A stretch of DNA of 43,543 nucleotides from Parcubacteria group bacterium GW2011_GWB1_45_10 (lineage in GTDB: Bacteria > Patescibacteriota > Minisyncoccia > UBA6257 > Brennerbacteraceae), in NCBI GenBank assembly GCA_001001185.1, contig LCKC01000006.1, forward strand, positions 1-43,543, given 5' to 3'. How positions within the stretch are numbered: the stretch's first letter is position 1; every line of letters starts with the position of its first letter. This document shows, piece after piece, positions 1 through 43,543 of the stretch. The position numbers were made by a program, and so were the translations under genes. The notes beneath the pieces were generated by a model that was not told the DNA's origin, did no database searches, and saw only the letters and a list, made by a program, of their open reading frames with translations.

Positions 1-22
1 TCAAAAAAACCTGAAGTCGCGG

Positions 23-52
23 TTGACAGGACATTTTATCCACTGTTAAATA
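23..52 (+). promoter_or_regulatory. putative sigma70-type promoter upstream of 74..985
   Basis: TTGACA at 23-28, 17-nt spacer, TTAAAT at 46-51, with TG at 44-45. The spacer contains TTATCCACt (36-44), an 8/9 match to a DnaA box. Confidence 0.4.
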
Positions 53-73
53 AATAATAATTAAAACAAAACT

Positions 74-985
74 ATGTTCAAAAAAATAGTTCTTGCGACG
101 TCGCCTTTTTTCTGGGCGGCTATTGCTCTCCCCGCCATTGTTATGGCCGCCAGCCTGTTTGAAGGCTTTTCTCCGCCGCTTAAGTTCAAGCAGCCCGGCG
201 ACCCGCAAAGACCAGGGCTTTGGCTCATCAATGACGGGGATTTCAAAAACGGGAGTTTTCAATACTACAAGCGCTGCGGCGACTCAAGCTGCATCAACCG
301 CAAAGAAGAAGAGATTAATAACGTCAAAACCAACTACCTGAGTATGGTCATGTATCATGACGAAACTCCGGGAAACTATATCAACATGGAGGCTTCCGAG
401 CTCCAAACCGGATATGTTTTCGGCCAGGGGTATGAAGACACTTATCCAGAACTCGGACGCCCGGTGACTGTCAGCGCCAGAATGAGATGCTCAAACTGCA
501 ACTTTGACGGCTCCGGCGGCCAGATTGGTTCGTGGGGGCTTTGGCTCTGGAACAGCTACCCCGAAATTCAGCCTGACGGAACTTTTGGCGGCGGCAATCC
601 CATTAACTCAATCGGGTTTGCCTGGGCCCAGGAAGGCGGTGTTTTGCCCGGCGGACTGAACATTGAGGTTTTTAAAGACAATCTGCCGGTTTATTTTGTC
701 CCGCTGTCTTACTTTATGCCGCCGATTAATCTGAGAGACTGGCACGATTACAGCTTCACCTGGACCATTGACTCGTCAAGCATTGAGTCAGTTGCTTATT
801 ACATTGACGGGACCCTGGTCGGTCAGACAACGATTCCCGGCAATATGCCGGCGCTGTCGCAGACAATCTGGCATGACAACCAGCTCGTCACTGGTTTTGA
901 CCAGAACGGCAGACCACTCACCGCTCTCGTCAACCCCGAGCTGCCGCAAGCTCTTGAGATTGACTTTGTTTCAGTCAGTCAGTAA
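74..985 (+). CDS. secreted concanavalin A-like lectin/glucanase-fold protein (GH16/LamG-like; no ExDxxE catalytic motif seen)
   Basis: 303-aa ORF with an N-terminal signal/anchor (MFKKIVLATSPFFWAAIALPAIVMAAS). The C-terminal strand pattern WHDYSFTW..YYIDGTLVG..LEIDFVSV is typical of ConA-like beta-sandwiches. Confidence 0.5.
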   Translation: MFKKIVLATSPFFWAAIALPAIVMAASLFEGFSPPLKFKQPGDPQRPGLWLINDGDFKNGSFQYYKRCGDSSCINRKEEEINNVKTNYLSMVMYHDETPGNYINMEASELQTGYVFGQGYEDTYPELGRPVTVSARMRCSNCNFDGSGGQIGSWGLWLWNSYPEIQPDGTFGGGNPINSIGFAWAQEGGVLPGGLNIEVFKDNLPVYFVPLSYFMPPINLRDWHDYSFTWTIDSSSIESVAYYIDGTLVGQTTIPGNMPALSQTIWHDNQLVTGFDQNGRPLTALVNPELPQALEIDFVSVSQ

Positions 986-1002
986 TCTCAGCTGACACAG
1001 AT

Positions 1003-1533
1003 ATGCCTATCCCTAAAAAATCCGCCACCATCGTTGTCTACGAATCACCCGATGGCCATGTTATCCGCGAATGCCTCGAAGCCTGCAACTACCGAACTGA
1101 TGTGATTTGGATCGGGTCTCGAGAGGAATTTTTGTCGGTTTTAAACAATCCACGTACAACAAACGACATCGTTGTTATTGACTCCCACGGAGATCCGGAA
1201 AAGGGATTTGTGACAGATATGGAAAAACCAGTCGGGTTTGATGAAATTTCTGCGCTTAAAGGACTACAGGGGAAAAATGTGGTCGGCGCCGCATGTTTTA
1301 TGGGAGTTCAAGGTTTTACCGAAGCGTTTAAGAAAGCAGGTGTTGGGTCATACGTAGGGGCAAGCGACAACATATCAACGCCGTCAATTATTCTGTTCAT
1401 CACTACTCTTTTTTACTCATTCACCAGAGGTAGTTTTTACCCTGAGCTTGGAGATGTGTCGTGGAAAAAAGCAGTTGAAGAAGCTGTACAGAAATTCAAA
1501 GAAGATAGTTGGAAACCTTATTTCACCACATAA
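1003..1533 (+). CDS. hypothetical protein, possible minimal caspase/CHAT-like Cys-His fold
   Basis: 176-aa ORF 17 nt after the previous gene. VVIDSHGD (His62) and VVGAACFMG (Cys98) each follow a hydrophobic strand and lie 36 aa apart, as in clan CD peptidases. Confidence 0.5.
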   Translation: MPIPKKSATIVVYESPDGHVIRECLEACNYRTDVIWIGSREEFLSVLNNPRTTNDIVVIDSHGDPEKGFVTDMEKPVGFDEISALKGLQGKNVVGAACFMGVQGFTEAFKKAGVGSYVGASDNISTPSIILFITTLFYSFTRGSFYPELGDVSWKKAVEEAVQKFKEDSWKPYFTT

Positions 1534-1542
1534 AAACAAAAA

Positions 1543-1568
1543 CACCGGAGTTTCACTCCGGTGTTTTT
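1543..1568. terminator. bidirectional intrinsic terminator
   Basis: Stem CACCGGAG/CTCCGGTG (1543-1550/1556-1563), loop TTTCA, T-run 1564-1568, and an A-run 1532-1542 on the other side. It sits between convergent ORFs. Confidence 0.8.
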
Positions 1569-1573
1569 GATTC

Positions 1574-1717
1574 TTACGCCGCCAGAATCTGTCTAATCCG
1601 TTTTTCGGAAGCTTCGGCTTGACGCTCGGCTTCCGCAAGAGCTGCCCAATAGATTTCCCATTCTTCCTGGGGCGCGTCATCTTCAGGCGGGTGCAAAAGA
1701 ATCTTGGTTATATTCAT
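1574..1717 (-). CDS. small acidic helical protein, 47 aa (below the ORF-track cutoff)
   Basis: Hand translation gives MNITKILLHPPEDDAPQEEWEIYWAALAEAERQAEASEKRIRQILAA*. GGAGG lies 4 nt upstream of the ATG (1722-1726 on the plus strand). A TATAAT (complement of 1750-1755) lies upstream, and the ORF ends at the bidirectional terminator. Confidence 0.45.
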   Translation of the reverse strand: MNITKILLHPPEDDAPQEEWEIYWAALAEAERQAEASEKRIRQILAA

Positions 1718-1790
1718 ACTGCCTCCTTACAGTTTGTTTTGCTAATGAAATTATACTCTAAAACCAAGTTTTGACGCGTCAGACGCATCT

Positions 1791-1819
1791 TTGAAATAAG
1801 CTCGTAATCAGCGTATAAT
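1791..1819 (+). promoter_or_regulatory. putative infB promoter
   Basis: TTGAAA (1791-1796), 17-nt spacer, TATAAT (1814-1819). Confidence 0.6.
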
Positions 1820-1861
1820 GAAACACTGATTGTGCTCAAACAGAGCTTAATTTTTATTATT

Positions 1862-3454
1862 ATGGCAGGAAATAACGCTAAAAAACTTGCTCCCCGACCC
1901 GCCAAAAACGAGACTCGCTCAACTTCAGTTGAGCGGCCGCCAGTGGTCGTGATTATGGGCCATGTTGACCACGGCAAAACTTCGCTTTTGGATTACATTA
2001 GAAAAGCCAGGGTCGCAGCCAGAGAGGCGGGCGGCATTACCCAGCATGTCGGCGCTTATGTTGTCAGACATCAAAGTTCAGATGCCGGAAATCAGATGTC
2101 CGATGTCCGAGAAATGAAAGAGATTACTTTCATTGACACGCCTGGCCACGAAGCGTTTTCAAAAATCAGGGAAAGAGGCGCCAAACTCGCGGACATTGCC
2201 GTCCTGGTGATTGCCGCTGAAGAAGGTTTGAAACCGCAAACAAGAGAAGCGCTGAAGCTGATTCAAGACTCAAAAATGCCGTTTGTCATTGCCCTGAACA
2301 AAATTGACCTGCCGAACGCCAACCAAGACAGAGTCAAACAGCAACTGGCTGAGCTTGAAGTTTATGTTGAAGACTGGGGCGGCAAAATCCCCTGCCTTGG
2401 CATCTCGGCCAAAACCGGACAAGGTATCAACGAGCTTTTGGAAATGATTTTGCTGATGGCGGAGATGGAAGAGCTAAAAGCCAGTCCTGAAGCTGAACCC
2501 AAAGGCGTGATTATTGAATCTTCGCTTGAACCCCAGGAAGGCGTTACGGCCACGGCGATTATTCTTGACGGCAAAATATCGCTTGGCCAAACAATCTACA
2601 CTGAAACCGCCGAAGCCAAAATCAAGAGCCTGGAAAATTTCCTTGGCGAAAGAGTCAAGTCTTTAAGCTTTTCTTCGCCGGCCGTGATTACCGGCTGGGA
2701 CAAACAGCCTTTAGTCGGAGAAACGTTTTCGACGCAACCCTCTGACTCCGTTCAAAACAAGCCTGAAGCCCCGGTACCGCAAGAAATAAGCGCAGACGCA
2801 ATAACGCCCGCCTCCACTGAAAATTCCGGCATGGTGAATTCGCCGGCTGGCGGAGAAAAAACTTTTTCTTTGGTCTTGAAAGCAGACGTTGCCGGATCTT
2901 TGGAAGCTTTGGAAGCGATTGTCAACCAGTTGTTTGTCGAAACCGAAATCAAACCAATCATCCAGGAAAAATCCGCCGGGCCGATTAATCTGGCTAACCT
3001 GAAGATCGCCGAATCAACCGGCAGTGTTGTTATCAGCTTCCGTTCAAAAATGAACCTTGACGTGAAAAACTACGCCAAAGACAGGAAAATCAAGATTTTT
3101 GAAAGCGGGATTATTTACGAACTCCAGGAAAAACTCAAAAAGCTTTTGGTGGAAACTCAAAAACCCGACGAAGAAAAAATCTCCGGCCAGCTGGAAATTT
3201 TGGAGATTTTTTCCGAAAAAGACAAGAAAAACCATCAGGTTGTCGGCGGCCGGCTTTTTGAAGGCCGGGTCAAAAAAAATCAGAGATTCAGCTTTAAAAA
3301 GACTGATGGCCAGGTTTTTGACGGCAAGGTTTTGAGCATCAAAAAAGGCAAACAGGCAATGGAGTCTGCCGAAGCGGTTAATGAAATCGGACTCCAGATT
3401 GAAACCTCAGGCGCAGTGGAAAAAGGCGACAATTTTGAGTTCAGGGAAAAATAA
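1862..3454 (+). CDS. infB: translation initiation factor IF-2 (short form without the N-terminal region)
   Basis: G-domain motifs [20 protein letters not shown] and NKID, plus C-terminal IF-2 domains. ATG 1862 (MAGNNAKK) is preferred over the GTG at 1832. Confidence 0.95.
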
Positions 3455-3459
3455 AACCA

Positions 3460-3804
3460 ATGGCGAAAAAAAGAATTGAACGCTTGGAAGAGTTTATTCT
3501 TGAAGAGCTTGGCTTAATCATCAGAAAAGAGTTTGACGATCCGACTTCAAGCTTTATTTCACTGACCCAAGTCCGCCTTGGCTCTGACCTGACCCAGGCA
3601 ACAGTCTATATTTCAATTTTCCCGGACAAACACAAAAACCAGGTCATTGACAGACTCAACCGAGCGCACGGTTTTTTGCAGGCAAAGCTTTATCAGCGGA
3701 TGTCCACTTATAACCTGCCAAAGCTTTATTTCAAATACGACCCGAGCATTGCCCAGAGCGCCAGAATCAACCAGCTGATTGAAAAAAACAAAGAGGAAAA
3801 GTAA
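3460..3804 (+). CDS. rbfA: ribosome-binding factor A
   Basis: 114 aa, directly downstream of infB. The RbfA-like core is ISLTQVRLGSDLTQATVYISIF. Confidence 0.9.
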   Translation: MAKKRIERLEEFILEELGLIIRKEFDDPTSSFISLTQVRLGSDLTQATVYISIFPDKHKNQVIDRLNRAHGFLQAKLYQRMSTYNLPKLYFKYDPSIAQSARINQLIEKNKEEK

Positions 3805-3816
3805 GATGTGGGTATT

Positions 3817-3850
3817 GGCCACGTGGTGAAGTAGCTAACACGGCGGTCTG
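3817..3850 (+). pseudogene. truncated 5' half of tRNA-Cys (nt 1-34 only)
   Basis: Identical to 4128-4161. It diverges after anticodon nt G34, and no 3' half follows. Confidence 0.8.
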
Positions 3851-3890
3851 TCTGGCTGCGCCAGATCTCGCGCAGCGAGACAAAACTCTC

Positions 3891-4145
3891 ATGAAATATT
3901 GCGTTTATGTTCTACGAAGTTTAAGGAATGACGATATTTACGTCGGAAGCACAGAAAACATAGAAAAAAGAATCTCCTTACATAATGCGGGAAAAGTCAG
4001 ATCGACGAAACCAAACAGACCATGGAAACTTTTGGAACATTATGAGTATAATTCAAGAAGCGAAGCTGTAAAACAAGAAGGGTTCTTGAAAACACATCAA
4101 CAGAAAGAGATGATTAAAAGAACGTTTGGCCACGTGGTGAAGTAG
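3891..4145 (+). CDS. GIY-YIG nuclease family protein (small URI/YhbQ-like)
   Basis: 84 aa. YCVYVLRS...IYVGST(x)N...R...HN is the GIY-YIG core. The last six codons and the TAG overlap the 5' end of tRNA-Cys. Confidence 0.85.
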   Translation: MKYCVYVLRSLRNDDIYVGSTENIEKRISLHNAGKVRSTKPNRPWKLLEHYEYNSRSEAVKQEGFLKTHQQKEMIKRTFGHVVK

Positions 4146-4200
4146 CTAACACGGCGGTCTGCAAAACCGCTATTCACCGGTGCAAATCCGGTCGTGGCCT
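4128..4200 (+). tRNA. tRNA-Cys (GCA)
   Basis: Acceptor GGCCACG/CGTGGCC, anticodon arm GCGGT-CTGCAAA-ACCGC, T arm ACCGG-TGCAAAT-CCGGT (unusual G at position 55). CCA is not encoded. Confidence 0.85.
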
Positions 4201-4215
4201 CAGGCAGACGCAATC

Positions 4216-4297
4216 GGGTGAGTGGCGGAACTGGCATACGCGCGGCACTTAAAATGCCGTGGGGTAACCCTTGAGGGTTCGAGTCCCTCCTCACCCA
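4216..4297 (+). tRNA. tRNA-Leu (UAA)
   Basis: Acceptor GGGTGAG/CTCACCC, anticodon arm CGGCA-CTTAAAA-TGCCG, long variable arm, T arm GAGGG-TTCGAGT-CCCTC. Confidence 0.9.
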
Positions 4298-4365
4298 CTA
4301 ACAGGAACTTTGCGCAAAACCATTTTTAGGGAAGAAAAAATTTAAAATCCTTGAAATTGTAATTT

Positions 4366-5118
4366 ATGAATGTCTTAACTCGTCTTTTTATATTTGGAAC
4401 AATTTTTGTTTTAGTACTCGCGACTCTAAATTTGTATAGTGGGAGTTTTGATGTTTTGCGCTGGGCGGTGTTTATATCCGGTTTGGCTCTTATCTACACC
4501 ATCTATCGAAGTGGTACTATTGGGTGGGTTATTGTTTTTACCGCAATCAGCATAGTATTCAATCCGTTTTATCAGTTTTTAAATTTAGAAAAAAATATTT
4601 GGCGAGGGGTGGATGTTTTTGTGATTGTGACATTTTCTATATTTCTCTACCGTTATTATGGCTTATATAAAAAAGGGGTAGAATTTGAAAAATATGTTTC
4701 TTCTTTATTCCCCCATGACATTTGGGTGATTGTAGACCGAACAAAAGATTCTTCAAAAAAACTTGGACGTTTAGTGGAATCAGATACAAATCCAGATTTC
4801 ACTTTTCGGCACATCACAACGGGAAAGATAGTAGCGGTCGAGTGTAAATTTCATTCCTATTTTTACAAAGGTAAGTATGGAGATTCTGGTACTTGGTGGC
4901 GCAAAGATCAGGGAAAACGATATCAAGCTTATGGGGCAGGGCACAAAATACCGGTTTTTGTCGCGATAGGTATTGGCGGGAATCCTAAAAATCCCCAACG
5001 CTTGTTCTTTTGCCCTCTTGAAAAACTCAATAATGTCCCATATGAATTTATTACCGAAACTGATTTGAAACAATTTGAGAGGAAACGTGATGTACAGTTT
5101 TTATCAAATTCTTTCTAA
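4366..5118 (+). CDS. membrane-anchored NERD/Mrr-like PD-(D/E)XK nuclease-fold protein
   Basis: 250 aa. About 4 N-terminal TM helices are followed by GVEFEKYV...(N)PDF...IVAVECKF (E, PD and ExK motifs in the order expected for this fold). Confidence 0.55.
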   Translation: MNVLTRLFIFGTIFVLVLATLNLYSGSFDVLRWAVFISGLALIYTIYRSGTIGWVIVFTAISIVFNPFYQFLNLEKNIWRGVDVFVIVTFSIFLYRYYGLYKKGVEFEKYVSSLFPHDIWVIVDRTKDSSKKLGRLVESDTNPDFTFRHITTGKIVAVECKFHSYFYKGKYGDSGTWWRKDQGKRYQAYGAGHKIPVFVAIGIGGNPKNPQRLFFCPLEKLNNVPYEFITETDLKQFERKRDVQFLSNSF

Positions 5119-5172
5119 ATTCATATCGCCATAAGCGACGAAAAGTTTTCAAGCTATGTTCAAGTAGAGTAC

Positions 5173-5206
5173 AAATAAAAACAGCGAGTGTGCCAAGCAC
5201 TCGCTG
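5173..5206 (-). terminator. intrinsic terminator of the 5236..5700 unit
   Basis: Stem CAGCGAGTG/CACTCGCTG (5182-5190/5198-5206). On the minus strand it is followed by TTTTTATTT. Confidence 0.7.
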
Positions 5207-5235
5207 GAAAGAAAGATACGGCTCTTGGAAGCCAT

Positions 5236-5700
5236 TTACGCCAAAGTCTGAGCCTCACGAACCCATTCTTGAAAGCTTTCGAGGCTGTCAAAAAGAGTGT
5301 TTGGCTGGGGCTGGACCTGCGCCACCGGGCCCCAGGGAACGCGAGTACAGGCTTTGAGCGGGACAAAAGATTCATAAGCAGCCTTAAGCTGGGCGGCAAC
5401 AACCCCGTCAAACCGCCAAAACTCTTTTTCATTCCTGATTAAATGGCAAAACTGGGTCCATCTTGCCCACTCCGGACGGATGCCCATAACCTTGTGGCTC
5501 GCCATGACTATATGGCGTTTCATCAAAAGCCGCAGCTCTTCTCCATGGTTTGACGATGATTGGGAAAAGATTGCCACATTCTGCTTTGGAGCCCTTTGTC
5601 TTCCTTCCAAAACATCTGTCCGGCAGCCGAGTTTTGAAAGGCTGGTTATTAAAGCAAGCGCAGGCTCGTCGCTTTCGTGCGTTACAAATATCACGTTCAT
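5236..5700 (-). CDS. hypothetical protein with an N-terminal flavodoxin-like (TIR- or receiver-like) alpha/beta pattern
   Basis: 154 aa. AGGAG lies 6 nt upstream of the ATG. The region is locally GC-richer than its surroundings. The N-terminus NVIFVTHESDEPALALITSLSKLGCRTDVLE resembles the first beta-alpha-beta of TIR/REC folds, but it is not assignable. Confidence 0.6.
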   Translation of the reverse strand: MNVIFVTHESDEPALALITSLSKLGCRTDVLEGRQRAPKQNVAIFSQSSSNHGEELRLLMKRHIVMASHKVMGIRPEWARWTQFCHLIRNEKEFWRFDGVVAAQLKAAYESFVPLKACTRVPWGPVAQVQPQPNTLFDSLESFQEWVREAQTLA

Positions 5701-5843
5701 CTCTGACTCCTTTTTATATTGTGAAAAGAACTTTTGGTTTTACTAAGCCAGGTGCAACCAAACTCCCTGGAAGCCGGCTGTTTCAATGAAATAACCGTTT
5801 TCCAAGGGGGAATCCGCCAGTTGACGGATCCCCGATTCCCTCC

Positions 5844-5996
5844 TTATTGATTCGAATTCTTTTTCTTCCAAAACAGCCTTTTGAGCTTGTGTCCGCCGCC
5901 GCCGGCGCGCTCACCATTCAGCTTGCTGTGACGGCCAGGGCCGCGCGCAGCTCTCTGTTTCCCCTTTTTCTTGAAACAACCAAAATCAACAGACAT
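5844..5996 (-). CDS. small highly basic protein, 50 aa (below the ORF-track cutoff)
   Basis: Hand translation gives MSVDFGCFKKKGKQRAARGPGRHSKLNGERAGGGGHKLKRLFWKKKNSNQ*. GGAGG lies 6 nt upstream of the ATG. It lies upstream of, and is co-oriented with, 5236..5700. Confidence 0.4.
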   Translation of the reverse strand: MSVDFGCFKKKGKQRAARGPGRHSKLNGERAGGGGHKLKRLFWKKKNSNQ

Positions 5997-6048
5997 CACA
6001 CACCTCCGAAAAGAATTGAATCGGCCGCAGTTTGGGATTTTACGGCCC

Positions 6049-6098
6049 GCGAGTTGACTAACTCTTTATTGCTGGGATTTAAGAGCTAATCAACTCGC
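6049..6098 (-). promoter_or_regulatory. 18-bp leader hairpin upstream of the small basic ORF
   Basis: Arms 6049-6066 and 6081-6098. The two plus-strand mismatches (C58/A89, A61/C86) become G-U pairs only in minus-strand RNA. Confidence 0.45.
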
Positions 6099-6138
6099 GA
6101 ACCGCAATTTGTTTTAAAGAACTGTTTTGGTTCTTTCA

Positions 6139-6168
6139 GAACCAAAAACCTCCGGTTTTTGCCGGAGG
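6139..6168 (-). terminator. intrinsic terminator ending the hpf..mraY operon
   Basis: Stem CCTCCGG/CCGGAGG (6149-6155/6162-6168). On the minus strand it is followed by TTTTTGGTTC. Confidence 0.75.
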
Positions 6169-6372
6169 TTGAAGACTTTTCTTGAAACTACGCTTTAGCT
6201 AAAACTCATTGTCTTTACTCCCGGCCGATTAAAAGCAACAAATACAAAGTTGAGGCAGGTAATTGTTGCCGCCAAAATTGTTCTGAGGGAGTAATTTTGA
6301 ACTGAAGATCGACTCATTTGTTTGTCTTGATTCAATTTATCAAATCCTGAAACTTTGTCAACCCCGTAGTAG

Positions 6373-6457
6373 ATTTTCGGCCTGCCCGCAATCGCTGGTG
6401 CGATAACTCCTGCAGGCGGGCAACTTCCAGCAATGCGCCAAAGGCGCAGCCGAAAAT
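6373..6457. other. compact three-stem structured element 3' of mraY (function unknown)
   Basis: P1 is ATTTTCGGC/GCCGAAAAT (6373-6381/6449-6457). P2 is TGCCCGC/GCGGGCA (6383-6389/6416-6422) and encloses ATCGC-TGGT-GCGAT. P3 is TGCGCC-AAA-GGCGCA (6434-6448). Confidence 0.3.
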
Positions 6458-6480
6458 ACACTACAGGGTCAACCCTGCCC

Positions 6481-7530
6481 CTAATTCAGCAAAAACTTGT
6501 CCAGGAAAAATATCATCAAGCCAAGGCTCGCGGCAATTGCCGAAACAATCCAAAAGCGCATGGTAATCTGCGGCTCAAGCCAGCCTTTGGCTTCAAAATG
6601 ATGGTGAATCGGCGCCGAGATGAAAACTTTCTTCTTGAAAAACTTTTTTGAAACCAGCTGAATAATGTCGGATAAAGACTCAACCACCAGAATAAAAGCG
6701 AAAAACGGCAAAAGAAACACGGAGTTGGTCAGAAGCGAAATGATGGCAATCGCTACACCCAAAGACATGGCGCCGGTGTCGCCCATAAAAAACCTTGCCG
6801 GATAAATGTTAAACCACAAAAAAGCAATCAAAGCGCCGATTAAACTGCCGGAAAACATTGCCAAGTCATACCTTTGGTTGGCAAACGCCACGACTGCCAG
6901 GCAAGACAGCGCAATCAAAGCCACGCCTTCAGCCAAGCCGTCCAGACCATTGGTCAGGTCCAGAGAAAAAGATGTCGCCACAACGACAAAAATGAAAAAC
7001 AAAGCGTACCAGAAAATGCCGATATAAACCTCGCCCAGAAAAGGCAGGTGCAAAACATCCCAGTTCAGCTTGGCGGCAAACCACCAGGCGCCGAGCAAAG
7101 CGACAACGCCGAAAAGCAAAATTCTTTCTTTCATACTGAAACCGTTTTTGCCGCGGAATTTGACAATGCCGGCAATGTCGTCCGCCGCGCCGACCAAAGC
7201 CGCCAAAACCATAGCCGCCAGAGGCAGATAGGTTTGCGACCGGGACAAAAAGTTGAGGTTGCCCCAGAAGCCGTCAAAGATTTGCGAAAGGCTGAAAAAA
7301 AGCAAAGAAACAATCACCACAGTGCCCCAGATAATCACCCCGGCCATGACTGGCGTGCCTTCTTTTGAAGCGTGCAGCCGGTTGAAAATCGGCGCGCCTT
7401 CTTTGGCAATGACTTTCCGGGTGTTGAGTTTTTTGATCAATTTCTCCACCGGCAAAACCAGAAACATGCCGACGGCAAAAGACAAAACGGAAACGGTCAA
7501 GAACCTGACGACTTGGATGATTTCTGTCAT
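6481..7530 (-). CDS. mraY: phospho-N-acetylmuramoyl-pentapeptide transferase
   Basis: 349 aa, polytopic membrane protein. Motifs NGLDGLA, MGDTGAMSLG and APIHHHFE. Confidence 0.95.
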   Translation of the reverse strand: MTEIIQVVRFLTVSVLSFAVGMFLVLPVEKLIKKLNTRKVIAKEGAPIFNRLHASKEGTPVMAGVIIWGTVVIVSLLFFSLSQIFDGFWGNLNFLSRSQTYLPLAAMVLAALVGAADDIAGIVKFRGKNGFSMKERILLFGVVALLGAWWFAAKLNWDVLHLPFLGEVYIGIFWYALFFIFVVVATSFSLDLTNGLDGLAEGVALIALSCLAVVAFANQRYDLAMFSGSLIGALIAFLWFNIYPARFFMGDTGAMSLGVAIAIISLLTNSVFLLPFFAFILVVESLSDIIQLVSKKFFKKKVFISAPIHHHFEAKGWLEPQITMRFWIVSAIAASLGLMIFFLDKFLLN

Positions 7531-7534
7531 AAAT

Positions 7535-7888
7535 TTATCTTTCTAAGTTTTCGCAAATTTCGGTTTCTTCAAAACGAATCTCCGAAGAAATATCGTTCAA
7601 AGCGACGATGGAAAAATATTTCACTTTTAAAGACAGCGATTTCGCCAAAGCAATCTCTTCGGCGACGCCTGGAGATATTTTACCAAAAACCCAGACTTCG
7701 TCAGAGATTTTCACCAGGCTGTTGTTGGCTTCAATCAATCTTTGTCTTTCAATGCTGTCCATCAAAAAATAAGAAAACATCATAAAAGCCGAAAGCGGGG
7801 TGTGGTTTTTTTCCAAAACAAACTTGGTGATGTACTCGCGAAGATAAAAATTCTCCCGGGCAAAAGCAGTGAAAACGATTTTTGACAT
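7535..7888 (-). CDS. hypothetical protein
   Basis: 117-aa ORF packed tightly between the DD-carboxypeptidase gene and mraY. No confident family assignment. Confidence 0.55.
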   Translation of the reverse strand: MSKIVFTAFARENFYLREYITKFVLEKNHTPLSAFMMFSYFLMDSIERQRLIEANNSLVKISDEVWVFGKISPGVAEEIALAKSLSLKVKYFSIVALNDISSEIRFEETEICENLER

Positions 7889-7892
7889 TGAT

Positions 7893-8831
7893 TTAATTCC
7901 GGTTTTTCCAGTACCAGTTAATCAGGCCCATGGTATCGCCGAACCGGTCTTGCGAACCGAGAACCACGCTCAAAACCATTTTTTTGTCGTCTTTGAACAC
8001 CACCAAAAGACTGCCCGAAGCTTCCGGGGTAAAGCCGGTTTTTGAACCGAAAATTCCCGGAATCCTTGAAACCAGAGTGTTTGTGTTTTTCAGGTTAAAA
8101 ACTTTGTTGTCCGGAGAAAGAATCTTAATTTCGCTGATTTTGGAAATCAAAAAAACCTCCTGGTTTGATTTCAAAATCGCTTCGGTTAAGTTTTTCAAAT
8201 CCATGGTTGTTGACAGGTTGTTGGACAGGCCAACCGGATCGTAAAAAAGCGTGTTGTTCATTTTCAGCTCCTGGGCTTTTTTATTCATCTCAAAAACAAA
8301 AAACTTGCTCCCTTCCGGAAAAACCGCTTTTGCCAAAGCCTGGGCTAAAACATTGTCCGAACGAATCAAGATGAAATAAAAAGCTTCTTCAAGGCTGAAG
8401 TTGTCCCCGTCTCTCAAGTCTGGGTAAGGATTTTCAAGCTTCAGGTCTTCTTCAAAAACGAAAAACCTCTGTTTTTTGTCAGTGACGTTTTCCGAAGCGA
8501 CCAAAGCCGTCATCAGCTTGGTCAAAGAAGCAATCAGCAGTTTTTTCTCCGGCTCCTTGGCAAAAAGCGTTTTCTTGTTGGTCAGGTCGTACAAAAGCCC
8601 TGATTCAGCGCTGATTTCCGGAGCCGCAGACAAGCCGCTGATTGATGCCGGGAAAAAGTTCAGCGGCAAGTAAGTCACCAAAGGATATTTGGGTTTTGGG
8701 CTCGAAAAAGAAAAGCTCGGCGGCGGCGGCGCCTGGTTTACCGGCCGGACGCCAAGATAAAAAACGCCGGCAAAAATGGAAAAAAGGAAAAAACCGATTC
8801 CCAGAAGATATTTAAAGTTGTCCCTCTCCAT
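7893..8831 (-). CDS. D-alanyl-D-alanine carboxypeptidase (S11, PBP5-like)
   Basis: N-terminal TM segment. Motifs SLTK (SxxK), SDN (SxN) and KTG (KTGFT). Confidence 0.85.
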   Translation of the reverse strand: MERDNFKYLLGIGFFLFSIFAGVFYLGVRPVNQAPPPPSFSFSSPKPKYPLVTYLPLNFFPASISGLSAAPEISAESGLLYDLTNKKTLFAKEPEKKLLIASLTKLMTALVASENVTDKKQRFFVFEEDLKLENPYPDLRDGDNFSLEEAFYFILIRSDNVLAQALAKAVFPEGSKFFVFEMNKKAQELKMNNTLFYDPVGLSNNLSTTMDLKNLTEAILKSNQEVFLISKISEIKILSPDNKVFNLKNTNTLVSRIPGIFGSKTGFTPEASGSLLVVFKDDKKMVLSVVLGSQDRFGDTMGLINWYWKNRN

Positions 8832-9378
8832 TGTCTGTTTGTTTGATTAAATCAACCAAGCGTTGGTTCAGTGTTTCAAACTCCGGCAAATCTTTTTGAT
8901 TTGCCAAACCAAGCAGCTTCAAAAGTTCAAAAGACGGCTGGTACAAAAACGACAGACCCGACTTTTCTCTTTGGACCAAGCCCCTCATCAGCAAAGACCT
9001 TAAAATATAACTGGAGTTGACGCCGCGGATAAAATCAATTTCCGGACGCGAAATCGGCGCCCGATAAAGAATAATCGTCAAAACCTCAAGGCTTGAAGGC
9101 GTCAGGTCTTCTTCGGTGTCCTGACCCAAAAACTTTTCCAGGTAAGGATGATTTTCCGGTCTGGCGCCAAGCTGGATCTCTGTCTCGGTTCTGAGCAAAA
9201 CCAAACCCGAACTCGGGTTATTTGAAATTTTATCATGATATTCGGAAATCAGCTCTTTGAGCGCGACTTCCGAAAGATTCATTAATTCGCCGAGTTTTTT
9301 CACGGCTAACGGCTCGCCGTAAGCAAAAAGAATTGATTCAAGGATTGAAATTCGTTTTTGTTTTTCTTCGTCGGTCAT
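8812..9378 (-). CDS. scpB: segregation and condensation protein B
   Basis: 188 aa. Contains ILESILFAYGEPL and a winged-helix pattern, and lies downstream of scpA. Confidence 0.9.
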   Translation of the reverse strand: MTDEEKQKRISILESILFAYGEPLAVKKLGELMNLSEVALKELISEYHDKISNNPSSGLVLLRTETEIQLGARPENHPYLEKFLGQDTEEDLTPSSLEVLTIILYRAPISRPEIDFIRGVNSSYILRSLLMRGLVQREKSGLSFLYQPSFELLKLLGLANQKDLPEFETLNQRLVDLIKQTDNGEGQL

Positions 9379-10079
9379 GGCTGGTGGAGTTTCATTATTT
9401 TTATTTCACCAAAATCTTTAGCCTGCGAGAGCATGATGTTTTTTTCGCGGAACAGGAACAAAACCGCCAGAAAATTGATAATCACGTCAATCTTTTTCAT
9501 TGAACCGCCGGCAAGCGTATTAAAGCTCAAAACGGCCCGCGACTCGATTTTCAGAATAATTTCTTTGATTCTTTCTTCAACCGAAACCACCCGTTCAAGA
9601 TAACCGGACACTTTCGGAAGCAAAAACTTTTCCAAGGACAAAGACAGCTTTTTAAAAGCCTCAACCAGGCTTTCCAGGTCCAGGCGCTTGGGCGGTGAAA
9701 AAACCGGCTCCCGGCCCTGCCAAAGCTCTCTGGTAAAAATGCGGCTCTTGTTTGCCAAAATCTCTTTGACGATTTTGGCCTGATTTTTATACCGCCGATA
9801 CTCTTGCATCGCGTTTTCCAGGTCTTTTATCTCCGCTTCCTCTTCCTCGGTCAGATCAAGCATCGGCAAAAGTGTTTTTGATTTTATCAAAAGCAGGCGC
9901 GAAGCAACAACCAAAAAATCCGCCAGCTCGTTCGGGCTAAACTCCTGCTGGCTGATAATTTCCAGATATTGGTCAGTGACCTCGGCCAAAGCCACTTCGC
10001 AGATATCAAGTTTTTGCTGTTCAATCAGCTCAAGCAAAAGATCCAGCGGCCCTTCAAATTTTTCAATTTTTATCTTCAT
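9375..10079 (-). CDS. scpA: segregation and condensation protein A
   Basis: 234 aa with the FEGPLDLLLELIEQQKLDI N-terminus. Confidence 0.9.
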   Translation of the reverse strand: MKIKIEKFEGPLDLLLELIEQQKLDICEVALAEVTDQYLEIISQQEFSPNELADFLVVASRLLLIKSKTLLPMLDLTEEEEAEIKDLENAMQEYRRYKNQAKIVKEILANKSRIFTRELWQGREPVFSPPKRLDLESLVEAFKKLSLSLEKFLLPKVSGYLERVVSVEERIKEIILKIESRAVLSFNTLAGGSMKKIDVIINFLAVLFLFREKNIMLSQAKDFGEIKIMKLHQP

Positions 10080-10173
10080 CCCGTTAGAAGTTCCGGAATG
10101 ACCGTTTAATTGAACATTCGAATAAAGTTTTTGTTTGTTTTGCTAATAACATATCAAAGAATAACGATTACTT
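10075..10173. repeat. 99-bp leader element, copy A (identical to 12930-13028)
   Basis: Base-by-base identity over 99 nt. It contains ATCCCGTTAGAA at the scpA start and overlaps the 3' end of secA. Confidence 0.95.
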
Positions 10174-12586
10174 TGATAAGCCTTCCCAAGCTCAAAAAAA
10201 TGTTCCAGGAAAAATTGTCCAGAAGCTCTTTGAACATTTTATGGCCTTCATGCTTGTATTCAGAGATTGGCTGATGCTGAGCGTAATTTCTCAACCTGAC
10301 GGTGTCGGTTAAGTGTTCCATTGCCTCAAGGTGGTCTGTCCAAAGAATGTCCATAATCTGGAGCAGTCCGACTCTCAAAAACTCCGGGTCTTTCATCTCG
10401 GTTTTTTCAAAGAAAAACTTGGCGACCGATTGTTTCAGACTTTCGGGAGAATCAAACTCGTTTTTCAGACTTTGTGACAGATTAGTCAATGAATCAAGTT
10501 CACGCCAAACCGCATCTTTGTCAAAAGTTTCGCGAACCCGGCTTGAAATAAACAGCTCAAGAGCTTCGTCAATGGTTTTTTTCATAATTTCCTTCAGCTT
10601 TCCGCTATCGGCCGCCAAAATCTCTTTTCGCTTCCGGTAAATGGCATCTCTTTGCTTGTTCAAAACATCGTCATATTCAAGAATGTATTTTCTGGTGTCA
10701 AAGTTCGCGCCTTCAACCTTTTGCTGGGCTGAATCAAGCGCCTTGGAAACAAACTCGCTTTCAATCGGCTGGTCTTCAGGAAGCTTTAATCTCTGAATCA
10801 AACCGCGGATTTTGTCCGAACCGAAGATTCTCATCAAGTCGTCTTCCAAAGAAACAAAAAAAGAGGTTGAACCCGGATCGCCTTGGCGGCCGGAACGCCC
10901 GCGGAGCTGATTGTCAATTCTTCTGGCTTCGTGCCTTTCCGTGCCAATGACGTGAAGTCCGCCAAGACTTTTTATCAAATCTGATTCTTCGGCGGTTGAA
11001 GGATTGCCGCCCAGGATAATGTCCACGCCGCGGCCAGCCATGTTCGTCGCCACCGTGACTGCGCCTTTTTTGCCGGCTTGGGCAATCACCTCGGCTTCTT
11101 TTTCGTGCTGCTTGGCGTTTAAAACATTATGAGAGACACCCTGTCTTTTGAGCAAAGCTGACAGATGCTCGTTTTTTTCAATCGAAACCGTGCCGATTAA
11201 AACCGGCTGGCCTTTTTCATGCTTGTCTTTAACTTCTTTTACCAGCCAGTCAAACTTCGCTTTTTCCGTGACAAAAATCTTGTCGGAAAAATCCTTCCTG
11301 ACCAAAGGCTTATTCGGCGGAATCGGCAAAACATCCAGAAAATAAACCTTGGCAAACTCTTCACTTGAGGTCAGGGCCGTGCCGGTCATGCCGGAAAGAA
11401 TCTGATACATCCTGAAGTAATTCTGAATCGTGATGGTTGCTGAGGTCCGTGACTCTTCCTGGACGCGCAAGCCTTCTTTGGCTTCAATCGCTTGGTGCAG
11501 GCCGCCCGAATACCTCCGGCCGTGCATCAACCTGCCGGTGAACTCGTCGACAATGACGACTTCGCCGTCTTTGACAACGTAATTTTTGTCCCGCTTGAAC
11601 AAAAAATAAGCTTTCAAAGACTCTTCAAGGTGGTGAACCAAAACCAGATTATTGTCTTCGTAAATATCCCGGCCAAAAAGATCTTTGATTCTTTCAATCC
11701 CGGAATCCGTCAAAAACACAGAGTGCTTTTTTTCGTCAATCTCAACGTCTTTTTCCGCGTTCAAGCGGGGAACCGCCAAGGCAAACTCCCGATAAATCTT
11801 GGCGGCGTCCATGTCGGGCGAAGCAATAATCAAAGGCGTTCGGGCTTCGTCAATCAAAATACTGTCAACTTCGTCAATAATCGCAAAATAAAGCTCGCGC
11901 TGGGCCAGGTCGTCTTTCCGGTAAACCAAATTGTCTCTGAGGTAATCAAAACCGAACTGATGGTTGGTGCCATAGACAATCTCGGCCTGATAAACTTCTC
12001 TTCTTGAAACCGGCCTCAAAAAATCGTGAAAAACTTTGAAGCTGCCCAAGCTATCTCTTTGCCTGTCTTCCTGGGGTTCGCTCTTCCACTCGGGGTCGTA
12101 CAAAAAAGAGTTTTCATGGATCAAGCAGCCGACTTTGAGTCCCAAGAAGTGATAGATCTGTCCCATCCAAACCGTGTCACGCTGAGCCAGATAATCATTG
12201 ACCGTAATGATATGAACGCCCTTGCCGGTCAGGCCGTGAAGATAAGCCGGCAGGGTCGCGGCCAAAGTTTTGCCTTCGCCGGTTTTCATTTCCGCAATCT
12301 TCCCCTGGCTCAAAACCGCGCCGCCGACAATCTGCGAATCAAAATGTCTCTGGTTCAAAGTTCTTTTGGCGGCTTCCCTGACCAAAGCAAAAGCTTCCGG
12401 CATGAGCGTTTCCAGAGATTCGTTTTCCGCCCTTGCCTTCAACTCAAGGCTTTTTGCCTGAATCGCTTTGGCATCAAGCGAAGAAAAATCTTTTTCCAGT
12501 TCATTAACCGACTTAACCAAAGGCAAGAGCTTTTCAATCGCTTTTTGATTTGCGTCTTTAAAAATTGTTTTGAAAACTTTCAGCAC
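10154..12586 (-). CDS. secA: preprotein translocase ATPase SecA (no C-terminal Zn-finger tail)
   Basis: 810 aa. Motifs MKTGEGKTL, DEVDSILIDEARTPLIIS and TNMAGRGVDI. The GTG start abuts the hpf stop codon. Confidence 0.97.
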   Translation of the reverse strand: MLKVFKTIFKDANQKAIEKLLPLVKSVNELEKDFSSLDAKAIQAKSLELKARAENESLETLMPEAFALVREAAKRTLNQRHFDSQIVGGAVLSQGKIAEMKTGEGKTLAATLPAYLHGLTGKGVHIITVNDYLAQRDTVWMGQIYHFLGLKVGCLIHENSFLYDPEWKSEPQEDRQRDSLGSFKVFHDFLRPVSRREVYQAEIVYGTNHQFGFDYLRDNLVYRKDDLAQRELYFAIIDEVDSILIDEARTPLIIASPDMDAAKIYREFALAVPRLNAEKDVEIDEKKHSVFLTDSGIERIKDLFGRDIYEDNNLVLVHHLEESLKAYFLFKRDKNYVVKDGEVVIVDEFTGRLMHGRRYSGGLHQAIEAKEGLRVQEESRTSATITIQNYFRMYQILSGMTGTALTSSEEFAKVYFLDVLPIPPNKPLVRKDFSDKIFVTEKAKFDWLVKEVKDKHEKGQPVLIGTVSIEKNEHLSALLKRQGVSHNVLNAKQHEKEAEVIAQAGKKGAVTVATNMAGRGVDIILGGNPSTAEESDLIKSLGGLHVIGTERHEARRIDNQLRGRSGRQGDPGSTSFFVSLEDDLMRIFGSDKIRGLIQRLKLPEDQPIESEFVSKALDSAQQKVEGANFDTRKYILEYDDVLNKQRDAIYRKRKEILAADSGKLKEIMKKTIDEALELFISSRVRETFDKDAVWRELDSLTNLSQSLKNEFDSPESLKQSVAKFFFEKTEMKDPEFLRVGLLQIMDILWTDHLEAMEHLTDTVRLRNYAQHQPISEYKHEGHKMFKELLDNFSWNIFLSLGRLIKVIVIL

Positions 12587-12934
12587 TTATTTGGATTCTT
12601 TCAGCCGGCGAGCCTTGTCCCTTGACCCAACCAAAGATTTTTCTTTTTCGGTTTTCAGCTGCCTCAAAATCTCTGATTCAACCACATCAATCAAGGCGTA
12701 AACATCCTCGCCTTTTTCCTGGCTGCGGATTATTTTTGCCGGCAGGTAAAGGTTCAAAACCAGCTCCAGTCTTTCGCCTTCGCGGCGATGGGAGATTCTT
12801 GAGATGGAGACGTTAAATAAAAAGTTTTTGCCGAACCTTTTGGCGAACTTTTCAATCTTTTCAAGCTTTAAGTTCAGGTAGCTGCGGATCTGCGACGTGA
12901 GCGTAAAATCATTGCTTGAAATTTGAAGTTTCAT
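12587..12934 (-). CDS. hpf: ribosome hibernation promoting factor / RaiA family
   Basis: 115 aa, S30AE-like fold pattern, conserved position upstream of secA. Confidence 0.8.
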   Translation of the reverse strand: MKLQISSNDFTLTSQIRSYLNLKLEKIEKFAKRFGKNFLFNVSISRISHRREGERLELVLNLYLPAKIIRSQEKGEDVYALIDVVESEILRQLKTEKEKSLVGSRDKARRLKESK

Positions 12935-13028
12935 CCCGTTAGAAGTTCCGGAATGACCGTTTAATTGAACATTCGAATAAAGTTTTTGTTTGTTTTGCTA
13001 ATAACATATCAAAGAATAACGATTACTT
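12930..13028. repeat. 99-bp leader element, copy B
   Basis: Identical to 10075-10173 at an offset of 2855 bp. It is followed by a decayed distal arm, TTCGGGAC (13027-13034). Confidence 0.95.
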
Positions 13029-13051
13029 CGGGACTGGGTTAAGTGCTGAAA

Positions 13052-13174
13052 CTATCTTCTCTTGGCAGCTTTTCTTCTTCTTTTCGGGGCTGCCTTTTTC
13101 GCGGCTTTCTTGGCCGGGCGCCTTCTTTTTGGCGCCGCTTTTTTCGCCGCCGCTTTTCTTCTTCTTACGGGCAT
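13052..13174 (-). CDS. 40-aa Lys/Arg/Ala-repeat basic protein (histone H1-like composition)
   Basis: From the ATG at 13174: MPVRRRKAAAKKAAPKRRRPAKKAAKKAAPKRRRKAAKRR*, with KKAAPKRRR occurring twice. A putative promoter lies upstream. The TTG-extended 64-aa version is less likely. Confidence 0.45.
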   Translation of the reverse strand: MPVRRRKAAAKKAAPKRRRPAKKAAKKAAPKRRRKAAKRR

Positions 13175-13278
13175 GGTTTTGAATTTTTTAATTGATAAAC
13201 GCCGACCGATCCCGCCTTGCGAAGACTGAACGTTTACCACTGACAAACTTGGGAACCGAATTAATAACTTATATCTTA

Positions 13279-13307
13279 ATTTTAAAGATATAAATCATCT
13301 TTGACAA
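13279..13307 (-). promoter_or_regulatory. putative promoter for the basic-peptide/hpf/secA operon
   Basis: On the minus strand: TTGTCA (13307-13302), 17-nt spacer, TAAAAT (13284-13279). A perfect DnaA-box 9-mer TGTGGATAA lies at 13309-13317. Confidence 0.45.
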
Positions 13308-13499
13308 CTGTGGATAACTTTTTTTTAAAGATTTTTTCAAAAAAGTTTAAATCAAGAGAACGGTTGAGTTTCAAAAAACATGACTTTCTTGATGGTTAAA
13401 AATCAAAACCGCAAACCACAATCAAAGAAATCAAAAAACCGCCCGGAAAAAGAGGTTGGTTGACGTTTTTGGGGTTAGATTTTAAGAGGTCGGAAAGAA

Positions 13500-13528
13500 T
13501 TGCTTTGTTTTAAGCTTTTATTTATAAT
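13500..13528 (+). promoter_or_regulatory. putative promoter P1
   Basis: TTGCTT (13500-13505), 17-nt spacer, TATAAT (13523-13528). Confidence 0.45.
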
Positions 13529-13551
13529 GAGTTAACTCGGGATAAAAACGC

Positions 13552-13634
13552 CTGCTTGCTTCAACCCCTGCTGGACAGCACTCACTAAAATCATACGATA
13601 GGAGTAAACTTCCAGCAGGGATTCAAGCAAACAG
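13552..13634. other. long hairpin (24-position stem, 35-nt loop)
   Basis: Arms 13552-13575 and 13611-13634, 21/24 Watson-Crick pairs. Two of the three mismatches become G-U in minus-strand RNA, where the stem is followed by GCGTTTTTAT. Confidence 0.5.
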
Positions 13635-13672
13635 CTTTGATTGGTCAGTCCCACCCCAAATTGTCTGAAAGA

Positions 13673-13701
13673 TTGACTTTCCTTAAAAACCGTGCTATAA
13701 T
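13673..13701 (+). promoter_or_regulatory. near-consensus promoter P2 with extended -10
   Basis: TTGACT (13673-13678), 17-nt spacer ending in TGc, TATAAT (13696-13701). Confidence 0.65.
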
Positions 13702-13768
13702 GCCTTTTAGTGAGTGCCGTTCAATTAGTTGCGCAAGCAGCCAAGAGAACAGCTCCAATCGTATGTGA

Positions 13769-13799
13769 CTACGCTCCCGCTCTGCGGGAGCGTAGTTTT
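13769..13799 (+). terminator. strong intrinsic terminator inside the leader of 13834..15213
   Basis: 12-bp stem CTACGCTCCCGC/GCGGGAGCGTAG, loop TCT, then TTTT. It lies 35 nt before the ATG. Confidence 0.8.
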
Positions 13800-13833
13800 G
13801 TGATACGCAGATTTTTTTGCTATGATTGAATAA

Positions 13834-15213
13834 ATGTTGAAAAAATTCCTCCAAAAACAAATTCCTTTTTCCGCGGCTTTTCTGGTGATTTTAATGGTCA
13901 GTGCCCTGAGCGCTGGTTTGTTTTTCGTTTTCCGGAACAAAATCTACCAGTACCAGCTTTACCTGGTTGACAGTGAAAAACCGAGCTCCATTTTCAACCT
14001 GGAATACGGTTCTTTGCCAAAGATGAGTGAAGAAAGTTTTTTTCTGCGCATCAAAAACCAGTTAATCTCTGATAAAGCCAGCTTTATTGAAGCCAATCTG
14101 TCAGAAATGGAGTTGAAGTTTTTTGACCGGGGCCAGGAAACAAAAAAATTCAAAATCATCGGCAAGGGCCTGGATGGTTCCTGGTGGGAAACGCCGGCCG
14201 GAATCTACAAAATTGAAACCAAAGAAAAAGTTCATTTTTCCTCAATCGGCCAGGTTTACATGCCGTATTCAATGCAGTTCCAGGGAAACTTTTTCATCCA
14301 CGGCGTGCCTTATTATCCGGACGGCCGGGAAACCAATCTGAACTACACCGGCGGCTGCATTAAACTTTTGACCAAAGACGCCCGGGAAATTTTTGAGCTG
14401 AGCAGTCTCGGCATCCCGGTTTTGGTTTTTGAAAAAGATTTCCAGAAAGACGGATTCGTCCATGAAGTCCAGGCGCCGAAAGTTTCCGCCCAGTCTTACT
14501 TGGCCGCCGACCTGAAAAACAACTTTGTTTTCTTTGAAAAAAATTCCAGCTCGGTTCTGCCGATTGCTTCGCTGACAAAACTGATGACCGCTGTCATTGC
14601 CACGGAGTACGTTAATCTTGAAAAAGAAATCGAGGTCACCCAGGCAATGCTCGCACCGACCTCGGTACCGCGGCTGAAGATCGGACAAACCTACAAAGCC
14701 TACGACCTGCTTTTCCCTTTGATGACTGAATCGTCAAACGAAGCGGCCCAGGCTTTAAGTTATTTTCTCGGCCCGCAAATGTTTGTTGAGCTGATGAACA
14801 AAAAAGCCGAATCTTTAGATATGGAGTCAACGGTGTTTGCCGATTCTTCGGGCATCAGCCCGGTTTCCGCGGCCAGCGCCAAAAACCTGTTTTCCCTGGC
14901 AAAATACCTTTATTTCAACCGCCAGTTCGTGTTAAGCCTCACCAACAACTCTATTGATACCTCAGTCTACGGTGCGCCGAAGTTCAGCTATTTATCAAAC
15001 TTCAACAAGCCAGGAAATAGCTCATCAATCTGGAAACAATTTGTCGGCGGCAAAATCGGACTGACCAAAGCCAGCGAGCAGACAATTGTCTCTGTTTTTG
15101 AGCTTGAGCTGAAAAACGAAAAGCGGCCGGTGGCGATTATTGTCCTTGGTTCAAACAACAACTTCAAAGACGTTGAGGAGATAATTTCCAGGATAAAAAC
15201 TTTTTATGAATAA
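13834..15213 (+). CDS. L,D-transpeptidase (YkuD) fused to a D-alanyl-D-alanine carboxypeptidase (S11)
   Basis: 459 aa with an N-terminal TM segment. YkuD motif is HG...(x17)...TGGCIKL. The S11 motifs are SLTK, SSN and KIGLT (a KTG-like variant). Confidence 0.85.
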   Translation: MLKKFLQKQIPFSAAFLVILMVSALSAGLFFVFRNKIYQYQLYLVDSEKPSSIFNLEYGSLPKMSEESFFLRIKNQLISDKASFIEANLSEMELKFFDRGQETKKFKIIGKGLDGSWWETPAGIYKIETKEKVHFSSIGQVYMPYSMQFQGNFFIHGVPYYPDGRETNLNYTGGCIKLLTKDAREIFELSSLGIPVLVFEKDFQKDGFVHEVQAPKVSAQSYLAADLKNNFVFFEKNSSSVLPIASLTKLMTAVIATEYVNLEKEIEVTQAMLAPTSVPRLKIGQTYKAYDLLFPLMTESSNEAAQALSYFLGPQMFVELMNKKAESLDMESTVFADSSGISPVSAASAKNLFSLAKYLYFNRQFVLSLTNNSIDTSVYGAPKFSYLSNFNKPGNSSSIWKQFVGGKIGLTKASEQTIVSVFELELKNEKRPVAIIVLGSNNNFKDVEEIISRIKTFYE

Positions 15214-16444
15214 CCTCAATAAGCTCTCGGAAAACAAGTTTTTTATCTGGGCCTGCGCCGGCATAGTCTTTCTGGGCTTGGCGGCGCTGAAAAACGACTT
15301 TATTTTTTCCAACAGCCTGGTTTCCCGGATTGCCGACCAGGTCCAACCCTCAATCGAACCGCAAAAACTCCAGCTTGACCCAGCGCCCAAAACCGTCAAA
15401 GCGGTTTATCTGACCGGCTGGTCTGCCGGAAACCCGAAAAAAATCCAGGAGATTATTGGTCTGGCGAAAACCACGGAAATTAACGGCGTCGTCATTGACG
15501 TCAAAGATTATCTTGGCAAGGTTTTTTTTGAAACTGAAAGCGAGCTGATAAGAAATATCGGGTCCATCGACCCAAGAATCAAAAACTTCGGCGAACTGGT
15601 GAAAAAACTTCATCAAGAAAACATTTATGTCGCGGTCAGAATCGCGGTTTTCCAGGATCTTTTTCTGGCTGAACGCCGGCCAGAGTATGCCGTGAAAAAC
15701 AGCTTAACCGGCAAAATCTGGCGCGACAACAAAAATCTTGCTTGGGTTGACCCGGGCTCAAAATATGTCTGGGACTACAATATTGAGATCGCCCGTGAAG
15801 CCATCCGCCTGGGAGTTGACGAAGTCAATTTTGATTACATCCGCTTCCCTTCTGACGGCGCAATCAACCAGCTTGAGTATTCTTTTTACAAGACTTCGGA
15901 AAAAACCAAAGCCGAGCAGCTTCAGGAATTTTTTGCATATCTCCACGAAAACTTGAAAGACAGAGGCGCCAAACTTTCCGTTGATTTGTTCGGCTTATCA
16001 ACCATCAACACCGACGACCTTGGCATCGGCCAGGTGATTGAATACGCTTTCCCTTATTTTGATTATGTTTCGCCGATGGTTTATCCGTCGCACTACGCTT
16101 CGGGATTTCTCAAATACAAAAATCCGGCGGCTTATCCTTATGAAGTGATTGACTACTCAATGGAAAAAGCCATTGCCAGAAGAAGCAAGCTTGATTTTGA
16201 ACTCAACCAGGCGACGAGCACGGCCACAACCAGCCTGCCTTACATTAAAATCTCAAGACTGCCGAAAAACACCAAGCTGGCCGAGATCAGGCCATGGCTT
16301 CAGGTTTTTAATCTTGGCGCAGACTATACGCCGGAAATGGTCAGAAAAGAGATTCAGGCAGTTTACGACAACGGGCTTGGCGTTGGCTGGTATTTGTGGA
16401 ACCCGTCAAATATTTACAATCAAAACGCGCTTTTGAAAGAATAA
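15206..16444 (+). CDS. putative TIM-barrel glycoside hydrolase (GHL10/DUF4015-like)
   Basis: 412 aa with an N-terminal TM segment. The block VKAVYLTGWSAG..EINGVVIDVKD is typical of that family, as recalled from memory. Confidence 0.55.
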   Translation: MNNLNKLSENKFFIWACAGIVFLGLAALKNDFIFSNSLVSRIADQVQPSIEPQKLQLDPAPKTVKAVYLTGWSAGNPKKIQEIIGLAKTTEINGVVIDVKDYLGKVFFETESELIRNIGSIDPRIKNFGELVKKLHQENIYVAVRIAVFQDLFLAERRPEYAVKNSLTGKIWRDNKNLAWVDPGSKYVWDYNIEIAREAIRLGVDEVNFDYIRFPSDGAINQLEYSFYKTSEKTKAEQLQEFFAYLHENLKDRGAKLSVDLFGLSTINTDDLGIGQVIEYAFPYFDYVSPMVYPSHYASGFLKYKNPAAYPYEVIDYSMEKAIARRSKLDFELNQATSTATTSLPYIKISRLPKNTKLAEIRPWLQVFNLGADYTPEMVRKEIQAVYDNGLGVGWYLWNPSNIYNQNALLKE

Positions 16445-16472
16445 GACAGCCGTAAAACCTGCCTAAAAAATA

Positions 16473-17198
16473 ATGATAGACAATTATAAAAATGATTTCG
16501 AAAAATTTCTTGCCCATACGGATGAAAAGCAGATTTTATTAGAAGAAATTTCTAAAGAAATAGAAAAATACGGGGCCAAATCATTGTTGGACATCGGAGC
16601 GGGCAACGGTTTGTTGAGCGTTCCCCTTTCAAAAAAAGTTGAAAATTATCTTGCAATTGAATCAAACAAGGGTTTTGCGACAAAGCTGCGCGAAGCCAAA
16701 CTTGAAGTTATTGAAGGTGTTTTTCCCTTAGAAATCCCGGGCGCTTTTGACATGGCACTTGCCTCTCATTCTATTTCGTACGAAAAAGATTCATTCGAAC
16801 CGTTTATTAAAGAAGCGTGGAAATCAGTTAAATCGCGCGGGGTCCTCCTTATCATCACTTACCGCGGCCAAGAGGATGACTGGACGCGGCTCATGAAAGA
16901 CCTGGGTGAAAGCCATGAAGACCACAATCGCATTGGCTTTAACCAGATTATTGAACTCCTGGCTTCTCTTGGCAAAGTGAAAACGCGGAAAGTTATTACC
17001 CGGGTAAAAACAGACAATTTGGAAGATATGATTCAGGCGCTTTCGTTCGTCGCCAGCGACGGAAAACCTGAAAAAAAAGAAAAATTCCTCGAAAATCACT
17101 TACGGTTAGGGAAAATACTTAGCGAAAAATATCAAGATAAAAACGGCTATTTCTTCCCGTTTCAGCATTTTTTCATAATTACCGAAAAAAGCGGCTGA
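16473..17198 (+). CDS. class I SAM-dependent methyltransferase
   Basis: 241 aa with motif I LLDIGAGNGLLS. Confidence 0.8.
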   Translation: MIDNYKNDFEKFLAHTDEKQILLEEISKEIEKYGAKSLLDIGAGNGLLSVPLSKKVENYLAIESNKGFATKLREAKLEVIEGVFPLEIPGAFDMALASHSISYEKDSFEPFIKEAWKSVKSRGVLLIITYRGQEDDWTRLMKDLGESHEDHNRIGFNQIIELLASLGKVKTRKVITRVKTDNLEDMIQALSFVASDGKPEKKEKFLENHLRLGKILSEKYQDKNGYFFPFQHFFIITEKSG

Positions 17199-17292
17199 TT
17201 TATTCTGATGGATAAATCAACCGGACTAAAGTGATTGTGCCTATGGAAGAATATCTACCACCAATGATAGGTATTCCAAATTTCCTTACTAG

Positions 17293-17366
17293 TGCCAGGG
17301 GAGAGAATCGGACTCTCGACCTCGGCGTTATGAGTGCCGCGCTCTAACCATCTGAGCTACCCTGGC
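17293..17366 (-). tRNA. tRNA with CAU anticodon (Met or Ile2; not initiator-like)
   Basis: Acceptor GCCAGGG/CCCTGGC, anticodon loop CTCATAA, T arm GAGAG-TCCGATT-CTCTC (C at position 55). Confidence 0.85.
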
Positions 17367-17441
17367 TTTTCTTCTGTGTAGCGCGCACTCATTTTACCAA
17401 AAAACCAAGTAATTTCCATAAGTTTTTGACAATTAAGTTGA

Positions 17442-17470
17442 TTGTCAAAAGAACGGTTTTCCGATAAAAT
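17442..17470 (+). promoter_or_regulatory. putative promoter of the tRNA-Asp transcript
   Basis: TTGTCA (17442-17447), 17-nt spacer, TAAAAT (17465-17470). It lies inside a 10-bp inverted repeat, TTTTGACAAT/ATTGTCAAAA (17424-17433/17441-17450). Confidence 0.55.
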
Positions 17471-17482
17471 ACAAATACTTTA

Positions 17483-17524
17483 CGGGTGTAGCTCCCGCCG
17501 CCTCCGTCAGCTGACGGATTTGGC
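17483..17524 (+). pseudogene. internally deleted tRNA-Asp remnant plus palindromic hairpin
   Basis: CGGGTGTAGCTC (17483-17494) equals tRNA-Asp nt 2-13. It is followed by CCGCCGC and then the 23-nt repeat CTCCGTCAGCTGACGGATTTGGC (17502-17524). Confidence 0.6.
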
Positions 17525-17589
17525 GGGCGAGCATCCCAAAAACAGAAGTTTTCACCTAAACCAGGTGATAGGCGAAAATATTTAAAGAT

Positions 17590-17665
17590 GCGGGTGTAGC
17601 TCAGTCTGGTCTAAAGCGCTGCCCTGTCACGGCAGAGAACGCCGGTTCAAATCCGGTCACCCGCG
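17590..17665 (+). tRNA. tRNA-Asp (GUC)
   Basis: Acceptor GCGGGTG/CACCCGC, anticodon arm CTGCC-CTGTCAC-GGCAG, T arm GCCGG-TTCAAAT-CCGGT. Confidence 0.95.
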
Positions 17666-17752
17666 CAGTTCGACAAGCTCACTGCAAGCACCAAAAAGTG
17701 TCTGGTTTTTAATACTTTATTTTTAGCAATGCTCGCCCTGAGTTTATCGAAG

Positions 17753-17794
17753 GGTCACCCGCGCCATTTTTCTCCGTCAGCTGACGGATTTGGC
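17753..17794 (+). pseudogene. tRNA-Asp 3'-end fragment plus second copy of the palindromic hairpin
   Basis: GGTCACCCGCGC (17753-17764) is identical to 17655-17666. The 23-nt repeat recurs at 17772-17794. Confidence 0.65.
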
Positions 17795-17811
17795 TTTACA
17801 AACATCAACTT

Positions 17812-17846
17812 AAAAAACAAAAGCAGCCCTGACATAGTCAGGGCTG
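17812..17846 (-). terminator. intrinsic terminator (minus strand)
   Basis: 10-bp stem CAGCCCTGAC/GTCAGGGCTG (17824-17833/17837-17846). On the minus strand it is followed by CTTTTGTTTTTT. Confidence 0.7.
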
Positions 17847-17858
17847 ATATGGTTTTGT

Positions 17859-18135
17859 CCTCGGCGAGAGTCTTGCGACCGGCGCCGAGGCCCAAAGTCT
17901 TTTACCGGCAAACGCCGGGATTAGGCATGATGGCATAAGCCATCAAGTTTAAATGATATCTGATACAGCCATCACGCGGAAGGCTGCACTTTGATATGAT
18001 ACGGATTTAAGTTTTTCATCCTCTGAAATCCTGGTGCCTCCGCTGGCCCGTTGAATTTCTTTAAAGGGTTAGCTCAAAACAATAAGAGCGTCATTTTGAG
18101 CTAACCCTCACGGCGCATGTAAAGAACTTGCTCTG
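17859..18135. ncRNA. candidate structured ncRNA of unknown class (strand unresolved, minus favoured)
   Basis: About 280 nt with no credible ORF, bounded by terminators at 17812-17846 and 18210-18239. Six local hairpins, including a perfect 14-bp stem at 18066-18079/18094-18107. A minus-strand TTGACA lies at 18168-18163. Confidence 0.3.
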
Positions 18136-18209
18136 CTTATATTTTTACAGTTTTCGGCTGATTGTCAAGTTAAGCTTTTGTGGATAACCTGATGGTTTTG
18201 AGACACAGC

Positions 18210-18239
18210 AAAAAAGAGCCTTTTAAAAAGCTCTTTTTT
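18210..18239 (-). terminator. A/T-rich hairpin terminator after rpsR
   Basis: AAAAAGAGC/GCTCTTTTT (18211-18219/18230-18238), flanked by T/A runs, 12 nt after the rpsR stop codon. Confidence 0.55.
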
Positions 18240-18251
18240 GGATTCCACGTT

Positions 18252-18458
18252 TTAGGCCGACAAATACGGCATTAAAGCCATTTGCTTGGCGCGCTTGACT
18301 GCTTGCGACAAGTCTCTTTGGTGTTTGGCGCAAAGCCCGGTTTTTGTCCTTGGTTTAATCTTCATCGAAACCGCGACAAAACGGCGAAGGGTTTCAGCGT
18401 CTTTCCAGTTGACCTCATTGCGGCCGCAAAAATAACATTGTTGTTTAAGGTTTTTCAT
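18252..18458 (-). CDS. rpsR: 30S ribosomal protein S18
   Basis: 68 aa, CYFCG...RFV...KI.PRTKTGLCAKHQR pattern. Confidence 0.95.
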   Translation of the reverse strand: MKNLKQQCYFCGRNEVNWKDAETLRRFVAVSMKIKPRTKTGLCAKHQRDLSQAVKRAKQMALMPYLSA

Positions 18459-18464
18459 TAAAAA

Positions 18465-18926
18465 TTAAAACGGCGGATTGTCTTCCACTGGCCCGTCTTC
18501 CGGCAGATCAATCACCGGGATATCTTCCTGGCTGGATTTTGGCAGTTCCTGGGAAAACTCGTTTTTTGAGCCGGCAAAACTGTCCTGCTCAAAACCGCCG
18601 GCTTTCGGTCCAAACTGGACTCTTTCGGCAATGACCTCTGTCCGGTATTTTCTTTCGCCTGACGGCGCGTCCCAAGACCGGGTTTTTATCCTGCCTTCAA
18701 TCATCAAAAGTTTTCCTTTTTGGACATATTGCTTGCAGATCTCGGCTTGCCTGCCCCAGACAACCACGTTGTGAAACTCGGTTTCTTCCTGCTTCTGCCC
18801 CATTTTATCGTTCCAAACGCGGTTGGTCGCCAAAGGAAAACTGGCGACTGACTGACCTTGCGGCGTGGTTCTCAGCTCAATCTCTTTGACGACGCGGCCG
18901 ATTAAAAAAACTTTATTAAGATTCAT
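18465..18926 (-). CDS. ssb: single-stranded DNA-binding protein
   Basis: 153 aa. OB-fold N-terminus (MNLNKVFLIGRV) and an acidic C-terminal tip ending in PPF. Confidence 0.95.
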   Translation of the reverse strand: MNLNKVFLIGRVVKEIELRTTPQGQSVASFPLATNRVWNDKMGQKQEETEFHNVVVWGRQAEICKQYVQKGKLLMIEGRIKTRSWDAPSGERKYRTEVIAERVQFGPKAGGFEQDSFAGSKNEFSQELPKSSQEDIPVIDLPEDGPVEDNPPF

Positions 18927-19040
18927 CCCGTTAGAAATTTGAGAAAGTTAATTGTTTATTCGCAGAAACCGAGACGACAGTCGGCTTCGCCTTTATTATA
19001 AAAAAGACTCGCTTGTTTGTATTTGAATTTCTAACGGGAT
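18925..19040. repeat. leader element, rpsF-ssb junction copy (15-bp inverted arms, 86-nt loop)
   Basis: ATCCCGTTAGAAATT (18925-18939) is the exact reverse complement of AATTTCTAACGGGAT (19026-19040). The interior shares TTAATTG..ATTCG and TTGTTTGT blocks with the 99-bp copies. Confidence 0.85.
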
Positions 19041-19456
19041 TCATTGTCTAAAATTTCTTTTAGTTTCGTGTCCAGGACTTCTTCTGAAACCTGAACTCTT
19101 TCTTCCTGACGCGGCTCTTTCTGGAAAGACTCGATTTTTCTTGTCAAAGTCCTGAGTTTTCTGATTTTTTTCGGCTTTTTCAGCTCAAAAATCATTTTTC
19201 TCAAAATATTCGGCTCGTACTGCAAAGCTTTTCTGACTCCTTCAACGCTGGTTGAAGCGCCGGAAAACTGAAGTTCGCCCCAAAAACCGGTCTTTTGCTT
19301 TTTTATCGGATAAGCCAGGCTCCGCTTTTCCAGAGTTTTTTCCGTAAGAATTGAGCCGCCCGAATTAAGAATTGCTTGCCTGATTTTTTCTTGGTCTTCA
19401 AGAGGCAGGCTGTCTGTGCCCAGATCTTTCAGCCAAAAACAAATTTCATATTCCAT
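19031..19456 (-). CDS. rpsF: 30S ribosomal protein S6 with C-terminal extension
   Basis: 141 aa. MEYEICFWL..., the standard rpsF-ssb-rpsR gene order, and a charged C-terminal tail. Confidence 0.9.
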   Translation of the reverse strand: MEYEICFWLKDLGTDSLPLEDQEKIRQAILNSGGSILTEKTLEKRSLAYPIKKQKTGFWGELQFSGASTSVEGVRKALQYEPNILRKMIFELKKPKKIRKLRTLTRKIESFQKEPRQEERVQVSEEVLDTKLKEILDNESR

Positions 19457-19497
19457 AACGCAACAATTTTAGCATAAACACTCGGATAAATCCAGAG

Positions 19498-19526
19498 TTG
19501 GCATTTTTCTGTTTTTGTGGTATTTT
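19498..19526 (+). promoter_or_regulatory. putative promoter of 19554..19853
   Basis: TTGGCA (19498-19503), 17-nt spacer ending in TGG, TATTTT (19521-19526). Confidence 0.5.
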
Positions 19527-19553
19527 AAACAGACCAAAGAAAGGAGGCTTGCC

Positions 19554-19853
19554 ATGAAAGCCTTTATTTACATTGAAGGTTGCGGCTTGGTTTCGATTCC
19601 CCAAAAATTTGAGTTCGCCAAAGACTTGGTGATTGTTGCTAAAGGCGGGAAAAATTGTCTTGCGGTGCAAGTCTTGGAGTTCGGCGAAAAAACCGTCAGT
19701 GAAGATAGCGGCCGGCCGGAATTTTTACGGCCAAGCCTTCAAAAAGTTTCAGTTCAACTGCCAAGCCCTGGCAAAAAACTGGCAATTAAGAAGGCTTTGG
19801 TTAAACAAGGCTATCAGAACGTCGTCATAGGGAGGATTGTTTACGCACCTTAA
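19554..19853 (+). CDS. hypothetical protein (99 aa)
   Basis: The ATG at 19554 has GGAGG 6 nt upstream. The ORF ends at a bidirectional terminator. No family recognised. Confidence 0.6.
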   Translation: MKAFIYIEGCGLVSIPQKFEFAKDLVIVAKGGKNCLAVQVLEFGEKTVSEDSGRPEFLRPSLQKVSVQLPSPGKKLAIKKALVKQGYQNVVIGRIVYAP

Positions 19854-19882
19854 AAGAAGTCTCACAAAGCGAGACTTCTTTT
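19852..19882. terminator. bidirectional intrinsic terminator (shared with recA)
   Basis: 12-bp stem AAAAGAAGTCTC/GAGACTTCTTTT with loop ACAAAGC. Confidence 0.8.
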
Positions 19883-19901
19883 AAATTCATCTTGGTTGTT
19901 T

Positions 19902-20957
19902 TTATTCTGTTTCCGAAAGGTCGGTTTCCAGATCAGCCTGCCTGGTTCGGGCGCCCGGTTCCATGATTTTTTCAACAATTGTTTTGACAATCTCCGGATG
20001 CTCTCTTAAAAAAGTTTTTGACGCTTCAATGCCCGTGCCGAGCTTTTGCGGACCAAAAGAGTAGCTCGCGCCGGCGCGGCTGACAATGCCGTACTTGACG
20101 CCGGTATTTATCAAATCCGCCAGATAAGAAATGCCTTCGTTATACATAATGTCAAACTCCGCGGTTTTGAACGGCGCCGCGACTTTGTTTTTGACAACCT
20201 TGGCTTTAACCCGATTGCCGACAATCTCGTCGCCTTTTTTAATCTGCGCCGACCGCCTGACCTCAATTCTAACTGAAGAATAAAACTTCAAAGCTTTGCC
20301 GCCGGGCGTGGTTTCCGGATTACCGTAAGTGCCAATCTGCATCCTGATTTGATTGATAAACACAATCACGGTTTTGGTTTTGGCGACAATCGCGGTCAGT
20401 TTTCTCAACGCGTGAGACATCAGCCTAGCTTGCAAACCAATAAACTGGTCAGCCATCGCGCCCTCAATCTCCGCTTGCGGCGTCAACGCCGCCACTGAAT
20501 CAATCACAATAATATCCAGAGCGCCGGTCTTGACCAGGCTCTCAACAATTTCCAAAGCTTGCTCGCCGTTATCCGGCTGGGAAATCAACAAATCGTCAAT
20601 CCTGACCCCGATTTTTTTGGCGTACTCCGGATCAAGTCCGTGCTCAGCGTCAATAAATGCTGCCCGGCCGCCCCGTTTCTGCGCCTGAGCAACCATATGC
20701 AAAGCCAAAGTGGTTTTGCCGGAAGACTCCGGCCCAAACACTTCAATCAGCCTGCCTTTAGGCACGCCGCCGACTCCCAGAGCAATATCCAGGGAAATCG
20801 AGCCTGTCGGAATCGCATCAACATCAACTTTGCCAACCTCTCCCAACTTCATAATCGCGCCATCGCCGTACCTGGATTGAATGTCTTTGACCAGCTCTTC
20901 CAAAGCTTTTGTTTTCAAGTCTTTGGCTTCAGAAGATTTTGAGAGTTTCTTGGGCAT
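19902..20957 (-). CDS. recA: recombinase RecA
   Basis: 351 aa. Walker [10 protein letters not shown], plus [14 protein letters not shown]. Confidence 0.97.
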
Positions 20958-21036
20958 GAGTTAAGAAAAATTATTCTAATTAACTTAAAGTAGTCAATTT
21001 AATTATAGCAGAAAACAATCCAGGCTTTGCTCTAGC

Positions 21037-21065
21037 TTGACACAGGGGACAATGAATGTTATATT
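21037..21065 (+). promoter_or_regulatory. near-consensus promoter of 21126..21461
   Basis: TTGACA (21037-21042), 17-nt spacer, TATATT (21060-21065). Confidence 0.65.
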
Positions 21066-21125
21066 TAAACACCCGTTCTCTTAGGACGCGAGTTTCATAA
21101 TCAGATAAATAAAAAGGAGGTATCA

Positions 21126-21461
21126 ATGAAACTTTCGAGGCTCTTCGTGAAAAGAGTTCCTGAATACATTGTTTCAAGAAGACCCTGGTTCGGATTTAAA
21201 CAGATCCGCAGCCGCTTTGGTCTCTGGCCAGGAAGAAAAGTTATCATGACAGATCTTGGCGGGAAATTCTCTTTTACCCTCACCTCTTGGCCGTTCAAAG
21301 ATGGAAAAGACTGGTGCGTAAAAGGAATAAAGAAATTCAGAGATGGGGATTTGATGGAAGTGTCTCGCTTCCTTTCTGACTCCAGCATCTATCCTTACGA
21401 TGATGGGAAATGGAACGGGACAAACTATATCGAGCGCCGCTTCCTGCTCTGGCCCTTTTAA
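21126..21461 (+). CDS. hypothetical Trp-rich protein (111 aa)
   Basis: GGAGG lies 5 nt upstream of the ATG, with a strong promoter and terminator. No family recognised. Confidence 0.65.
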   Translation: MKLSRLFVKRVPEYIVSRRPWFGFKQIRSRFGLWPGRKVIMTDLGGKFSFTLTSWPFKDGKDWCVKGIKKFRDGDLMEVSRFLSDSSIYPYDDGKWNGTNYIERRFLLWPF

Positions 21462-21489
21462 AGAGCTGTAACAAAACAGCCAATGATAG

Positions 21490-21513
21490 CCCCGACGTTA
21501 CGTCGGGGTTTTT
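21490..21513 (+). terminator. intrinsic terminator
   Basis: CCCCGACG-TTA-CGTCGGGG followed by TTTTT. Confidence 0.85.
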
Positions 21514-21597
21514 CTGTTCTCATTGCTCTCCCGTCTGAAGCGAATTGCCTTTGCTCAAGAGCATTCTGAAACTGAATTTAAAATTTCTGAGCGAATA

Positions 21598-21651
21598 AAT
21601 AAAAATGACAGGCGTCCTCGCAGCGAAACGTAGGGGGATGTCATTTTTATT
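21598..21651 (-). terminator. hairpin terminator-like element after the rodZ-like gene
   Basis: 13-bp stem AATAAAAATGACA/TGTCATTTTTATT with a 28-nt loop. On the minus strand it is followed by TTTATTTATT. It is embedded in a longer imperfect palindrome (about 21550-21700). Confidence 0.45.
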
Positions 21652-21705
21652 GTTATGAGCGAAGATTAATTTTTATTCAGTTGAAGTTTATGCGAGTGAG
21701 CAAAG

Positions 21706-22371
21706 TTATTCGCTCTTCTTTATCACCATTTTTCTGACGACGGCTTCCTGGCCGAAAAAATTGGTCGCTTTGAACTCAATGATATTTATCTCCGAGTTCA
21801 AGAAAATGTCTTTGCTGAAACTTCCTTTTTCCAAACTGGTCGGCTCGCTGTTAATGAAAAAATCTTTGACTTTTCCGGAAACCCTGCCGGAAACCGAAAG
21901 ATTGCTGAAAATACTGGTGTCGTTAATCTCGTTAAGAACAATCTTTGGCGGCAGAACCAACGCAATAAACTGGTAACCCAGATAAAAAACCAAAGCCAGC
22001 AAAACCAAGAGCCCGGGATTAAACTCCGCCAGCTTGAACGAGGTTTTTGAAGCAAATCGGTTTTGCGGCAAATAATCCTGGTTGCCCGAAGTTTTAAAAC
22101 CTTGAACCGCTTTTGCCAGTTCAGAATAATCAATCTCGGCGAACCGGGAATATTTTTTCAGAATGCCTTTGAGATACGGCATTGAACTGACTCTTTTGAA
22201 ATTATCCGATTCAATTTCAAAAATCAGCTCTTCAGAAATTCCGGAAAGTTGCGAAAACTTCATCCTCGACAAACCGGCGGCTTCGCGAGAATCTTGCAAA
22301 AACTTTCCCAAGCTCTTGGCTTCAAGTGCTTCATTGTTAACGGTTGGCTTCATCTTGATTGTCTTTTTCAA
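21706..22371 (-). CDS. RodZ-like HTH (XRE) membrane protein
   Basis: 221 aa. An N-terminal HTH (LGKFLQDSREAAGLSRMKFSQLSGIS), a central TM helix, and a C-terminal beta-rich domain. Confidence 0.55.
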   Translation of the reverse strand: MKKTIKMKPTVNNEALEAKSLGKFLQDSREAAGLSRMKFSQLSGISEELIFEIESDNFKRVSSMPYLKGILKKYSRFAEIDYSELAKAVQGFKTSGNQDYLPQNRFASKTSFKLAEFNPGLLVLLALVFYLGYQFIALVLPPKIVLNEINDTSIFSNLSVSGRVSGKVKDFFINSEPTSLEKGSFSKDIFLNSEINIIEFKATNFFGQEAVVRKMVIKKSE

Positions 22372-24508
22372 AATCGCTCTCCGGCTTCAGGCTGTCCGGA
22401 GACTGGTCAGAAAAACCTTCTTTTGCGTAAAAAACGTCTCTTGGCTTGGCGCCTTGCGACGGGCCAACCACTCCCCGAGCCTCAAGTAGATCAAGTAATC
22501 TGGCAGCCCGGGCATAGCCGACGCGCAGATGCCTTTGCAGTAAAGACGCCGAGGCTTTGCCGGCTTTGACCACAACATCGTAAGCCTCCTGGTAAAGCTC
22601 GTCGTCGCCAACGTCAAAAAGTGTTTCTTCCGAACTGGAAAAATCCTGCGTCAGCATCTCGGAAAGTTCCGGATCATAGCCGTAATCTTCGCCAAGGAGT
22701 TTTTGGCCTTTTTCTTTCAGGTAAGCGACAACGCGCTCAGACTCTTTTTCCGAGATGAACGGGCCCTGGATTCTTTTCGGCTTTGAGGTATCCGCTGAAA
22801 TAAACAAAGAATCGCCCCGGCCCAGAAGTTTTTCCGCGCCAGCCGCGTCAAGAATCGTCCGGGAATCAACCTGGGAAGCGACCTGGAAAGCGACCCGGGC
22901 AGTGATGTTCGCTTTAATCAATCCGGTAATTACTTCCACTGACGGCCTCTGGGTGGAAACAATCAAGTGAATCCCAGTGGCCCTGGCCATCTGCGACAAG
23001 CGAATAATCATGGCTTCAAGCTCTTTGCCGTAAGTCGCCATTAAGTCAGCCAGTTCATCAATGAAAATAATAATATAGGGCAGGGTTTTTTCTTTGAGGT
23101 GACCGATTTTCTGGTTATAAGAATAAATGTCGCGTGAATGCTCCGCCAAAAGCAGGTCATACCTTCTTTCCATCTCTGAAATCGCCCACTTCAAAGCAAG
23201 AATCGCTTTTTTTCCTTCAGTAATCACCGGCGACAAAAGATAGGGGATGTTTTCATAAGTTGAAAGCTCAACCCGCTTCGGATCAATCAGAATAAACCTC
23301 AGGTTTTGCGGCGAGTTGCGATAAATCAAAGACGTAATCGCGCTGTGAATGAAAATAGACTTACCTGTGCCCGTGGCGCCGGCCACCAGCAAATGAGGCA
23401 GTTTGGAAATATCCGTAAAAATTGCCGAGCCCATGACATCGCGGCCAAGAGGAAAAATCAAAGGATTTTGCGTCTCAGTGTATCCCGGAGCTTCCAGTAA
23501 AGTCCTTAGCCTGACAATGCTCGGCGATTTGTTCGGCACTTCAATGCCGACCAAAGACTTGCCTGGAATCGGCGCTTCAATTCTCAAAGGATGAGCCGCC
23601 AAAGCCAGGGCTAGATCGTTTTGCAAAGCCACGATTCTTGAAAGCTTCATGCCCTGGGCTGGTTTTAAAGTGTATTGCGTGACGGTCGGCCCGATATTCA
23701 CTTCTCCCATTTCCACGGGAATGCCGAAATCTTCAAGCGTCCTCTGAATTATCTGCGAACTCACCCGGGTATCTCCGACAGTCGGTTTGGCGCCATCAAT
23801 CTCAAGCAGATCCAGCGGCGGAAACTCCCAGCCAGCCGCGCCAATAAAAGGCTTGCGCGATTTCTTGGGTTTGAAAAAAGTCTGGCTGGCCGGCTTTTCT
23901 TCAAAACTTTCTTCGGCTGGATTTTCTTTAACCATTTCTTTTAACTCATCTGCCGGTTTTACCAAAATCTCTTTTTTCACCGGCCTGGCCAGAGCCAGTT
24001 TTTCTTTGCGGTCGTTAAAAAATGAAACTGCCAGCTCCCAAAAATCAATCACAAAACCAACGACAAACAGCGCCAAAAACGCAATCAAGCTCGGCAGAAA
24101 ACCAATGACGTTTTCCAGCGAGCCAAAAAACTTCCCAAAAAATCCGGTCAGCCCCGGCTCCAAAACATCGCCCAGACCAAGCAAAGACAAAACCATTAAA
24201 ACCATTCCCAAACCAATGCCAAGATAAAATCCGTCTTCTTCATTTTGTTTAAACAAGAAAACCGCAAAAGCGAAAAAGGCGAACGGCACCAGCCACTTGC
24301 CCAGGCCGAAAAAATCAAACAAAACCGCGGAAAAAAAACCGCCCAGCGGCCCGGAAAGGTTGAAGTAAGAAAATAAAAACAAACAGCCGAGAAAAGCGAA
24401 GAAAACTCCAAGGATAATCCTTTTTACCAAAGGACTGAGGTCCAGGTTTATTTTCGGCAGTTTAAACGACTCAAGCTTCGCTTTTGTTTTTACTCTTTTT
24501 TTAGACAT
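22337..24508 (-). CDS. ftsK: DNA translocase FtsK/SpoIIIE
   Basis: 723 aa. N-terminal TM helices, Walker A GATGTGKS, and a C-terminal gamma winged helix (LLQRHLRVGYARAARLLDLLE). Confidence 0.95.
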   Translation of the reverse strand: MSKKRVKTKAKLESFKLPKINLDLSPLVKRIILGVFFAFLGCLFLFSYFNLSGPLGGFFSAVLFDFFGLGKWLVPFAFFAFAVFLFKQNEEDGFYLGIGLGMVLMVLSLLGLGDVLEPGLTGFFGKFFGSLENVIGFLPSLIAFLALFVVGFVIDFWELAVSFFNDRKEKLALARPVKKEILVKPADELKEMVKENPAEESFEEKPASQTFFKPKKSRKPFIGAAGWEFPPLDLLEIDGAKPTVGDTRVSSQIIQRTLEDFGIPVEMGEVNIGPTVTQYTLKPAQGMKLSRIVALQNDLALALAAHPLRIEAPIPGKSLVGIEVPNKSPSIVRLRTLLEAPGYTETQNPLIFPLGRDVMGSAIFTDISKLPHLLVAGATGTGKSIFIHSAITSLIYRNSPQNLRFILIDPKRVELSTYENIPYLLSPVITEGKKAILALKWAISEMERRYDLLLAEHSRDIYSYNQKIGHLKEKTLPYIIIFIDELADLMATYGKELEAMIIRLSQMARATGIHLIVSTQRPSVEVITGLIKANITARVAFQVASQVDSRTILDAAGAEKLLGRGDSLFISADTSKPKRIQGPFISEKESERVVAYLKEKGQKLLGEDYGYDPELSEMLTQDFSSSEETLFDVGDDELYQEAYDVVVKAGKASASLLQRHLRVGYARAARLLDLLEARGVVGPSQGAKPRDVFYAKEGFSDQSPDSLKPESDFEKDNQDEANR

Positions 24509-24607
24509 TGATTTGCCGGTTCACTATTTATAATAACTAATCTTCAGTAACAAATCAAAACAAACCAAAATCGCAAAATTCCGGCAAAACAAGTTTTGTT
24601 TTAAGGT

Positions 24608-27600
24608 TTATTTCCTGGCTTTTTTAGTCCTGACCAAAGAAGCGTCAGACCGGTCCTGAACGCGAAAACCCGTGCCGGAAGGAATCATTTTTCCGATAAT
24701 CACGTTTTCTTTCAGGCCGCGGAGATGATCAACTTTGCCGGACAAAGCCGCGTCAATCAAAACTCTGGCTGTGTGCTGAAACGACGCCGCGGACAAAAAG
24801 CCTTCGGCGCCCAAAGCGACTTTGGAGATGCCCATCACCAATTGATAAGCCTTGGCCGGTTTTTTCTTGGCTTTCTTCAGTTCATCGTTGACCAAAAAGA
24901 ATCTTGATTTATCAATCACTTCTCCGGGCAAAAAGTTTGAGTCGCCGGTCACTTTAATCTGGACCCGGGAAAACATCAGCTTGACAATCACTTCAAGCCA
25001 GCGGTCGTCAATGTCCGCCCCCTGGGAAACATAAATCTTTTTAATCTCTTTGATAACATACTCTTCCGCCGACCGCTTGCCCAAAGTCAAAAGGATTTCT
25101 TTGATGTCAAAACTGCCTTCGGAAAGCGGCTGTCCTTTTTTAACGACGTCGCCGGCCTTAACCAAAATGCTAAGCCCGGAACTGACCGGATATTCGTCAA
25201 ATTCTTTCCTGGATTTTTTCTTGGTTGATTTTTCCAACGGTTTGATTTTTATCACCCTGTCTGAACCGACCGGCGCAATCTCGTGAACCGCGCCGTCGCG
25301 TTTGCAAAGAGCGGCCTTGCCTTTTGGCGAATGAAGCTCAAAAATCTCTTCAACCCTCGGAAGACCCTGGGTGATGTCCGCGGCCAAAGCTGTGCCGCCG
25401 GTATGGAAAGTCCTTAACGTCAGCTGCGTGCCTGGTTCTCCGATTGACTGAGCCGCGACCACGCCAACCGCATCGCCAAGCTCAACCAGTTTGTTCCGGC
25501 CAAGGTCAAAACCAACGCATTTTCGGCAAAGCCCGAATCTTGTTTTGCAGTAAAGCGGAGACCTGACCCTTAAATGTTCAACGCCCGAATCAACGATTTC
25601 TTTGGCTTTATACCAGTCAATCTCGTCGCCTTTTCTGGCGATAATTTTGTTGCCGAGCTTAACGTCTTCAACCAAAACGCGGCCGAAAATAATCTTGGAA
25701 AAATCCTGGAAAGCCGAACCCAAAACCCTGGTCAAACGTTTTTTGCTGATTAACCGGCCGACAACGTCGCCGCAGTCCTCTTCTTTAACGACCACATCCT
25801 GGGCAACGTCAACCAGTCTTCTGGTCAGGTAACCGGCGTCAGCCGTGCGTAAAGCCGTGTCAACCAAGCCTTTTCTGGCGCCGTGAATGGAAATGAAATA
25901 ATCCAACGGGTTCAGGCCTTCTTTATAGCAGCCTTCAACCGGAATCTCGTAAATCTGGCCGGAAGGACCAGTCACCAAGCCTTTCATGACCATCAGCTGC
26001 TGCGCCTGGTCTTCATTGCCCTGGGCTTTTGAGTTAATCAAATTAAGCACCGGACCGGTCGGCGGCAAAGTTTTGGAAACCAGACCCTTCAGCTCGTAAA
26101 TCGTGTTCGTCCAGACCTGAATGACTTTGACTGATTTTTCTTTGGCGGAAATCAAACCCTGAACAAACTGCTCGCTGATGTTTTCAATCTGTTTTTTGGT
26201 TTCTTTAATCAGGTAATCCCTTTCTTTCGGAATAATCAGGTCATCCATACCCCAGGACAAACCGGAAAGCGTTGAATAAACAAAACCGAGTTTTTTCAGC
26301 TGGTCAAGAAAAGCTCCGGCTTTGGCAATGCCCTGAAAGCGGATGAATTCGTTAATCGTTTTCTGGATTTTTTTCTTGTCCAGCTTGTCGTTGACGAACT
26401 GCGTTTTTTTATCAAGAACCTGATTGAAAATAATCCGGCCGACAGTTGTTTCAAGATACTTGTCTTCAATGTCGCTGAACTTCGGGTTTGAACGGTCAAC
26501 CGGGATTTTTATTTTTTCTCTTAAACCGACGACTTTGACGTCGTGCGCGTAAACCGCTTCTTCAAACGAAGAGAAAATCTTTTTCGCTGACTGATTTTCG
26601 TCGTCAAAACTTGTCAGCCAGTAAATGCCCAAAGTCATGTCTTTTGAAGGTTCGGCAATCGGATCGCCGGTCGCCGGTTTCAAAACATTGTTTGTTGAAA
26701 GCATGATTTCTTTGGCTTCCAGCTGGGCTTCTTCAGATAAAGGCAGGTGAATGGCCATGGCGTCGCCGTCAAAGTCCGCGTTGAACGCCTGACAAACCAT
26801 CGGCGGAATCTGAATCGCCAAACCCTCAATCAAAATCGGCTTGAACGCTTGGATTGAAAGCCGGTGCAGAGTCGGCGCCCGATTGAGCAGCATGTATTTG
26901 TCGCGGATAACTTCTTCCAAAATCTCCCAAACAACCGGGTCGTAATCTTCAATCATTCTTGAGGCGGCTTTGGTGTTATGAGCGATTTCGCGCGAAACCA
27001 GACCGTTTATCACAAACGGTTTGAAAATCTCCAGAGCCATTTTTTTCGGCACGCCGCACTGATCAAGGTGAAGTTCCGGACCGACGACAATCACTGACCG
27101 GCCGGAGTAGTCAACTCTCTTGCCCAAAAGATTCTGGCGGAACCGGCCTTGTTTGCCTTTTAAAATGTCTGCCAGAGACCTTAACGGCCGGCGGTTGGAA
27201 GCCAGGGCGGCCTGGGGACCTGACTGGGTTTTTCTTGACGAATTATCAATCAAAGCGTCAACGGCTTCCTGGAGCATTCTTTTTTCGTTCCTGACAATGA
27301 CCTCGGGAGAGTTAATCTCGATTAATTTGCGCAAACGGTTGTTGCGGTTGATAATCCGGCGGTAAAGGTCGTTTAAATCTGATGAAGCATAGCGGCCGCC
27401 GTCCAGCTGAACCATTGGCCTTAAGTCCGGAGGAATCACCGGCAGCACCGTCAAGAACATTGACTCGGGCTTAATGCCGGCGTCAATGACTGATTTAACG
27501 AGCCTCAATCTGATCAAAAGTTTTTTTCGGGAAAGCGATTTTTTGTTCTGGATTTCTTTGGCCAGACTGCGATATAATTTTTTCAAATCAAGCTCCTGCA

Positions 27601-28333
27601 AAATTTTTCTCACTGGTTCGGAACCGGTTTCCGCTTCGAAAATGTGGCCGAACTTCATCGCCATCTGCTGGTATTCAAGTTCAGTCAGGATTCTTCCTTT
27701 TTGAATCGTTTGGATTTCGTCTTTTGTTCTTTTGTAAGAAAGCTCAAGTTTTTTCAGATTTTCTTCCAAAGATTTCCCTTTCTGCTCTTTTTTCAGAGCT
27801 TTGGTTTTTGAAGAAAACTCAATCGCCAGCTCTTCCAAAACTCTTTTCTTGGCTTCGTCGTCAACCGAAACAATGATGTAGCCGGTGTAATAAACGACTT
27901 TTTCAAGCTGGGGCAGAGAAATGTCAAGCAATGTGCCGATCCTTGAAGGAATGCCTCTCAAAAACCAGATGTGGGAGCACGGCGCCGCCAAAGTGATGGA
28001 GCCCATTCTTTCGCGCCTGACAATCGAGTTGGTGACCTCAACGCCGCAACGGTCGCAGACCACACCCTTGTAGCGCATTTTTTTATATTTGCCGCAGTAG
28101 CATTCATAGTCTTTCGTCGGGCCGAAAATCCTTTCGGAAAACAAGCCGTCTTTTTCCGGACGCTGGGTGCGGTAATTGATGGTTTCCGGCTTGATGATTT
28201 CTCCGTAAGACCACTGCAAAATATCTTCAGCCGAAGCCAAAAAAAGTTTCAAAGCGTCAAAATCAACAATGCTCAAGAGGCTTTGCTGGTTTTGCTTTTT
28301 TTCGATTTTGTTCGGTTGAATGGCACTTCTCAT
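24608..28333 (-). CDS. rpoC: DNA-directed RNA polymerase subunit beta'
   Basis: 1241 aa. NADFDGD motif and a Zn-binding CxC..CxxC N-terminus. Confidence 0.98.
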   Translation of the reverse strand: MRSAIQPNKIEKKQNQQSLLSIVDFDALKLFLASAEDILQWSYGEIIKPETINYRTQRPEKDGLFSERIFGPTKDYECYCGKYKKMRYKGVVCDRCGVEVTNSIVRRERMGSITLAAPCSHIWFLRGIPSRIGTLLDISLPQLEKVVYYTGYIIVSVDDEAKKRVLEELAIEFSSKTKALKKEQKGKSLEENLKKLELSYKRTKDEIQTIQKGRILTELEYQQMAMKFGHIFEAETGSEPVRKILQELDLKKLYRSLAKEIQNKKSLSRKKLLIRLRLVKSVIDAGIKPESMFLTVLPVIPPDLRPMVQLDGGRYASSDLNDLYRRIINRNNRLRKLIEINSPEVIVRNEKRMLQEAVDALIDNSSRKTQSGPQAALASNRRPLRSLADILKGKQGRFRQNLLGKRVDYSGRSVIVVGPELHLDQCGVPKKMALEIFKPFVINGLVSREIAHNTKAASRMIEDYDPVVWEILEEVIRDKYMLLNRAPTLHRLSIQAFKPILIEGLAIQIPPMVCQAFNADFDGDAMAIHLPLSEEAQLEAKEIMLSTNNVLKPATGDPIAEPSKDMTLGIYWLTSFDDENQSAKKIFSSFEEAVYAHDVKVVGLREKIKIPVDRSNPKFSDIEDKYLETTVGRIIFNQVLDKKTQFVNDKLDKKKIQKTINEFIRFQGIAKAGAFLDQLKKLGFVYSTLSGLSWGMDDLIIPKERDYLIKETKKQIENISEQFVQGLISAKEKSVKVIQVWTNTIYELKGLVSKTLPPTGPVLNLINSKAQGNEDQAQQLMVMKGLVTGPSGQIYEIPVEGCYKEGLNPLDYFISIHGARKGLVDTALRTADAGYLTRRLVDVAQDVVVKEEDCGDVVGRLISKKRLTRVLGSAFQDFSKIIFGRVLVEDVKLGNKIIARKGDEIDWYKAKEIVDSGVEHLRVRSPLYCKTRFGLCRKCVGFDLGRNKLVELGDAVGVVAAQSIGEPGTQLTLRTFHTGGTALAADITQGLPRVEEIFELHSPKGKAALCKRDGAVHEIAPVGSDRVIKIKPLEKSTKKKSRKEFDEYPVSSGLSILVKAGDVVKKGQPLSEGSFDIKEILLTLGKRSAEEYVIKEIKKIYVSQGADIDDRWLEVIVKLMFSRVQIKVTGDSNFLPGEVIDKSRFFLVNDELKKAKKKPAKAYQLVMGISKVALGAEGFLSAASFQHTARVLIDAALSGKVDHLRGLKENVIIGKMIPSGTGFRVQDRSDASLVRTKKARK

Positions 28334-28366
28334 TTTATTTTATGTTTGTCGCTTTATCTTTAAAAA

Positions 28367-31300
28367 TCAGGCTTCATCCTGTTTATCTTCTTCCGCCCGC
28401 CTCTCGGCCAAAGTTTTTTCGCCAATAATCTTGACGCCCAGGGCCATGCCCTTCAGTTCGTTGACCAAAACCACGAAAGACGCCGGGATGTTCGGTTTTC
28501 TGATTGGCTCGCCCTTGACCAATGATTCGTAAGTTGAGGCCCGACCGAAAATGTCGTCGGATTTAATCGTCAAAATTTCCTGCAAAGTATGGGCCGCGCC
28601 ATAGCCTTCCAAAGCCCAAACCTCCATCTCGCCGAATCTCTGGCCGCCGCCCCTGGCTTTGCCGCCAAGCGGCTGCTGGGTAATCAAAGAATATGGGCCG
28701 ATTGAGCGCATGTGAATCTTATCTTCAACCAAATGATTAAGTTTCATCAGATAAATGCTGCCGACCGTGATTTTGTCGCCCAAAACCTCGCCGGTTTTGC
28801 CGTCAAAAACAGTTGTCTGGCCTGACTCGGGAAGGCCGGCTTTCGCCAGCTCTTCTTTAATGTCTTTTTCGCGGGCGCCGGAAAAAACCGGGGTAATCGC
28901 GCGATAACCCAGTTTTGCCGCGGCCCAGCCAAGATGAGTTTCCAAAATCTGACCAAGATTCATTCTTTTGACCACGCCGACAGGGTTTAAAATCACGTCA
29001 ATCGGCGTGCCGTCAGCCAGATACGGCATGTCCTCAACCGGCACAATGATTGAAACCACGCCTTTGTTTCCGTGGCGGCCGGCCAGCTTGTCGCCGACCA
29101 TGATTTTTCTCAACTCCGCCACTTGAACGTGGACCCTTTTGATTACTCCCGGCGGCAGTTTGTCGCCGCGATCCCGGGAAAAGATTTTAATGCTGATAAT
29201 CCGGCCCTGCCTGCCATACTCAAGCCTCAAAGAGCTGTCTTTGACTTCTTTGGCTTTTTCGCCGAAAATCGCGCGCAAAAGCTTTTCTTCGGCAGAAAGC
29301 TCTTCTTCTCCGCGGGGCGTAATCTTGCCGACAAGAATGTCATTTTCCCTGACCTCGGCGCCGATCCGGACAATGCCTTCTTCATCAAGGTCTTTCAGTC
29401 TTTCTTCGGAAACATTTGGAATGTCCGGGGTTGTCTGTTCGTCGCCGAGCTTTGTTTCCCTGACGTCGCAGGTGAATTCGTGAATGTGAACCGAAGAAAA
29501 AATGTCTTCTTTGACGACTTTTTCAGAGATAATAATCGCGTCTTCAAAGTTGTAACCGCCCCAGGGCATGAACGCCACCATCATGTTCTGGCCCAAAGCC
29601 AGGCTGCCGTTTTCCGTTGATTCGCCGTCGGCAATCACCTGTCCTTTTTTGACTTTATCGCCTTTCTTGACCATGGTTTTTTGGTTAATGCAGGTGTACT
29701 GGTTGGTGATGGCAAACTTTTTCAGTTCATAACTCCGCTCAACTTTTTCCGGCGCGGCGTATCTGATGGAAATTCTTGAAGCGTCGGCCGACAAAACCTC
29801 ACCATCGCCTTCGGCAATCACCATTTCGCCGGAATCGTAGGCGGCTTTTTCTTCAAAACCAGTGCTGACTAAAGGCGCCTGGGGAATGACGCAGGGAACG
29901 GCCTGGCGCTGCATGTTTGAACCCATCAATGCCCGGTTGCCGTCAGTGTTTTCCAAAAACGGAATCAGCCCGGTGGCAATCGAGATTAACTGCTGCGGCG
30001 AAGCGTCAACATACTCAACGTCTTTCAGATGAACAACCAAAATGTCATGCCCTTTCCTGACCTTGACTTCTTTTTCAGTCAATAATCCTTTCTCATCGCG
30101 CGCCACCGTGCCGTGGGCAATCAAATATTTTTCTTCTTCATAAGCGTCCATCCAATGAATCTCGGTTAAAACTTTGCCGTCCTTAACTTTAAGATACGGA
30201 GTTTCAATAAACCCGAGTTTGTTAATCCTGGAATAACTTGAAAAATGGGAAACCAGGCCAATATTCTGGCCTTCCGGAGTCTGCACCGGGCAGATCCGGC
30301 CGTAGTGGCTGAGATGGACGTCGCGGACCTCAAGCCCGGCTCGTTCTCTTTTCAAACCGCCCGGACCCAAACTGGAGATTGTTCTTTTATGTTCAAGCTG
30401 CGACAAGGGATTGGTCTGTTCCGTAAAATGCGACAGCTGCGAAGTCATTAAAAAGTCTTTGACGGCGTTGATTAAAGGCCGCGGGAAAATCAGCTGGGCC
30501 GGATTTGAAGTCGCCAAATCAATGGTTGACATCCGATCCTGGATGGTCCGCCTCATTCTGGAGATGCCGACAATTAACCGGTCGCGCAGAATTTCGCCGA
30601 CCGCCCTGACTCTCCGGTTGCCCAGGTGATCGATGTCGTCGGGAATTGCGCCCAGAGTGGTGTTCAAACGGATAATTTCCTTGACGACCGCGACCAAATC
30701 TTTTTTGTCCAAAAGCCTTTCTTGAGGCGTGTAGTTTTTCGCTTTGTTTTCGTTAAACAGTCTTTGGTTGAACTTAAACCGGCCAACATCGGAAAGATCG
30801 TAGCGCTCCGGCCGTTTAAACATGGCGTCAAGAAAAGACTTGGCGTTTTCAAAAACCGCCATCTCGCCCGGGCGAAGACGCTTATAAACATCAAGATAAG
30901 CCGAGGTGACGTCTTTGGCGGAATCAACCTTCAAAGTCTTTTGTATGTACCCGGTTTTATCAACGCCGGCAAAAGCCTTTAAAATCTCCTGGTCGGTTTC
31001 CAAACCGAAGACTCTTAACAGGGAGGTGACATGGATTCTGCGTTTTTTGTCAATCCGGACGCCGATCGTGCCGGCCATGTCCGTGTCAAACTCGATCCAA
31101 GAGCCGCGGCCGGGCAGAATCTTGGCGCCGAAAAGTTTTTTCGCTCTTGAAGCGTTTTCAACAAAATAAACCCCAGATGAACGGATCAACTGGGAGATAA
31201 CCACACGCTCGACGCCGTTAACAATAAAAGTTCCTTTGGAAGTCATCATCGGCATCTCGCCAAGATAAATTTCCTGCTCTTTGACTTCGCCGGTTTTTTT

Positions 31301-31579
31301 ATTGACCAGGCTGACCAAAACCCTCCAGGGCGCCTCAAAAGTCAGAAAATCGCGCCGGGCTTTGAGCTCCGAAGTTTTTGGCTCGTCAAACCAGTAGCGG
31401 CCGAAATGAAGCTCAAGGTCTTTGCCGGTGTAGTCTTTAACCGGCGAATATTCTGAAAAAACCTGTTTAATGCCCTCTTCAATGAACCAGCGAAAAGACC
31501 GGAACTGATTTTCGTCAAGTTTCGGCAGCGGCAGGCTTTCTTTGGGGATTGATGAAAAAACTTTGGTTTTGGCAAGCAT
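28367..31579 (-). CDS. rpoB: DNA-directed RNA polymerase subunit beta
   Basis: Conserved blocks GRHGNKGVVS and GGQRFGEMEVWALE. ATG 31579 (MLAKTKVF) is preferred over the TTG at 31603. Confidence 0.98.
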   Translation of the reverse strand: MLAKTKVFSSIPKESLPLPKLDENQFRSFRWFIEEGIKQVFSEYSPVKDYTGKDLELHFGRYWFDEPKTSELKARRDFLTFEAPWRVLVSLVNKKTGEVKEQEIYLGEMPMMTSKGTFIVNGVERVVISQLIRSSGVYFVENASRAKKLFGAKILPGRGSWIEFDTDMAGTIGVRIDKKRRIHVTSLLRVFGLETDQEILKAFAGVDKTGYIQKTLKVDSAKDVTSAYLDVYKRLRPGEMAVFENAKSFLDAMFKRPERYDLSDVGRFKFNQRLFNENKAKNYTPQERLLDKKDLVAVVKEIIRLNTTLGAIPDDIDHLGNRRVRAVGEILRDRLIVGISRMRRTIQDRMSTIDLATSNPAQLIFPRPLINAVKDFLMTSQLSHFTEQTNPLSQLEHKRTISSLGPGGLKRERAGLEVRDVHLSHYGRICPVQTPEGQNIGLVSHFSSYSRINKLGFIETPYLKVKDGKVLTEIHWMDAYEEEKYLIAHGTVARDEKGLLTEKEVKVRKGHDILVVHLKDVEYVDASPQQLISIATGLIPFLENTDGNRALMGSNMQRQAVPCVIPQAPLVSTGFEEKAAYDSGEMVIAEGDGEVLSADASRISIRYAAPEKVERSYELKKFAITNQYTCINQKTMVKKGDKVKKGQVIADGESTENGSLALGQNMMVAFMPWGGYNFEDAIIISEKVVKEDIFSSVHIHEFTCDVRETKLGDEQTTPDIPNVSEERLKDLDEEGIVRIGAEVRENDILVGKITPRGEEELSAEEKLLRAIFGEKAKEVKDSSLRLEYGRQGRIISIKIFSRDRGDKLPPGVIKRVHVQVAELRKIMVGDKLAGRHGNKGVVSIIVPVEDMPYLADGTPIDVILNPVGVVKRMNLGQILETHLGWAAAKLGYRAITPVFSGAREKDIKEELAKAGLPESGQTTVFDGKTGEVLGDKITVGSIYLMKLNHLVEDKIHMRSIGPYSLITQQPLGGKARGGGQRFGEMEVWALEGYGAAHTLQEILTIKSDDIFGRASTYESLVKGEPIRKPNIPASFVVLVNELKGMALGVKIIGEKTLAERRAEEDKQDEA

Positions 31580-31684
31580 ATTCTTACAGACAAAGAAAAA
31601 CAAAAATTCTCTTCAAAAAGAGTTTTCTCAAAAAAGCTTTAATCTTTACTTGTTAATCCCAGCTGGAATAATCTTGGTTAATTA

Positions 31685-31942
31685 TTAATCTTTGATGGGT
31701 TTATCAAAAAAACTCGCGATTTTCCTTGCTTTCAGCAAGGCTTCAATAATATAAGCGTCCAAAAGACTGCTTTCTTCGGAAAGTTTTATGTGTAAAAAAT
31801 CAATAAGGCTGAGCTTTATTCTACGCGATTTCAGAAATTTGTCAAGAACTTCAGTGAAATCCCGGTTTTTTTCAACCTCAAAGCTGAAAAACCTCGATTT
31901 TTGCTTTGAAGCGGTTTTCAGAGAAAAAGAAACAACTGTCAT
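31685..31942 (-). CDS. hypothetical protein (85 aa)
   Basis: ORF upstream of rpoB, in the position where rplJ/rplL usually sit. No similarity recognised. Confidence 0.45.
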   Translation of the reverse strand: MTVVSFSLKTASKQKSRFFSFEVEKNRDFTEVLDKFLKSRRIKLSLIDFLHIKLSEESSLLDAYIIEALLKARKIASFFDKPIKD

Positions 31943-31977
31943 TGGCTTAATCTTGGCTTATTTTACCACAAAACAAT

Positions 31978-32004
31978 AAATCCCGCGTTTTTCTTGCGGG
32001 ATTT
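31978..32004 (-). terminator. intrinsic terminator after 32003..32320
   Basis: AAATCCCGC/GCGGGATTT stem. On the minus strand it is followed by ATTGTTTTGTGG. Confidence 0.6.
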
Positions 32005-32320
32005 ATCCGTGATGAGCAAGCTGCCTGATTTTATCAAGCACGGCAATCAAAACAATTGCCAGGCTGATGAAAAATATCGGGCTGGCGTCAACCTTGTTTT
32101 CCGGGCCGAGCTGGCTAAACCCTGTTTCCGGAATCAGGGTCGGAAAAATAAGTTTTGGCTGCGGTGTCAGCTCAAGCAAAAAAGGCGTGACTGTTGGTGT
32201 TGCGGACAGTTCGCAGGCCAGATTGTTTTCACAGGTTATGGTTTCATAAACAACCCCGCCGGCGAAAAAAATCATGGTCAGCAAACACAAAACCGGGAAA
32301 ACCAGAAGTATGTATTTCAT
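32003..32320 (-). CDS. small surface protein with a possible sortase-type sorting signal
   Basis: 105 aa. N-terminal signal peptide, then LIPETG followed by the hydrophobic stretch IFFISLAIVLIAVL and the basic DKIRQ tail. Confidence 0.45.
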   Translation of the reverse strand: MKYILLVFPVLCLLTMIFFAGGVVYETITCENNLACELSATPTVTPFLLELTPQPKLIFPTLIPETGFSQLGPENKVDASPIFFISLAIVLIAVLDKIRQLAHHG

Positions 32321-32403
32321 CCAAACCTCCTTTCTTTTGGCTCGGCATAATTAAACACCCGCTGACTCCAGTTGTCAATGGAGGCCTGTTTTTGAGTTTT
32401 CTT

Positions 32404-34926
32404 TTAAGAAAGTTTTTGAAAAACAGTTTTTTCGTTCTCTGTCAAAACCTTGACGCTGTCCCCGGATTTAAAGTTATCCTGAAGAATTTCTTTGGCCAAA
32501 GCGTCTTTGATTTCTTTGGCAATCACGCCACGCAAAGGCCGGGCGCCGAAAACCGGATCATAGCCAAGCCGAGCGACAAGCTCAACGACTTCATCACTAA
32601 ACTCCAGATTAATTTTTTGCGTCTGTAAAATCTGGGATTTGAGTTTTTCCAAATTGAGGCTGGCGATTTTCTTTATTTCTTCGCGACTCAACTGCCGGAA
32701 CGCAACGACGCCGTCAAAACGGTTCAAAAGCTCCGGCTTGAAAACTTCGGTCAGCTTGTTCTTTAGTTCATCCTGAAACTCCGGCACGCTCCGTCCTTTT
32801 TCTATCTCTTTTTTAATGAAGTTTGATTGGGCGTTTGAAGTACAGATGATAATCGTATTCCGGAAATCAACCCTGTCTCCAAGATTGTCGGTCAAACTGC
32901 CTTCGTCAAACAAAGGCAAAAACAGCTCAAGGATTTTAAGATTGGCTTTTTCAAACTCATCAAAAAGAATCAAAGAAAAAGGATTGAGTTTGGCTTTTTC
33001 CGTCAAGTTGCCGACAATCTTGCCGTCGGGCGAACCAATAAAGCTCCAAACGCTTTCTTCGGTTTGATACTCTGACATATCAAAACGAATCATGCTGTCC
33101 TCTGAACCGAAATAAAGCCCAGCCAAAACTTTTGCCAGTTCGGTTTTGCCGACGCCGGTCGGGCCGACAAAAAGAAACGCGGAGATCGGGCCTTTTTCCC
33201 GCGCCAGTCCGGTCCGGTACTGCCTCATTGCCGAAGCCACCAGCTTCACGGCCTCTTCCTGATTGATTAATTTTTCATGAATCTTGGCTTCAAGATTCAA
33301 TAAAGTTGAAGCTTCAAAATCTTTGGCATTGGAGATCGGAATTCTGGTTTTTCGGGAAACCAGGTCAACCGCCATCTCCGGGGTCAGGATTTTTTTGTTT
33401 TGCTGTTTAGCCTGGGCCAAAGCTTCCTGCAATAAATCCAAAGAGACTCTCGGCAAAGGCCTTGAGTGAAGATAACGAAACGCCAGTTCCGTAATTTTTT
33501 TCAAAGCCGGGTAAGAAATAACTATGTTCCAGGTTTTTTCCAGAATGAAGCTCTCAAAAACCAAAAGCCTCAGGGTTTCTTCCGGCGACAATTCTTCAAC
33601 TTTCACGGTTTCAAACAAATCTTTAAACCTCGGGTTCAGTTCAATAATCTGGCGGTAAAGCCTCGGCGAGGTCGTGCCGACAACCGGAATGACGGAAGCG
33701 TTCAAAATCGGCTCCAAAGCTTCAAAGCCGCCAAGCTCGTTTTTAGCGGAAGTCAAAGCCAGATTATGAATGTCGCGGATGAAAAGAACAATGTTTTTGG
33801 CGTCAACCGCTTCAAGCATCATTTTTCTGAATCTTTCCTGGATCTCGCCCGAAGTTGAGGCCCCGGAAGTAACTTTGGTCAGCTCAAGCTCAACCAGCCT
33901 TTTGTCAAACAGCTTGTCTGGCACATTGTCTTTAATGATGTTCAACGCCAGGTGCTCAACCATGGCGGATTTGCCAATCTCTTCGTCGCCGACCAAAATA
34001 ACATTGTTTCGCTGCTCCCGGGAAAGAATGTTCGTCATTGATTGGTATTCATTCTGGTGGCCGATTAAAAACCCAATCCAGCCTTTTCTGGCAATCTCAG
34101 TCAGGTCATTGCTTAAATTATCCAGGTATGGCGTCGGCCTTGAGGTCCAGGCACGGTTGACTCTTGTCGGTTTTTCAACTTTTCCCGAGGCTAAGGCCCG
34201 GCGTTTAAGCAAACGGGCGCCGATCTCTCTTGAGATCTTTTCCGCGATTAACGAATTTTTCAGGTCGCTGATTGTCAGTCCGGTTTTGGAGATCAACTCT
34301 TTCATTTCCTGAGTTTTCTGCGAAAGCGCGGCAATGAAAACGCTTTCCGGGCTGACCACGGTTTCATTAAACTCCATTGCCAGATTAAAAGATTGCTCGT
34401 AGATTTTTTCAAGCTCATCAATCAAGGATTGTTTAAGATTGTCGGTATAAACCGGATCCAGGGCTGATTTTGAAGTTTCCTGGATCATTTTCTCTGTTTC
34501 TTTCTCAAACAAAGACGGCTCAACGCCGATTCGCTGAACGATCCTGCGAATCCGTTTTTTTGACAAAAGCTCGCTCAAAACGAAAAACAGCAAAGAGCCG
34601 GCTTTGGCGGTTTCGGCGCGGTTGAAAGCGGTTTTTAAAACCAGAAAACTTTCAAGTTTGAAAAACTTGTTAAGCTCGATGGAAACGCCGGATTTCAGAT
34701 TTTTTATCACCCTTGAATCAATCCGATGCTCGCCGGAAAAAATCCGCCAAAAACTGTCGGCAAAGAAAAACAAAATCAAAGCGCCGCCGAGCTTCAGGTT
34801 CAAGCCGGGTCCGGAAACCAGAATCAAACCGCAGATCAAAAGGAACGCGCCAATGCAGTAAAAAACCACGTCCGCCAAAAAACGCTCAAACCTTGATAAA
34901 GAAAAATATTGCCTGTCAAAAAACAT
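32404..34926 (-). CDS. membrane-anchored double-AAA+ Clp/Hsp100-family ATPase (ClpB/ClpC-like)
   Basis: 840 aa. Two N-terminal TM helices and a Clp_N-like repeat. D1 has Walker A GDEEIGKS but Walker B reads FIRDIH. D2 has GPTGVGKT and ILFDEFEKA. Confidence 0.8.
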   Translation of the reverse strand: MFFDRQYFSLSRFERFLADVVFYCIGAFLLICGLILVSGPGLNLKLGGALILFFFADSFWRIFSGEHRIDSRVIKNLKSGVSIELNKFFKLESFLVLKTAFNRAETAKAGSLLFFVLSELLSKKRIRRIVQRIGVEPSLFEKETEKMIQETSKSALDPVYTDNLKQSLIDELEKIYEQSFNLAMEFNETVVSPESVFIAALSQKTQEMKELISKTGLTISDLKNSLIAEKISREIGARLLKRRALASGKVEKPTRVNRAWTSRPTPYLDNLSNDLTEIARKGWIGFLIGHQNEYQSMTNILSREQRNNVILVGDEEIGKSAMVEHLALNIIKDNVPDKLFDKRLVELELTKVTSGASTSGEIQERFRKMMLEAVDAKNIVLFIRDIHNLALTSAKNELGGFEALEPILNASVIPVVGTTSPRLYRQIIELNPRFKDLFETVKVEELSPEETLRLLVFESFILEKTWNIVISYPALKKITELAFRYLHSRPLPRVSLDLLQEALAQAKQQNKKILTPEMAVDLVSRKTRIPISNAKDFEASTLLNLEAKIHEKLINQEEAVKLVASAMRQYRTGLAREKGPISAFLFVGPTGVGKTELAKVLAGLYFGSEDSMIRFDMSEYQTEESVWSFIGSPDGKIVGNLTEKAKLNPFSLILFDEFEKANLKILELFLPLFDEGSLTDNLGDRVDFRNTIIICTSNAQSNFIKKEIEKGRSVPEFQDELKNKLTEVFKPELLNRFDGVVAFRQLSREEIKKIASLNLEKLKSQILQTQKINLEFSDEVVELVARLGYDPVFGARPLRGVIAKEIKDALAKEILQDNFKSGDSVKVLTENEKTVFQKLS

Positions 34927-34929
34927 AAA

Positions 34930-35271
34930 TTAAGGTTGTTTAAAAATCAAAAAAATCGCGGCGGGCAAAACCAAAATCCAGCCAAGCCAAAGAAAAAATG
35001 CCAGCAAAAGAATCAGGGAATAAACCGCGACGCCGGAAAAAATTCTCAAACTCCGCAAAATCGGACCAAGAATCCGGCCAACCGGCGAATAATCTCCATA
35101 CAAAGGCTGAAGCCAAAGCCGGGCATTGATTAAAACCGCAAAGTTTTTGTCCAGCGTTCCCAAAAAATAAAACACCAAAGACCAGAACTGGTTTGAGCGC
35201 TCAAAATACCACCGTCGAAAAAAACAGATGAGTTCGTGGAAAAATTGCTTCAAAATAAAAGAAAACATCAA
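34930..35271 (-). CDS. small integral membrane protein
   Basis: 113 aa, 2-3 hydrophobic helices. Separated by a 3-nt gap from the Clp-like gene and a 19-nt gap from the EndoQ-like gene. Confidence 0.55.
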   Translation of the reverse strand: MMFSFILKQFFHELICFFRRWYFERSNQFWSLVFYFLGTLDKNFAVLINARLWLQPLYGDYSPVGRILGPILRSLRIFSGVAVYSLILLLAFFLWLGWILVLPAAIFLIFKQP

Positions 35272-35290
35272 AGAATTATAACACTGAGCG

Positions 35291-36568
35291 TTAAAAAAGA
35301 GACTTTTGTGTTGTCAGACTTTCGCGTTCGCCATCACCAAAAATGCTGATTTTGCCGTACTCGCCGTCATAGCCCGGCTCAAGCCTAACCTTACCCTGGC
35401 GAATGCGAATGACTGCTTCGGCAATCTGCGGCAAAAGATTTTGTTTTAAATCAGACTCTTTCATTTCAAGCAAAACATACAATTCCGGCGCAACGCTTTT
35501 GACGATTTCTTCGTACTGAAACCAGACGCCCTTGGTGTTTTTGCTGACACCTAAGGCATCGGCAATAATCTCGTCAAAAGGCACGGTGCTCAAGTATGAT
35601 TTTGCCCATGAGGGCTTGAATCCCTGCGGTCTTGATTTATCGGCCAGTTCATCAACTCTGGCCATGACCCCGACAGTCACGGGCTTGCCGCATTTCGGAC
35701 AAAGACCTTTATTATTTTTCGTTTCTTCCGGCGACAAGCTGGTTTTGCACGCCGCGTGGCCGTCGTAATGGTACCGGCCTTCTTCAGGAAACATTTCCAC
35801 GGTGCCAAAAAGCCGGTTGTCTCTGGTTTTCAAAGCTTGCATCATCTCAAAATAAGACAGCTCGCAGTCAAACACTGTCGCTTCCCGGCCGATTCGCGGC
35901 AAAGAATGCGAATCAGAACTGGAAATAATCGCTTTGTTATCCAAAAACGGAATGCGCCAGTTCATCTCCGGGCTTGAAGACAACCCGGTTTCAATGGCAA
36001 AAATCTGCGGTTCCAGCTCGTCAAAACATTCCCGCAAAGAATCAAACCCGGATTTTGAACCGAAGACGCCGAACCACGGCGTCCAGACATGAGCCGGAAT
36101 CAAAGCGCAGTCTTTGTCAGTTTCCAATAAAATCTTGAACAGCTCTTTTGAATCAATACCGATAATCGGTCGGCCGTCAGACGCCAGCTTGCCGACCCAG
36201 GAAAGTTTGGCATTGATTTTTTCCACATCTTCAATCGTCGGCGCGTAAACCAGATGATGGACCCTTCTGACGCGGCCGTTTTTTGAATAAATGCAGGAAA
36301 TTTCGCCGGACAGAACAAACCTGGTTTTTTCCTGGTCAAAAGGCTGTTTTGAATCGCAGAACTTTTTTTTCAGCTTGAACAAACCTGGTTCTGCCGGCTC
36401 TAATTTGTTTTTAATCTCGGAAAACCAAGTTGGGTGAGTGAAGTCGCCGGTGCCAAGAACTTGCAGGCCCTTTTTAACACCCCACAAAGCCAGGTTTTCC
36501 AAAACCATCTGCGGGCTGACGGCCCGGGCGTATTTTGAATGAATCTCAATGTCGGCGTAAAACTTCAT
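35291..36568 (-). CDS. endonuclease Q-like PHP-domain protein
   Basis: 425 aa. The N-terminus is ADIEIHSKYARAVS...LGTGDFTHPTWF. It also has a C-terminal Zn-finger, CPKCGKPVTVGVMARVDELA. Confidence 0.7.
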   Translation of the reverse strand: MKFYADIEIHSKYARAVSPQMVLENLALWGVKKGLQVLGTGDFTHPTWFSEIKNKLEPAEPGLFKLKKKFCDSKQPFDQEKTRFVLSGEISCIYSKNGRVRRVHHLVYAPTIEDVEKINAKLSWVGKLASDGRPIIGIDSKELFKILLETDKDCALIPAHVWTPWFGVFGSKSGFDSLRECFDELEPQIFAIETGLSSSPEMNWRIPFLDNKAIISSSDSHSLPRIGREATVFDCELSYFEMMQALKTRDNRLFGTVEMFPEEGRYHYDGHAACKTSLSPEETKNNKGLCPKCGKPVTVGVMARVDELADKSRPQGFKPSWAKSYLSTVPFDEIIADALGVSKNTKGVWFQYEEIVKSVAPELYVLLEMKESDLKQNLLPQIAEAVIRIRQGKVRLEPGYDGEYGKISIFGDGERESLTTQKSLF

Positions 36569-36615
36569 CCCGTTAGAATAACATATATAAAAATAACGAC
36601 TACTTCTAACGGGAT
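36567..36615. repeat. leader element, minimal copy (12-bp inverted arms, 25-nt loop)
   Basis: ATCCCGTTAGAA (36567-36578) and TTCTAACGGGAT (36604-36615). The left arm overlaps the ATG of the EndoQ-like gene. Confidence 0.85.
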
Positions 36616-36676
36616 TTATTAACGTATTTTACCTCCACACTTACCTTTTAGTAAACGTGTGAATTTACACCTTTTG

Positions 36677-36748
36677 TGCCCCCAGGAAGAATCGAACTCC
36701 CAACTCAAGCTCCGGAAGCTTGCATTATATCCATTTAACTATGGAGGC
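36677..36748 (-). tRNA. tRNA-Arg (CCG)
   Basis: Acceptor GCCTCCA/TGGGGGC (one G-U pair), anticodon arm CAAGC-TTCCGGA-GCTTG, T loop TTCGATT. Confidence 0.9.
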
Positions 36749-36767
36749 TTTTGTTTCACTTTACTCC

Positions 36768-37445
36768 TTATTTTTCCGCCAGCTCGACCAGTTTTCTGGC
36801 AAAGTTAATCTGGAACAAAAACTCTTCCGGCCCGAGATAAACGACGTACTGACCGACCATTTTCGTATCCCCGTAAAGTCCGGAAAATCCTCTTTTGACG
36901 ACTTTAATTCTCTGGCTGACGCCGGGCATGAAAACCGCGCTGGTTTTTTTATGATGAAAATAATGCTTGTTCATCGCCGGCTCAATCAAATAACCGCTGG
37001 CTTCAAAAACCCCGGAATTAATCAGCTCGGTTTTTGACTTAAACCCCCGTTCACCAGTGTAAGCGTGGGAAAAACCGATTAAAGACGTCAGGTAAACTTC
37101 TTTTCCCCTGGCGCCGATAACCATGTCAAATTTCTGCGACTCAATCGCTTCAGCCAAACGGTCAAAATGTTCGGTTTTAAAGTTTACCAGATCGGCGTCA
37201 ATAAAAACAATGGCTTCGTTTTTCGCCGCTTTCAAGCCCGAAAGCATAGCCCTGGCTTTGCCCTGATTTTTTTGATGTCTGACCAGTTTCGCGCCTTTAA
37301 TGTTTTTCAAAACCTCTTCAGTCTCAAATTTTGAACCGTCGTCAACAATAATAATCTCCTGACAGCGTTTTGACAAACGGACCGCGTCAACCACTGGCTT
37401 GATGTATTTGCCGTCGTTAAAACAAGGAATAATCGCGGAAACCAT
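36768..37445 (-). CDS. family 2 glycosyltransferase
   Basis: Motifs IIPCFNDG and IIIVDDGS. ATG 37445 (MVSAIIP) is preferred, since it lies 1 nt after the upstream stop codon. Confidence 0.85.
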   Translation of the reverse strand: MVSAIIPCFNDGKYIKPVVDAVRLSKRCQEIIIVDDGSKFETEEVLKNIKGAKLVRHQKNQGKARAMLSGLKAAKNEAIVFIDADLVNFKTEHFDRLAEAIESQKFDMVIGARGKEVYLTSLIGFSHAYTGERGFKSKTELINSGVFEASGYLIEPAMNKHYFHHKKTSAVFMPGVSQRIKVVKRGFSGLYGDTKMVGQYVVYLGPEEFLFQINFARKLVELAEK

Positions 37446-37446
37446 T

Positions 37447-38622
37447 TTAAAAGTTGAAATAAAGACTGAAAGCCCCGCCAAGAACCATGACTGCGACCGC
37501 AAACACCACCAAGGCTTTCGGCGCGCGGACAATCTGGAACTGATAGCCCGGGTTTCTGATTTTCAGCGCCGCGTAAACCTTTGCCAAAAGCACTGAATCA
37601 AGCGCCACTAGCAAAGCGCCCAAAAAGCCCATGACTTTTAGAAAATCGCTCGCGCCGAAAAAAAATATTGAGAGCGGCAAGGCTCCGACCAAAAACTTAG
37701 CGGGAAGTTTTGAAAAATTAAAATCTTTCCTCAAGGTTTCGACAGTGTTGATGCCAAAACCAAGATAAGAGGTCAATATCTCAAGAAAAGCCAGTAAAAC
37801 CCCCAAAAAAACAAGATTTTGCGGCAAAATCCCGGAAAGCCCGGCAATCGCTTCCTTAGTCGTATGCTGACCGCTGGCGCCGAAAATCGAAAAAGCGAAA
37901 AACAGATAAATCAGGCCGGGAATCAAAGTTCCCCAGATGACAATCGGCTTAATCAATTTTTTGTCCTGTTTTTCAACCTCAAGAAACTTCAGAATCTCGG
38001 GAATAATCAATGAGCCGACCAAAGAAAAAAGAACCAGGCCGAAAGGAAAGAAAAAACTTTCTTCGGGCTTGATCAAAAAACTGACTGGATTGATTTTCAA
38101 AGAAGCAAAACCGCTGATGATTAAAAACAAAAACAGAGTAAGGATAGTGATAAAAAAGTTTATCTTGGCGGAAAGGTTTATTTTTAAAGCCACCAAGGCC
38201 GACATTGCCAGACCAAAAATCAGAGTAATGCTTTTGTCCAAATCCAGACCCCAAAATCCGTTAAAACCCGCCAAAAACGGCTTGAGCAAAAGTTCAAAAA
38301 AATGCGACCCCAAAAGCAGGTAAACCAGCAAGCTGCCAAAAACGCCGAAAACAAAAGAGGTTTTGGCAACCAGCCCGGGAACTTTGCCAAGATAGAGACT
38401 GACGTAACCCGGAAAACGGTGGCGGGTCGGCGTTGCCAAAACCACTTCGGCATAAAAAAGATGAAGCAAAGTAACGAAAAAAATCAAAAACAAAAGCCAG
38501 AACAGATTTGACCAGATTCCGGCCTTCAAAAAAGAATAGGGCAAAGTCAGATAGCCCGCGCCAATGATTGTTCCGATCAGTAAAAAAGTACCTTCGAAAA
38601 ATGCCAGCTTTTTGTTAAGCAT
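37447..38622 (-). CDS. amino-acid permease-like transporter (aromatic amino acid/Aa_trans-like)
   Basis: About 11 TM helices and the N-terminal block GTIIGAGYLTLPYSF. The ATG at 38622 is preferred over the TTG at 38643. Confidence 0.7.
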   Translation of the reverse strand: MLNKKLAFFEGTFLLIGTIIGAGYLTLPYSFLKAGIWSNLFWLLFLIFFVTLLHLFYAEVVLATPTRHRFPGYVSLYLGKVPGLVAKTSFVFGVFGSLLVYLLLGSHFFELLLKPFLAGFNGFWGLDLDKSITLIFGLAMSALVALKINLSAKINFFITILTLFLFLIISGFASLKINPVSFLIKPEESFFFPFGLVLFSLVGSLIIPEILKFLEVEKQDKKLIKPIVIWGTLIPGLIYLFFAFSIFGASGQHTTKEAIAGLSGILPQNLVFLGVLLAFLEILTSYLGFGINTVETLRKDFNFSKLPAKFLVGALPLSIFFFGASDFLKVMGFLGALLVALDSVLLAKVYAALKIRNPGYQFQIVRAPKALVVFAVAVMVLGGAFSLYFNF

Positions 38623-38649
38623 CTTAAAAACAACCTTTTTCAAAACAGG

Positions 38650-38895
38650 CTAAGCCAGAAACACTTCGTCGCCTTCGTCGACTTCCTGCGAAACCTTGAT
38701 GCCGACGTCGTCGCCTTTCTTGGCTTTGGCAACCTGCTCGTGGTTTATCTGGATTGAATCAATCGTCTGGGTAAACTCGGTTTTTTTGCCTTTGAACAAA
38801 ACCGTGTCCCCGACTTTAAGCTCGCTCACCAGAGCCAGGATGGCCACGCCTATTTTCCCGTAAATATGGATAACTGTGCCGATTTTTTTAGCCAT
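38650..38895 (-). CDS. EF-Tu domain-2-like small beta-barrel protein
   Basis: 81 aa. The KVGDTVLFKG...KKGDDVGIKV...EGDEVF pattern is typical of translation-factor domain II barrels. Confidence 0.55.
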   Translation of the reverse strand: MAKKIGTVIHIYGKIGVAILALVSELKVGDTVLFKGKKTEFTQTIDSIQINHEQVAKAKKGDDVGIKVSQEVDEGDEVFLA

Positions 38896-38927
38896 AGTTT
38901 CGACTTAAATCATTATACCACCTGTTC

Positions 38928-39332
38928 TCAAGCCAGAAACACCTGGTCGCCTTCTCTGACTCTTTTGGGAACTTTTAAACCAATGCTCTTGCCTTTGGGG
39001 GCTTTTTTAACCTGGACATGGTCAATCTGCATTGAAGAAACTGTTTGCGAAAAATCAGTTGTCGCTCCCTGAAAATTAATCTTCTGCCCCAAAGACAAGG
39101 GCGAACCCAGCTTCAAAACCGCGACTTTAATGTGGTTGAAGTAGTGCGTCACCTTGCCGATTTTTTTCAGCCTGGCTGTTTTTACAACGCCGTAGGCTCT
39201 TGCGGAGCGAGCCAACTTTGTTTTTTTAACCTTCTTCGCCGGAACTTTTGATTTTCTGGATTTGACAGGCTTTTTCCTGGCAGTGGTTTTCTTTTTAACC
39301 GGCGTTTTTTTCTTTTTTATTGTTTTTTTCAT
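38928..39332 (-). CDS. paralogous beta-barrel protein with a Lys-rich (H1-like) N-terminal tail
   Basis: 134 aa from the ATG at 39332. The first ~55 aa are rich in K, R, P and T. The C-terminal ~80 aa align with 38650..38895 (SLGQKINFQG...PKGKSIGLKV...EGDQVFLA). Confidence 0.55.
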   Translation of the reverse strand: MKKTIKKKKTPVKKKTTARKKPVKSRKSKVPAKKVKKTKLARSARAYGVVKTARLKKIGKVTHYFNHIKVAVLKLGSPLSLGQKINFQGATTDFSQTVSSMQIDHVQVKKAPKGKSIGLKVPKRVREGDQVFLA

Positions 39333-39358
39333 TTTCTTGTTTTTTATTCCCAAATTTT

Positions 39359-40039
39359 TTAAAAATCAGCGCGACCGGACTTTTCAAACTCCTTGACTGA
39401 TTTTTGGATGATTTTGAACGCGCCTTCTGACCCGTCAACAAGATCGTAAAGTTTCATGTCTGACTGGTCAATCGCCTGGTACTTTTCAAAAAGAAAGTCA
39501 TTGATGTACTTTAACAGCGGCGTCCAGTAGTCGCGGCCAACCAGAACAATCGGCACGCGCCGGATTTTTTTGGTCTGAATCAGGGTAATCAGTTCAAAAA
39601 ACTCATCCAGGGTGCCAAAGCCTCCGGGGAAATAAACGTAAGCTTCGGCGGCGTAAGTCAGCATCACTTTCCGGGTGAAAAAATAATGGAAGTGCAAAAA
39701 ATCAGTCAAATATTTGTTTTCTTTTTGCTCCCGGGGCAGCTGAATGTTCAGACCGACAGACTTGGCGCCGGCTTCAAACGCGCCATGGTTGCCGGCTTCC
39801 ATGATTCCCGAAGCGCCGCCAGTAACCACGGCAAAGCCGTCTTTGCCAAGCAACCGACCGAGCTTTCTCGCTTCTTCGCACCAGGGATTGTTTTCGTCAA
39901 ACCTGGTTGAACCGAAAATCGTGACGCTTTTTTTGAAATCGACGATAAAACCGAAGCCGTCAACGAACTCAGCCATAATTCTGAAAATCCGCCACAAAAT
40001 CGTTTGCCTGAAATCAGGCAGATGGTTGTTGTTTCTCAT
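39359..40039 (-). CDS. LOG family (TIGR00730) nucleotide phosphoribohydrolase
   Basis: Motifs VTGGASGIMEA and PGGFGTLDEFFE. Confidence 0.85.
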   Translation of the reverse strand: MRNNNHLPDFRQTILWRIFRIMAEFVDGFGFIVDFKKSVTIFGSTRFDENNPWCEEARKLGRLLGKDGFAVVTGGASGIMEAGNHGAFEAGAKSVGLNIQLPREQKENKYLTDFLHFHYFFTRKVMLTYAAEAYVYFPGGFGTLDEFFELITLIQTKKIRRVPIVLVGRDYWTPLLKYINDFLFEKYQAIDQSDMKLYDLVDGSEGAFKIIQKSVKEFEKSGRADF

Positions 40040-40112
40040 GAAATTAATCTATGATATGCTTTAAAGACCGTACTCTTTTATCTTAAATCTAAAATCTTAA
40101 ATCTGCAAATAA

Positions 40113-40574
40113 ATGGTAATCAGCGCCGGATTGTTAATGTTCCACCGCGACCAAAAAAGACTGAAACTCTTCCTGATTCATCCGGGCGGGCCGTTTTGGG
40201 GCAAAAAAGAGCTTGGAATCTGGGCTATTCCAAAAGGCCAGGTTAACGACGGCGAAGATGTGTTTGAAGCCGCGAAAAGAGAGTTTTTTGAAGAAACCGG
40301 CATTCAGATTCCGGAAACAGAGTTCATTGACCTGGGTTTCATCAAGCTGAAAAGCGGCAAAAAAATTCACGCCTGGGCGTTTGAGGGCACGGGCTCTGAA
40401 CAGTTCATTAAAAGCATTGGGTTTGAAATTGAGTGGCCGCCAAAATCAGGCAAGCTGAAAAAATTCCCGGAAAACGACAAAGGCGGTTATTTTCCCCTGG
40501 AAGAACTCAAAGACAAAATCCATCCGCTTTACCTTGCGTTCATTGACCGGCTACTGGAAAAAATCAGGCTTTAA
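40113..40574 (+). CDS. NUDIX hydrolase
   Basis: Nudix box GQVNDGEDVFEAAKREFFEETGI. Confidence 0.85.
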   Translation: MVISAGLLMFHRDQKRLKLFLIHPGGPFWGKKELGIWAIPKGQVNDGEDVFEAAKREFFEETGIQIPETEFIDLGFIKLKSGKKIHAWAFEGTGSEQFIKSIGFEIEWPPKSGKLKKFPENDKGGYFPLEELKDKIHPLYLAFIDRLLEKIRL

Positions 40575-41151
40575 CTCTCCGGGATAAAATCTTCAAAGCC
40601 AAAGCTACTCTTTCATTAAGTTTCTGCGGATGAGACGGAAGTTTTTGGATGGCTTGTTTTATTTCTTTTTTTGAAAAACCAAGCGTCAGGAGCGCTTCTT
40701 CAACCTCAACGTCGGTATCAAAAATACCTGGGGACAGGCTGCCGGATTTGATTTTCTTTTCCAGTTCAAACACGATTCGTGACGCGGTTTTTTCGCCAAT
40801 GCCGACAACTTTATTCAAAAACTCGGCTTTCCCGTGGCGGATGGCGGATTTTATTTTTTCCACCGGCGCCGAACTTAAAACATTCAGCGCCGTCCGCGGC
40901 CCGATTTTGTCAACCGACGTCAAAAGCAAAAACATCTCTTTTTCCTCAACTGTTGAAAATCCGAAAATCTCAAACACGCCTTCCTGCTGTTTAAACTCAA
41001 GTCGGGTGAAAATCTTTATCTGCCCGCCCGGAGAGCCAACGCTCTTAAGCGTCTGGTCGGAAACAATAATCTCCCAGCCAACGCCATTGTTTTCAATAAC
41101 TATTTTCCCTTGGGATTTATTAACCAGCTTGCCTTGTAAAAAAGAAAACAT
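40564..41151 (-). CDS. ruvA: Holliday junction branch migration protein RuvA
   Basis: MFSFLQGKL N-terminus, HhH motifs (GIGEKTASRIV), and a C-terminal domain III. ATG 41151 is preferred. Confidence 0.9.
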   Translation of the reverse strand: MFSFLQGKLVNKSQGKIVIENNGVGWEIIVSDQTLKSVGSPGGQIKIFTRLEFKQQEGVFEIFGFSTVEEKEMFLLLTSVDKIGPRTALNVLSSAPVEKIKSAIRHGKAEFLNKVVGIGEKTASRIVFELEKKIKSGSLSPGIFDTDVEVEEALLTLGFSKKEIKQAIQKLPSHPQKLNERVALALKILSRRVKA

Positions 41152-41284
41152 GATTGTAAATTCAAAACGCAAAAATCAAATATCAAAATGAAAATTAAAA
41201 ATTCAAGATGAGGTTACTTTTGAATTCTACTCTGTCATTTTGCTCTTTGAGATTTGATGTTTGATTTGTTAACATCATTTTATC

Positions 41285-43267
41285 ATGTTTAACCTCTCGT
41301 CATCTTATCAGCCGATTGAGCCGCAAAAGCTGGCCGCCGAAAAGCTTGTCCGCGGCATTTTAACCAAGCAAAACCACCAGGTGCTTTTGGGCGTCACTGG
41401 TTCGGGCAAAACCTTCACCCTTGCCAATGTCATTCAAAAAACCCGGCTGCCGACCCTGGTCATCTCCCACAACAAAACCCTGGCCAACCAGCTTTATCAG
41501 GAGTTTAAAGATTTTTTCCCCGAAGCCGGTGTCCATTATTTCATCTCTTATTACGATTATTACCAGCCAGAAGCTTACATTCCGCGCTCAGACACTTACA
41601 TCCAAAAAGACGCTAAGATTAACGAACAGATTGAACAGATGAGATACGCCGCGACCGCCGACATTTTGTCCAGAAACGACGTTATTATCGTGGCTTCAGT
41701 TTCCTGCATTTACGGCATCACCAACCCGAAAGAATACAAAAAAATCAGTGTTATTTTTTCGCGCGGACAAAAAATCTCCCGGAAAAAGATTATTGAGATC
41801 CTGGTTGAGCTTCAGTACAAAAGAAACGACCTGGCGTCGCTCGCCGGCGAGTTTTCCGTCAGGGGCGAAGAAGTTGATATTTTTCTGCCACAGGGAGAAA
41901 ACAAAATCAGGCTGAGTTTTGACGCCAGCGCCATTTTCAAAATTCAAACCATTCCTTTGGCTCTGGGCTCTGAAACAAAAATCAAAGACCTTGAAGAAAC
42001 AAGAGTTTTCCCGGCCAAACACTATGTCACGGAAAAACAAAAACTTGTTTTGGCGGTTAAAAACATTGAGTTGGAGCTGAACCGGGAGCTGGCAAAGCTC
42101 AAAAAACAAAACAAGCTTTTGGAGGCCGAGCGGCTTGAACAAAAAACCAAAGAAGACCTGGCGATGCTCAAAGAAGTCGGTTATTGTTCCGGGGTTGAAA
42201 ACTATTCGCGCCATCTTGAGTTCCGCGACCCCGGCGAACCGCCGTTCACGCTGATTGATTATTTTAACCACCAATTCGGCCAGTCAGGCTGGCTTTTGGC
42301 GATTGATGAATCCCACATCTCCCTGCCGCAGATTCGCGGCATGCGCGCCGGCGACTATTCCCGCAAAAAAACATTGGTTGAGTATGGCTTTCGCCTGCCT
42401 TCGGCGATTGACAACCGGCCGCTGAAGTTTTCCGAGTTTCTGGCAAAAACGGAAAAAACTATTTACATTTCTGCCACACCCTCAGACTGGGAAAAAGAAA
42501 AATCAGGCGAAAACAATATTGTTGAACAGCTTATCCGGCCAACGGGAATTATTGAGCCGGAAATCATTGTCAAACCGGCCCAAAACCAGGTTAATGATCT
42601 GGTTGAAGAAACAAAACAAAACGCCAAAAAAGGAGAAAGGACTCTGGCGATTGTTTTGACCAAACGGCAATCGGAAAACCTGACCGAATATTTGCTTGAA
42701 CAAAAAATAAAAACTCACTGGCTTCACTCGGAGATCAAGGCGCTCGACCGGCCGGAGCTTTTGGCCGACCTGCGGCTTGGCAATGTTGACGCGATTGTCG
42801 GCATCAACCTTTTGCGCGAAGGCCTGGACCTGCCGGAAGTTTCCTTAATCTGCATTCTGGACGCAGACAAAGAAGGTTTTTTGCGGAACGAAACTTCTTT
42901 ACTCCAGATTATCGGCCGCGCCTCCAGAAATCCGAAAAGTCGGGTGATTCTTTACGCCGACAAAATCACCAAATCCATCAAGGCCGCGATTGAAGAAACC
43001 GAAAGGAAAAGAAAGATTCAGCTTGAATACAACAAAAAACACGGCTTGACGCCGCAGCCGATTATAAAAGAAATCAAACACTTCAAGATTGAAAGGCGGG
43101 CGGATTTAAGCTATACTGGCCTCAGCGAACTTCCGGAAAACGCCAGTGTTTCAACTGTCATTAAGGCTCTTGAAAAAGAAATGAAAAAAGCCGCCAAAGA
43201 CTGGGATTTTGAAAAAGCGGCGAAAATCAAAAAGCAAATCGAACAATTAATTAACTCTAGCGAATAA
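41285..43267 (+). CDS. uvrB: excinuclease ABC subunit B
   Basis: 660 aa. Motifs GVTGSGKTF and DESH, plus a C-terminal UVR domain (FEKAAKIKKQI). Confidence 0.97.
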   Translation: MFNLSSSYQPIEPQKLAAEKLVRGILTKQNHQVLLGVTGSGKTFTLANVIQKTRLPTLVISHNKTLANQLYQEFKDFFPEAGVHYFISYYDYYQPEAYIPRSDTYIQKDAKINEQIEQMRYAATADILSRNDVIIVASVSCIYGITNPKEYKKISVIFSRGQKISRKKIIEILVELQYKRNDLASLAGEFSVRGEEVDIFLPQGENKIRLSFDASAIFKIQTIPLALGSETKIKDLEETRVFPAKHYVTEKQKLVLAVKNIELELNRELAKLKKQNKLLEAERLEQKTKEDLAMLKEVGYCSGVENYSRHLEFRDPGEPPFTLIDYFNHQFGQSGWLLAIDESHISLPQIRGMRAGDYSRKKTLVEYGFRLPSAIDNRPLKFSEFLAKTEKTIYISATPSDWEKEKSGENNIVEQLIRPTGIIEPEIIVKPAQNQVNDLVEETKQNAKKGERTLAIVLTKRQSENLTEYLLEQKIKTHWLHSEIKALDRPELLADLRLGNVDAIVGINLLREGLDLPEVSLICILDADKEGFLRNETSLLQIIGRASRNPKSRVILYADKITKSIKAAIEETERKRKIQLEYNKKHGLTPQPIIKEIKHFKIERRADLSYTGLSELPENASVSTVIKALEKEMKKAAKDWDFEKAAKIKKQIEQLINSSE

Positions 43268-43361
43268 CAAATCAATACCAGTTCGCGAATATACCGATCA
43301 AACAAGATAGAATTCGTATATTCGTTTATTCGTAAGAAATTCGTAATTCGTTGACAATAAC

Positions 43362-43543
43362 ATGCCCATCACTAAATCCGCGAAAAAAGCTTTGCGGCAG
43401 AACAGAACCAGAAAAAAAAGGAATGTCGCCAAAAAAGACAAGGTCAGGTCTTTGAAAAAAGAGATTGTCAAAGCTCTGAATCTCAAAGACACGGAAGCCG
43501 CGAAAAAGAAAATCTCAGAACTTTACCGGGCTTTGGACAAAGC
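43362..43543 (+). CDS. rpsT: 30S ribosomal protein S20 (3' end outside the window)
   Basis: MPITKSAKKALRQNRTRKKRN... is typical of S20. The ORF runs off the end of the window. Confidence 0.85.
   Translation, partial: MPITKSAKKALRQNRTRKKRNVAKKDKVRSLKKEIVKALNLKDTEAAKKKISELYRALDK

What the first reader, a model, noticed from the sequence alone, without database searches (positions are those of the whole stretch)
3815..4161. GIY-YIG ORF nested between a truncated 5' half-copy and an intact copy of tRNA-Cys; the duplication ends inside the anticodon
The 36 nt at 3815-3850 are identical to 4126-4161. That stretch is 2 nt of flank plus tRNA-Cys nt 1-34. The two copies diverge exactly between anticodon nt G34 and C35. 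The 275 bp between them carry only one 84-aa GIY-YIG ORF, whose last six codons and stop (GHVVK*) are read from the 5' half of the functional tRNA gene. Position 34/35 is the classical insertion point of bacterial tRNA group I introns, but there is no room here for a ribozyme core. It therefore looks like a free-standing homing-endonuclease cassette, or an intron relic, that targets the tRNA-Cys anticodon-loop DNA and keeps the gene intact by carrying a spare 5' half. I do not know of a described element with this architecture.
Basis: partly seen in the sequence, partly recalled or inferred. Interest (0 to 1): 0.75.

Follow-up and report, generated by a model that had tools for sequence, protein, structure and literature searches.

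The report
Hairpin-nuclease cassette nested in tRNA-Cys
A tiny nuclease gene and its palindromic DNA hairpins sit inside a tRNA-Cys locus next to a leftover half of that tRNA, and the same layout recurs in dozens of bacterial lineages, so it looks like an undescribed tRNA-dwelling form of a recently discovered hairpin-cutting nuclease system.

Summary
A 36-nt exact repeat (3815-3850 = 4126-4161) places a truncated tRNA-Cys 5' half upstream of an 84-aa GIY-YIG ORF and an intact tRNA-Cys downstream. Seven independent assemblies carry it unchanged.

It is not an intron. The copies stop matching at G34|C35 because a conserved 30-nt double hairpin (3851-3880) is inserted there, and tRNA-like sequence (CAAAAC) resumes after it.

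In 75 of 80 related loci the ORF lies beside a co-oriented tRNA: mostly tRNA-Cys in CPR bacteria, and Ser, Asn, Arg, Ala or Gly elsewhere. Partial copies of that tRNA carrying hairpin insertions usually flank it.

The fuller form is: 5' half, hairpins, ORF, intact tRNA-Cys, hairpins, 3' half. This looks like an IS-like unit that supplies the tRNA parts it disrupts. The window holds a reduced form.

Close relatives have the empty site, or HNH nuclease genes there instead.

The protein resembles the Ssn family (2025): single-domain GIY-YIG nucleases that cut single-stranded DNA next to cognate hairpins flanking their genes. I found no description of tRNA nesting.

The mobility mechanism is inferred, not shown.

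The parts
3460..3804 (+). rbfA, the upstream neighbour. At empty sites in relatives tRNA-Cys follows it after 14-16 nt.
   Evidence: Pfam RBFA E 8.7e-26; empty sites L092 and L095.
3779..3807 (+). Promoter-like site (TTGAAA-17-TAAGAT) just upstream of the truncated half. It is probably the ancestral tRNA-Cys promoter and would now drive half-tRNA, hairpins, ORF, tRNA-Cys and tRNA-Leu.
   Evidence: Consensus scan. By eye, TTGAAA-17-TAGTAT lies at the same place before tRNA-Cys in L092 and L095. This is a consensus match only.
3815..3850 (+). Repeat copy 1: 2 nt of flank plus the truncated tRNA-Cys 5' half (nt 1-34 = 3817-3850). It lies 12 nt after the rbfA stop, where tRNA-Cys lies at empty sites.
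   Evidence: position compared with L092 and L095.
3851..3865 (.). Hairpin 1 of the module: TCTGGC-TGC-GCCAGA (6-bp stem, TNC-type loop).
   Evidence: Covariation across 21 sequences: 99.6% paired.
3866..3880 (.). Hairpin 2 of the module: TCTCGC-GCA-GCGAGA (GNA-type loop). It is the reverse-complement type of hairpin 1, so each DNA strand offers one TNC hairpin. The junction reads AGATCT.
3881..3890 (+). Stub CAAAACTCTC. CAAAAC equals tRNA nt 35-40. The continuation differs from the resident tRNA (CAAAACCGCTAT) and resembles the tRNA-Cys of other lineages such as L001.
3891..4145 (+). 84-aa single-domain GIY-YIG nuclease gene. Y6, Y17, R27, H31 and E63 are conserved in the family. The last 18 nt (GHVVK*) are read from the tRNA-Cys 5' end.
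4126..4161 (+). Repeat copy 2: 2 nt of flank plus nt 1-34 of the intact tRNA-Cys.
4128..4201 (+). Intact tRNA-Cys(GCA), presumably the functional copy.
   Evidence: ARAGORN; Rfam tRNA 61.4 bits.
4216..4298 (+). tRNA-Leu(UAA), the conserved downstream partner of tRNA-Cys. The 14-nt gap leaves no room for a right-hand hairpin module or a 3' half copy.

Best explanation
The locus holds a compact, IS-like selfish cassette, possibly now partly domesticated. It consists of a single-domain GIY-YIG nuclease of the Ssn type plus its own palindromic double-hairpin module, lodged in the tRNA-Cys gene.

The full form, seen in relatives, is: resident 5' half (nt 1-34) | hairpin pair | stub of nt 35-46 | nuclease ORF | intact tRNA-Cys | stub ending in nt 34 | hairpin pair | resident 3' half (nt 35-76). 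A tRNA-Cys gene is thus interrupted exactly between G34 and C35, and the unit supplies a replacement tRNA.

The window carries a reduced form. It could arise if the right-hand module and 3' half were lost by recombination between the two 3' halves. That would leave 5' half, hairpins, ORF and intact tRNA.

Inferred working, none of it shown. The old tRNA promoter transcribes everything. The nuclease binds its hairpins when the DNA is single-stranded, during replication or DNA uptake, and nicks beside them. The breaks promote recombination through the tRNA-derived segments, which act as portable homology arms. This copies the cassette into empty tRNA genes. The host tolerates it because an intact tRNA is always regenerated.

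The perfect 36-nt identity that ends at G34 would reflect recent duplication, or gene conversion between the two copies that cannot pass the inserted hairpins.
For: Shown by tools:

(1) Recurrence. 596 genome loci encode relatives. Of the best 80, 75 have a tRNA within 130 nt of the ORF, all on the same strand and none opposite. 54 are at tRNA-Cys; the others are at Ser, Asn, Arg, Ala, Gly, Glu or Gln tRNAs.

(2) Breakpoint. In 20 loci plus the window a copy of the tRNA-Cys 5' part ends exactly at nt 34, and none runs through 34/35.

(3) Hairpin module. A 30-nt double hairpin follows G34 in 21 loci plus the window. 99.6% of cells are paired and 8 of 12 pairs show compensatory changes. The covariation score is 0.469, against 0.13 for shuffles and at most 0.095 for slid controls.

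(4) Full form. Downstream of the intact tRNA-Cys, at least 15 loci (about 19 by eye) show ...GGTCTG | hairpins | CAAAAC + 3' half. The acceptor strands of the outer halves pair with each other and differ from the intact tRNA in L007 (GGTGCAG/CTGCACC against GGCGCGA) and L018 (GGCCTGG/CCAGGCC against GGCGCCG). In L005 the same holds, and that locus carries three different alleles.

(5) Left and right modules are at least 94% identical within a locus in 5 of 8 loci, against a 74.5% mean between loci; no permutation out of 5000 reached the observed value.

(6) Presence/absence. Relatives with 71% identical RbfA have rbfA-tRNA-Cys-tRNA-Leu with no insert.

(7) Family link. Ssn nucleases are about 94 aa, single-domain GIY-YIG, with catalytic Y6, Y17 and E64. 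They bind a hairpin in ssDNA and cut upstream of it, and their genes are flanked by such hairpins (PMC11893778). The CPR family conserves Y6, Y17 and E63. It aligns to NTS-flanked Ssn-type proteins with hhalign probability 97.6% and E 4e-12.

(8) The modules behave as small mobile palindromes. In L007 one lies in frame inside infB. Tandem cassettes occur in L011 and L073.
Against: No enzyme activity, excision product or recent transfer is shown. The best cross-genome pairs are at most 77% identical in DNA, so the ends of the mobile unit cannot be read from a fresh insertion.

The hairpins do not match the published Ssn-related motif; only L063 has a canonical NTS nearby.

The protein is about as close to UPF0213 proteins (E 2.6e-12) as to Ssn-type proteins, so family placement is not settled.

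In several loci the outer halves are not complementary to each other (L002, L015, L024, L025, read by eye). The history there is more tangled than one clean insertion.

In the window the two 5' halves are identical, and in L030 and L035 the identity extends 8-12 nt into the flank. That fits an in-situ duplication as well as an imported tRNA part.

The cassette is single-copy in this 43.5-kb window, and no other module is present. Long-term vertical retention with a host function is therefore possible.
Confidence: 0.6

Rival explanations
1. It is a classical free-standing GIY-YIG homing endonuclease. It cuts duplex tRNA-Cys DNA at the anticodon loop of empty alleles and is copied in by double-strand-break repair. 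The half-tRNA duplication is a by-product of repair.
For: The site shows presence/absence variation. Other nuclease genes (HNH) occupy the same tRNA-Cys/tRNA-Leu locus in relatives. T4 SegB is a GIY-YIG homing enzyme in a tRNA cluster (PMC2330249, abstract listed). NCBIfam gives a weak hit to group I intron endonuclease at 26.5 bits, below its 56 cutoff.
Against: The protein has only 84 aa, and Pfam GIY-YIG covers residues 2-72, so there is no DNA-binding domain of the kind characterised GIY-YIG homing enzymes use. An intact, identical target (the live tRNA-Cys) sits 275 bp away and would be cut. The conserved, covarying hairpins have no role in this model. Ssn relatives do not cut duplex DNA.
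Confidence: 0.15
2. It is a domesticated host system. The nuclease and hairpins are kept because they do something for the cell, for example limiting recombination or DNA uptake at the tRNA operon as SsnA/NTS does in Neisseria. The pseudo-tRNA pieces are fossils of one ancient event.
For: Catalytic residues are conserved across 53 sequences. The cassette is single-copy in the window. No close cross-genome pairs were found. SsnA modulates transformation.
Against: Close relatives lack it. Cassettes sit at many different tRNAs. Single loci hold fragments of two or three different tRNA-Cys alleles. Tandem arrays occur.
Confidence: 0.12
3. It is a degenerate group I or other tRNA intron, or an intron relic, at the anticodon loop.
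Against: There is no intron family hit in 3300-4700 even at E<=10. Only 40 nt between G34 and the ATG are non-coding. The base before the breakpoint is G, whereas established group I chemistry needs a U-G pair there. The downstream tRNA is complete on its own. Relatives show separate 5' and 3' pseudo-halves flanking a whole tRNA.
Confidence: 0.02
4. It is a remnant of an integrase-mediated island (attL/attR) that once sat in tRNA-Cys.
For: Integrative elements typically leave one complete and one partial tRNA copy (PMC9897764).
Against: There is no integrase. The cargo is only 275 bp. The 5' part of the tRNA is duplicated, not the 3' part. The same small ORF and hairpins recur in 75 of 80 loci.
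Confidence: 0.02

Closest known systems
Ssn family of site-specific single-stranded DNA nucleases (SsnA with NTS/SRM hairpins; CDD cd10448; Chenal et al. 2025, PMC11893778)
   Same: Both are single-domain GIY-YIG proteins of 84-100 aa with the same catalytic positions (Y6, Y17, E63/64). In both, the gene is directly flanked by GC-rich hairpins, giving an IS-like hairpin-gene-hairpin layout. The profile match to NTS-flanked members has probability 97.6%.
   Different: The hairpins here are a different sequence class: TCTSSC-TNC-GSSAGA in dyad pairs, with no match to the published SRM pattern. They are local rather than present in hundreds of copies. The unit is nested in a tRNA gene with hairpin-interrupted tRNA copies; the Ssn paper never mentions tRNA. 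Activity is untested.
Free-standing GIY-YIG homing endonucleases, e.g. phage T4 SegB in the tRNA gene cluster (PMC2330249)
   Same: Both are GIY-YIG nuclease genes lodged among tRNA genes and behave like selfish DNA. This site shows presence/absence variation.
   Different: Seg and I-TevI-type enzymes carry a DNA-binding domain and cut duplex DNA (my own knowledge). They have no cognate hairpins and leave no partial copy of the target gene.
Integrative elements that target tRNA genes and leave a partial tRNA copy (PMC9897764; Williams 2002, from that paper's reference list)
   Same: [quoted passage not shown] The anticodon loop is a known crossover sublocation (my own knowledge).
   Different: There is no integrase. 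The element is about 0.3 kb rather than kilobases. The 5' half is duplicated, and hairpins sit at the junction.
Hairpin-based elements: IS200/IS605, REP with RAYT, and Rickettsia palindromic elements (RPE; PMC10969869)
   Same: These are small palindromes recognised as single-stranded hairpins. REP/RAYT pairs a gene with its repeats. RPEs insert in frame into genes, as the module does in L007 infB.
   Different: Those systems use HUH tyrosine transposases, and the mobilising enzyme of RPEs is unknown. Here the partner is a GIY-YIG nuclease, which cannot by itself rejoin DNA.
Mobile GIY-YIG ORF in Allomyces mitochondrial atp6 that carries a replacement gene end (Paquin et al. 1994; recalled from memory, not checked here)
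   Same: The logic is the same: a nuclease gene inserts in an essential gene and brings a spare copy of the displaced part, leaving the old part as a pseudo-fragment.
   Different: That target is a protein-coding gene in mitochondria, the enzyme is large, and there are no hairpin modules.

Membership tests
GIY-YIG nuclease superfamily | Match to the GIY-YIG catalytic domain profile | tested here: met
   Pfam PF01541, E 2.9e-15, residues 2-72. The PDB profile search finds UPF0213 proteins and SLX1.
GIY-YIG nuclease superfamily | Conserved catalytic Tyr, Tyr, Arg, His and Glu | tested here: met
   Y17, R27, H31 and E63 are invariant and Y6 is at least 90% conserved in 53 sequences.
Ssn family (cd10448) | Single-domain protein of at most 150 aa with no extra DNA-binding domain | tested here: met
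   84 aa, and relatives are 74-119 aa.
Ssn family (cd10448) | Top CDD assignment to cd10448, or placement in the SsnA clade | not testable with these tools
   No CDD library or SsnA sequence was available. As a proxy, hhalign to three NTS-flanked Ssn-type proteins gives probability 97.6% and E 4e-12. UPF0213 proteins score similarly, so this is inconclusive.
Ssn family (cd10448) | Published SRM hairpin motif within the gene's flanks | tested here: not met
   The SRM pattern from the paper hits none of the CPR cassettes. It hits only L063, and one probable chance site at window 11746. A different, conserved hairpin class flanks the gene instead.
Ssn family (cd10448) | Hairpin-directed cleavage of single-stranded DNA only | not testable with these tools
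   This needs biochemistry.
GIY-YIG homing endonuclease (I-TevI/Seg type) | Nuclease domain linked to a DNA-binding domain | tested here: not met
   The whole protein is the 84-aa catalytic core.
GIY-YIG homing endonuclease (I-TevI/Seg type) | Presence/absence polymorphism at a defined site | tested here: met
   Empty rbfA-tRNA-Cys-tRNA-Leu sites occur in L095-L097.
GIY-YIG homing endonuclease (I-TevI/Seg type) | Cleavage of the empty duplex target | not testable with these tools
   This needs biochemistry.
Group I intron in tRNA | Ribozyme core detectable by a covariance model | tested here: not met
   Rfam at E<=10 on 3300-4700 gives no intron hit apart from a 14-bit chance match.
Group I intron in tRNA | U at the last exon position before the intron, and room for a core | tested here: not met
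   The base at 3850 is G. Only 3851-3890 (40 nt) is non-coding.
Integrase-mediated tRNA-targeting island | Integrase gene between the tRNA repeats | tested here: not met
   The only ORF between the repeats that matches a protein family is the GIY-YIG gene.
IS200/IS605 or REP-RAYT | HUH/Y1 transposase partner | tested here: not met
   The partner ORF is GIY-YIG.

The most novel reading that the evidence does not exclude
These are a new class of mobile elements driven by a hairpin-specific single-stranded-DNA GIY-YIG nuclease. They live inside tRNA genes across several phyla. They enter at the anticodon loop (G34|C35 in tRNA-Cys and tRNA-Ser) and carry a spare tRNA or tRNA half, which both rescues the host and serves as a portable homology arm. 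Their 30-nt double hairpin is a non-autonomous mini-element that can also land in frame in essential genes such as infB.
Probability: 0.4. Interest if true: 0.85.

Novelty: new variant of a known kind. Interest (0 to 1): 0.72.

Why it matters
The Ssn nucleases were described only in 2025. Their biological role outside Neisseria is open, and whether gene-plus-hairpin units are mobile is only a hypothesis (PMC11893778). These tRNA-nested cassettes provide natural records of insertion: split tRNA genes, fragments of several tRNA alleles in one locus, empty sites and tandem arrays. That makes the mobility question directly testable.

The layout also shows a way for selfish DNA to occupy an essential, universally conserved gene without an intron, by carrying the displaced gene part. 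It flags a source of tRNA half-genes and hairpin-riddled pseudo-tRNAs that annotation pipelines will misread.

The defined hairpin consensus (TCTSSC-TNC-GSSAGA) and the small enzymes could add specificities to the single-stranded-DNA toolbox. A cultured host carries such cassettes (Melioribacter sp. Ez-97, an isolate genome by its record title).

Tried and rejected
- Group I/II intron: rejected (Rfam).
- Assembly artefact: rejected.
- Genome-wide repeat: the double hairpin occurs nowhere else in the 43.5-kb window. The one other TC...GA hairpin, at 13775, is a longer terminator-like stem.
- Other copies of the ORF in the window: none (tblastn).
- Metagenome scan with RbfA for empty sites: only one distant locus with no tRNA. 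Empty sites were then found through RbfA homologues and their contigs.
- Plasmid search with the protein: two weak hits, uninformative.
- PHROGs: no hit.
- Published SRM pattern: does not fit these hairpins.
- All-against-all DNA comparison for a recent transfer that would define element ends: no cross-genome pair above 77%.
- tRNA-Cys and tRNA-Leu identities, to test co-transfer of the tRNA: inconsistent with RbfA distances in both directions, so inconclusive.
- Automatic removal of hairpins to rebuild split tRNAs for ARAGORN: the script also stripped genuine tRNA sequence, so the result was discarded. Acceptor-stem complementarity was read by hand instead.
- One long hairpin instead of two: less well supported, 85.7% against 99.6% paired.
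- Literature searches for tRNA-associated small GIY-YIG genes: nothing found.
Full report
**1.

Positions 3815-3850 and 4126-4161 are identical over 36 nt. The next-longest exact direct repeat in the surrounding 1.4 kb is 13 nt. ARAGORN and Rfam place tRNA-Cys(GCA) at 4128-4201 (61.4 bits), followed after 14 nt by tRNA-Leu(UAA) at 4216-4298. The repeat is therefore 2 nt of flank plus tRNA nt 1-34, and identity stops after G34.

ORF 3891-4145 (84 aa) matches Pfam GIY-YIG at E 2.9e-15 over residues 2-72.

The arrangement is not an assembly error. The exact RbfA protein of the window occurs on 21 contigs. Seven independent assemblies carry the identical 561-nt interval from rbfA to the next gene with no mismatch. 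Two short contigs end inside the repeat, as a repeat-induced break would produce. The organism is a CPR/Patescibacteria bacterium; the nearest named RbfA (71% identity) is from Candidatus Brennerbacteria.

**2. What lies at the breakpoint**

Directly after G34 of the truncated copy come two 15-nt hairpins: TCTGGC-TGC-GCCAGA (3851-3865) and TCTCGC-GCA-GCGAGA (3866-3880). Then comes CAAAAC (3881-3886), which is tRNA nt 35-40. Four more bases follow, then the ATG. The copies therefore stop matching at 34|35 because a 30-nt palindromic module is inserted there. The duplication is not simply cut off.

The bases after CAAAAC (TCTCAT) differ from the resident tRNA (CGCTAT) and resemble the tRNA-Cys of other lineages such as L001. 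This module occurs nowhere else in the 43.5-kb window.

**3. It is not an intron**

A permissive Rfam search of 3300-4700 (E up to 10) finds only the two tRNAs and chance-level matches. Only 40 nt between G34 and the ATG are non-coding. The base before the breakpoint is G, whereas group I splicing needs a U there (established knowledge). The downstream tRNA is complete on its own.

**4. The layout is widespread**

The protein has 90 listed relatives, mostly from Parcubacteria-type CPR lineages. A scan of one genome per species found 596 loci encoding relatives, and the best 80 were fetched. In 75 of the 80 a tRNA gene lies within 130 nt of the ORF, always on the same strand. Three of the five exceptions sit at contig ends.

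Fifty-four loci are at tRNA-Cys, and in 51 of them the tRNA is immediately downstream, usually followed by tRNA-Leu(UAA). The more distant relatives in Ignavibacteriota, Bacteroidota, Omnitrophota and others sit beside Ser, Asn, Arg, Ala, Gly, Glu or Gln tRNAs.

On the far side of the ORF there is usually a partial copy of the same tRNA. Of 73 loci with an adjacent tRNA by the stricter ORF-based criterion, 44 share at least 16 nt of exact collinear matches. In 20 tRNA-Cys loci plus the window a matching segment ends exactly at nt 34, and in none does a match run through 34/35.

**5. The hairpins are conserved structures and prefer tRNA loops**

Twenty-one loci plus the window have the same 30-nt module after ...CTG and before CAAA. 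In an alignment of 21 of these modules, the two-hairpin structure is paired in 99.6% of cells. Eight of 12 pairs show changes on both sides. The covariation score is 0.469, against 0.13 in shuffles and at most 0.095 when partners are slid. A single long hairpin fits less well at 85.7%.

Hairpin 2 is the reverse-complement type of hairpin 1 (loops TNC and GNA). Each DNA strand therefore presents one TCTSSC-TNC-GSSAGA hairpin. I take this strand symmetry as favouring a DNA-level role over an RNA-level role; that is an inference.

Similar hairpins or hairpin pairs interrupt the pseudo-tRNA copies at three places. These are the D arm, the anticodon loop and the T loop. In the anticodon loop the insert always follows ...TG: G34|C35 in Cys and Ser-GCU, G35|A36 in Ser-UGA. 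L077 has a whole pseudo-tRNA-Ser with hairpin pairs in all three loops.

**6. The fuller form of the element**

In at least 15 CPR loci by a strict pattern, and about 19 by eye, the intact tRNA-Cys is followed by ...GGTCTG | hairpin pair | CAAAAC plus the 3' half of a tRNA-Cys. The complete layout is then: 5' half, hairpins, stub, ORF, intact tRNA-Cys, stub, hairpins, 3' half.

In three loci the acceptor strands of the outer halves are complementary to each other and differ from the intact tRNA in the middle:
- L007: GGTGCAG/CTGCACC against GGCGCGA.
- L018: GGCCTGG/CCAGGCC against GGCGCCG.
- L005: GGCCAGG/CCTGGCC against GGTCACG. L005 also holds a third, different 3' fragment.

This is what a tRNA-Cys gene split at 34|35 would look like, if the splitting unit brought its own tRNA-Cys and had picked up pieces of earlier hosts.

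Left and right modules are at least 94% identical within a locus in 5 of 8 loci, against a mean of 74.5% between loci; no permutation out of 5000 reached the observed value.

The window, like ten other loci (L006, L008, L009, L022, L029, L032, L035, L039, L047, L048), has no room for the right-hand part. The gap to tRNA-Leu is at most 21 nt. This reduced form could arise from the full form by recombination between the two 3' halves (inference).

Not every locus is clean. In L002, L015, L024 and L025 the outer halves do not pair with each other. In L030 and L035 the duplicated 5' part includes 8-12 nt of flank. In-situ duplication and gene conversion therefore also contribute.

**7. Empty sites and a hotspot**

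- Relatives with 71% identical RbfA (L095-L097) have rbfA, 16 nt, tRNA-Cys, 6 nt, tRNA-Leu, with no ORF and no half copy.
- Relatives at 76% (L092, L093) have an HNH-type nuclease ORF between tRNA-Cys and tRNA-Leu.
- L099 also has an HNH ORF there, and L098 a 59-aa ORF.

In the window the truncated half lies 12 nt after rbfA, where tRNA-Cys lies at empty sites. The intact copy abuts tRNA-Leu. The extra 311 nt therefore lie within the old gene. A promoter-like TTGAAA-17-TAAGAT (3779-3807) precedes the half copy, and similar hexamers precede tRNA-Cys at the empty sites. This is a consensus match only.

**8. What the protein resembles**

A profile of the family finds the UPF0213 proteins BH0048 and EF2693 (E 2.6e-12 and 1.4e-10), then SLX1, in the PDB.

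The closest characterised system is the Ssn family (PMC11893778). Its members are about 94 aa, single-domain GIY-YIG, with catalytic Y6, Y17 and E64. They bind a GC-rich hairpin (NTS/SRM) only in single-stranded DNA and cut a few nucleotides upstream of it. Their genes are typically flanked by their hairpins in an IS-like layout. That paper never mentions tRNA.

The family here conserves Y6, Y17, R27, H31 and E63. I fetched canonical NTS-gene-NTS units from viral-contig data (L194, L136, L102). The family profile aligns to their proteins with hhalign probability 97.6%, E 4e-12 and 32% identity over 65 columns.

The published SRM pattern does not match the CPR hairpins. It hits only a canonical NTS pair about 230 nt upstream of the cassette in L063. 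Membership of cd10448 could not be tested here.

**9. The modules also occur away from the cassette**

In L007 a module lies in frame inside infB (..[39 protein letters not shown]..), and another lies between genes. This recalls the in-frame Rickettsia palindromic elements (PMC10969869).

L011 has two cassettes in tandem. Melioribacter sp. Ez-97 has three tandem units after tRNA-Ser(CGA), each ending in a 3' pseudo-part with a mini double hairpin in the T loop.

**10. How it most likely works**

Shown: the anatomy, its recurrence, hairpin covariation, split and mosaic tRNA fragments, empty sites, and homology to hairpin-specific nucleases.

Inferred, in four steps:
- The tRNA promoter expresses the nuclease.
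- The nuclease binds its hairpins in single-stranded DNA, one per strand, and nicks beside them.
- The breaks drive recombination through the tRNA-derived segments, which spreads or rearranges the cassette.
- The host survives because an intact tRNA is always present.

On the same reading, identity between the two 5' halves is maintained up to the module, which blocks conversion.

I put 0.6 on this overall reading. I put much less on any particular strand-exchange scheme.

**11. Rivals**

- Classical duplex-cutting homing enzyme (0.15). It is weakened by the missing DNA-binding domain, the intact target next door and the unexplained hairpins.
- Domesticated host function (0.12). It is weakened by absence in close relatives and by multi-allele fragments.
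- Intron relic (0.02) and integrase remnant (0.02) fail direct tests.

**12. Novelty**

The nuclease-plus-hairpin kind is known since 2025. Nesting in tRNA genes, with hairpin-interrupted tRNA copies and a carried spare tRNA part, was not found in six literature searches. I therefore rate it a new variant of a known kind.

Noticed in passing
L092 1945-2482; L099 2244-2753; also L013 and L023 between tRNA-Cys and tRNA-Leu: HNH-type endonuclease ORFs sit between tRNA-Cys and tRNA-Leu in several relatives, with or without the GIY-YIG cassette. This tRNA pair looks like a hotspot for free-standing nuclease genes.
   Followed up: partly
L007 1544-1573: A 30-nt double-hairpin module (TCTCCCTTCGGGAGATCTCCCGAAGGGAGA) lies in frame inside infB and adds GLPSGDLPKGD to a loop of the IF-2 G domain. 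This resembles Rickettsia palindromic elements.
   Followed up: partly
window 2064-2103: The window's own infB has an unusually long insert in the same G-domain loop (..[26 protein letters not shown]..). The DNA there holds a weak 16-nt inverted repeat (75% complementary). It may be a decayed palindromic insertion or chance.
   Followed up: partly
L073 2508-3566 (Melioribacter sp. Ez-97): An intact tRNA-Ser(CGA) is followed by three tandem units. Each unit has an 81-aa GIY-YIG ORF (the third is cut short at 65 aa). The first two units are seen to end in a 3' pseudo-tRNA part carrying TGCGTAGCA TCCTACGGA in the T loop. The record title carries no MAG label, so this appears to be an isolate genome and offers an experimental host.
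   Followed up: partly
L063 238-306: An inverted pair of canonical Neisseria-type NTS repeats (TGTCATTCCCGCGAAAGCGGGAATCCAG and a partner) lies about 230 nt upstream of a tRNA-Ser-nested cassette that has its own, different hairpins.
   Followed up: partly
L011 2572-2700: A second cassette lies in tandem upstream of the main one. It has a pseudo-tRNA-Cys nt 1-24, a hairpin pair and a different GIY-YIG ORF (MYYVYVLLSKPDKNWFYVGF...).
   Followed up: no
window 4366-5118: The downstream 250-aa gene has an N-terminal DUF6804 membrane part. By eye, its C-terminal part carries a D...ECK pattern (..VIVDRTKD...VAVECKFH..) suggestive of a PD-(D/E)xK nuclease fold. This was not tested.
   Followed up: no
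window 11746-11776: This is the only match in the window to the published Ssn-related motif pattern (CGTCTTTTTCCGCGTTCAAGCGGGGAACCGC). It is a weak palindrome with no GIY-YIG gene nearby, so it is probably chance.
   Followed up: partly
window 13767-13800: A strong GC-rich hairpin (gactacgcTCCCGCTCTGCGGGAgcgtag) followed by TTTTG looks like an intrinsic terminator. It is unrelated to the cassette hairpins.
   Followed up: no

What the first reader, a model, noticed from the sequence alone, without database searches (positions are those of the whole stretch)
10075..13028. 99-bp perfect direct repeat brackets hpf-secA and encodes the last codons and stop of secA
10075-10173 and 12930-13028 are identical at all 99 positions, at an offset of 2855 bp. 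In minus-strand sense each copy ends in TTCTAACGGGATG, where the ATG is the start of scpA (10079) or hpf (12934). The other end of copy A is coding: the last five secA codons (VIVIL) and the TGA lie inside the repeat. This suggests the short SecA C-terminus, which lacks a Zn-finger tail, was created by insertion of the element. Perfect identity implies recent transposition or gene conversion, or possibly an assembly collapse. Recombination between the copies would delete two important genes.
Basis: seen in the sequence. Interest (0 to 1): 0.7.

Follow-up and report, generated by a model that had tools for sequence, protein, structure and literature searches.

The report
Start-codon palindromic mobile element, assembler-clipped
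The two identical 99-bp stretches are real copies of a small hairpin-forming mobile DNA element that sits on the start codons of hpf and scpA in a groundwater Parcubacterium. Their 99-bp length and the odd SecA tail are most likely assembly artefacts, and the element belongs to a large, apparently undescribed family spread across candidate-phyla bacteria.

Summary
The repeat is in the window exactly as described: 10075-10173 equals 12930-13028, 99/99. Seven other assemblies of the same organism (Parcubacteria GW2011_GWC1_45_9-like) span both copies, match the window over about 20 kb with 0-13 mismatches, and show a longer unit of 113 bp. In all seven, SecA reads through to ...LISAESNNESR*. The window lacks 29 and 77 nt just left of the two copies. 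A second assembly of the same series lacks different amounts at the same two sites. All four junctions restart at the last 99 nt of the unit, which is maxK-1 for IDBA-UD run at k=100. So the 99-bp boundary, the KVIVIL tail and the lost hpf promoter are most likely join artefacts.

The true unit is TCCCGTTAGAAGT...ACTTCTAACGGGA, flanked by a TGAA duplication and inserted at A|TGAA of a start codon. The same 11-nt ends bracket 37-97 nt of unrelated sequence at 120 or more sites in many Patescibacteria classes and some other phyla. In 105 of the 130 instances read, the final A completes the ATG of a real ORF, and 73 of those 105 carry a 4-5-nt duplication. Relatives without the element at secA-scpA have the same short SecA with no Zn finger, so the element did not create it. 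One near-identical strain carries a different interior at the hpf site, so the perfect identity reflects a recent copy.

The parts
10075..10173 (-). Copy A of element E113: the last 99 nt of the true 113-nt unit. It comprises the interior, the right arm ACTTCTAACGGGA and the duplicated TGAA. It lies immediately 5' of scpA, and its final A forms the scpA ATG (10077-10079).
   Evidence: Searches show 99/99 identity. Searches show the full 113-nt form in L001-L007. One search confirms 113 nt identical.
12930..13028 (-). Copy B of E113, also the last 99 nt of the true unit, immediately 5' of hpf (ATG 12932-12934).
10173..10174 (.). Junction where 29 nt are missing (minus-sense GCGCTGAATCAAACAATGAATCCCGTTAG). 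The missing piece holds the true SecA end SAESNNESR*, the left TGAA duplication and the first 9 nt (TCCCGTTAG) of the left arm. Probable faulty contig join.
   Evidence: One search shows a second IDBA-UD assembly with a different left end and the same right end. Searches give maxk 100 and maxK-1 contig overlaps.
13028..13029 (.). Junction where 77 nt are missing. The missing piece holds the 3' half of the upstream terminator hairpin, the hpf promoter TTGCGA-17-TAAAAT, the original ATGAA and the first 9 nt (TCCCGTTAG) of the left arm. Probable faulty contig join.
10154..12586 (-). secA, 810 aa as written in the window. The last 17 nt plus the TGA (10154-10173) read into the element interior and give ...GRLIKVIVIL*. 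The seven other assemblies that span the secA 3' end read ...GRLISAESNNESR*, with the TAG stop inside the left arm; SecA is 813 aa in six of them and 806 aa in L007, which has an internal 7-aa gap.
12587..12934 (-). hpf (Ribosomal_S30AE, 115 aa). Its ATG is formed by the element's final A plus the duplicated TG.
9375..10079 (-). scpA (SMC_ScpA, 234 aa). Its ATG is formed in the same way.
13029..13040 (-). The remaining 5' half (AACCCAGTCCCG) of the terminator hairpin of the upstream 64-aa basic-protein gene (13052-13246).
   Evidence: One search shows the complete 13-bp-stem terminator in L001.
18925..19040 (-). A complete sister element with a different interior of 92 nt, lying between rpsF and ssb. 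The arms are ATCCCGTTAGAAATT / AATTTCTAACGGGAT and the duplication is TGAA. S6 ends DNESR* in the left arm and ssb starts at the right arm.
   Evidence: I2; z -5.2.
36567..36615 (-). A short sister element with a 25-nt interior related to the first ~30 nt of the E113 interior. It lies between tRNA-Arg and the ATG of a 425-aa ORF (35291-36568).

Best explanation
Shown: the two repeats are copies of one small non-coding palindromic element, which I call E113. The true unit is 113 nt of identity. It consists of a 105-nt element, TCCCGTTAGAAGT-[79 nt]-ACTTCTAACGGGA, with 13-nt perfect inverted ends (14 bp counting the flanking A-T pair), plus a 4-nt duplication (TGAA) on each side.

Shown: the element sits at A|TGAA of a start codon. 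The duplication together with the element's last A rebuilds ATGAA for the downstream gene. The old ATGAA stays on the far side. Where the upstream gene used to overlap the start, as secA and rpsF did, its frame now runs into the left arm and stops at the arm's TAG.

Shown: E113 belongs to a very large family. The ends are conserved, the interiors are unrelated, and the total length is 59-119 nt (the limits of the scan). The family occurs in many Patescibacteria classes and a few other phyla, and it lies mostly on start codons. About a third of the sites sit at the +1 of leaderless-type promoters, as at hpf.

[quoted passage not shown] Interiors at an occupied site are also swapped by recombination between the shared arms. 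This would explain why the hpf copy is a perfect twin of the scpA copy while one strain and a sister species keep another interior there. In RNA the arms should form a 13-15-bp stem that holds the A and U of the start codon, so the element probably lowers or modulates translation, or creates a processing site.

Strongly inferred: in this window both copies lost their left arm and adjacent unique DNA through faulty joining of IDBA-UD contigs that begin with the maxK-1 = 99-nt overlap. This created the 99-bp boundary and the SecA KVIVIL tail, and removed the hpf promoter.
For: Repeat and family in the window. The motif occurs 6 times against 0.5-0.8 expected.

Other assemblies: seven assemblies that span both copies show 113-nt copies and SecA ending ...NNESR*.

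Artefact: the window's SecA is unique to its own contig. Assembly LCJX01000010 has other left ends (..CCCGG| and ..GGCCATA|, giving SecA ...HEGHKVIVIL*) but the same right end. The Rifle 2011 groundwater series was assembled with IDBA-UD -maxk 100 (PMC4736985). IDBA_UD contigs broken at repeats share maxK-1 ends (bioRxiv 10.1101/2023.05.30.542503).

Family: at least 120 loci carry both 11-nt ends. In 105 of 130 instances an ORF of 50 or more codons starts at the rebuilt ATG in exactly one orientation. Among those 105, a 4-nt duplication occurs in 69 and a 5-nt one in 4, and the far flank reads A(84%) T(76%) G(74%) R R. Arm positions 12 and 13 are complementary in 98% and 92% of elements although their sequence varies. 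Predicted stems have z-scores of -3.2 to -5.2.

Presence and absence: L130 has no element at either site. L211 has a variant element in the scpA/scpB ATGA overlap, which is empty in the window.

Turnover at the hpf site.

Leaderless context. In 23 of 74 cases the far ATG lies 6-7 nt after a -10-like hexamer, against about 3-4 per other position.
Against: No transposase or other autonomous partner with these ends was found. No pair of arms further apart than about 120 nt occurs in 0.87 Mb of fetched loci.

Identical ends in distant phyla combined with unrelated interiors is unusual for MITEs. It could instead reflect a conserved host function.

The duplication is missing or shorter in about 30% of cases.

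The artefact model does not explain why the left-hand contigs stop 15-81 nt before the repeat rather than inside it, or why no Ns were placed at the joins. I had no reads to check.

No expression data exist, so the RNA stem and its effect are predictions. E113 itself contains no sigma-70-like promoter.
Confidence: 0.75

Rival explanations
1. The missing 29 and 77 nt are real deletions in a subpopulation. For example, breakage at a specific point in the left arm (TTAG|AAGT) could be followed by one-sided loss. This would remove the start-codon-sequestering stem and give a real SecA ...KVIVIL.
For: De Bruijn assemblers do not normally invent junctions, and there are no Ns at the joins. Four junctions share one endpoint, which a site-specific nuclease could also produce. 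Loss of the left arm would free the start codons.
Against: The shared endpoint is exactly 99 nt from the end of the unit, which is maxK-1 for the assembler settings used on this sample series. The junctions occur only in the two IDBA-UD assemblies. None of the seven other assemblies that span both copies of the same population has them, and those match the window with 0-13 mismatches over about 20 kb. The 77-nt loss removes the hpf-secA promoter and half a terminator. The SecA variants of 810 and 788 aa are each found on a single contig.
Confidence: 0.1
2. The arms are primarily a host cis-regulatory RNA device, not a selfish element. A conserved stem would sequester the AUG, couple translation from the upstream stop (UAG in the left arm) to the downstream start, or mark an RNase III processing site. 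Interiors would be free to vary.
For: The ends are conserved in sequence across phyla while interiors are unrelated. Positions 12 and 13 covary. Polarity relative to the gene is fixed, and a third, right-arm-like motif is enriched next to the left arm (16/105 against 2.9 expected), which would allow alternative pairing. An element has persisted at the hpf start in four species with four different interiors. Stop and start codons are embedded in the arms.
Against: The flanking 4-nt duplications covary with the target (TGAA, TGAG, TGGA, TGCG and others). There are near-identical multi-copy sets within genomes, nested insertions, and empty orthologous sites. These are signatures of insertion, not of an evolved leader. 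The downstream genes form no regulon. No Rfam family matches. This reading is compatible with later co-option of a mobile element.
Confidence: 0.3
3. The repeat is an ordinary local duplication or gene conversion of a promoter or leader segment between two operon starts. No dedicated element is involved.
For: There are only two perfect copies in the window, both 5' of genes.
Against: The same ends with other interiors occur at two more sites in the window and at 120 or more loci in other phyla, with target duplications. No sigma-70-like promoter lies inside E113.
Confidence: 0.03
4. The element is a site for a site-specific recombinase. It could be an integron attC-like cassette boundary, or an invertible promoter flanked by inverted repeats.
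For: It has imperfect palindromes of 60-120 nt with conserved ends and variable centres lying between ORFs. GTTAGAA / TTCTAAC resembles GTTRRRY / RYYYAAC at 6 of 7 positions (from sequence, and from my knowledge of attC). The interiors swap at a fixed site.
Against: The order of the core motifs is the reverse of attC. The flanking genes are syntenic housekeeping genes, not cassettes. The interior has one fixed orientation in all nine assemblies that carry the hpf-side site and across the family, and no inverted version was found. The variable 4-nt duplications do not fit conservative site-specific recombination.
Confidence: 0.03

Closest known systems
Bacterial MITEs, especially Neisseria Correia elements (CREE/NEMIS); also ERIC/IRU and RUP (from my knowledge)
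   Same: They are about 100-150 nt long and non-coding. They have terminal inverted repeats and a short target duplication, occur in many copies, and are often next to gene starts and co-transcribed. Their ends fold into a hairpin in the mRNA, and in Correia elements that hairpin is cut by RNase III. They show presence/absence polymorphism between strains.
   Different: Here the duplication is 4 nt (TGRR) rather than TA. The insertion point is the start codon itself, and the ATG is rebuilt from the element's last base. The same 11-13-nt ends occur in many phyla with unrelated interiors. No parent insertion sequence is known.
Mycobacterial interspersed repetitive units (MIRU) (from my knowledge)
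   Same: They are short repeats placed between genes of an operon, so that the stop of the upstream gene and the start of the downstream gene lie in or overlap the repeat.
   Different: MIRUs are tandem direct repeats that carry small ORFs. They are not hairpins with inverted ends, and no target duplication has been described.
Rickettsia palindromic elements (RPE) (from my knowledge)
   Same: They are small palindromic mobile repeats that tolerate positions touching coding sequence and can add a few residues to proteins.
   Different: RPEs insert in frame inside genes. The present family sits at the gene boundary and only replaces the last few codons of an overlapping upstream gene.
REP/REPIN elements moved by RAYT transposases (from my knowledge)
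   Same: They are abundant extragenic hairpin-forming repeats, and some are built as inverted doublets of about 100 nt.
   Different: Each REP is itself a palindrome with a GTAG head and lies mostly 3' of genes. The arms here are not self-complementary, lie 5' of genes, and are flanked by target duplications.
IDBA-UD contig-end overlaps of maxK-1 (COBRA preprint)
   Same: The window's repeat length (99) and the common restart point of four junctions equal maxK-1 for -maxk 100.
   Different: Such overlaps normally mark contig ends. Here the contigs were joined with loss of sequence and without Ns.

Membership tests
MITE (miniature inverted-repeat transposable element) | Small size (under about 600 bp) and no coding capacity | tested here: met
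   The units are 59-119 nt (the limits of the scan) and E113 is 105 nt. The longest frame in E113 is a 14-codon frame from the far ATG.
MITE (miniature inverted-repeat transposable element) | Terminal inverted repeats | tested here: met
   E113 has 13-nt perfect ends, or 14 bp with the flanking A-T pair. Family-wide, 11 nt are fixed by the search, and positions 12 and 13 are complementary in 98% and 92% of elements.
MITE (miniature inverted-repeat transposable element) | Target-site duplication of fixed length | tested here: met
   Of 105 oriented elements, 69 have a 4-nt direct repeat and 4 have a 5-nt one. The repeat varies with the site (TGAA 40, TGAG 12, TGGA 11, TGCG 3 and others). It is shorter or absent in 32. 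Non-ATG targets such as TAAA and CTAA also occur.
MITE (miniature inverted-repeat transposable element) | Several near-identical copies per genome | tested here: met
   There are two identical E113 copies plus a related short one within 43.5 kb. Near-identical pairs occur in L080 and L079. Whole-genome counts were not obtainable.
MITE (miniature inverted-repeat transposable element) | Presence/absence at orthologous sites | tested here: met
   The secA-scpA and hpf sites are empty in L130. The scpA/scpB overlap is filled in L211 and empty in the window. A strain-level difference exists at hpf (L006).
MITE (miniature inverted-repeat transposable element) | A related autonomous insertion sequence with the same ends that encodes the transposase | tested here: inconclusive
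   No arm pairs lie more than about 120 nt apart in 0.87 Mb of fetched loci. The collections could not be scanned for long gaps.
Correia-type element | TA duplication, about 26-nt ends, IHF site, RNase III cleavage of the transcript hairpin | tested here: not met
   The duplication is TGRR and the ends are 13 nt. IHF binding and RNase III cleavage cannot be tested with these tools.
REP/REPIN | Each unit is a self-complementary REP with a GTAG head, lies 3' of genes, and is linked to a RAYT gene | tested here: not met
   The arms are not self-complementary. The elements lie 5' of ORFs in 105 of 130 cases. RAYT genes were not searched for.
Integron attC site | RYYYAAC ... GTTRRRY in that order, in an array of promoterless cassettes next to intI | tested here: not met
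   The core-like motifs are in the reverse order. The neighbours are syntenic housekeeping genes.
Invertible promoter (inverton) | The same interior found in both orientations between the inverted repeats | tested here: not met
   The orientation is the same in all nine assemblies that carry the hpf-side site, and polarity is fixed across the family. Reverse-complement alignments gave no signal.
Described structured RNA (Rfam 15) | A match to a curated covariance model | tested here: not met
   Only tRNAs matched in the window at gathering score. No credible hit appeared on eight element-bearing loci at E<=1.
SecA with C-terminal Zn-finger (SEC-C, PF02810) | SEC-C motif at the C-terminus | tested here: not met
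   The motif is absent from this SecA and from all relatives at 66% identity or more, with or without an element downstream. It is present only in some homologues at 62% identity or less.

The most novel reading that the evidence does not exclude
The conserved arms may be more than transposon ends. They could be a portable translation device used across the candidate phyla radiation. The element lands on the first five bases of a gene, often a leaderless one, and duplicates AUGRR. Its stem then brings the old 5'-terminal AUG next to the rebuilt AUG. Ribosomes that load at the mRNA 5' end, or that terminate at the UAG in the left arm, could then be handed to the true start. A third arm-like motif could switch the stem on or off. 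The insertion would then be nearly silent, or regulatory. This would explain why identical ends persist in distant phyla while the interiors turn over.
Probability: 0.12. Interest if true: 0.85.

Novelty: new variant of a known kind. Interest (0 to 1): 0.55.

Why it matters
There are three practical consequences.

1. A deposited contig of a much-used CPR (candidate phyla radiation) reference set carries two silent joins. These remove a promoter and rewrite the C-terminus of SecA. A sister assembly has the same fault. A perfect repeat of length maxK-1 is a simple flag for such joins.

2. The underlying element appears to belong to an undescribed, very widespread family of hairpin elements in Patescibacteria. 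They sit on start codons, rebuild the ATG, and donate stop codons to upstream genes. This affects gene calling, protein C-termini, and start-site and leader prediction in thousands of metagenome-assembled genomes.

3. If the hairpin affects translation of leaderless and coupled genes, it would be a general layer of gene-expression control in organisms that cannot yet be grown alone. It would also offer a natural marker for strain tracking.

Tried and rejected
- **Rfam:** a gathering-score scan of the window and an E<=1 scan of eight element-bearing loci gave no family.
- **Literature:** searches for the arm sequence and for MITEs or palindromic repeats in CPR, Patescibacteria or Saccharibacteria found nothing relevant. 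Nature 2015 (doi 10.1038/nature14486) is not held.
- **Inversion of the interior between strains:** forward and reverse-complement alignments of the four interiors showed no inverted homology.
- **A shared regulon:** the downstream genes are diverse housekeeping genes, so I rejected an operator-site reading. The variable arm spacing of 25-92 nt also argues against it.
- **Autonomous partner:** there are no distant arm pairs in the fetched loci.
- **Metagenome scan with the SecA C-terminus:** It returned only distant relatives plus one useful locus, L130. As a result I could not search metagenomes for the two short junctions.
- **Exact look-ups of the 810-aa SecA:** not on record as a called gene elsewhere. 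Later it was found only as the window's own contig.
- **Microhomology at the deletion ends:** none beyond 1 nt (from sequence), so replication slippage does not explain them.
- **Viral contigs:** two hits for the two-arm pattern and none for the E113 interior, so there is no sign of a phage vector.
- **Wobble-pair asymmetry as a test of RNA versus DNA selection:** too few cases to say.


Full report
**1. The observation**

Window positions 10075-10173 and 12930-13028 are identical at all 99 positions, 2855 nt apart. The flanks differ from the first base on each side. All genes here are on the minus strand. In order they are: a 64-aa basic ORF (13246..13052), copy B, hpf (12934..12587), secA (12586..10154), copy A, scpA (10079..9375) and scpB (Pfam). 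Each copy ends in TTCTAACGGGATG at a start codon. The 13-mer also precedes two other start codons (18924, 36566). It occurs inverted a short way upstream of each (19029, 36604). That makes six hits against 0.8 expected. The core CCCGTTAG occurs six times against 0.5 expected. The repeat is therefore one member of a set of hairpin-like units in this window.

**2. The same locus in other assemblies**

The exact hpf protein is found on 17 contigs from independent groundwater assemblies: ENA MEGAHIT k127 and k141, JGI, and an NCBI UBA genome. Seven of the fetched loci (L001-L007) span both repeat sites. They match the window over about 20 kb with 0-13 mismatches. L003 is 100% identical over 9831 nt.

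Every one of these seven has 29 more nt left of copy A and 77 more nt left of copy B. With these restored, the repeat is 113 nt: ATGAA-TCCCGTTAGAAGT...ACTTCTAACGGGA-TGAA. SecA then reads through to ...GRLISAESNNESR, with its TAG inside the left arm. It is 813 aa in six of the seven and 806 aa in L007, which has an internal 7-aa gap. The extra 77 nt contain the 3' half of a 13-bp-stem terminator and a TTGCGA-17-TAAAAT promoter. The -10 box of that promoter ends 6 nt before the far ATG.

**3. Why the window's form is most likely an artefact**

- The window is a whole 43,543-nt NCBI contig. Its 810-aa SecA occurs on that contig only.
- The organism is Parcubacteria group bacterium GW2011_GWC1_45_9-like.
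- A second assembly of that series (LCJX01000010, locus L214) has SecA of 788 aa ending ...HEGHKVIVIL. At both sites its left break points differ from the window's (..CCCAGTCCCGG| and ..GAAGGCCATA|). Its right break point is the same, namely the first base of the 99-mer.
- So four junctions in two assemblies all restart exactly 99 nt before the end of a 113-nt repeat.
- A paper on the same Rifle 2011 groundwater series gives the assembly command as IDBA-UD -step 20 -maxk 100 -mink 40 with 150-bp reads (PMC4736985).
- IDBA_UD contigs broken at repeats share end sequences of maxK-1 (bioRxiv 10.1101/2023.05.30.542503). That is 99 nt here.
- Assemblers run with k=127 or 141, longer than the repeat, read straight through.

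I conclude that three features were produced when contigs beginning with the 99-nt overlap were joined to shortened upstream contigs without Ns. These features are the 99-bp boundary, the KVIVIL tail, and the missing left arms with the promoter. I put this at about 85-90%.

Two points remain unexplained. The upstream contigs stop 15-81 nt short of the repeat. I also had no reads to map.

**4. What the element is**

In RNA or single-stranded DNA the arms pair as a 12-15-bp stem around the interior. The z-scores are -3.2 to -5.2 against shuffles.

I scanned one genome per species for TCCCGTTAGAA-N37-97-TTCTAACGGGA. Hits came from Nomura-, Kerfeld-, Yanofsky-, Doudna-, Kaiser-, Jorgensen-, Vogel- and Levyibacteria, Saccharibacteria and Paceibacterota. 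A few came from Omnitrophota, Planctomycetota and WOR-3 genomes.

I read 130 instances and found the following.

- **Interiors and lengths.** Interiors are unrelated between genomes but nearly identical within some genomes.
- **Start codons.** In 105 of 130 instances an ORF of 50 or more codons begins at the ATG made of the element's last A plus the next two bases. This holds in exactly one orientation.
- **Target duplication.** The four bases after the element are repeated before it in 69 of these 105, and five bases in 4 more. The repeat changes from site to site (TGAA, TGAG, TGGA, TGCG and others). The far flank reads A T G R R at 84, 76 and 74% for the first three positions.
- **Other targets.** Non-start targets exist. 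One is TAAA in a hairpin loop. Another is CTAA inside another element's arm.
- **Arm pairing.** Arm positions 12 and 13 differ between elements (AT, GC, GT, AA and others) but stay complementary in 98% and 92% of cases.

These are the marks of insertion with a 4-bp staggered cut at A|TGRR.

Orthologous sites agree with this.

- A related species (L130, SecA 72% identical) has no element at either site and only 9 nt between secA and scpA.
- Another relative (L211) has a variant element (TCCCACACTTA...TAAGTGTGGGA, duplication TGAA) in the scpA/scpB ATGA overlap. That overlap is empty in the window.

The downstream genes are diverse housekeeping genes, including dnaA, atpA, topA, tRNA synthetases, ssb, hpf, secG and ribosomal proteins. 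This is not a regulon.

In 23 of 74 cases the far ATG lies 6-7 nt after a -10-like hexamer, against about 3-4 at other spacings. Shine-Dalgarno-like motifs are not enriched. Many targets are therefore the +1 to +5 positions of leaderless genes, as at hpf. Others are stop/start overlaps inside operons, as at rpsF-ssb and secA-scpA.

**5. Why the two copies are identical**

At the hpf start an element is present in four species, always just after the TAAAAT promoter, but with different interiors. One strain of the window's own population (L006) differs by three substitutions across the ~11 kb it shares with the window. It has another interior there (EL6). EL6 is the one shared with the 77%-identical species L211. 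E113 at hpf is therefore a recent replacement. The most likely mechanism is recombination or gene conversion through the shared arms, using the scpA-side copy or another copy as donor. A fresh insertion after loss is the alternative.

**6. SecA**

All close relatives have short tails after ...GR: IVNPSR, TISSPNA, NINPPSA, MINEPRKVTD. None has a SEC-C domain. SEC-C appears only in some homologues at 62% identity or less. The element did not create the short SecA. In the true sequence it replaces only the last few codons: the final ESR and the stop are read from the duplicated target and the left arm. Removing the element and one TGAA gives a predicted ancestral end ...SNNEDKN*, overlapping scpA by 17 nt (inference).

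**7. How it probably works**

- **Shown:** the structure, the target, the duplication, the rebuilt ATG, the donated stop codon, the polymorphism and the wide distribution.
- **Inferred:** movement by an unidentified enzyme acting on the 13-nt ends, and cassette exchange through the arms. Also inferred is a transcript stem that includes the A and U of the start codon and so lowers or modulates initiation, or creates an RNase III site.
- **An alternative pairing.** An internal right-arm-like motif close to the left arm is enriched: 16 of 105 against 2.9 expected. The mirror motif is not enriched. This suggests an alternative pairing that would free the start codon.
- **Promoter.** No sigma-70-like promoter lies inside E113. 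scpA is probably read through from hpf-secA, and hpf from the promoter that the window has lost.

**8. Comparison and novelty**

The closest known kinds are bacterial MITEs, above all the Correia elements of Neisseria. Most defining features of a MITE are met. The parent transposase was not found. Four things differ from described families: the 4-nt TGRR duplication, insertion on the start codon with reconstruction of the ATG, identical ends across phyla with unrelated interiors, and turnover of interiors at fixed sites. Rfam and the literature held here have no match. I rate it a new variant of a known kind.

**9. Verdict**

The finding as written rests partly on an assembly fault, and its SecA inference is wrong. 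The repeat is nonetheless real. It led to a widespread, apparently undescribed element family that matters for annotation and possibly for translation control in CPR bacteria. Interest 0.55.

Noticed in passing
window 3815-3850 and 4126-4161, with ORF 3891-4145 (+): A perfect 36-nt direct repeat equals the 5' half of tRNA-Cys (4128-4201). It brackets an 84-aa GIY-YIG nuclease ORF (Pfam E 2.9e-15). This looks like a small homing-type nuclease gene inserted at the tRNA-Cys gene, with duplication of the tRNA 5' part.
   Followed up: partly
window 18925-19040 (between rpsF 19456..19031 and ssb 18926..18465): A complete sister element with 15-nt perfect arms and a 92-nt unrelated interior. S6 ends DNESR* in the left arm, the same NESR* as true SecA. 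Without the element, rpsF would overlap ssb by 11 nt.
   Followed up: yes
window 36567-36615: A 49-nt mini-element between tRNA-Arg and a 425-aa ORF that matches no Pfam family. Its interior is about 80% identical to the first 30 nt of the E113 interior. Its far flank reads ATAAA rather than ATGAA.
   Followed up: partly
L211 7190-7345 (related species, scpA/scpB junction): A variant of the family with different inner arm sequence (TCCCACACTTA...TAAGTGTGGGA), the same outer TCCC...GGGA and a TGAA duplication. The exact-arm scan therefore under-counts the family.
   Followed up: partly
P0011 (Parcubacteria GW2011_GWB1_41_4 SecA, 789 aa) versus P0008-P0010 (813 aa): Another assembly of the same series lacks 24 internal residues (PLIISAPDVDAAKIYREFAKIAPR). 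This is relative to three other assemblies of what appears to be the same organism. It is possibly a further silent join of the same kind.
   Followed up: no
L007 (JGI 3300025012), secA: A 7-aa in-frame gap (FVSKALD) in an otherwise identical SecA of 806 aa. I cannot tell whether it is a real variant or an assembly fault.
   Followed up: no
window 13052-13246 (-): A 64-aa extremely basic ORF rich in K, R, A and P (..KKAAPKRRRPAKKAAKKAAPKRRRK..), with its own promoter-like site and terminator. It is conserved upstream of hpf in L130 and L211 and matches no Pfam family. It may be a histone-H1-like DNA-binding protein.
   Followed up: no
L013, L030, L045, L093 and similar loci (G+C-rich units of 62-78 nt): A sub-class has two G+C-rich internal hairpins and a TTGA duplication. 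In several, a long ORF continues in frame on the far side, so some may sit inside coding sequence or just before ATG rather than on it.
   Followed up: no

What the first reader, a model, noticed from the sequence alone, without database searches (positions are those of the whole stretch)
13500..13833. About 330-nt structured region upstream of the Ldt/Dac fusion gene: tandem promoters, long hairpin, long-range complementarity and an in-leader terminator
Two promoters are present: P1 (TTGCTT-17-TATAAT) and P2 (TTGACT-17-TGcTATAAT). Both precede a 12-bp GC-rich terminator (13769-13799) that lies only 35 nt before the ATG. The result is either a ~92-nt sRNA (P2 to terminator) or an attenuator/riboswitch controlling a cell-wall enzyme. 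Between P1 and P2 lies a 24-position hairpin (13552-13634). Its 35-nt loop contains GCACTCACTAAAA (13578-13590), which is exactly complementary to the first nucleotides of the P2 transcript (TTTTAGTGAGTGC, 13705-13717). The mismatches in the hairpin become G-U pairs on the minus strand, where a T-run follows, so an antisense or divergent RNA is also possible. I could not match the region to any known riboswitch class.
Basis: partly seen in the sequence, partly recalled or inferred. Interest (0 to 1): 0.6.

Follow-up and report, generated by a model that had tools for sequence, protein, structure and literature searches.

The report
Two paired small RNA genes
The "structured leader" is most likely two neighbouring small RNA genes whose products base-pair with each other, a single-copy pair kept across a whole class of tiny-genome groundwater bacteria and not in the RNA family library searched.

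Summary
The region is not one leader of the Ldt/Dac gene, though. It holds two transcription units.

- **RNA1 (13549-13640, +)** is a long hairpin with covarying stem pairs and a conserved loop (AGCACUCACU...AGGAGUA). A covariance model finds it, almost always once, in 114 of 151 genomes sampled from the order. An earlier model finds it in 29 of 146 genomes from other orders of the class.
- **RNA2 (about 13705-13799, +)** has its own strong promoter and terminator. Two single-stranded segments pair with the two halves of the RNA1 loop.

The pairing changes in step between genomes. In 42 of 57 genomes with an RNA2 match, RNA2 lies within about 650 nt of RNA1. It sits upstream of RNA1, downstream of it, or on the opposite strand, so the conserved pairing is between two molecules.

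RNA1 usually sits directly before murB (18 of 30 loci) or hpf-secA. Linkage to Ldt/Dac is confined to the window's own family, and that gene has its own promoter-like site.

Rfam 15 has no match, and SRP RNA and 6S RNA are excluded. The function is inferred: RNA2 acts as a dedicated antisense partner that remodels RNA1-led transcripts. No expression data were available.

The parts
13500..13528 (+). P1, promoter-like site of RNA1 (TTGCTT-17-TATAAT)
   Evidence: Sequence. The -35 is weak, so the site falls below the scan threshold. A promoter-like site lies just upstream of the homologous hairpin in G001 and G006 and in the other loci printed.
13549..13640 (+). RNA1: hairpin RNA, member of a conserved single-copy family
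   Evidence: Covariance-model match of 60.2 bits with R1 and 49.3 bits with R3. Fold -35.2 kcal/mol, z -5.7.
13552..13575 (+). RNA1 stem, 5' arm
   Evidence: Inverted repeat I1. In the 30-sequence alignment, 11 of 11 modelled stem pairs show changes on both sides.
13577..13606 (+). RNA1 conserved loop (AGCACUCACU ... AGGAGUA). It contains the small helix ACUC 13580-13583 / GAGU 13602-13605. It is the pairing surface for RNA2.
   Evidence: Alignments A3 and A5. Duplexes with RNA2.
13611..13634 (+). RNA1 stem, 3' arm
13673..13701 (+). P2, promoter of RNA2 (TTGACT-17-TGcTATAAT)
   Evidence: 11 of 12 matches with an upstream TG. An equivalent TTGAYT-17-TGCTAyAaT site stands before RNA2 in G001, G006, G002, G004 and G005.
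13705..13799 (+). RNA2: small RNA of about 92 nt. The start is inferred to be about 7 nt after the -10, near 13708.
   Evidence: R2 model match at 13706-13799. Fold -42 kcal/mol, z -5.3.
13705..13723 (+). RNA2 segment A, pairs with RNA1 13572-13590
   Evidence: 17 of 19 positions complementary, 13 of them contiguous. Duplex -19.8 kcal/mol.
13719..13750 (+). RNA2 internal hairpin between the two pairing segments
   Evidence: Minimum-free-energy fold. A hairpin stands at this place in all homologues printed.
13753..13765 (+). RNA2 segment B, pairs with RNA1 13592-13604
   Evidence: 12 of 13 positions complementary. Duplex -18.8 kcal/mol.
13768..13799 (+). Intrinsic terminator of RNA2 (13-bp stem, 3-nt loop, TTTT)
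13798..13826 (+). P3, promoter-like site for the Ldt/Dac gene (TTGTGA-17-TGcTATGAT). It ends 7 nt before the ATG.
   Evidence: Extended -10-like sites stand at the same place in G001 and G006 (read from the print; inference).
13834..15213 (+). YkuD (L,D-transpeptidase) / Peptidase_S11 fusion gene. It is a neighbour and is not shown to be regulated by the RNAs.
   Evidence: Pfam matches. Orthologues.

Best explanation
The region holds two separate small-RNA genes that form a dedicated base-pairing pair.

**RNA1** is transcribed from P1. It is a long hairpin whose roughly 30-nt loop carries conserved sequence. In most relatives RNA1 is the 5' end of the murB or hpf-secA transcript. In this genome, and in some family members, it stands alone.

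**RNA2** runs from P2 to its terminator and is about 92 nt long. It carries a 5'-terminal segment and a second segment, separated by its own hairpin. Together they pair with both halves of the RNA1 loop, 13 + 13 bp here. Each RNA on its own closes a small ACUC/GAGU helix, so pairing swaps these helices and should give a four-helix junction.

**Inferred function.** RNA2 is a trans-acting antisense partner that opens or remodels RNA1. It thereby sets the fate of RNA1-led transcripts, through alternative folding, cleavage of the duplex or stability. In the hpf-linked relatives the RNA1 3' arm can instead pair with a downstream copy of the 5' arm. That is the layout of an antisense-controlled switch.

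The Ldt/Dac gene is probably transcribed from its own promoter, P3.

**Shown:** two units, conservation, single copy, linkage, co-varying complementarity. **Inferred:** transcription itself, the transcript ends and the regulatory outcome.
For: 1. **Same parts in relatives.** The two units occur in G001 and G006. In G006 they are about 610 nt apart with a 97-aa ORF between them, and each has its own promoter.
2. **RNA1 is widespread and single-copy.** R1 matches 63 of 151 genomes of the order. R3 matches 114 of 151, and 106 of 139 good-quality genomes; all have one match except G008, which has a weak second. R1 also matches 29 of 146 genomes from other orders of the class.
3. **RNA1 stem covaries.** 11 of 11 pairs show changes on both sides. 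92.7% of cells are paired, against 69.1% in shuffles (0 of 500 as high) and 29-57% when the partner is slid.
4. **RNA2 is widespread and linked.** R2 matches 57 of 151 genomes. By my comparison of the coordinates, the match lies within about 650 nt of RNA1 in 42 of those 57. Seventeen of the 42 were used to train R2.
5. **Opposite-strand arrangements.** RNA2 is convergent with RNA1 in G002, G004, G005 and G144. One transcript therefore cannot hold both.
6. **The pairing co-evolves.**
   - G000, G001, G006: own pairs -38.6, -35.8 and -36.4 kcal/mol, cross pairs -23.7 to -32.0.
   - 21 genomes: own -32.8, cross -23.4, 0 of 20000 permutations as good. Criteria that ignore the loop usually give one RNA2 candidate per locus.
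   - 8 genomes where RNA2 was placed by the model alone: own -30.1, cross -25.4, 16 of 20000 permutations.
7. **Other orders.** RNA2 lies near RNA1 in 8 of 9 other-order loci examined.
8. **No other target in this genome.** GCACTCACT occurs in G000 only in RNA1 and on the antisense strand of RNA2.
9. **Alternative hairpin.** It appears in all 5 hpf-linked f24 leaders folded: G056, G079, G134, G099 and G149.
Against: - **No expression data.** No RNA run holds the stretch. Promoters, ends and the existence of both transcripts are inferred from sequence.
- **Strand.** In this window and in G001 and G006, the minus strand of the RNA1 hairpin folds 8-14 kcal/mol better. Over 30 homologues the plus strand is better in only 17, and G-U counts are equal at 65 each. 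Folding therefore does not confirm the strand.
- **Weak validation.** In the 8-genome validation set the genome's own RNA2 was the best partner in only 2 of 8 rows, because the loops there are alike.
- **Unlinked cases.** In 15 of 57 genomes the R2 match is not next to RNA1. Some are weak partial matches, and some lie on other contigs or far away, such as G066 at 64 kb.
- **Families without a match.** RNA1 was not found in any sampled genome of families f7 (0 of 7), f10 (0 of 7) and f14 (0 of 4).
- **No switch or ORF here.** I found no alternative hairpin and no ORF behind RNA1 in the window, so a regulatory output in this genome is not evident.
- **Geometry.** A closed loop cannot form one straight 30-bp helix. 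The four-way junction is a model, not a computed structure.
- **Model limits.** R2 is a sequence-only model, and all E-values come from a shortened calibration.
Confidence: 0.6

Rival explanations
1. RNA1 and RNA2 are the two pieces of one structural or housekeeping RNA, for example the RNA part of an unknown protein complex. The pairing assembles the functional particle rather than regulating a neighbouring gene.
For: - The pair is single-copy and found in about three quarters of the sampled genomes of the order, and in other orders too.
- Linkage of the two genes survives changes of the flanking genes and of orientation.
- The pair persists where RNA1 has its own terminator and no ORF behind it, as in G002, G005, G033 and G059.
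- RNA2's internal hairpin carries its own conserved sequence (CGAUGAUAUCG) in several families, and this does not pair with RNA1.
- No second target of RNA2 was found in G000.
Against: - No partner protein is known, and no candidate gene is consistently adjacent.
- RNA1 directly abuts the murB start codon in 18 of 30 loci. That is typical of a leader.
- The pair was not found in any sampled genome of families f7, f10 and f14.
- The alternative hairpins in the hpf-linked leaders point to a switch.
Confidence: 0.2
2. RNA1 is a riboswitch-like or protein-binding leader whose conserved loop binds a ligand or factor. RNA2 is a mimic or competitor that occupies the same site.
For: - The loop sequence is almost invariant across 30 sequences: ACUC and GAGU at 29-30 of 30.
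- RNA1 sits at the 5' end of murB, hpf or glyA transcripts.
- An alternative hairpin in f24 could serve as an expression platform.
Against: - The invariant loop nucleotides are the ones paired with the equally conserved 5' end of RNA2. They also form a helix mirrored in RNA2, and this alone explains their conservation.
- No Rfam riboswitch matches.
- The downstream genes are functionally mixed, and in several genomes there is none.
- No expression platform is visible in the murB-linked leaders. This was judged by eye from the prints.
Confidence: 0.1
3. One reading: one cis-acting leader from P1 or P2 that attenuates transcription into the Ldt/Dac gene at the 13768-13799 terminator. The long-range pairing would act within that single transcript.
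For: - In G000 and G001 RNA1, RNA2 and the Ldt/Dac gene lie in that order on one strand, with short spacers.
- A transcript from P1 has no terminator before 13768, so a molecule holding both elements can exist here.
Against: - RNA2 is on the opposite strand to RNA1 in G002, G004, G005 and G144.
- RNA2 lies upstream of RNA1 in most other families.
- Ldt/Dac orthologues in 8 other genomes are not next to the pair.
- A promoter-like site stands between the terminator and the ATG.
- Segment B ends 3 nt before the terminator stem, so pairing would not disrupt the stem.
Confidence: 0.06
4. The hairpin acts on the minus strand or at the DNA level, as an antisense RNA, a minus-strand terminator or a protein-bound inverted repeat. 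The resemblance to RNA2 would then be shared ancestry, not pairing.
For: - The minus strand folds better here (-48.8 against -35.2 kcal/mol), and a run of five U follows it on that strand.
- The same holds for G001 and G006.
Against: - No minus-strand promoter-like site lies to the right of the hairpin.
- The U-run is absent in G001 and G006.
- In other families the hairpin has a plus-strand promoter and runs straight into murB.
- Where the RNA2 gene is inverted, RNA-level complementarity is kept. At the DNA level the relation changes from an inverted repeat to a direct repeat.
Confidence: 0.04

Closest known systems
Countertranscript-driven attenuation and kissing complexes of plasmids (pT181 RNAI/repC leader, pIP501 RNAIII, R1 CopA/CopT).
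   Same: A small, strongly expressed RNA pairs with the loop of a structured 5' leader. For CopA/CopT the stable complex is described as a four-helix junction. In the hpf-linked relatives the leader has two mutually exclusive hairpins.
   Different: Here the small RNA is not transcribed from the opposite strand of its target. It is a separate neighbouring gene in variable orientation. The system is chromosomal, single-copy and class-wide. Pairing uses two segments separated by a hairpin. No U-run terminator follows most of the alternative hairpins.
par (Fst) locus of pAD1: RNA I and RNA II. Recalled; not read.
   Same: Two small transcripts, convergent in some genomes, with adjacent or shared terminators and dispersed blocks of complementarity (G002, G004, G005).
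   Different: No toxin ORF. The RNA1 stem covaries without regard to codons, and no conserved ORF was seen. The orientation is variable.
Chromosomal base-pairing small RNAs and their sponges or decoys (for example GcvB/SroC, ChiX/chb spacer). Recalled.
   Same: Own promoter, intrinsic terminator, conserved 5'-terminal pairing segment, and RNA-RNA pairing in trans.
   Different: No further target of the conserved segment was found in the one whole genome I could scan. The partner gene always travels with the small RNA. Whether a chaperone such as Hfq or ProQ is present was not tested.
Small RNA acting on a riboswitch leader in Staphylococcus aureus (bioRxiv 10.1101/2024.09.30.615890). Only the title and the start of the abstract in the listing were seen.
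   Same: A trans-acting RNA targets a structured cis-acting leader.
   Different: That leader belongs to a known metal riboswitch class. Here no ligand or known class is involved.
raiA motif RNA upstream of raiA/hpf in Firmicutes and Actinobacteria. Recalled.
   Same: A conserved non-coding RNA of unknown function standing before hpf-secA, as in the f24 relatives.
   Different: No Rfam match of any kind in the window or in 8 tandem loci. Here there are two RNAs, each much smaller. Any relation is speculation.

Membership tests
Any Rfam 15 family (riboswitches, leaders, small RNAs) | Match to a curated covariance model at or near its gathering score | tested here: not met
   The window at gathering score gives only 5 tRNAs. 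For 12700-14000 at E up to 10, the best match is 21.6 bits against a cut-off of 90, and all matches are eukaryotic or unrelated families. Eight RNA2-RNA1 loci at E up to 1 give nothing on the RNAs.
Bacterial SRP (4.5S) RNA | Match to RF00169 (hairpin with GNRA tetraloop and the Ffh-binding internal loops) | tested here: not met
   No RF00169 match at E up to 1 in G000, nor at E up to 10 in G001, G006, G053, G033 and G150. The controls matched in 13 of 14 genomes.
Bacterial SRP (4.5S) RNA | Its protein partner Ffh is encoded in the genome | tested here: not met
   PF02978: none in G000. PF00448: none above cut-off in 5 genomes. TIGR00959: 0 of 31 relatives. No DTAGR motif in any open frame of G000.
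6S RNA | Match to RF00013; a roughly 180-nt hairpin with a large central bubble | tested here: not met
   No RF00013 match in G000. RNA1 is about 90 nt with a terminal loop and no two-stranded bubble.
Riboswitch (generic) | Conserved aptamer core not explained by other pairing, plus an expression platform and a coherent set of regulated genes | tested here: inconclusive
   The conserved core pairs with RNA2. A platform-like alternative hairpin occurs only in f24. The downstream genes are murB, hpf, glyA, Ldt/Dac or none. Ligand binding cannot be tested here.
Antisense-RNA-controlled leader (countertranscript attenuation) | Small RNA complementary to a loop of the leader | tested here: met
Antisense-RNA-controlled leader (countertranscript attenuation) | Leader with mutually exclusive pre-emptor and terminator hairpins | tested here: inconclusive
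   Mutually exclusive hairpins occur in 5 of 5 f24 leaders. Only G099's is followed by a U-run. None was found in the window, nor, by eye, in the murB-linked leaders.
Antisense-RNA-controlled leader (countertranscript attenuation) | Antisense RNA transcribed from the strand opposite its target (overlapping) | tested here: not met
   RNA2 is a separate, non-overlapping gene.
Trans-acting base-pairing small RNA | Own promoter, intrinsic terminator and conserved single-stranded pairing segment | tested here: met
   Transcription itself was not observed.
Type I toxin-antitoxin pair | A small conserved toxin ORF in the target RNA | tested here: not met
   No conserved ORF. Stem positions covary as base pairs. 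ORF lists.

The most novel reading that the evidence does not exclude
RNA1 and RNA2 together form a previously undescribed two-piece RNA, a bimolecular four-way junction. It is kept as a single-copy linked gene pair through a whole class of ultra-small bacteria. It would act either as the core of an unknown ribonucleoprotein or as a master antisense switch coupling cell-wall synthesis (murB) and ribosome hibernation (hpf) to one signal. That would make it a housekeeping-grade RNA system specific to this radiation.
Probability: 0.25. Interest if true: 0.85.

Novelty: new variant of a known kind. Interest (0 to 1): 0.7.

Why it matters
My four full-text searches turned up no small RNA described for the tiny-genome groundwater bacteria this genome appears to belong to. 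That lineage assignment is my inference from the 0.5-Mb genome, its gene content and the metagenome holders.

These organisms have few protein regulators. A strongly conserved, single-copy pair of mutually complementary RNAs would therefore be a rare handle on how they regulate anything. It usually sits at the head of murB or hpf-secA.

The two covariance models and the co-varying two-part pairing make the hypothesis directly testable, by binding assays, structure probing and metatranscriptomes. The pair is also a clean natural example of an RNA-RNA interface whose co-evolution can be read across hundreds of genomes.

Tried and rejected
**SRP RNA.** Rejected. There is no RF00169 match and no Ffh or FtsY. 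The one weak PF00448 hit, in G006, is a secretion ATPase by its sequence.

**6S RNA, tmRNA and RNase P RNA.** There is no 6S match. tmRNA and RNase P RNA are found elsewhere in the genome, at C12:2729-3100 and C11:8332-8719. RNA1 and RNA2 are therefore not pieces of those.

**RNA2 as specific to the window's family.** I held this view, where exact or near-exact complement patterns found nothing in five f21 genomes. It was wrong. Those genomes pair through G-U (AAGUGGGUG), and their RNA2 lies upstream of RNA1.

**Genome-wide duplex scan of the RNA1 loop.** Not decisive. Single-segment energies of -28 to -31 kcal/mol occur by chance, and the tool cannot model the two-part site.

**The 13-mer complements at C3:12345 and C3:34435.** Both lie inside coding regions and share only one segment. 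I read them as chance.

**Replication origin.** One exact 9-nt DnaA-box-like word lies at 13309-13317, but there is no cluster in the window: 8 matches with up to 1 mismatch against 6.6 expected.

**Expression.** No RNA holder is listed for 13300-14300. Ten DNA runs hold all or part of it, and no reads were laid.

**MAFFT alignment of RNA2.** It is poor outside the 5' segment. RNAalifold found no consensus pairs, so R2 is sequence-only.

**murB in G000.** Not found by tblastn with 5 MurB queries at 1e-5, nor with the G006 MurB at E 10. The assembly is 93% complete.

**Literature.** Four full-text searches listed nothing about such an RNA pair or about small RNAs of this radiation. Only listings were read, no paper body. 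Supplements are closed.

**Tools.** Structure prediction, complex prediction and protein-database searches were not used.
Full report
**What is in the window.** The finding lies in a 660-nt gap. On its left is a 40-codon Lys/Arg-rich ORF on the minus strand (13052-13174), followed by hpf (Ribosomal_S30AE, 12587-12934) and secA (10154-12586). On its right is a plus-strand YkuD/Peptidase_S11 fusion gene (13834-15213). The window is contig C6 of a 0.5-Mb, 25-contig genome estimated 93% complete.

- P1 at 13500-13528. Its -35 is weak and it falls below the scan threshold.
- The 24-position hairpin at 13552-13575 / 13611-13634.
- P2 at 13673-13701, 11 of 12 matches plus an upstream TG.
- The 13-nt exact complementarity of 13578-13590 with 13705-13717.
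- A 13-bp terminator at 13768-13796 followed by TTTT.

One search added two things. One is a second complementarity, 13592-13604 with 13753-13765 (12 of 13). The other is that the first complementarity extends to 19 positions. The hairpin loop is therefore complementary, almost end to end, to two segments of the P2 transcript that flank an internal hairpin. Both RNAs fold much better than shuffles, with z -5.7 and -5.3. Rfam 15 gives nothing, either at gathering score or at E up to 10.

**Relatives show two genes, not one leader.** I looked upstream of the Ldt/Dac orthologues. G001 (same genus) has the same order of parts. In G006 (same family) the hairpin and the P2-type unit are about 610 nt apart with a 97-aa ORF between them, and each has its own near-consensus promoter. 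The hairpin stems differ completely in sequence but still pair, and both complementarities have changed in step.

I call the hairpin RNA1 and the P2-to-terminator unit RNA2.
- A covariance model of RNA1 built from 11 sequences (R1) matches 63 of 151 genomes sampled from the order, once each except G097.
- A second model built from 30 sequences (R3) matches 114 of 151, and 106 of 139 good-quality genomes. All have one match except G008, which has a weak second.
- Families f7 (0 of 7), f10 (0 of 7) and f14 (0 of 4) have no match.
- R1 also matches 29 of 146 genomes from other orders of the class.

On the 30-sequence alignment, 11 of 11 modelled stem pairs show changes on both sides. 92.7% of cells are paired, against 69.1% in shuffles (0 of 500 as high) and 29-57% with slid partners. 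That alignment was fitted to the model, which favours the structure somewhat. The loop carries nearly invariant words (AGCACUCAC/G......GGAGU), which include a 4-bp helix ACUC/GAGU.

**RNA2 travels with RNA1.** In G002, G004 and G005 (the window's family) RNA2 lies on the opposite strand, convergent with RNA1. Each copy has a TTGATT-17-TGCTAyAaT promoter and its own terminator.

In most other families RNA2 lies 130-230 nt upstream of RNA1 on the same strand, giving the order RNA2, RNA1, murB. My earlier exact-pattern searches missed these because they pair through G-U.

A sequence-only model of RNA2 (R2, 19 sequences) matches 57 of 151 genomes of the order. Comparing the coordinates, the R2 match lies within about 650 nt of the RNA1 match in 42 of the 57. 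Seventeen of those 42 had been used to build R2, so 25 are new. The other 15 are weak partial matches, matches on other contigs, or distant ones, such as G066 at 64 kb and G084 at 3.5 kb.

RNA2 is next to RNA1 in 8 of 9 loci examined from other orders. Because the two genes can sit on opposite strands, the conserved pairing must be between two molecules.

**The pairing co-evolves.**
- G000, G001 and G006: summed duplex energies of each genome's own pair are -38.6, -35.8 and -36.4 kcal/mol. All cross pairs fall between -23.7 and -32.0.
- 21 genomes: own pairs average -32.8 and cross pairs -23.4, and no permutation out of 20000 does as well. There RNA2 had been chosen as the best binder among candidates. 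Criteria that ignore the loop (a -10 box, the core word and a terminator) usually leave a single candidate per 3-kb locus, so the bias is small.
- 8 genomes where RNA2 was placed by the model alone: own -30.1, cross -25.4, 16 of 20000 permutations. The genome's own RNA2 is the best partner in only 2 of 8 rows, because these loops are very alike.

Related genomes are not independent, so these figures show direction and are not probabilities.

RNA2 alone folds so that GAGU in segment A pairs with (A/G)CUC in segment B. This mirrors the ACUC/GAGU helix of RNA1. Pairing therefore swaps two small helices and should give four helices meeting at one junction: the RNA1 stem, helix A, the RNA2 hairpin and helix B. 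That a change would need four coordinated substitutions is enough to explain why these words barely vary. The junction is my model and was not computed.

**Gene context.** In 30 fetched loci, the gene after RNA1 was as follows:

| Gene after RNA1 | Loci | Basis |
|---|---|---|
| MurB | 18 | blastp E below 1e-79 to members confirmed by Pfam; start codon 0-37 nt after the hairpin |
| HPF (S30AE), followed by SecA where seen | 4, plus G134 by N-terminal likeness | Pfam on 2 members; blastp and likeness for the rest |
| GlyA | 1 | Pfam |
| RNA2 plus Ldt/Dac | 2 (G000, G001) | sequence |
| 97-aa coiled-coil ORF | 1 (G006) | sequence |
| None: terminator and a convergent gene | 2 (G033, G059) | sequence |
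| None found by the ORF scan | 1 (G004) | |

In the separately fetched loci of G002 and G005, RNA1 ends at its own terminator with no ORF behind it.

Upstream genes vary: sugar transferase, GtrA-like, a mechanosensitive channel and an FAD oxidase.

The Ldt/Dac gene is next to the pair only in G000, G001, G006 and G002. In 8 other genomes with a full-length orthologue, RNA1 is on another contig. A promoter-like site with an extended -10 (13798-13826) ends 7 nt before the ATG. The Ldt/Dac gene may therefore be transcribed on its own with almost no leader. This is inference.

**Mechanism.** These points are shown: two units, single copy, linkage and co-varying two-part complementarity. What follows is inferred.

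RNA2 has a near-consensus promoter, a 5'-terminal pairing segment and a terminator, so it looks like a trans-acting antisense RNA dedicated to RNA1. In the one whole genome I could scan, the word GCACTCACT occurs only in RNA1 and on the antisense strand of RNA2.

In the five hpf-linked leaders I folded (G056, G079, G134, G099, G149), the RNA1 3' arm can instead pair with a downstream copy of the 5' arm. That alternative hairpin is the minimum-energy fold of the whole leader, and in G099 it is followed by UUUUU. This is the logic of antisense-controlled attenuation. If RNA2 captures the loop and the top of the 5' arm, the RNA1 stem cannot form and the alternative hairpin does.

I saw no such alternative in the murB-linked leaders or in the window. 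There the effect could come through duplex cleavage or through loss of a protective 5' hairpin. Alternatively, the pair could do something other than regulate its neighbour.

**Points against, and limits.**
- No RNA-seq run holds the region, so nothing about transcription has been observed.
- In the window, G001 and G006, the minus strand of the RNA1 hairpin folds 8-14 kcal/mol better, because C-A mismatches become G-U there. Across 30 homologues the plus strand is better in only 17, and G-U counts are equal. The plus-strand assignment rests on promoters, on continuity with murB and on complementarity to RNA2.
- E-values come from a shortened calibration, and the genomes are a sample.

**Known families considered.**
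- SRP RNA is excluded. There is no RF00169 match in 6 genomes, and no Ffh or FtsY.
- 6S RNA is excluded.
- tmRNA and RNase P RNA are found elsewhere in the genome.
- Eight tandem loci give no Rfam match.
- Four literature searches listed nothing relevant; only listings were read.

The closest known systems are plasmid countertranscripts (CopA/CopT, the pT181 type) and the convergent RNA I/RNA II of the par locus. Both comparisons are recalled, not read. This pair works like them in pairing a small RNA with a leader loop. It differs in being a non-overlapping neighbouring gene, chromosomal, single-copy and class-wide.

**Verdict.** The family is new with respect to Rfam 15. The mechanism class, antisense pairing, is known. 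The biological role is open.

Noticed in passing
Whole genome G000, 31 relatives of the order, and a 61-genome sample of the phylum: No signal-recognition-particle parts were found. There is no RF00169 RNA in 6 genomes. PF02978 gives nothing in G000, and PF00448 gives nothing above cut-off in 5 genomes. TIGR00959 (ffh) matches 0 of 31 relatives and 0 of 61 genomes across the phylum. No DTAGR GTPase motif stands in any open frame of G000. The controls matched in 13-14 of 14 known genomes. SecA is present in the window. If real, this is a lineage-wide loss of a near-universal pathway. I could not tell whether it is already described (listings only).
   Followed up: partly
window 13052-13174 (-), with promoter-like site 13307-13279 (-): A 40-codon ORF made almost wholly of Lys, Arg, Ala and Pro lies between hpf and the RNA genes. 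A similar, longer basic ORF stands at the same place in G001 (print). It has no Pfam match.
   Followed up: no
window 13309-13317 (-); loci L065-L094: An exact DnaA-box-like word, TTATCCACA, lies 240 nt upstream of RNA1. Its 8-mer core occurs 18 times in the 86.6 kb of RNA1-flanking loci (2.6 expected), in 17 of 30 loci. It often appears as GTTATCCACAG, either near RNA1 or just after murB. Genome-wide in G000 it is not enriched, with 15 found against 15.1 expected. There is no cluster in the window.
   Followed up: partly
Loci L121-L128, L085, L091 (RNA2 internal hairpin): In several families the internal hairpin of RNA2 carries a conserved, partly palindromic word, CGAUGAUAUCGA, flanked by UUCC...GGAA. 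It does not pair with RNA1 (prints). It could be a protein site or a dimerisation site. It is absent from the window's own RNA2.
   Followed up: no
L089, L082, L091, L122, L121 (family f24): The leader between RNA1 and hpf holds a downstream copy of the RNA1 5' arm. This copy forms a long alternative hairpin with the 3' arm.
   Followed up: partly
L117 (G526) and L120 (G499), other orders of the class: Upstream of RNA1 there is a second, same-sense copy of the 5' part of the RNA1 loop (GAGCUGGCACUCA...), interrupted by an inserted GC-rich hairpin. The locus may be more elaborate in these larger, GC-richer genomes.
   Followed up: no
Whole genome G000: murB is the usual neighbour of RNA1 elsewhere. 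It was not found in this assembly by tblastn. The genome is 93% complete, so it may simply be unassembled.
   Followed up: partly
window 13260-13440: An AT-rich stretch (about 25-30% G+C, estimated by eye) with short direct repeats (TTTCAAAAAA twice, ATAxCTTxxTTTTAAAGAT twice) and small palindromes lies between the divergent promoters.
   Followed up: no

What the first reader, a model, noticed from the sequence alone, without database searches (positions are those of the whole stretch)
36567..36615. Hairpin element family whose terminal inverted repeat ATCCCGTTAGAA lies flush against start codons
TTCTAACGGGAT immediately precedes the ATG of four minus-strand genes and donates its AT: scpA, hpf, ssb and the EndoQ-like gene. 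At 36567-36615 it forms a perfect 12-bp stem with a 25-nt loop. At 18925-19040 it forms a 15-bp stem with an 86-nt loop. The two 99-bp copies share the loop-proximal block TAACATAT.AAA.AATAACGA.TACTT with the minimal copy, but their distal arm is decayed (TTCGGGAC, 13027-13034) or lost. Other genes in the window lack this leader, and most lack an SD. A randomly inserting MITE/REP element would not land flush with a start codon four times. The element therefore either carries initiation signals or is retained as a hairpin that occludes the start codon, for translational control or RNase III-type processing.
Basis: partly seen in the sequence, partly recalled or inferred. Interest (0 to 1): 0.8.

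Follow-up and report, generated by a model that had tools for sequence, protein, structure and literature searches.

The report
Mini-transposon that nests at start codons
The hairpin is a copy of a tiny mobile DNA element, found across ultra-small groundwater bacteria (CPR/Patescibacteria), that inserts exactly at the start codon of a gene and rebuilds that codon, a habit the prokaryotic MITE review and full-text searches I checked do not mention.

Summary

- **What it is.** ATCCCGTTAGAA...TTCTAACGGGAT is the terminal inverted repeat of a non-autonomous DNA transposon (MITE) of about 50-130 nt. A close relative has the empty rpsF/ssb junction ...GATGAATCTTAA. The window has the same junction split by the 116-nt element plus a target-site duplication.
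- **How general.** Of 140 non-redundant full copies from many CPR lineages, 112 or more have one end flush with the ATG of a real gene. About 105 different gene families are involved.
- **How the start codon survives.** The element proper is TCCCGTTAGAA...TTCTAACGGGA. It duplicates 4 bp (T-G-R-N). Its last base plus the duplicated TG rebuilds the start codon. The old start codon stays upstream as a relic.
- **Upstream reading frame.** From the relic, a frame crosses the element without a stop in 44% of copies, against about 15% expected. It then ends at stop codons built into the gene-side arm: TAA 4 nt before the ATG, or TGA overlapping it. This suggests translation is passed on by termination-reinitiation. 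That step is inferred, not shown.
- **The window's copies.** Three of the four are strain-specific deletion derivatives, including the 49-nt hairpin.
- **Still unknown.** No transposase was found. Why the element sits so exclusively at start codons is unexplained.

The parts
36567..36615 (-). 49-nt mini copy with both 12-nt arms intact. It is an internal 57-nt deletion derivative of the 106-nt element that other strains carry at this site. It lies flush with the start of the 425-aa MJ0043_C-domain gene (35291-36568).
36616..36619 (-). Degenerate relic of the pre-insertion start codon and left copy of the duplication. It reads ATAA on the minus strand, where the right copy reads (A)TGAA.
36626..36631 (-). 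-10-like TAAAAT, 6 nt upstream of the relic. Before insertion this gene had the layout of a leaderless gene (TAAAAT-N6-ATG).
   Evidence: the same spacing is enriched across 111 copies
18925..19040 (-). Full 116-nt copy (15-bp stem) between rpsF and ssb. The rpsF stop TAG (19031-19033) lies in the gene-distal arm. The ssb ATG (18926-18924) is rebuilt at the gene-proximal arm.
19041..19044 (-). Relic ATGA, the original ssb start codon and left copy of the duplication. The empty site in a relative reads ...GATGAATCTTAATAAAG.
18931..19044 (-). Upstream ORF of 37 codons (MNPVRNSNTNKRVFFIIKAKPTVVSVSANKQLTFSNF*). It runs from the relic ATG through the whole element to the TAA in the proximal arm, 4 nt before the ssb ATG.
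10078..10173 (-). Truncated copy flush with scpA (9375-10079). A 29-nt deletion removed the relic and the distal arm that strains L135, L136 and L138 still have. As a result secA (10154-12586) now reads 20 nt into the element.
12933..13028 (-). Truncated copy flush with hpf (12587-12934). A deletion of about 75 nt removed half of a terminator hairpin, the GCTAAAAT promoter-like box, the relic ATGA and the distal arm, all present in strain L136. The element-derived 96 nt are identical to the scpA copy (mismatches lie in the coding flank).

Best explanation
**What it is.** The hairpin is a copy of a non-autonomous DNA transposon (MITE). The element proper is TCCCGTTAGAA-(2 covarying nt)...(2 covarying nt)-TTCTAACGGGA, 50-130 nt long. 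The family is widespread in CPR/Patescibacteria.

**Shown.**
- It integrates between the A and the T of a start codon and duplicates 4 bp (T-G-R-N).
- After insertion, the last base of the element (A; G in a variant that yields GTG) plus the duplicated TG rebuilds the start codon flush against the gene-side arm.
- The original start codon remains as a relic next to the other arm.
- Upstream genes that overlapped the start codon are closed by the TGA in the relic or by the TAG in the distal arm.

**Inferred.**
- The relic keeps the gene's original initiation context. About 30% of targets had a leaderless-type promoter, and others were operon junctions.
- The relic opens a short ORF (M-N/D-P-V-R...) that runs through the element.
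- That ORF stops at TAA, 4 nt before the rebuilt ATG, or at the TGA of ATGA.
- Ribosomes translating it would melt the 14-bp stem that otherwise buries the start region, then reinitiate at the gene.
- On this reading the element is a selfish insertion built so that both neighbouring genes stay expressed.

**Why it persists at start codons.** I attribute this to a modest target preference (TNNA, often ATGRA) combined with selection. These may be the sites where the element is translated through and so does little harm. The size of the bias is not fully explained.

**In this window.**
- The ssb copy is a complete example.
- The scpA, hpf and MJ0043_C-gene copies are immobilised or shortened derivatives.
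For: **Mobility.**
- Empty versus filled rpsF/ssb junction.
- The two bases flanking the 12-mer arms match left and right in 93 of 112 copies: GA 72, GG 18, GT 3.
- The outermost base covaries with the far flank, which gives a 4-bp duplication.
- Identical 111-nt copies sit at hpf and scpA in one strain. A different family member sits at hpf in another strain.
- Three or more other MITE families with TCC...GGA ends occupy the same ssb site in relatives.

**Generality.**
- Paired arms occur in Saccharibacteria, Nomura-, Kaiser-, Kerfeld-, Doudnabacteria, Paceibacterota and Omnitrophota MAGs, and in 119 metagenome loci.

**Start-codon flushness.**
- 112 of 140 copies have one end at an ATG followed by an ORF of at least 40 codons.
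- The expectation is 25% or less if any non-coding ATGRA were equally acceptable (p = 3e-42).
- The downstream genes all differ.
- Pfam N-terminal domains begin at residue 2-3 in 6 of the 8 downstream proteins scanned.

**Upstream ORF.**
- The interior is open in the relic frame in 49 of 111 copies. The other five frames give 90 of 555, and shuffles about 15.5 of 111 (odds ratio 4.1, p = 9e-10).
- Open copies end in TAA (29) or TGA (14) far more often than they fuse with the gene (6). Closed copies are uniform across the three length classes: 21, 20, 21.

**Polarity.** The ends are asymmetric, and the element's orientation relative to the gene is fixed.

**Upstream gene stops.** 13 fall in the relic TGA and 9 in the distal-arm TAG.

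**Hairpin stability.**
Against: - No transposase or autonomous partner was found in 1.8 Mb of fetched DNA. The mobilising enzyme and its superfamily are unknown.
- 56% of copies have an early stop in the upstream ORF. This includes the family that gave the window's scpA, hpf and MJ0043_C-gene copies (MNPVRSNRYSLICY*). The relay cannot be the only way the gene stays expressed.
- No expression data were available. Translation of the upstream ORF and reinitiation are inferences from sequence statistics.
- Copies are not fully independent, although only 19 of 6105 pairs show any interior similarity.
- My searches required exact 12-mers. This biases the outermost duplicated bases, and the sample is not a whole-genome census.
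- Target preference plus tolerance does not account numerically for how rare ordinary intergenic copies are.
Confidence: 0.7

Rival explanations
1. Selfish MITE with no built-in relay. The element prefers ATGRA-like targets, and only insertions that rebuild a start codon survive. The open upstream frame is a by-product, for example of young copies descended from a founder that happened to be open.
For: Duplication and empty site. 56% of copies have early stops. There is no promoter or SD signal inside the element. The window's main family has a closed upstream ORF.
Against: The relic frame is open four times more often than the other five frames, even though interiors are essentially unrelated. 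Among open copies, termination in the arm is favoured over fusion, 43 to 6. Polarity relative to the gene is fixed. ATGRA preference plus neutrality predicts about 75% intergenic copies, whereas 20% or fewer are seen.
Confidence: 0.25
2. The hairpin is kept by the host as a regulatory device that occludes the start codon or provides an RNase III-type processing site, perhaps generating leaderless mRNAs cut at the AUG.
For: Stable 12-15-bp stems include the A and U of the AUG. Positions 13-14 of the arms covary, with 97% and 95% paired. Many target genes were leaderless-type before insertion. Correia elements in Neisseria are cut by RNase III at their inverted repeats (PMC10969869).
Against: Three of the four window copies have lost the distal arm or most of the loop in this strain while the genes remain intact, so the hairpin is dispensable there. 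Arm conservation with free interiors is equally what transposase recognition predicts. No data on cleavage were available. About 105 unrelated genes carry the element, which fits spread better than a regulon.
Confidence: 0.15
3. Portable promoter or leader. The element brings an outward-facing promoter, or an SD-independent leader, that takes over expression of the gene.
For: By eye, many interiors contain TGnTAnnnT or TATAAT-like boxes. The window's hpf copy lost its upstream promoter by deletion, yet the gene is intact.
Against: -10-like motifs are as frequent on the antisense strand as on the sense strand. For extended -10 motifs the counts are 15 sense and 17 antisense; for TATAAT-like motifs, 47 and 56. 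The interiors are simply AT-rich.
Confidence: 0.1
4. Single-strand (IS200/IS605-type) palindrome-associated element that inserts 3' of a fixed tetranucleotide (ATGA), or alternatively an integron attC-like recombination site.
For: Insertion is orientation-specific next to a short motif. There are hairpins next to the ends in many copies. GTTAGA/TCTAAC resembles the integron core sites GTTRRRY/RYYYAAC (my recollection of those consensus sequences).
Against: There are perfect 14-bp terminal inverted repeats. The flanking repeat varies (TGAA, TGGA, TGTA, TTGA, TCAA, TAAA, TATG) and covaries between the two sides, even among elements with related interiors. The core-like motifs are in the opposite order to attC (the sequence itself).
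Confidence: 0.04

Closest known systems
Correia elements (CREE/NEMIS) of Neisseria
   Same: A MITE of about 100-150 nt with terminal inverted repeats and a short target duplication. It is often co-transcribed with adjacent genes, and its arms form an RNA hairpin that affects the mRNA (RNase III cleavage; PMC10969869).
   Different: As I recall, Correia elements duplicate TA and have 26-bp repeats of unrelated sequence. They sit at variable distances from genes. They are not reported to insert inside the start codon, rebuild it, or carry an arm-terminated upstream ORF. The host phylum also differs.
Rickettsia palindromic elements (RPEs)
   Same: Palindromic MITE-like elements whose design is compatible with translation. 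Insertion leaves the host gene functional (PMC10969869).
   Different: RPEs insert in frame inside coding regions and become part of the protein. Here only 6 of 49 open copies fuse with the gene. The rest stop in the arm just before the rebuilt start codon.
Translational coupling at overlapping or adjacent cistrons (ATGA, TAAnnnnATG) and leader-peptide ORFs
   Same: The proposed mechanism is the same: a ribosome finishing an upstream ORF within a few nucleotides of the next AUG reinitiates and also unfolds inhibitory structure. The stop-to-start geometry here is UAACGGGAUG or AUGA.
   Different: Here the upstream cistron would be supplied by a mobile element together with a duplicated start codon. 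Function is inferred from sequence statistics only.
REPINs/BIMEs (REP doublets mobilised by RAYT transposases) and IS200/IS605-derived PATEs
   Same: Short palindromic non-coding repeats that form large hairpins. In many copies there are small hairpins next to the conserved ends.
   Different: As I recall, those elements lack target-site duplications and true terminal inverted repeats, and they lie mostly at 3' ends of genes. Here there is a covarying 4-bp duplication and a position at the start codon.

Membership tests
MITE (non-autonomous DNA transposon with terminal inverted repeats) | Terminal inverted repeats | tested here: met
   12 invariant positions plus 2 covarying positions, paired in 97% and 95% of 111 copies.
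MITE (non-autonomous DNA transposon with terminal inverted repeats) | Target-site duplication flanking the element | tested here: met
   Flanks match in 93 of 112 copies. The outermost base covaries, which gives a 4-bp duplication T-G-R-N.
MITE (non-autonomous DNA transposon with terminal inverted repeats) | Empty site in a related genome that equals the filled site minus the element and one copy of the duplication | tested here: met
   L258-L260 read ...GGCGATGAATCTTAATAAAG. The window reads ...ACAATGA|ATCCCG..116 nt..CGGGAT|GAATCTTAATAAAG.
MITE (non-autonomous DNA transposon with terminal inverted repeats) | Small size, no transposase gene, multiple copies per genome | tested here: met
   Copies are 49-133 nt. 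There are four in the 43.5-kb window, plus tandem and multiple copies in L038, L114, L154, L217, L218 and L242.
MITE (non-autonomous DNA transposon with terminal inverted repeats) | Autonomous partner with the same ends that encodes the transposase | tested here: inconclusive
   No pair of matching ends 0.4-4 kb apart encloses a transposase in 1.8 Mb of fetched loci. Whole genomes could not be searched.
Correia element (Neisseria) | TA duplication and the Correia 26-bp repeat sequence | tested here: not met
   The duplication is TGRN and the arms are TCCCGTTAGAA. The Correia features are from my own knowledge.
Rickettsia palindromic element type | In-frame insertion within coding sequence, translated as part of the host protein | tested here: not met
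   Only 8 of 111 copies are open and in frame with the gene. 41 stop in the arm.
IS200/IS605-derived PATE | No terminal inverted repeats and no duplication; insertion 3' of one fixed tetra- or pentanucleotide | tested here: not met
   Inverted repeats are present. The flanking repeat varies and covaries.
Integron attC site | Core sites in the order RYYYAAC ... GTTRRRY on the hairpin strand | tested here: not met
   The order here is GTTAGAA ... TTCTAAC on both strands. The attC consensus is from my own knowledge.
Any curated RNA family (Rfam 15) | Covariance-model match | tested here: not met
   Only tRNAs match at gathering score in the window. There are no matches at E <= 1 on the ssb copy or on the full L001 copy.

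The most novel reading that the evidence does not exclude
A CPR-wide superfamily of miniature transposons (several arm families sharing TCC...GGA ends) has specialised in living inside start codons. It cuts between the A and the TG, rebuilds the codon with its own last base, and keeps the host gene expressed. It would do this by turning the old start codon into the start of a disposable upstream ORF that ends in the element's own arm. Targeting may be active, through recognition of the start-codon or transcription-start context, rather than only filtered by selection. In these SD-poor, leaderless-rich genomes, such insertions could also be co-opted as translation-dependent switches.
Probability: 0.4. 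Interest if true: 0.9.

Novelty: new variant of a known kind. Interest (0 to 1): 0.8.

Why it matters
**A new class of permissive site.** Mobile elements are usually thought of as landing between genes or destroying them. This family shows a third option: inserting at the one nucleotide position where both neighbours survive. This works even when the two genes overlap, and the arms carry stop codons in the right frames.

**A new type of target.** If the relay is real, it is a natural, portable module for termination-reinitiation.

**A window on CPR translation.** CPR bacteria are largely uncultured and appear mostly SD-less.

**Practical uses.**
- The arms are a 12-14-nt tag that marks true start codons in CPR metagenomes.
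- Gene callers may mis-place starts or call the upstream ORFs as genes.
- Occupancy differs between strains, so the elements can serve as strain markers.

Tried and rejected
- **Host-evolved leader or SD substitute.** Rejected. There is no SD-like enrichment upstream, and an empty site exists.
- **Outward promoter inside the element.** -10-like motifs are equally common on both strands.
- **In-frame coding insertion.** Length mod 3 and stop positions argue against it.
- **2-bp or 6-bp duplication models.**
  - The 6th position matches in only 28% of copies.
  - Variant outer bases covary with the far flank, which favours 4 bp.
- **IS200/IS605-type insertion, integron attC, Helitron/IS91-like A|T insertion.** Rejected because of the inverted repeats, the covarying duplication and the order of the core-like motifs.
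- **Preference for particular genes.** The downstream proteins are almost all unrelated.
- **Link between leaderless context and an open upstream ORF.** None found: 14 of 32 against 35 of 79.
- **Autonomous element.** Long-range inverted-repeat searches found only neighbouring MITEs and an unrelated serine-recombinase island.
- **Phage carriage.** One hit in IMG/VR.
- **Extra copy at 31991-32002.** It is a terminator-like hairpin.
- **Literature.**
  - Full-text searches for the arm sequences returned only coincidental primer matches.
  - Searches for MITE, start codon and CPR terms found no description.
  - A 2024 review of prokaryotic MITEs never mentions start or initiation codons.

Full report
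**1. The observation**

The exact 12-mer ATCCCGTTAGAA occurs six times in the window: four times on the + strand (10078, 12933, 18925, 36567) and twice on the - strand (19029, 36604). By my arithmetic, chance would give about 0.005 exact hits.

Read on the minus strand, TTCTAACGGG is followed directly by the ATG of four ORFs:
- scpA, 9375-10079
- an S30AE/HPF gene, 12587-12934
- ssb, 18465-18926
- a 425-aa protein, 35291-36568, which carries a precomputed PF27218 MJ0043_C hit

All four start ATGAA.

The 36567-36615 hairpin has a 12-bp stem and a 25-nt loop. The 18925-19040 hairpin has a 15-bp stem and an 86-nt loop. Both are as described and fold much better than shuffles (z = -3.9 and -4.3).

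Only 2 of about 35 long ORFs in the window have a clear SD. The window comes from a CPR/Patescibacteria organism from the Rifle groundwater project. Its closest named SSB relative is Candidatus Brennerbacteria.

**2. The window's copies are derivatives of longer elements**

Other assemblies encode the same proteins but carry longer elements.

- **MJ0043_C gene.** They have a 106-nt element. The window's 49-nt hairpin is that element minus an internal 57 nt.
- **scpA.** Strains L135, L136 and L138 have a full 111-nt element preceded by ...AACAATGA. The window lost 29 nt, comprising the relic and the distal arm. As a result secA now reads into the element.
- **hpf.** Strain L136 has the full element preceded by TTTTTTAGGCTAAAATCTTGGTATGA. 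The window lost about 75 nt, including that promoter-like box.
- **Recent turnover.**
  - In L136 the hpf and scpA copies are identical.
  - In L135 the hpf site holds a different family member.
  - Occupancy therefore changes between strains.

**3. It is a mobile element**

A relative with 77% SSB identity has rpsF and ssb overlapping by 11 nt...TTTTAGGCGATGAATCTTAATAAAG. The window has ...TTTTAGACAATGA|ATCCCG...116 nt...CGGGAT|GAATCTTAATAAAG. This is an empty site against a filled site with a duplication.

Other relatives carry different small inverted-repeat elements at exactly this junction, singly, in tandem or nested. Their arms are ATCCATCACTTAGTTAAGAC and ATCCCGTAGTGAATTTTTGAC, among others. 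All have TCC...GGA ends and the same ATGA|...|GA flanks.

**4. It is widespread, and the start-codon position is general**

Even so, it returned paired arms in Saccharibacteria, Nomura-, Kaiser-, Kerfeld- and Doudnabacteria, Paceibacterota and two Omnitrophota MAGs. Single hits in other phyla look like chance.

- Of 140 non-redundant full copies, 112 have exactly one end flush with an ATG that opens at least 40 codons. Most of the remaining 28 are also ATG-flush but truncated, short or tandem. About 10 sit at non-ATG sites such as ATAA.
- The downstream proteins belong to about 105 different families.
- Where checked, the Pfam N-terminal domain starts at residue 2-3. This holds for MurG, TypA, TopA Toprim, RpiB, SSB and the PolA 5'-3' exonuclease domain. 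These are true N-termini.

**5. Anatomy of the junction**

Oriented by the gene, the left flank is A(98) T(104) G(97) A/G(82/25) out of 112. The right flank repeats G and then A/G. The two bases match left and right in 93 of 112 copies.

By-catch copies with non-canonical outer bases show that the outermost 'A' of ATCCCG belongs to the duplication, not to the repeat:
- GTCCCG...CGGGAT|GAG in L021, L077 and L177
- TATG|...|TATG in L124 and L016

A variant, ACCCCG...CGGGGT, gives a GTG start (L216, L157).

So the element proper is TCCCGTTAGAA...TTCTAACGGGA and the duplication is 4 bp (T-G-R-N). The element supplies only the first base of the new start codon. The exact-12-mer searches bias the first and fourth duplicated bases.

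Positions 13-14 of the arms vary but stay complementary, at 97% and 95%. Beyond that, pairing is at chance. The subterminal sequences differ between the two ends. Their polarity relative to the gene is fixed: the mirrored AGx motif occurs 47 times on the gene side and 4 times on the far side. Pairs with similar interiors share orientation 17 times and oppose it twice.

**6. What the pre-insertion sites looked like**

- A TANNNT box peaks 6-7 nt upstream of the relic ATG, in 32 of 111 copies. The background is about 3-4 per offset. This is the layout of leaderless genes.
- SD-like motifs are not enriched.
- In 22 copies the upstream gene overlapped the start codon. It now ends in the relic TGA (13 copies) or in the TAG of the distal arm (9 copies). 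The latter matches S6 here and SecA in the other strains, both ending ...NESR*.

**7. An upstream ORF**

From the relic ATG the frame reads M-N/D-P-V-R and continues into the element.

- The interior has no stop in that frame in 49 of 111 copies. The other two sense frames give 19 and 12. The antisense frames give 12-26. Shuffles give about 15.5. The odds ratio against the other five frames is 4.1, p = 9e-10.
- Peptide sequences are not conserved beyond what the arms encode.
- Open copies end at the arm's TAA, 4 nt before the ATG (29 copies), or at the TGA of ATGA (14 copies). Only 6 fuse with the gene. Closed copies are spread evenly over the three length classes.
- The ssb copy in the window is a full example: 37 codons at 18931-19044, ending ...TTC TAA CGGG ATG.
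- The family behind the scpA, hpf and MJ0043_C-gene copies has an early stop.

I read this as selection for ribosomes to traverse the element and terminate next to the rebuilt start. That is termination-reinitiation, which would also melt the stem holding the A and U of the AUG. This step is inference.

**8. What remains unexplained**

In 741 kb of the fetched contigs, ATGRA occurs 281 times at predicted starts, 862 times in non-coding DNA and 2741 times inside genes. ATNNA occurs 341, 8013 and 22695 times respectively.

Target preference plus tolerance of any non-coding site would therefore put at most 25% of copies at starts. At least 80% are observed there (p = 3e-42). Either targeting is more specific than the duplication shows, or copies elsewhere are selected against. 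One possible reason is that an untranslated 14-bp hairpin is polar.

No transposase was found.

**9. Comparison with known elements**

- Rfam has no match.
- The element meets the MITE criteria except for a known autonomous partner.
- It differs from Correia elements in duplication, arm sequence and position.
- It differs from RPEs, which are in-frame coding insertions.
- It differs from REPINs and PATEs, which lack a duplication and inverted repeats.
- It differs from attC sites in the order of the core-like motifs.
- Full-text searches found no description. A 2024 review of prokaryotic MITEs does not mention start codons. The held library is incomplete, so prior description cannot be excluded.

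**10. Verdict**

The argument against mobility is wrong.

My confidence that this is a MITE inserted at start codons with a duplication is about 0.95. My confidence in the translational relay is about 0.5. I file it as a new variant of a known kind, with high interest.

Noticed in passing
window 36626-36631, 31960s, 7656-7693, 17370-17407; L136 ~595-610: There is a recurrent promoter-like box, GGTAAAAT/GCTAAAAT (D7). It is often 6-9 nt upstream of an ATG (rpsF at 19456, the ORF at 35271, hpf, the MJ0043_C gene). Only 2 of about 35 genes have an SD. The organism appears to rely largely on leaderless or SD-independent initiation.
   Followed up: partly
L261-L265 (relatives), rpsF/ssb junction: At least three further small inverted-repeat element families occupy the identical ATGA|..|GA site, singly, in tandem or nested. 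Their arms are ATCCATCACTTAGTTAAGAC, ATCCCGTAGTGAATTTTTGAC and ACCCCTCACTTAACAAAGAC, plus a roughly 30-nt mini hairpin, TCCCGCACTTAA..TTAAGTTGTGGGA. This suggests a superfamily sharing TCC...GGA ends.
   Followed up: partly
L137 (JGI 3300025167), 1380-1580: This contig joins the upstream region of hpf directly to scpA through one element copy, so hpf and secA are missing. It is either recombination between the two identical copies or an assembly collapse of the repeat.
   Followed up: no
window 13052-13246 (-): A 64-aa Lys/Ala/Arg-rich ORF (...AAKKAAPKRRRPAKKAAKKAAPKRRRKAAKRR) lies just upstream of hpf. In other strains it is followed by a terminator-like hairpin that is half deleted in the window.
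   Followed up: no
window 31975-32010: AAATCCCGC-GTTTTTCTT-GCGGGATTT is a terminator-like hairpin after the 105-aa ORF 32003-32320. It produced the 2-mismatch motif hit and is not an element copy.
   Followed up: yes
L143 9235-10941: A 568-aa protein that looks like a large serine recombinase from its sequence motifs (not run against Pfam) is flanked by 21-bp inverted repeats and duplicated tRNA-like sequence. It is probably an integrative element in a tRNA gene and is unrelated to the MITE.
   Followed up: partly
L114 7672-7897, L218 6130-6368, L245 ~4817-4900: Tandem elements are separated by a single copy of the duplication (CGGGA-TGAA-TCCCG). This is as expected if the relic or the rebuilt start codon of one copy is itself a target.
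   Followed up: partly
L266 (IMG/VR UViG 3300031952_000413) 3125-3205: This is the only complete hairpin found in 2.9 million viral contigs. The family is essentially chromosomal.
   Followed up: no
L056, L074: Two MAGs labelled Omnitrophota carry start-codon-flush copies. This could reflect a real spread beyond CPR or mis-binning.
   Followed up: no
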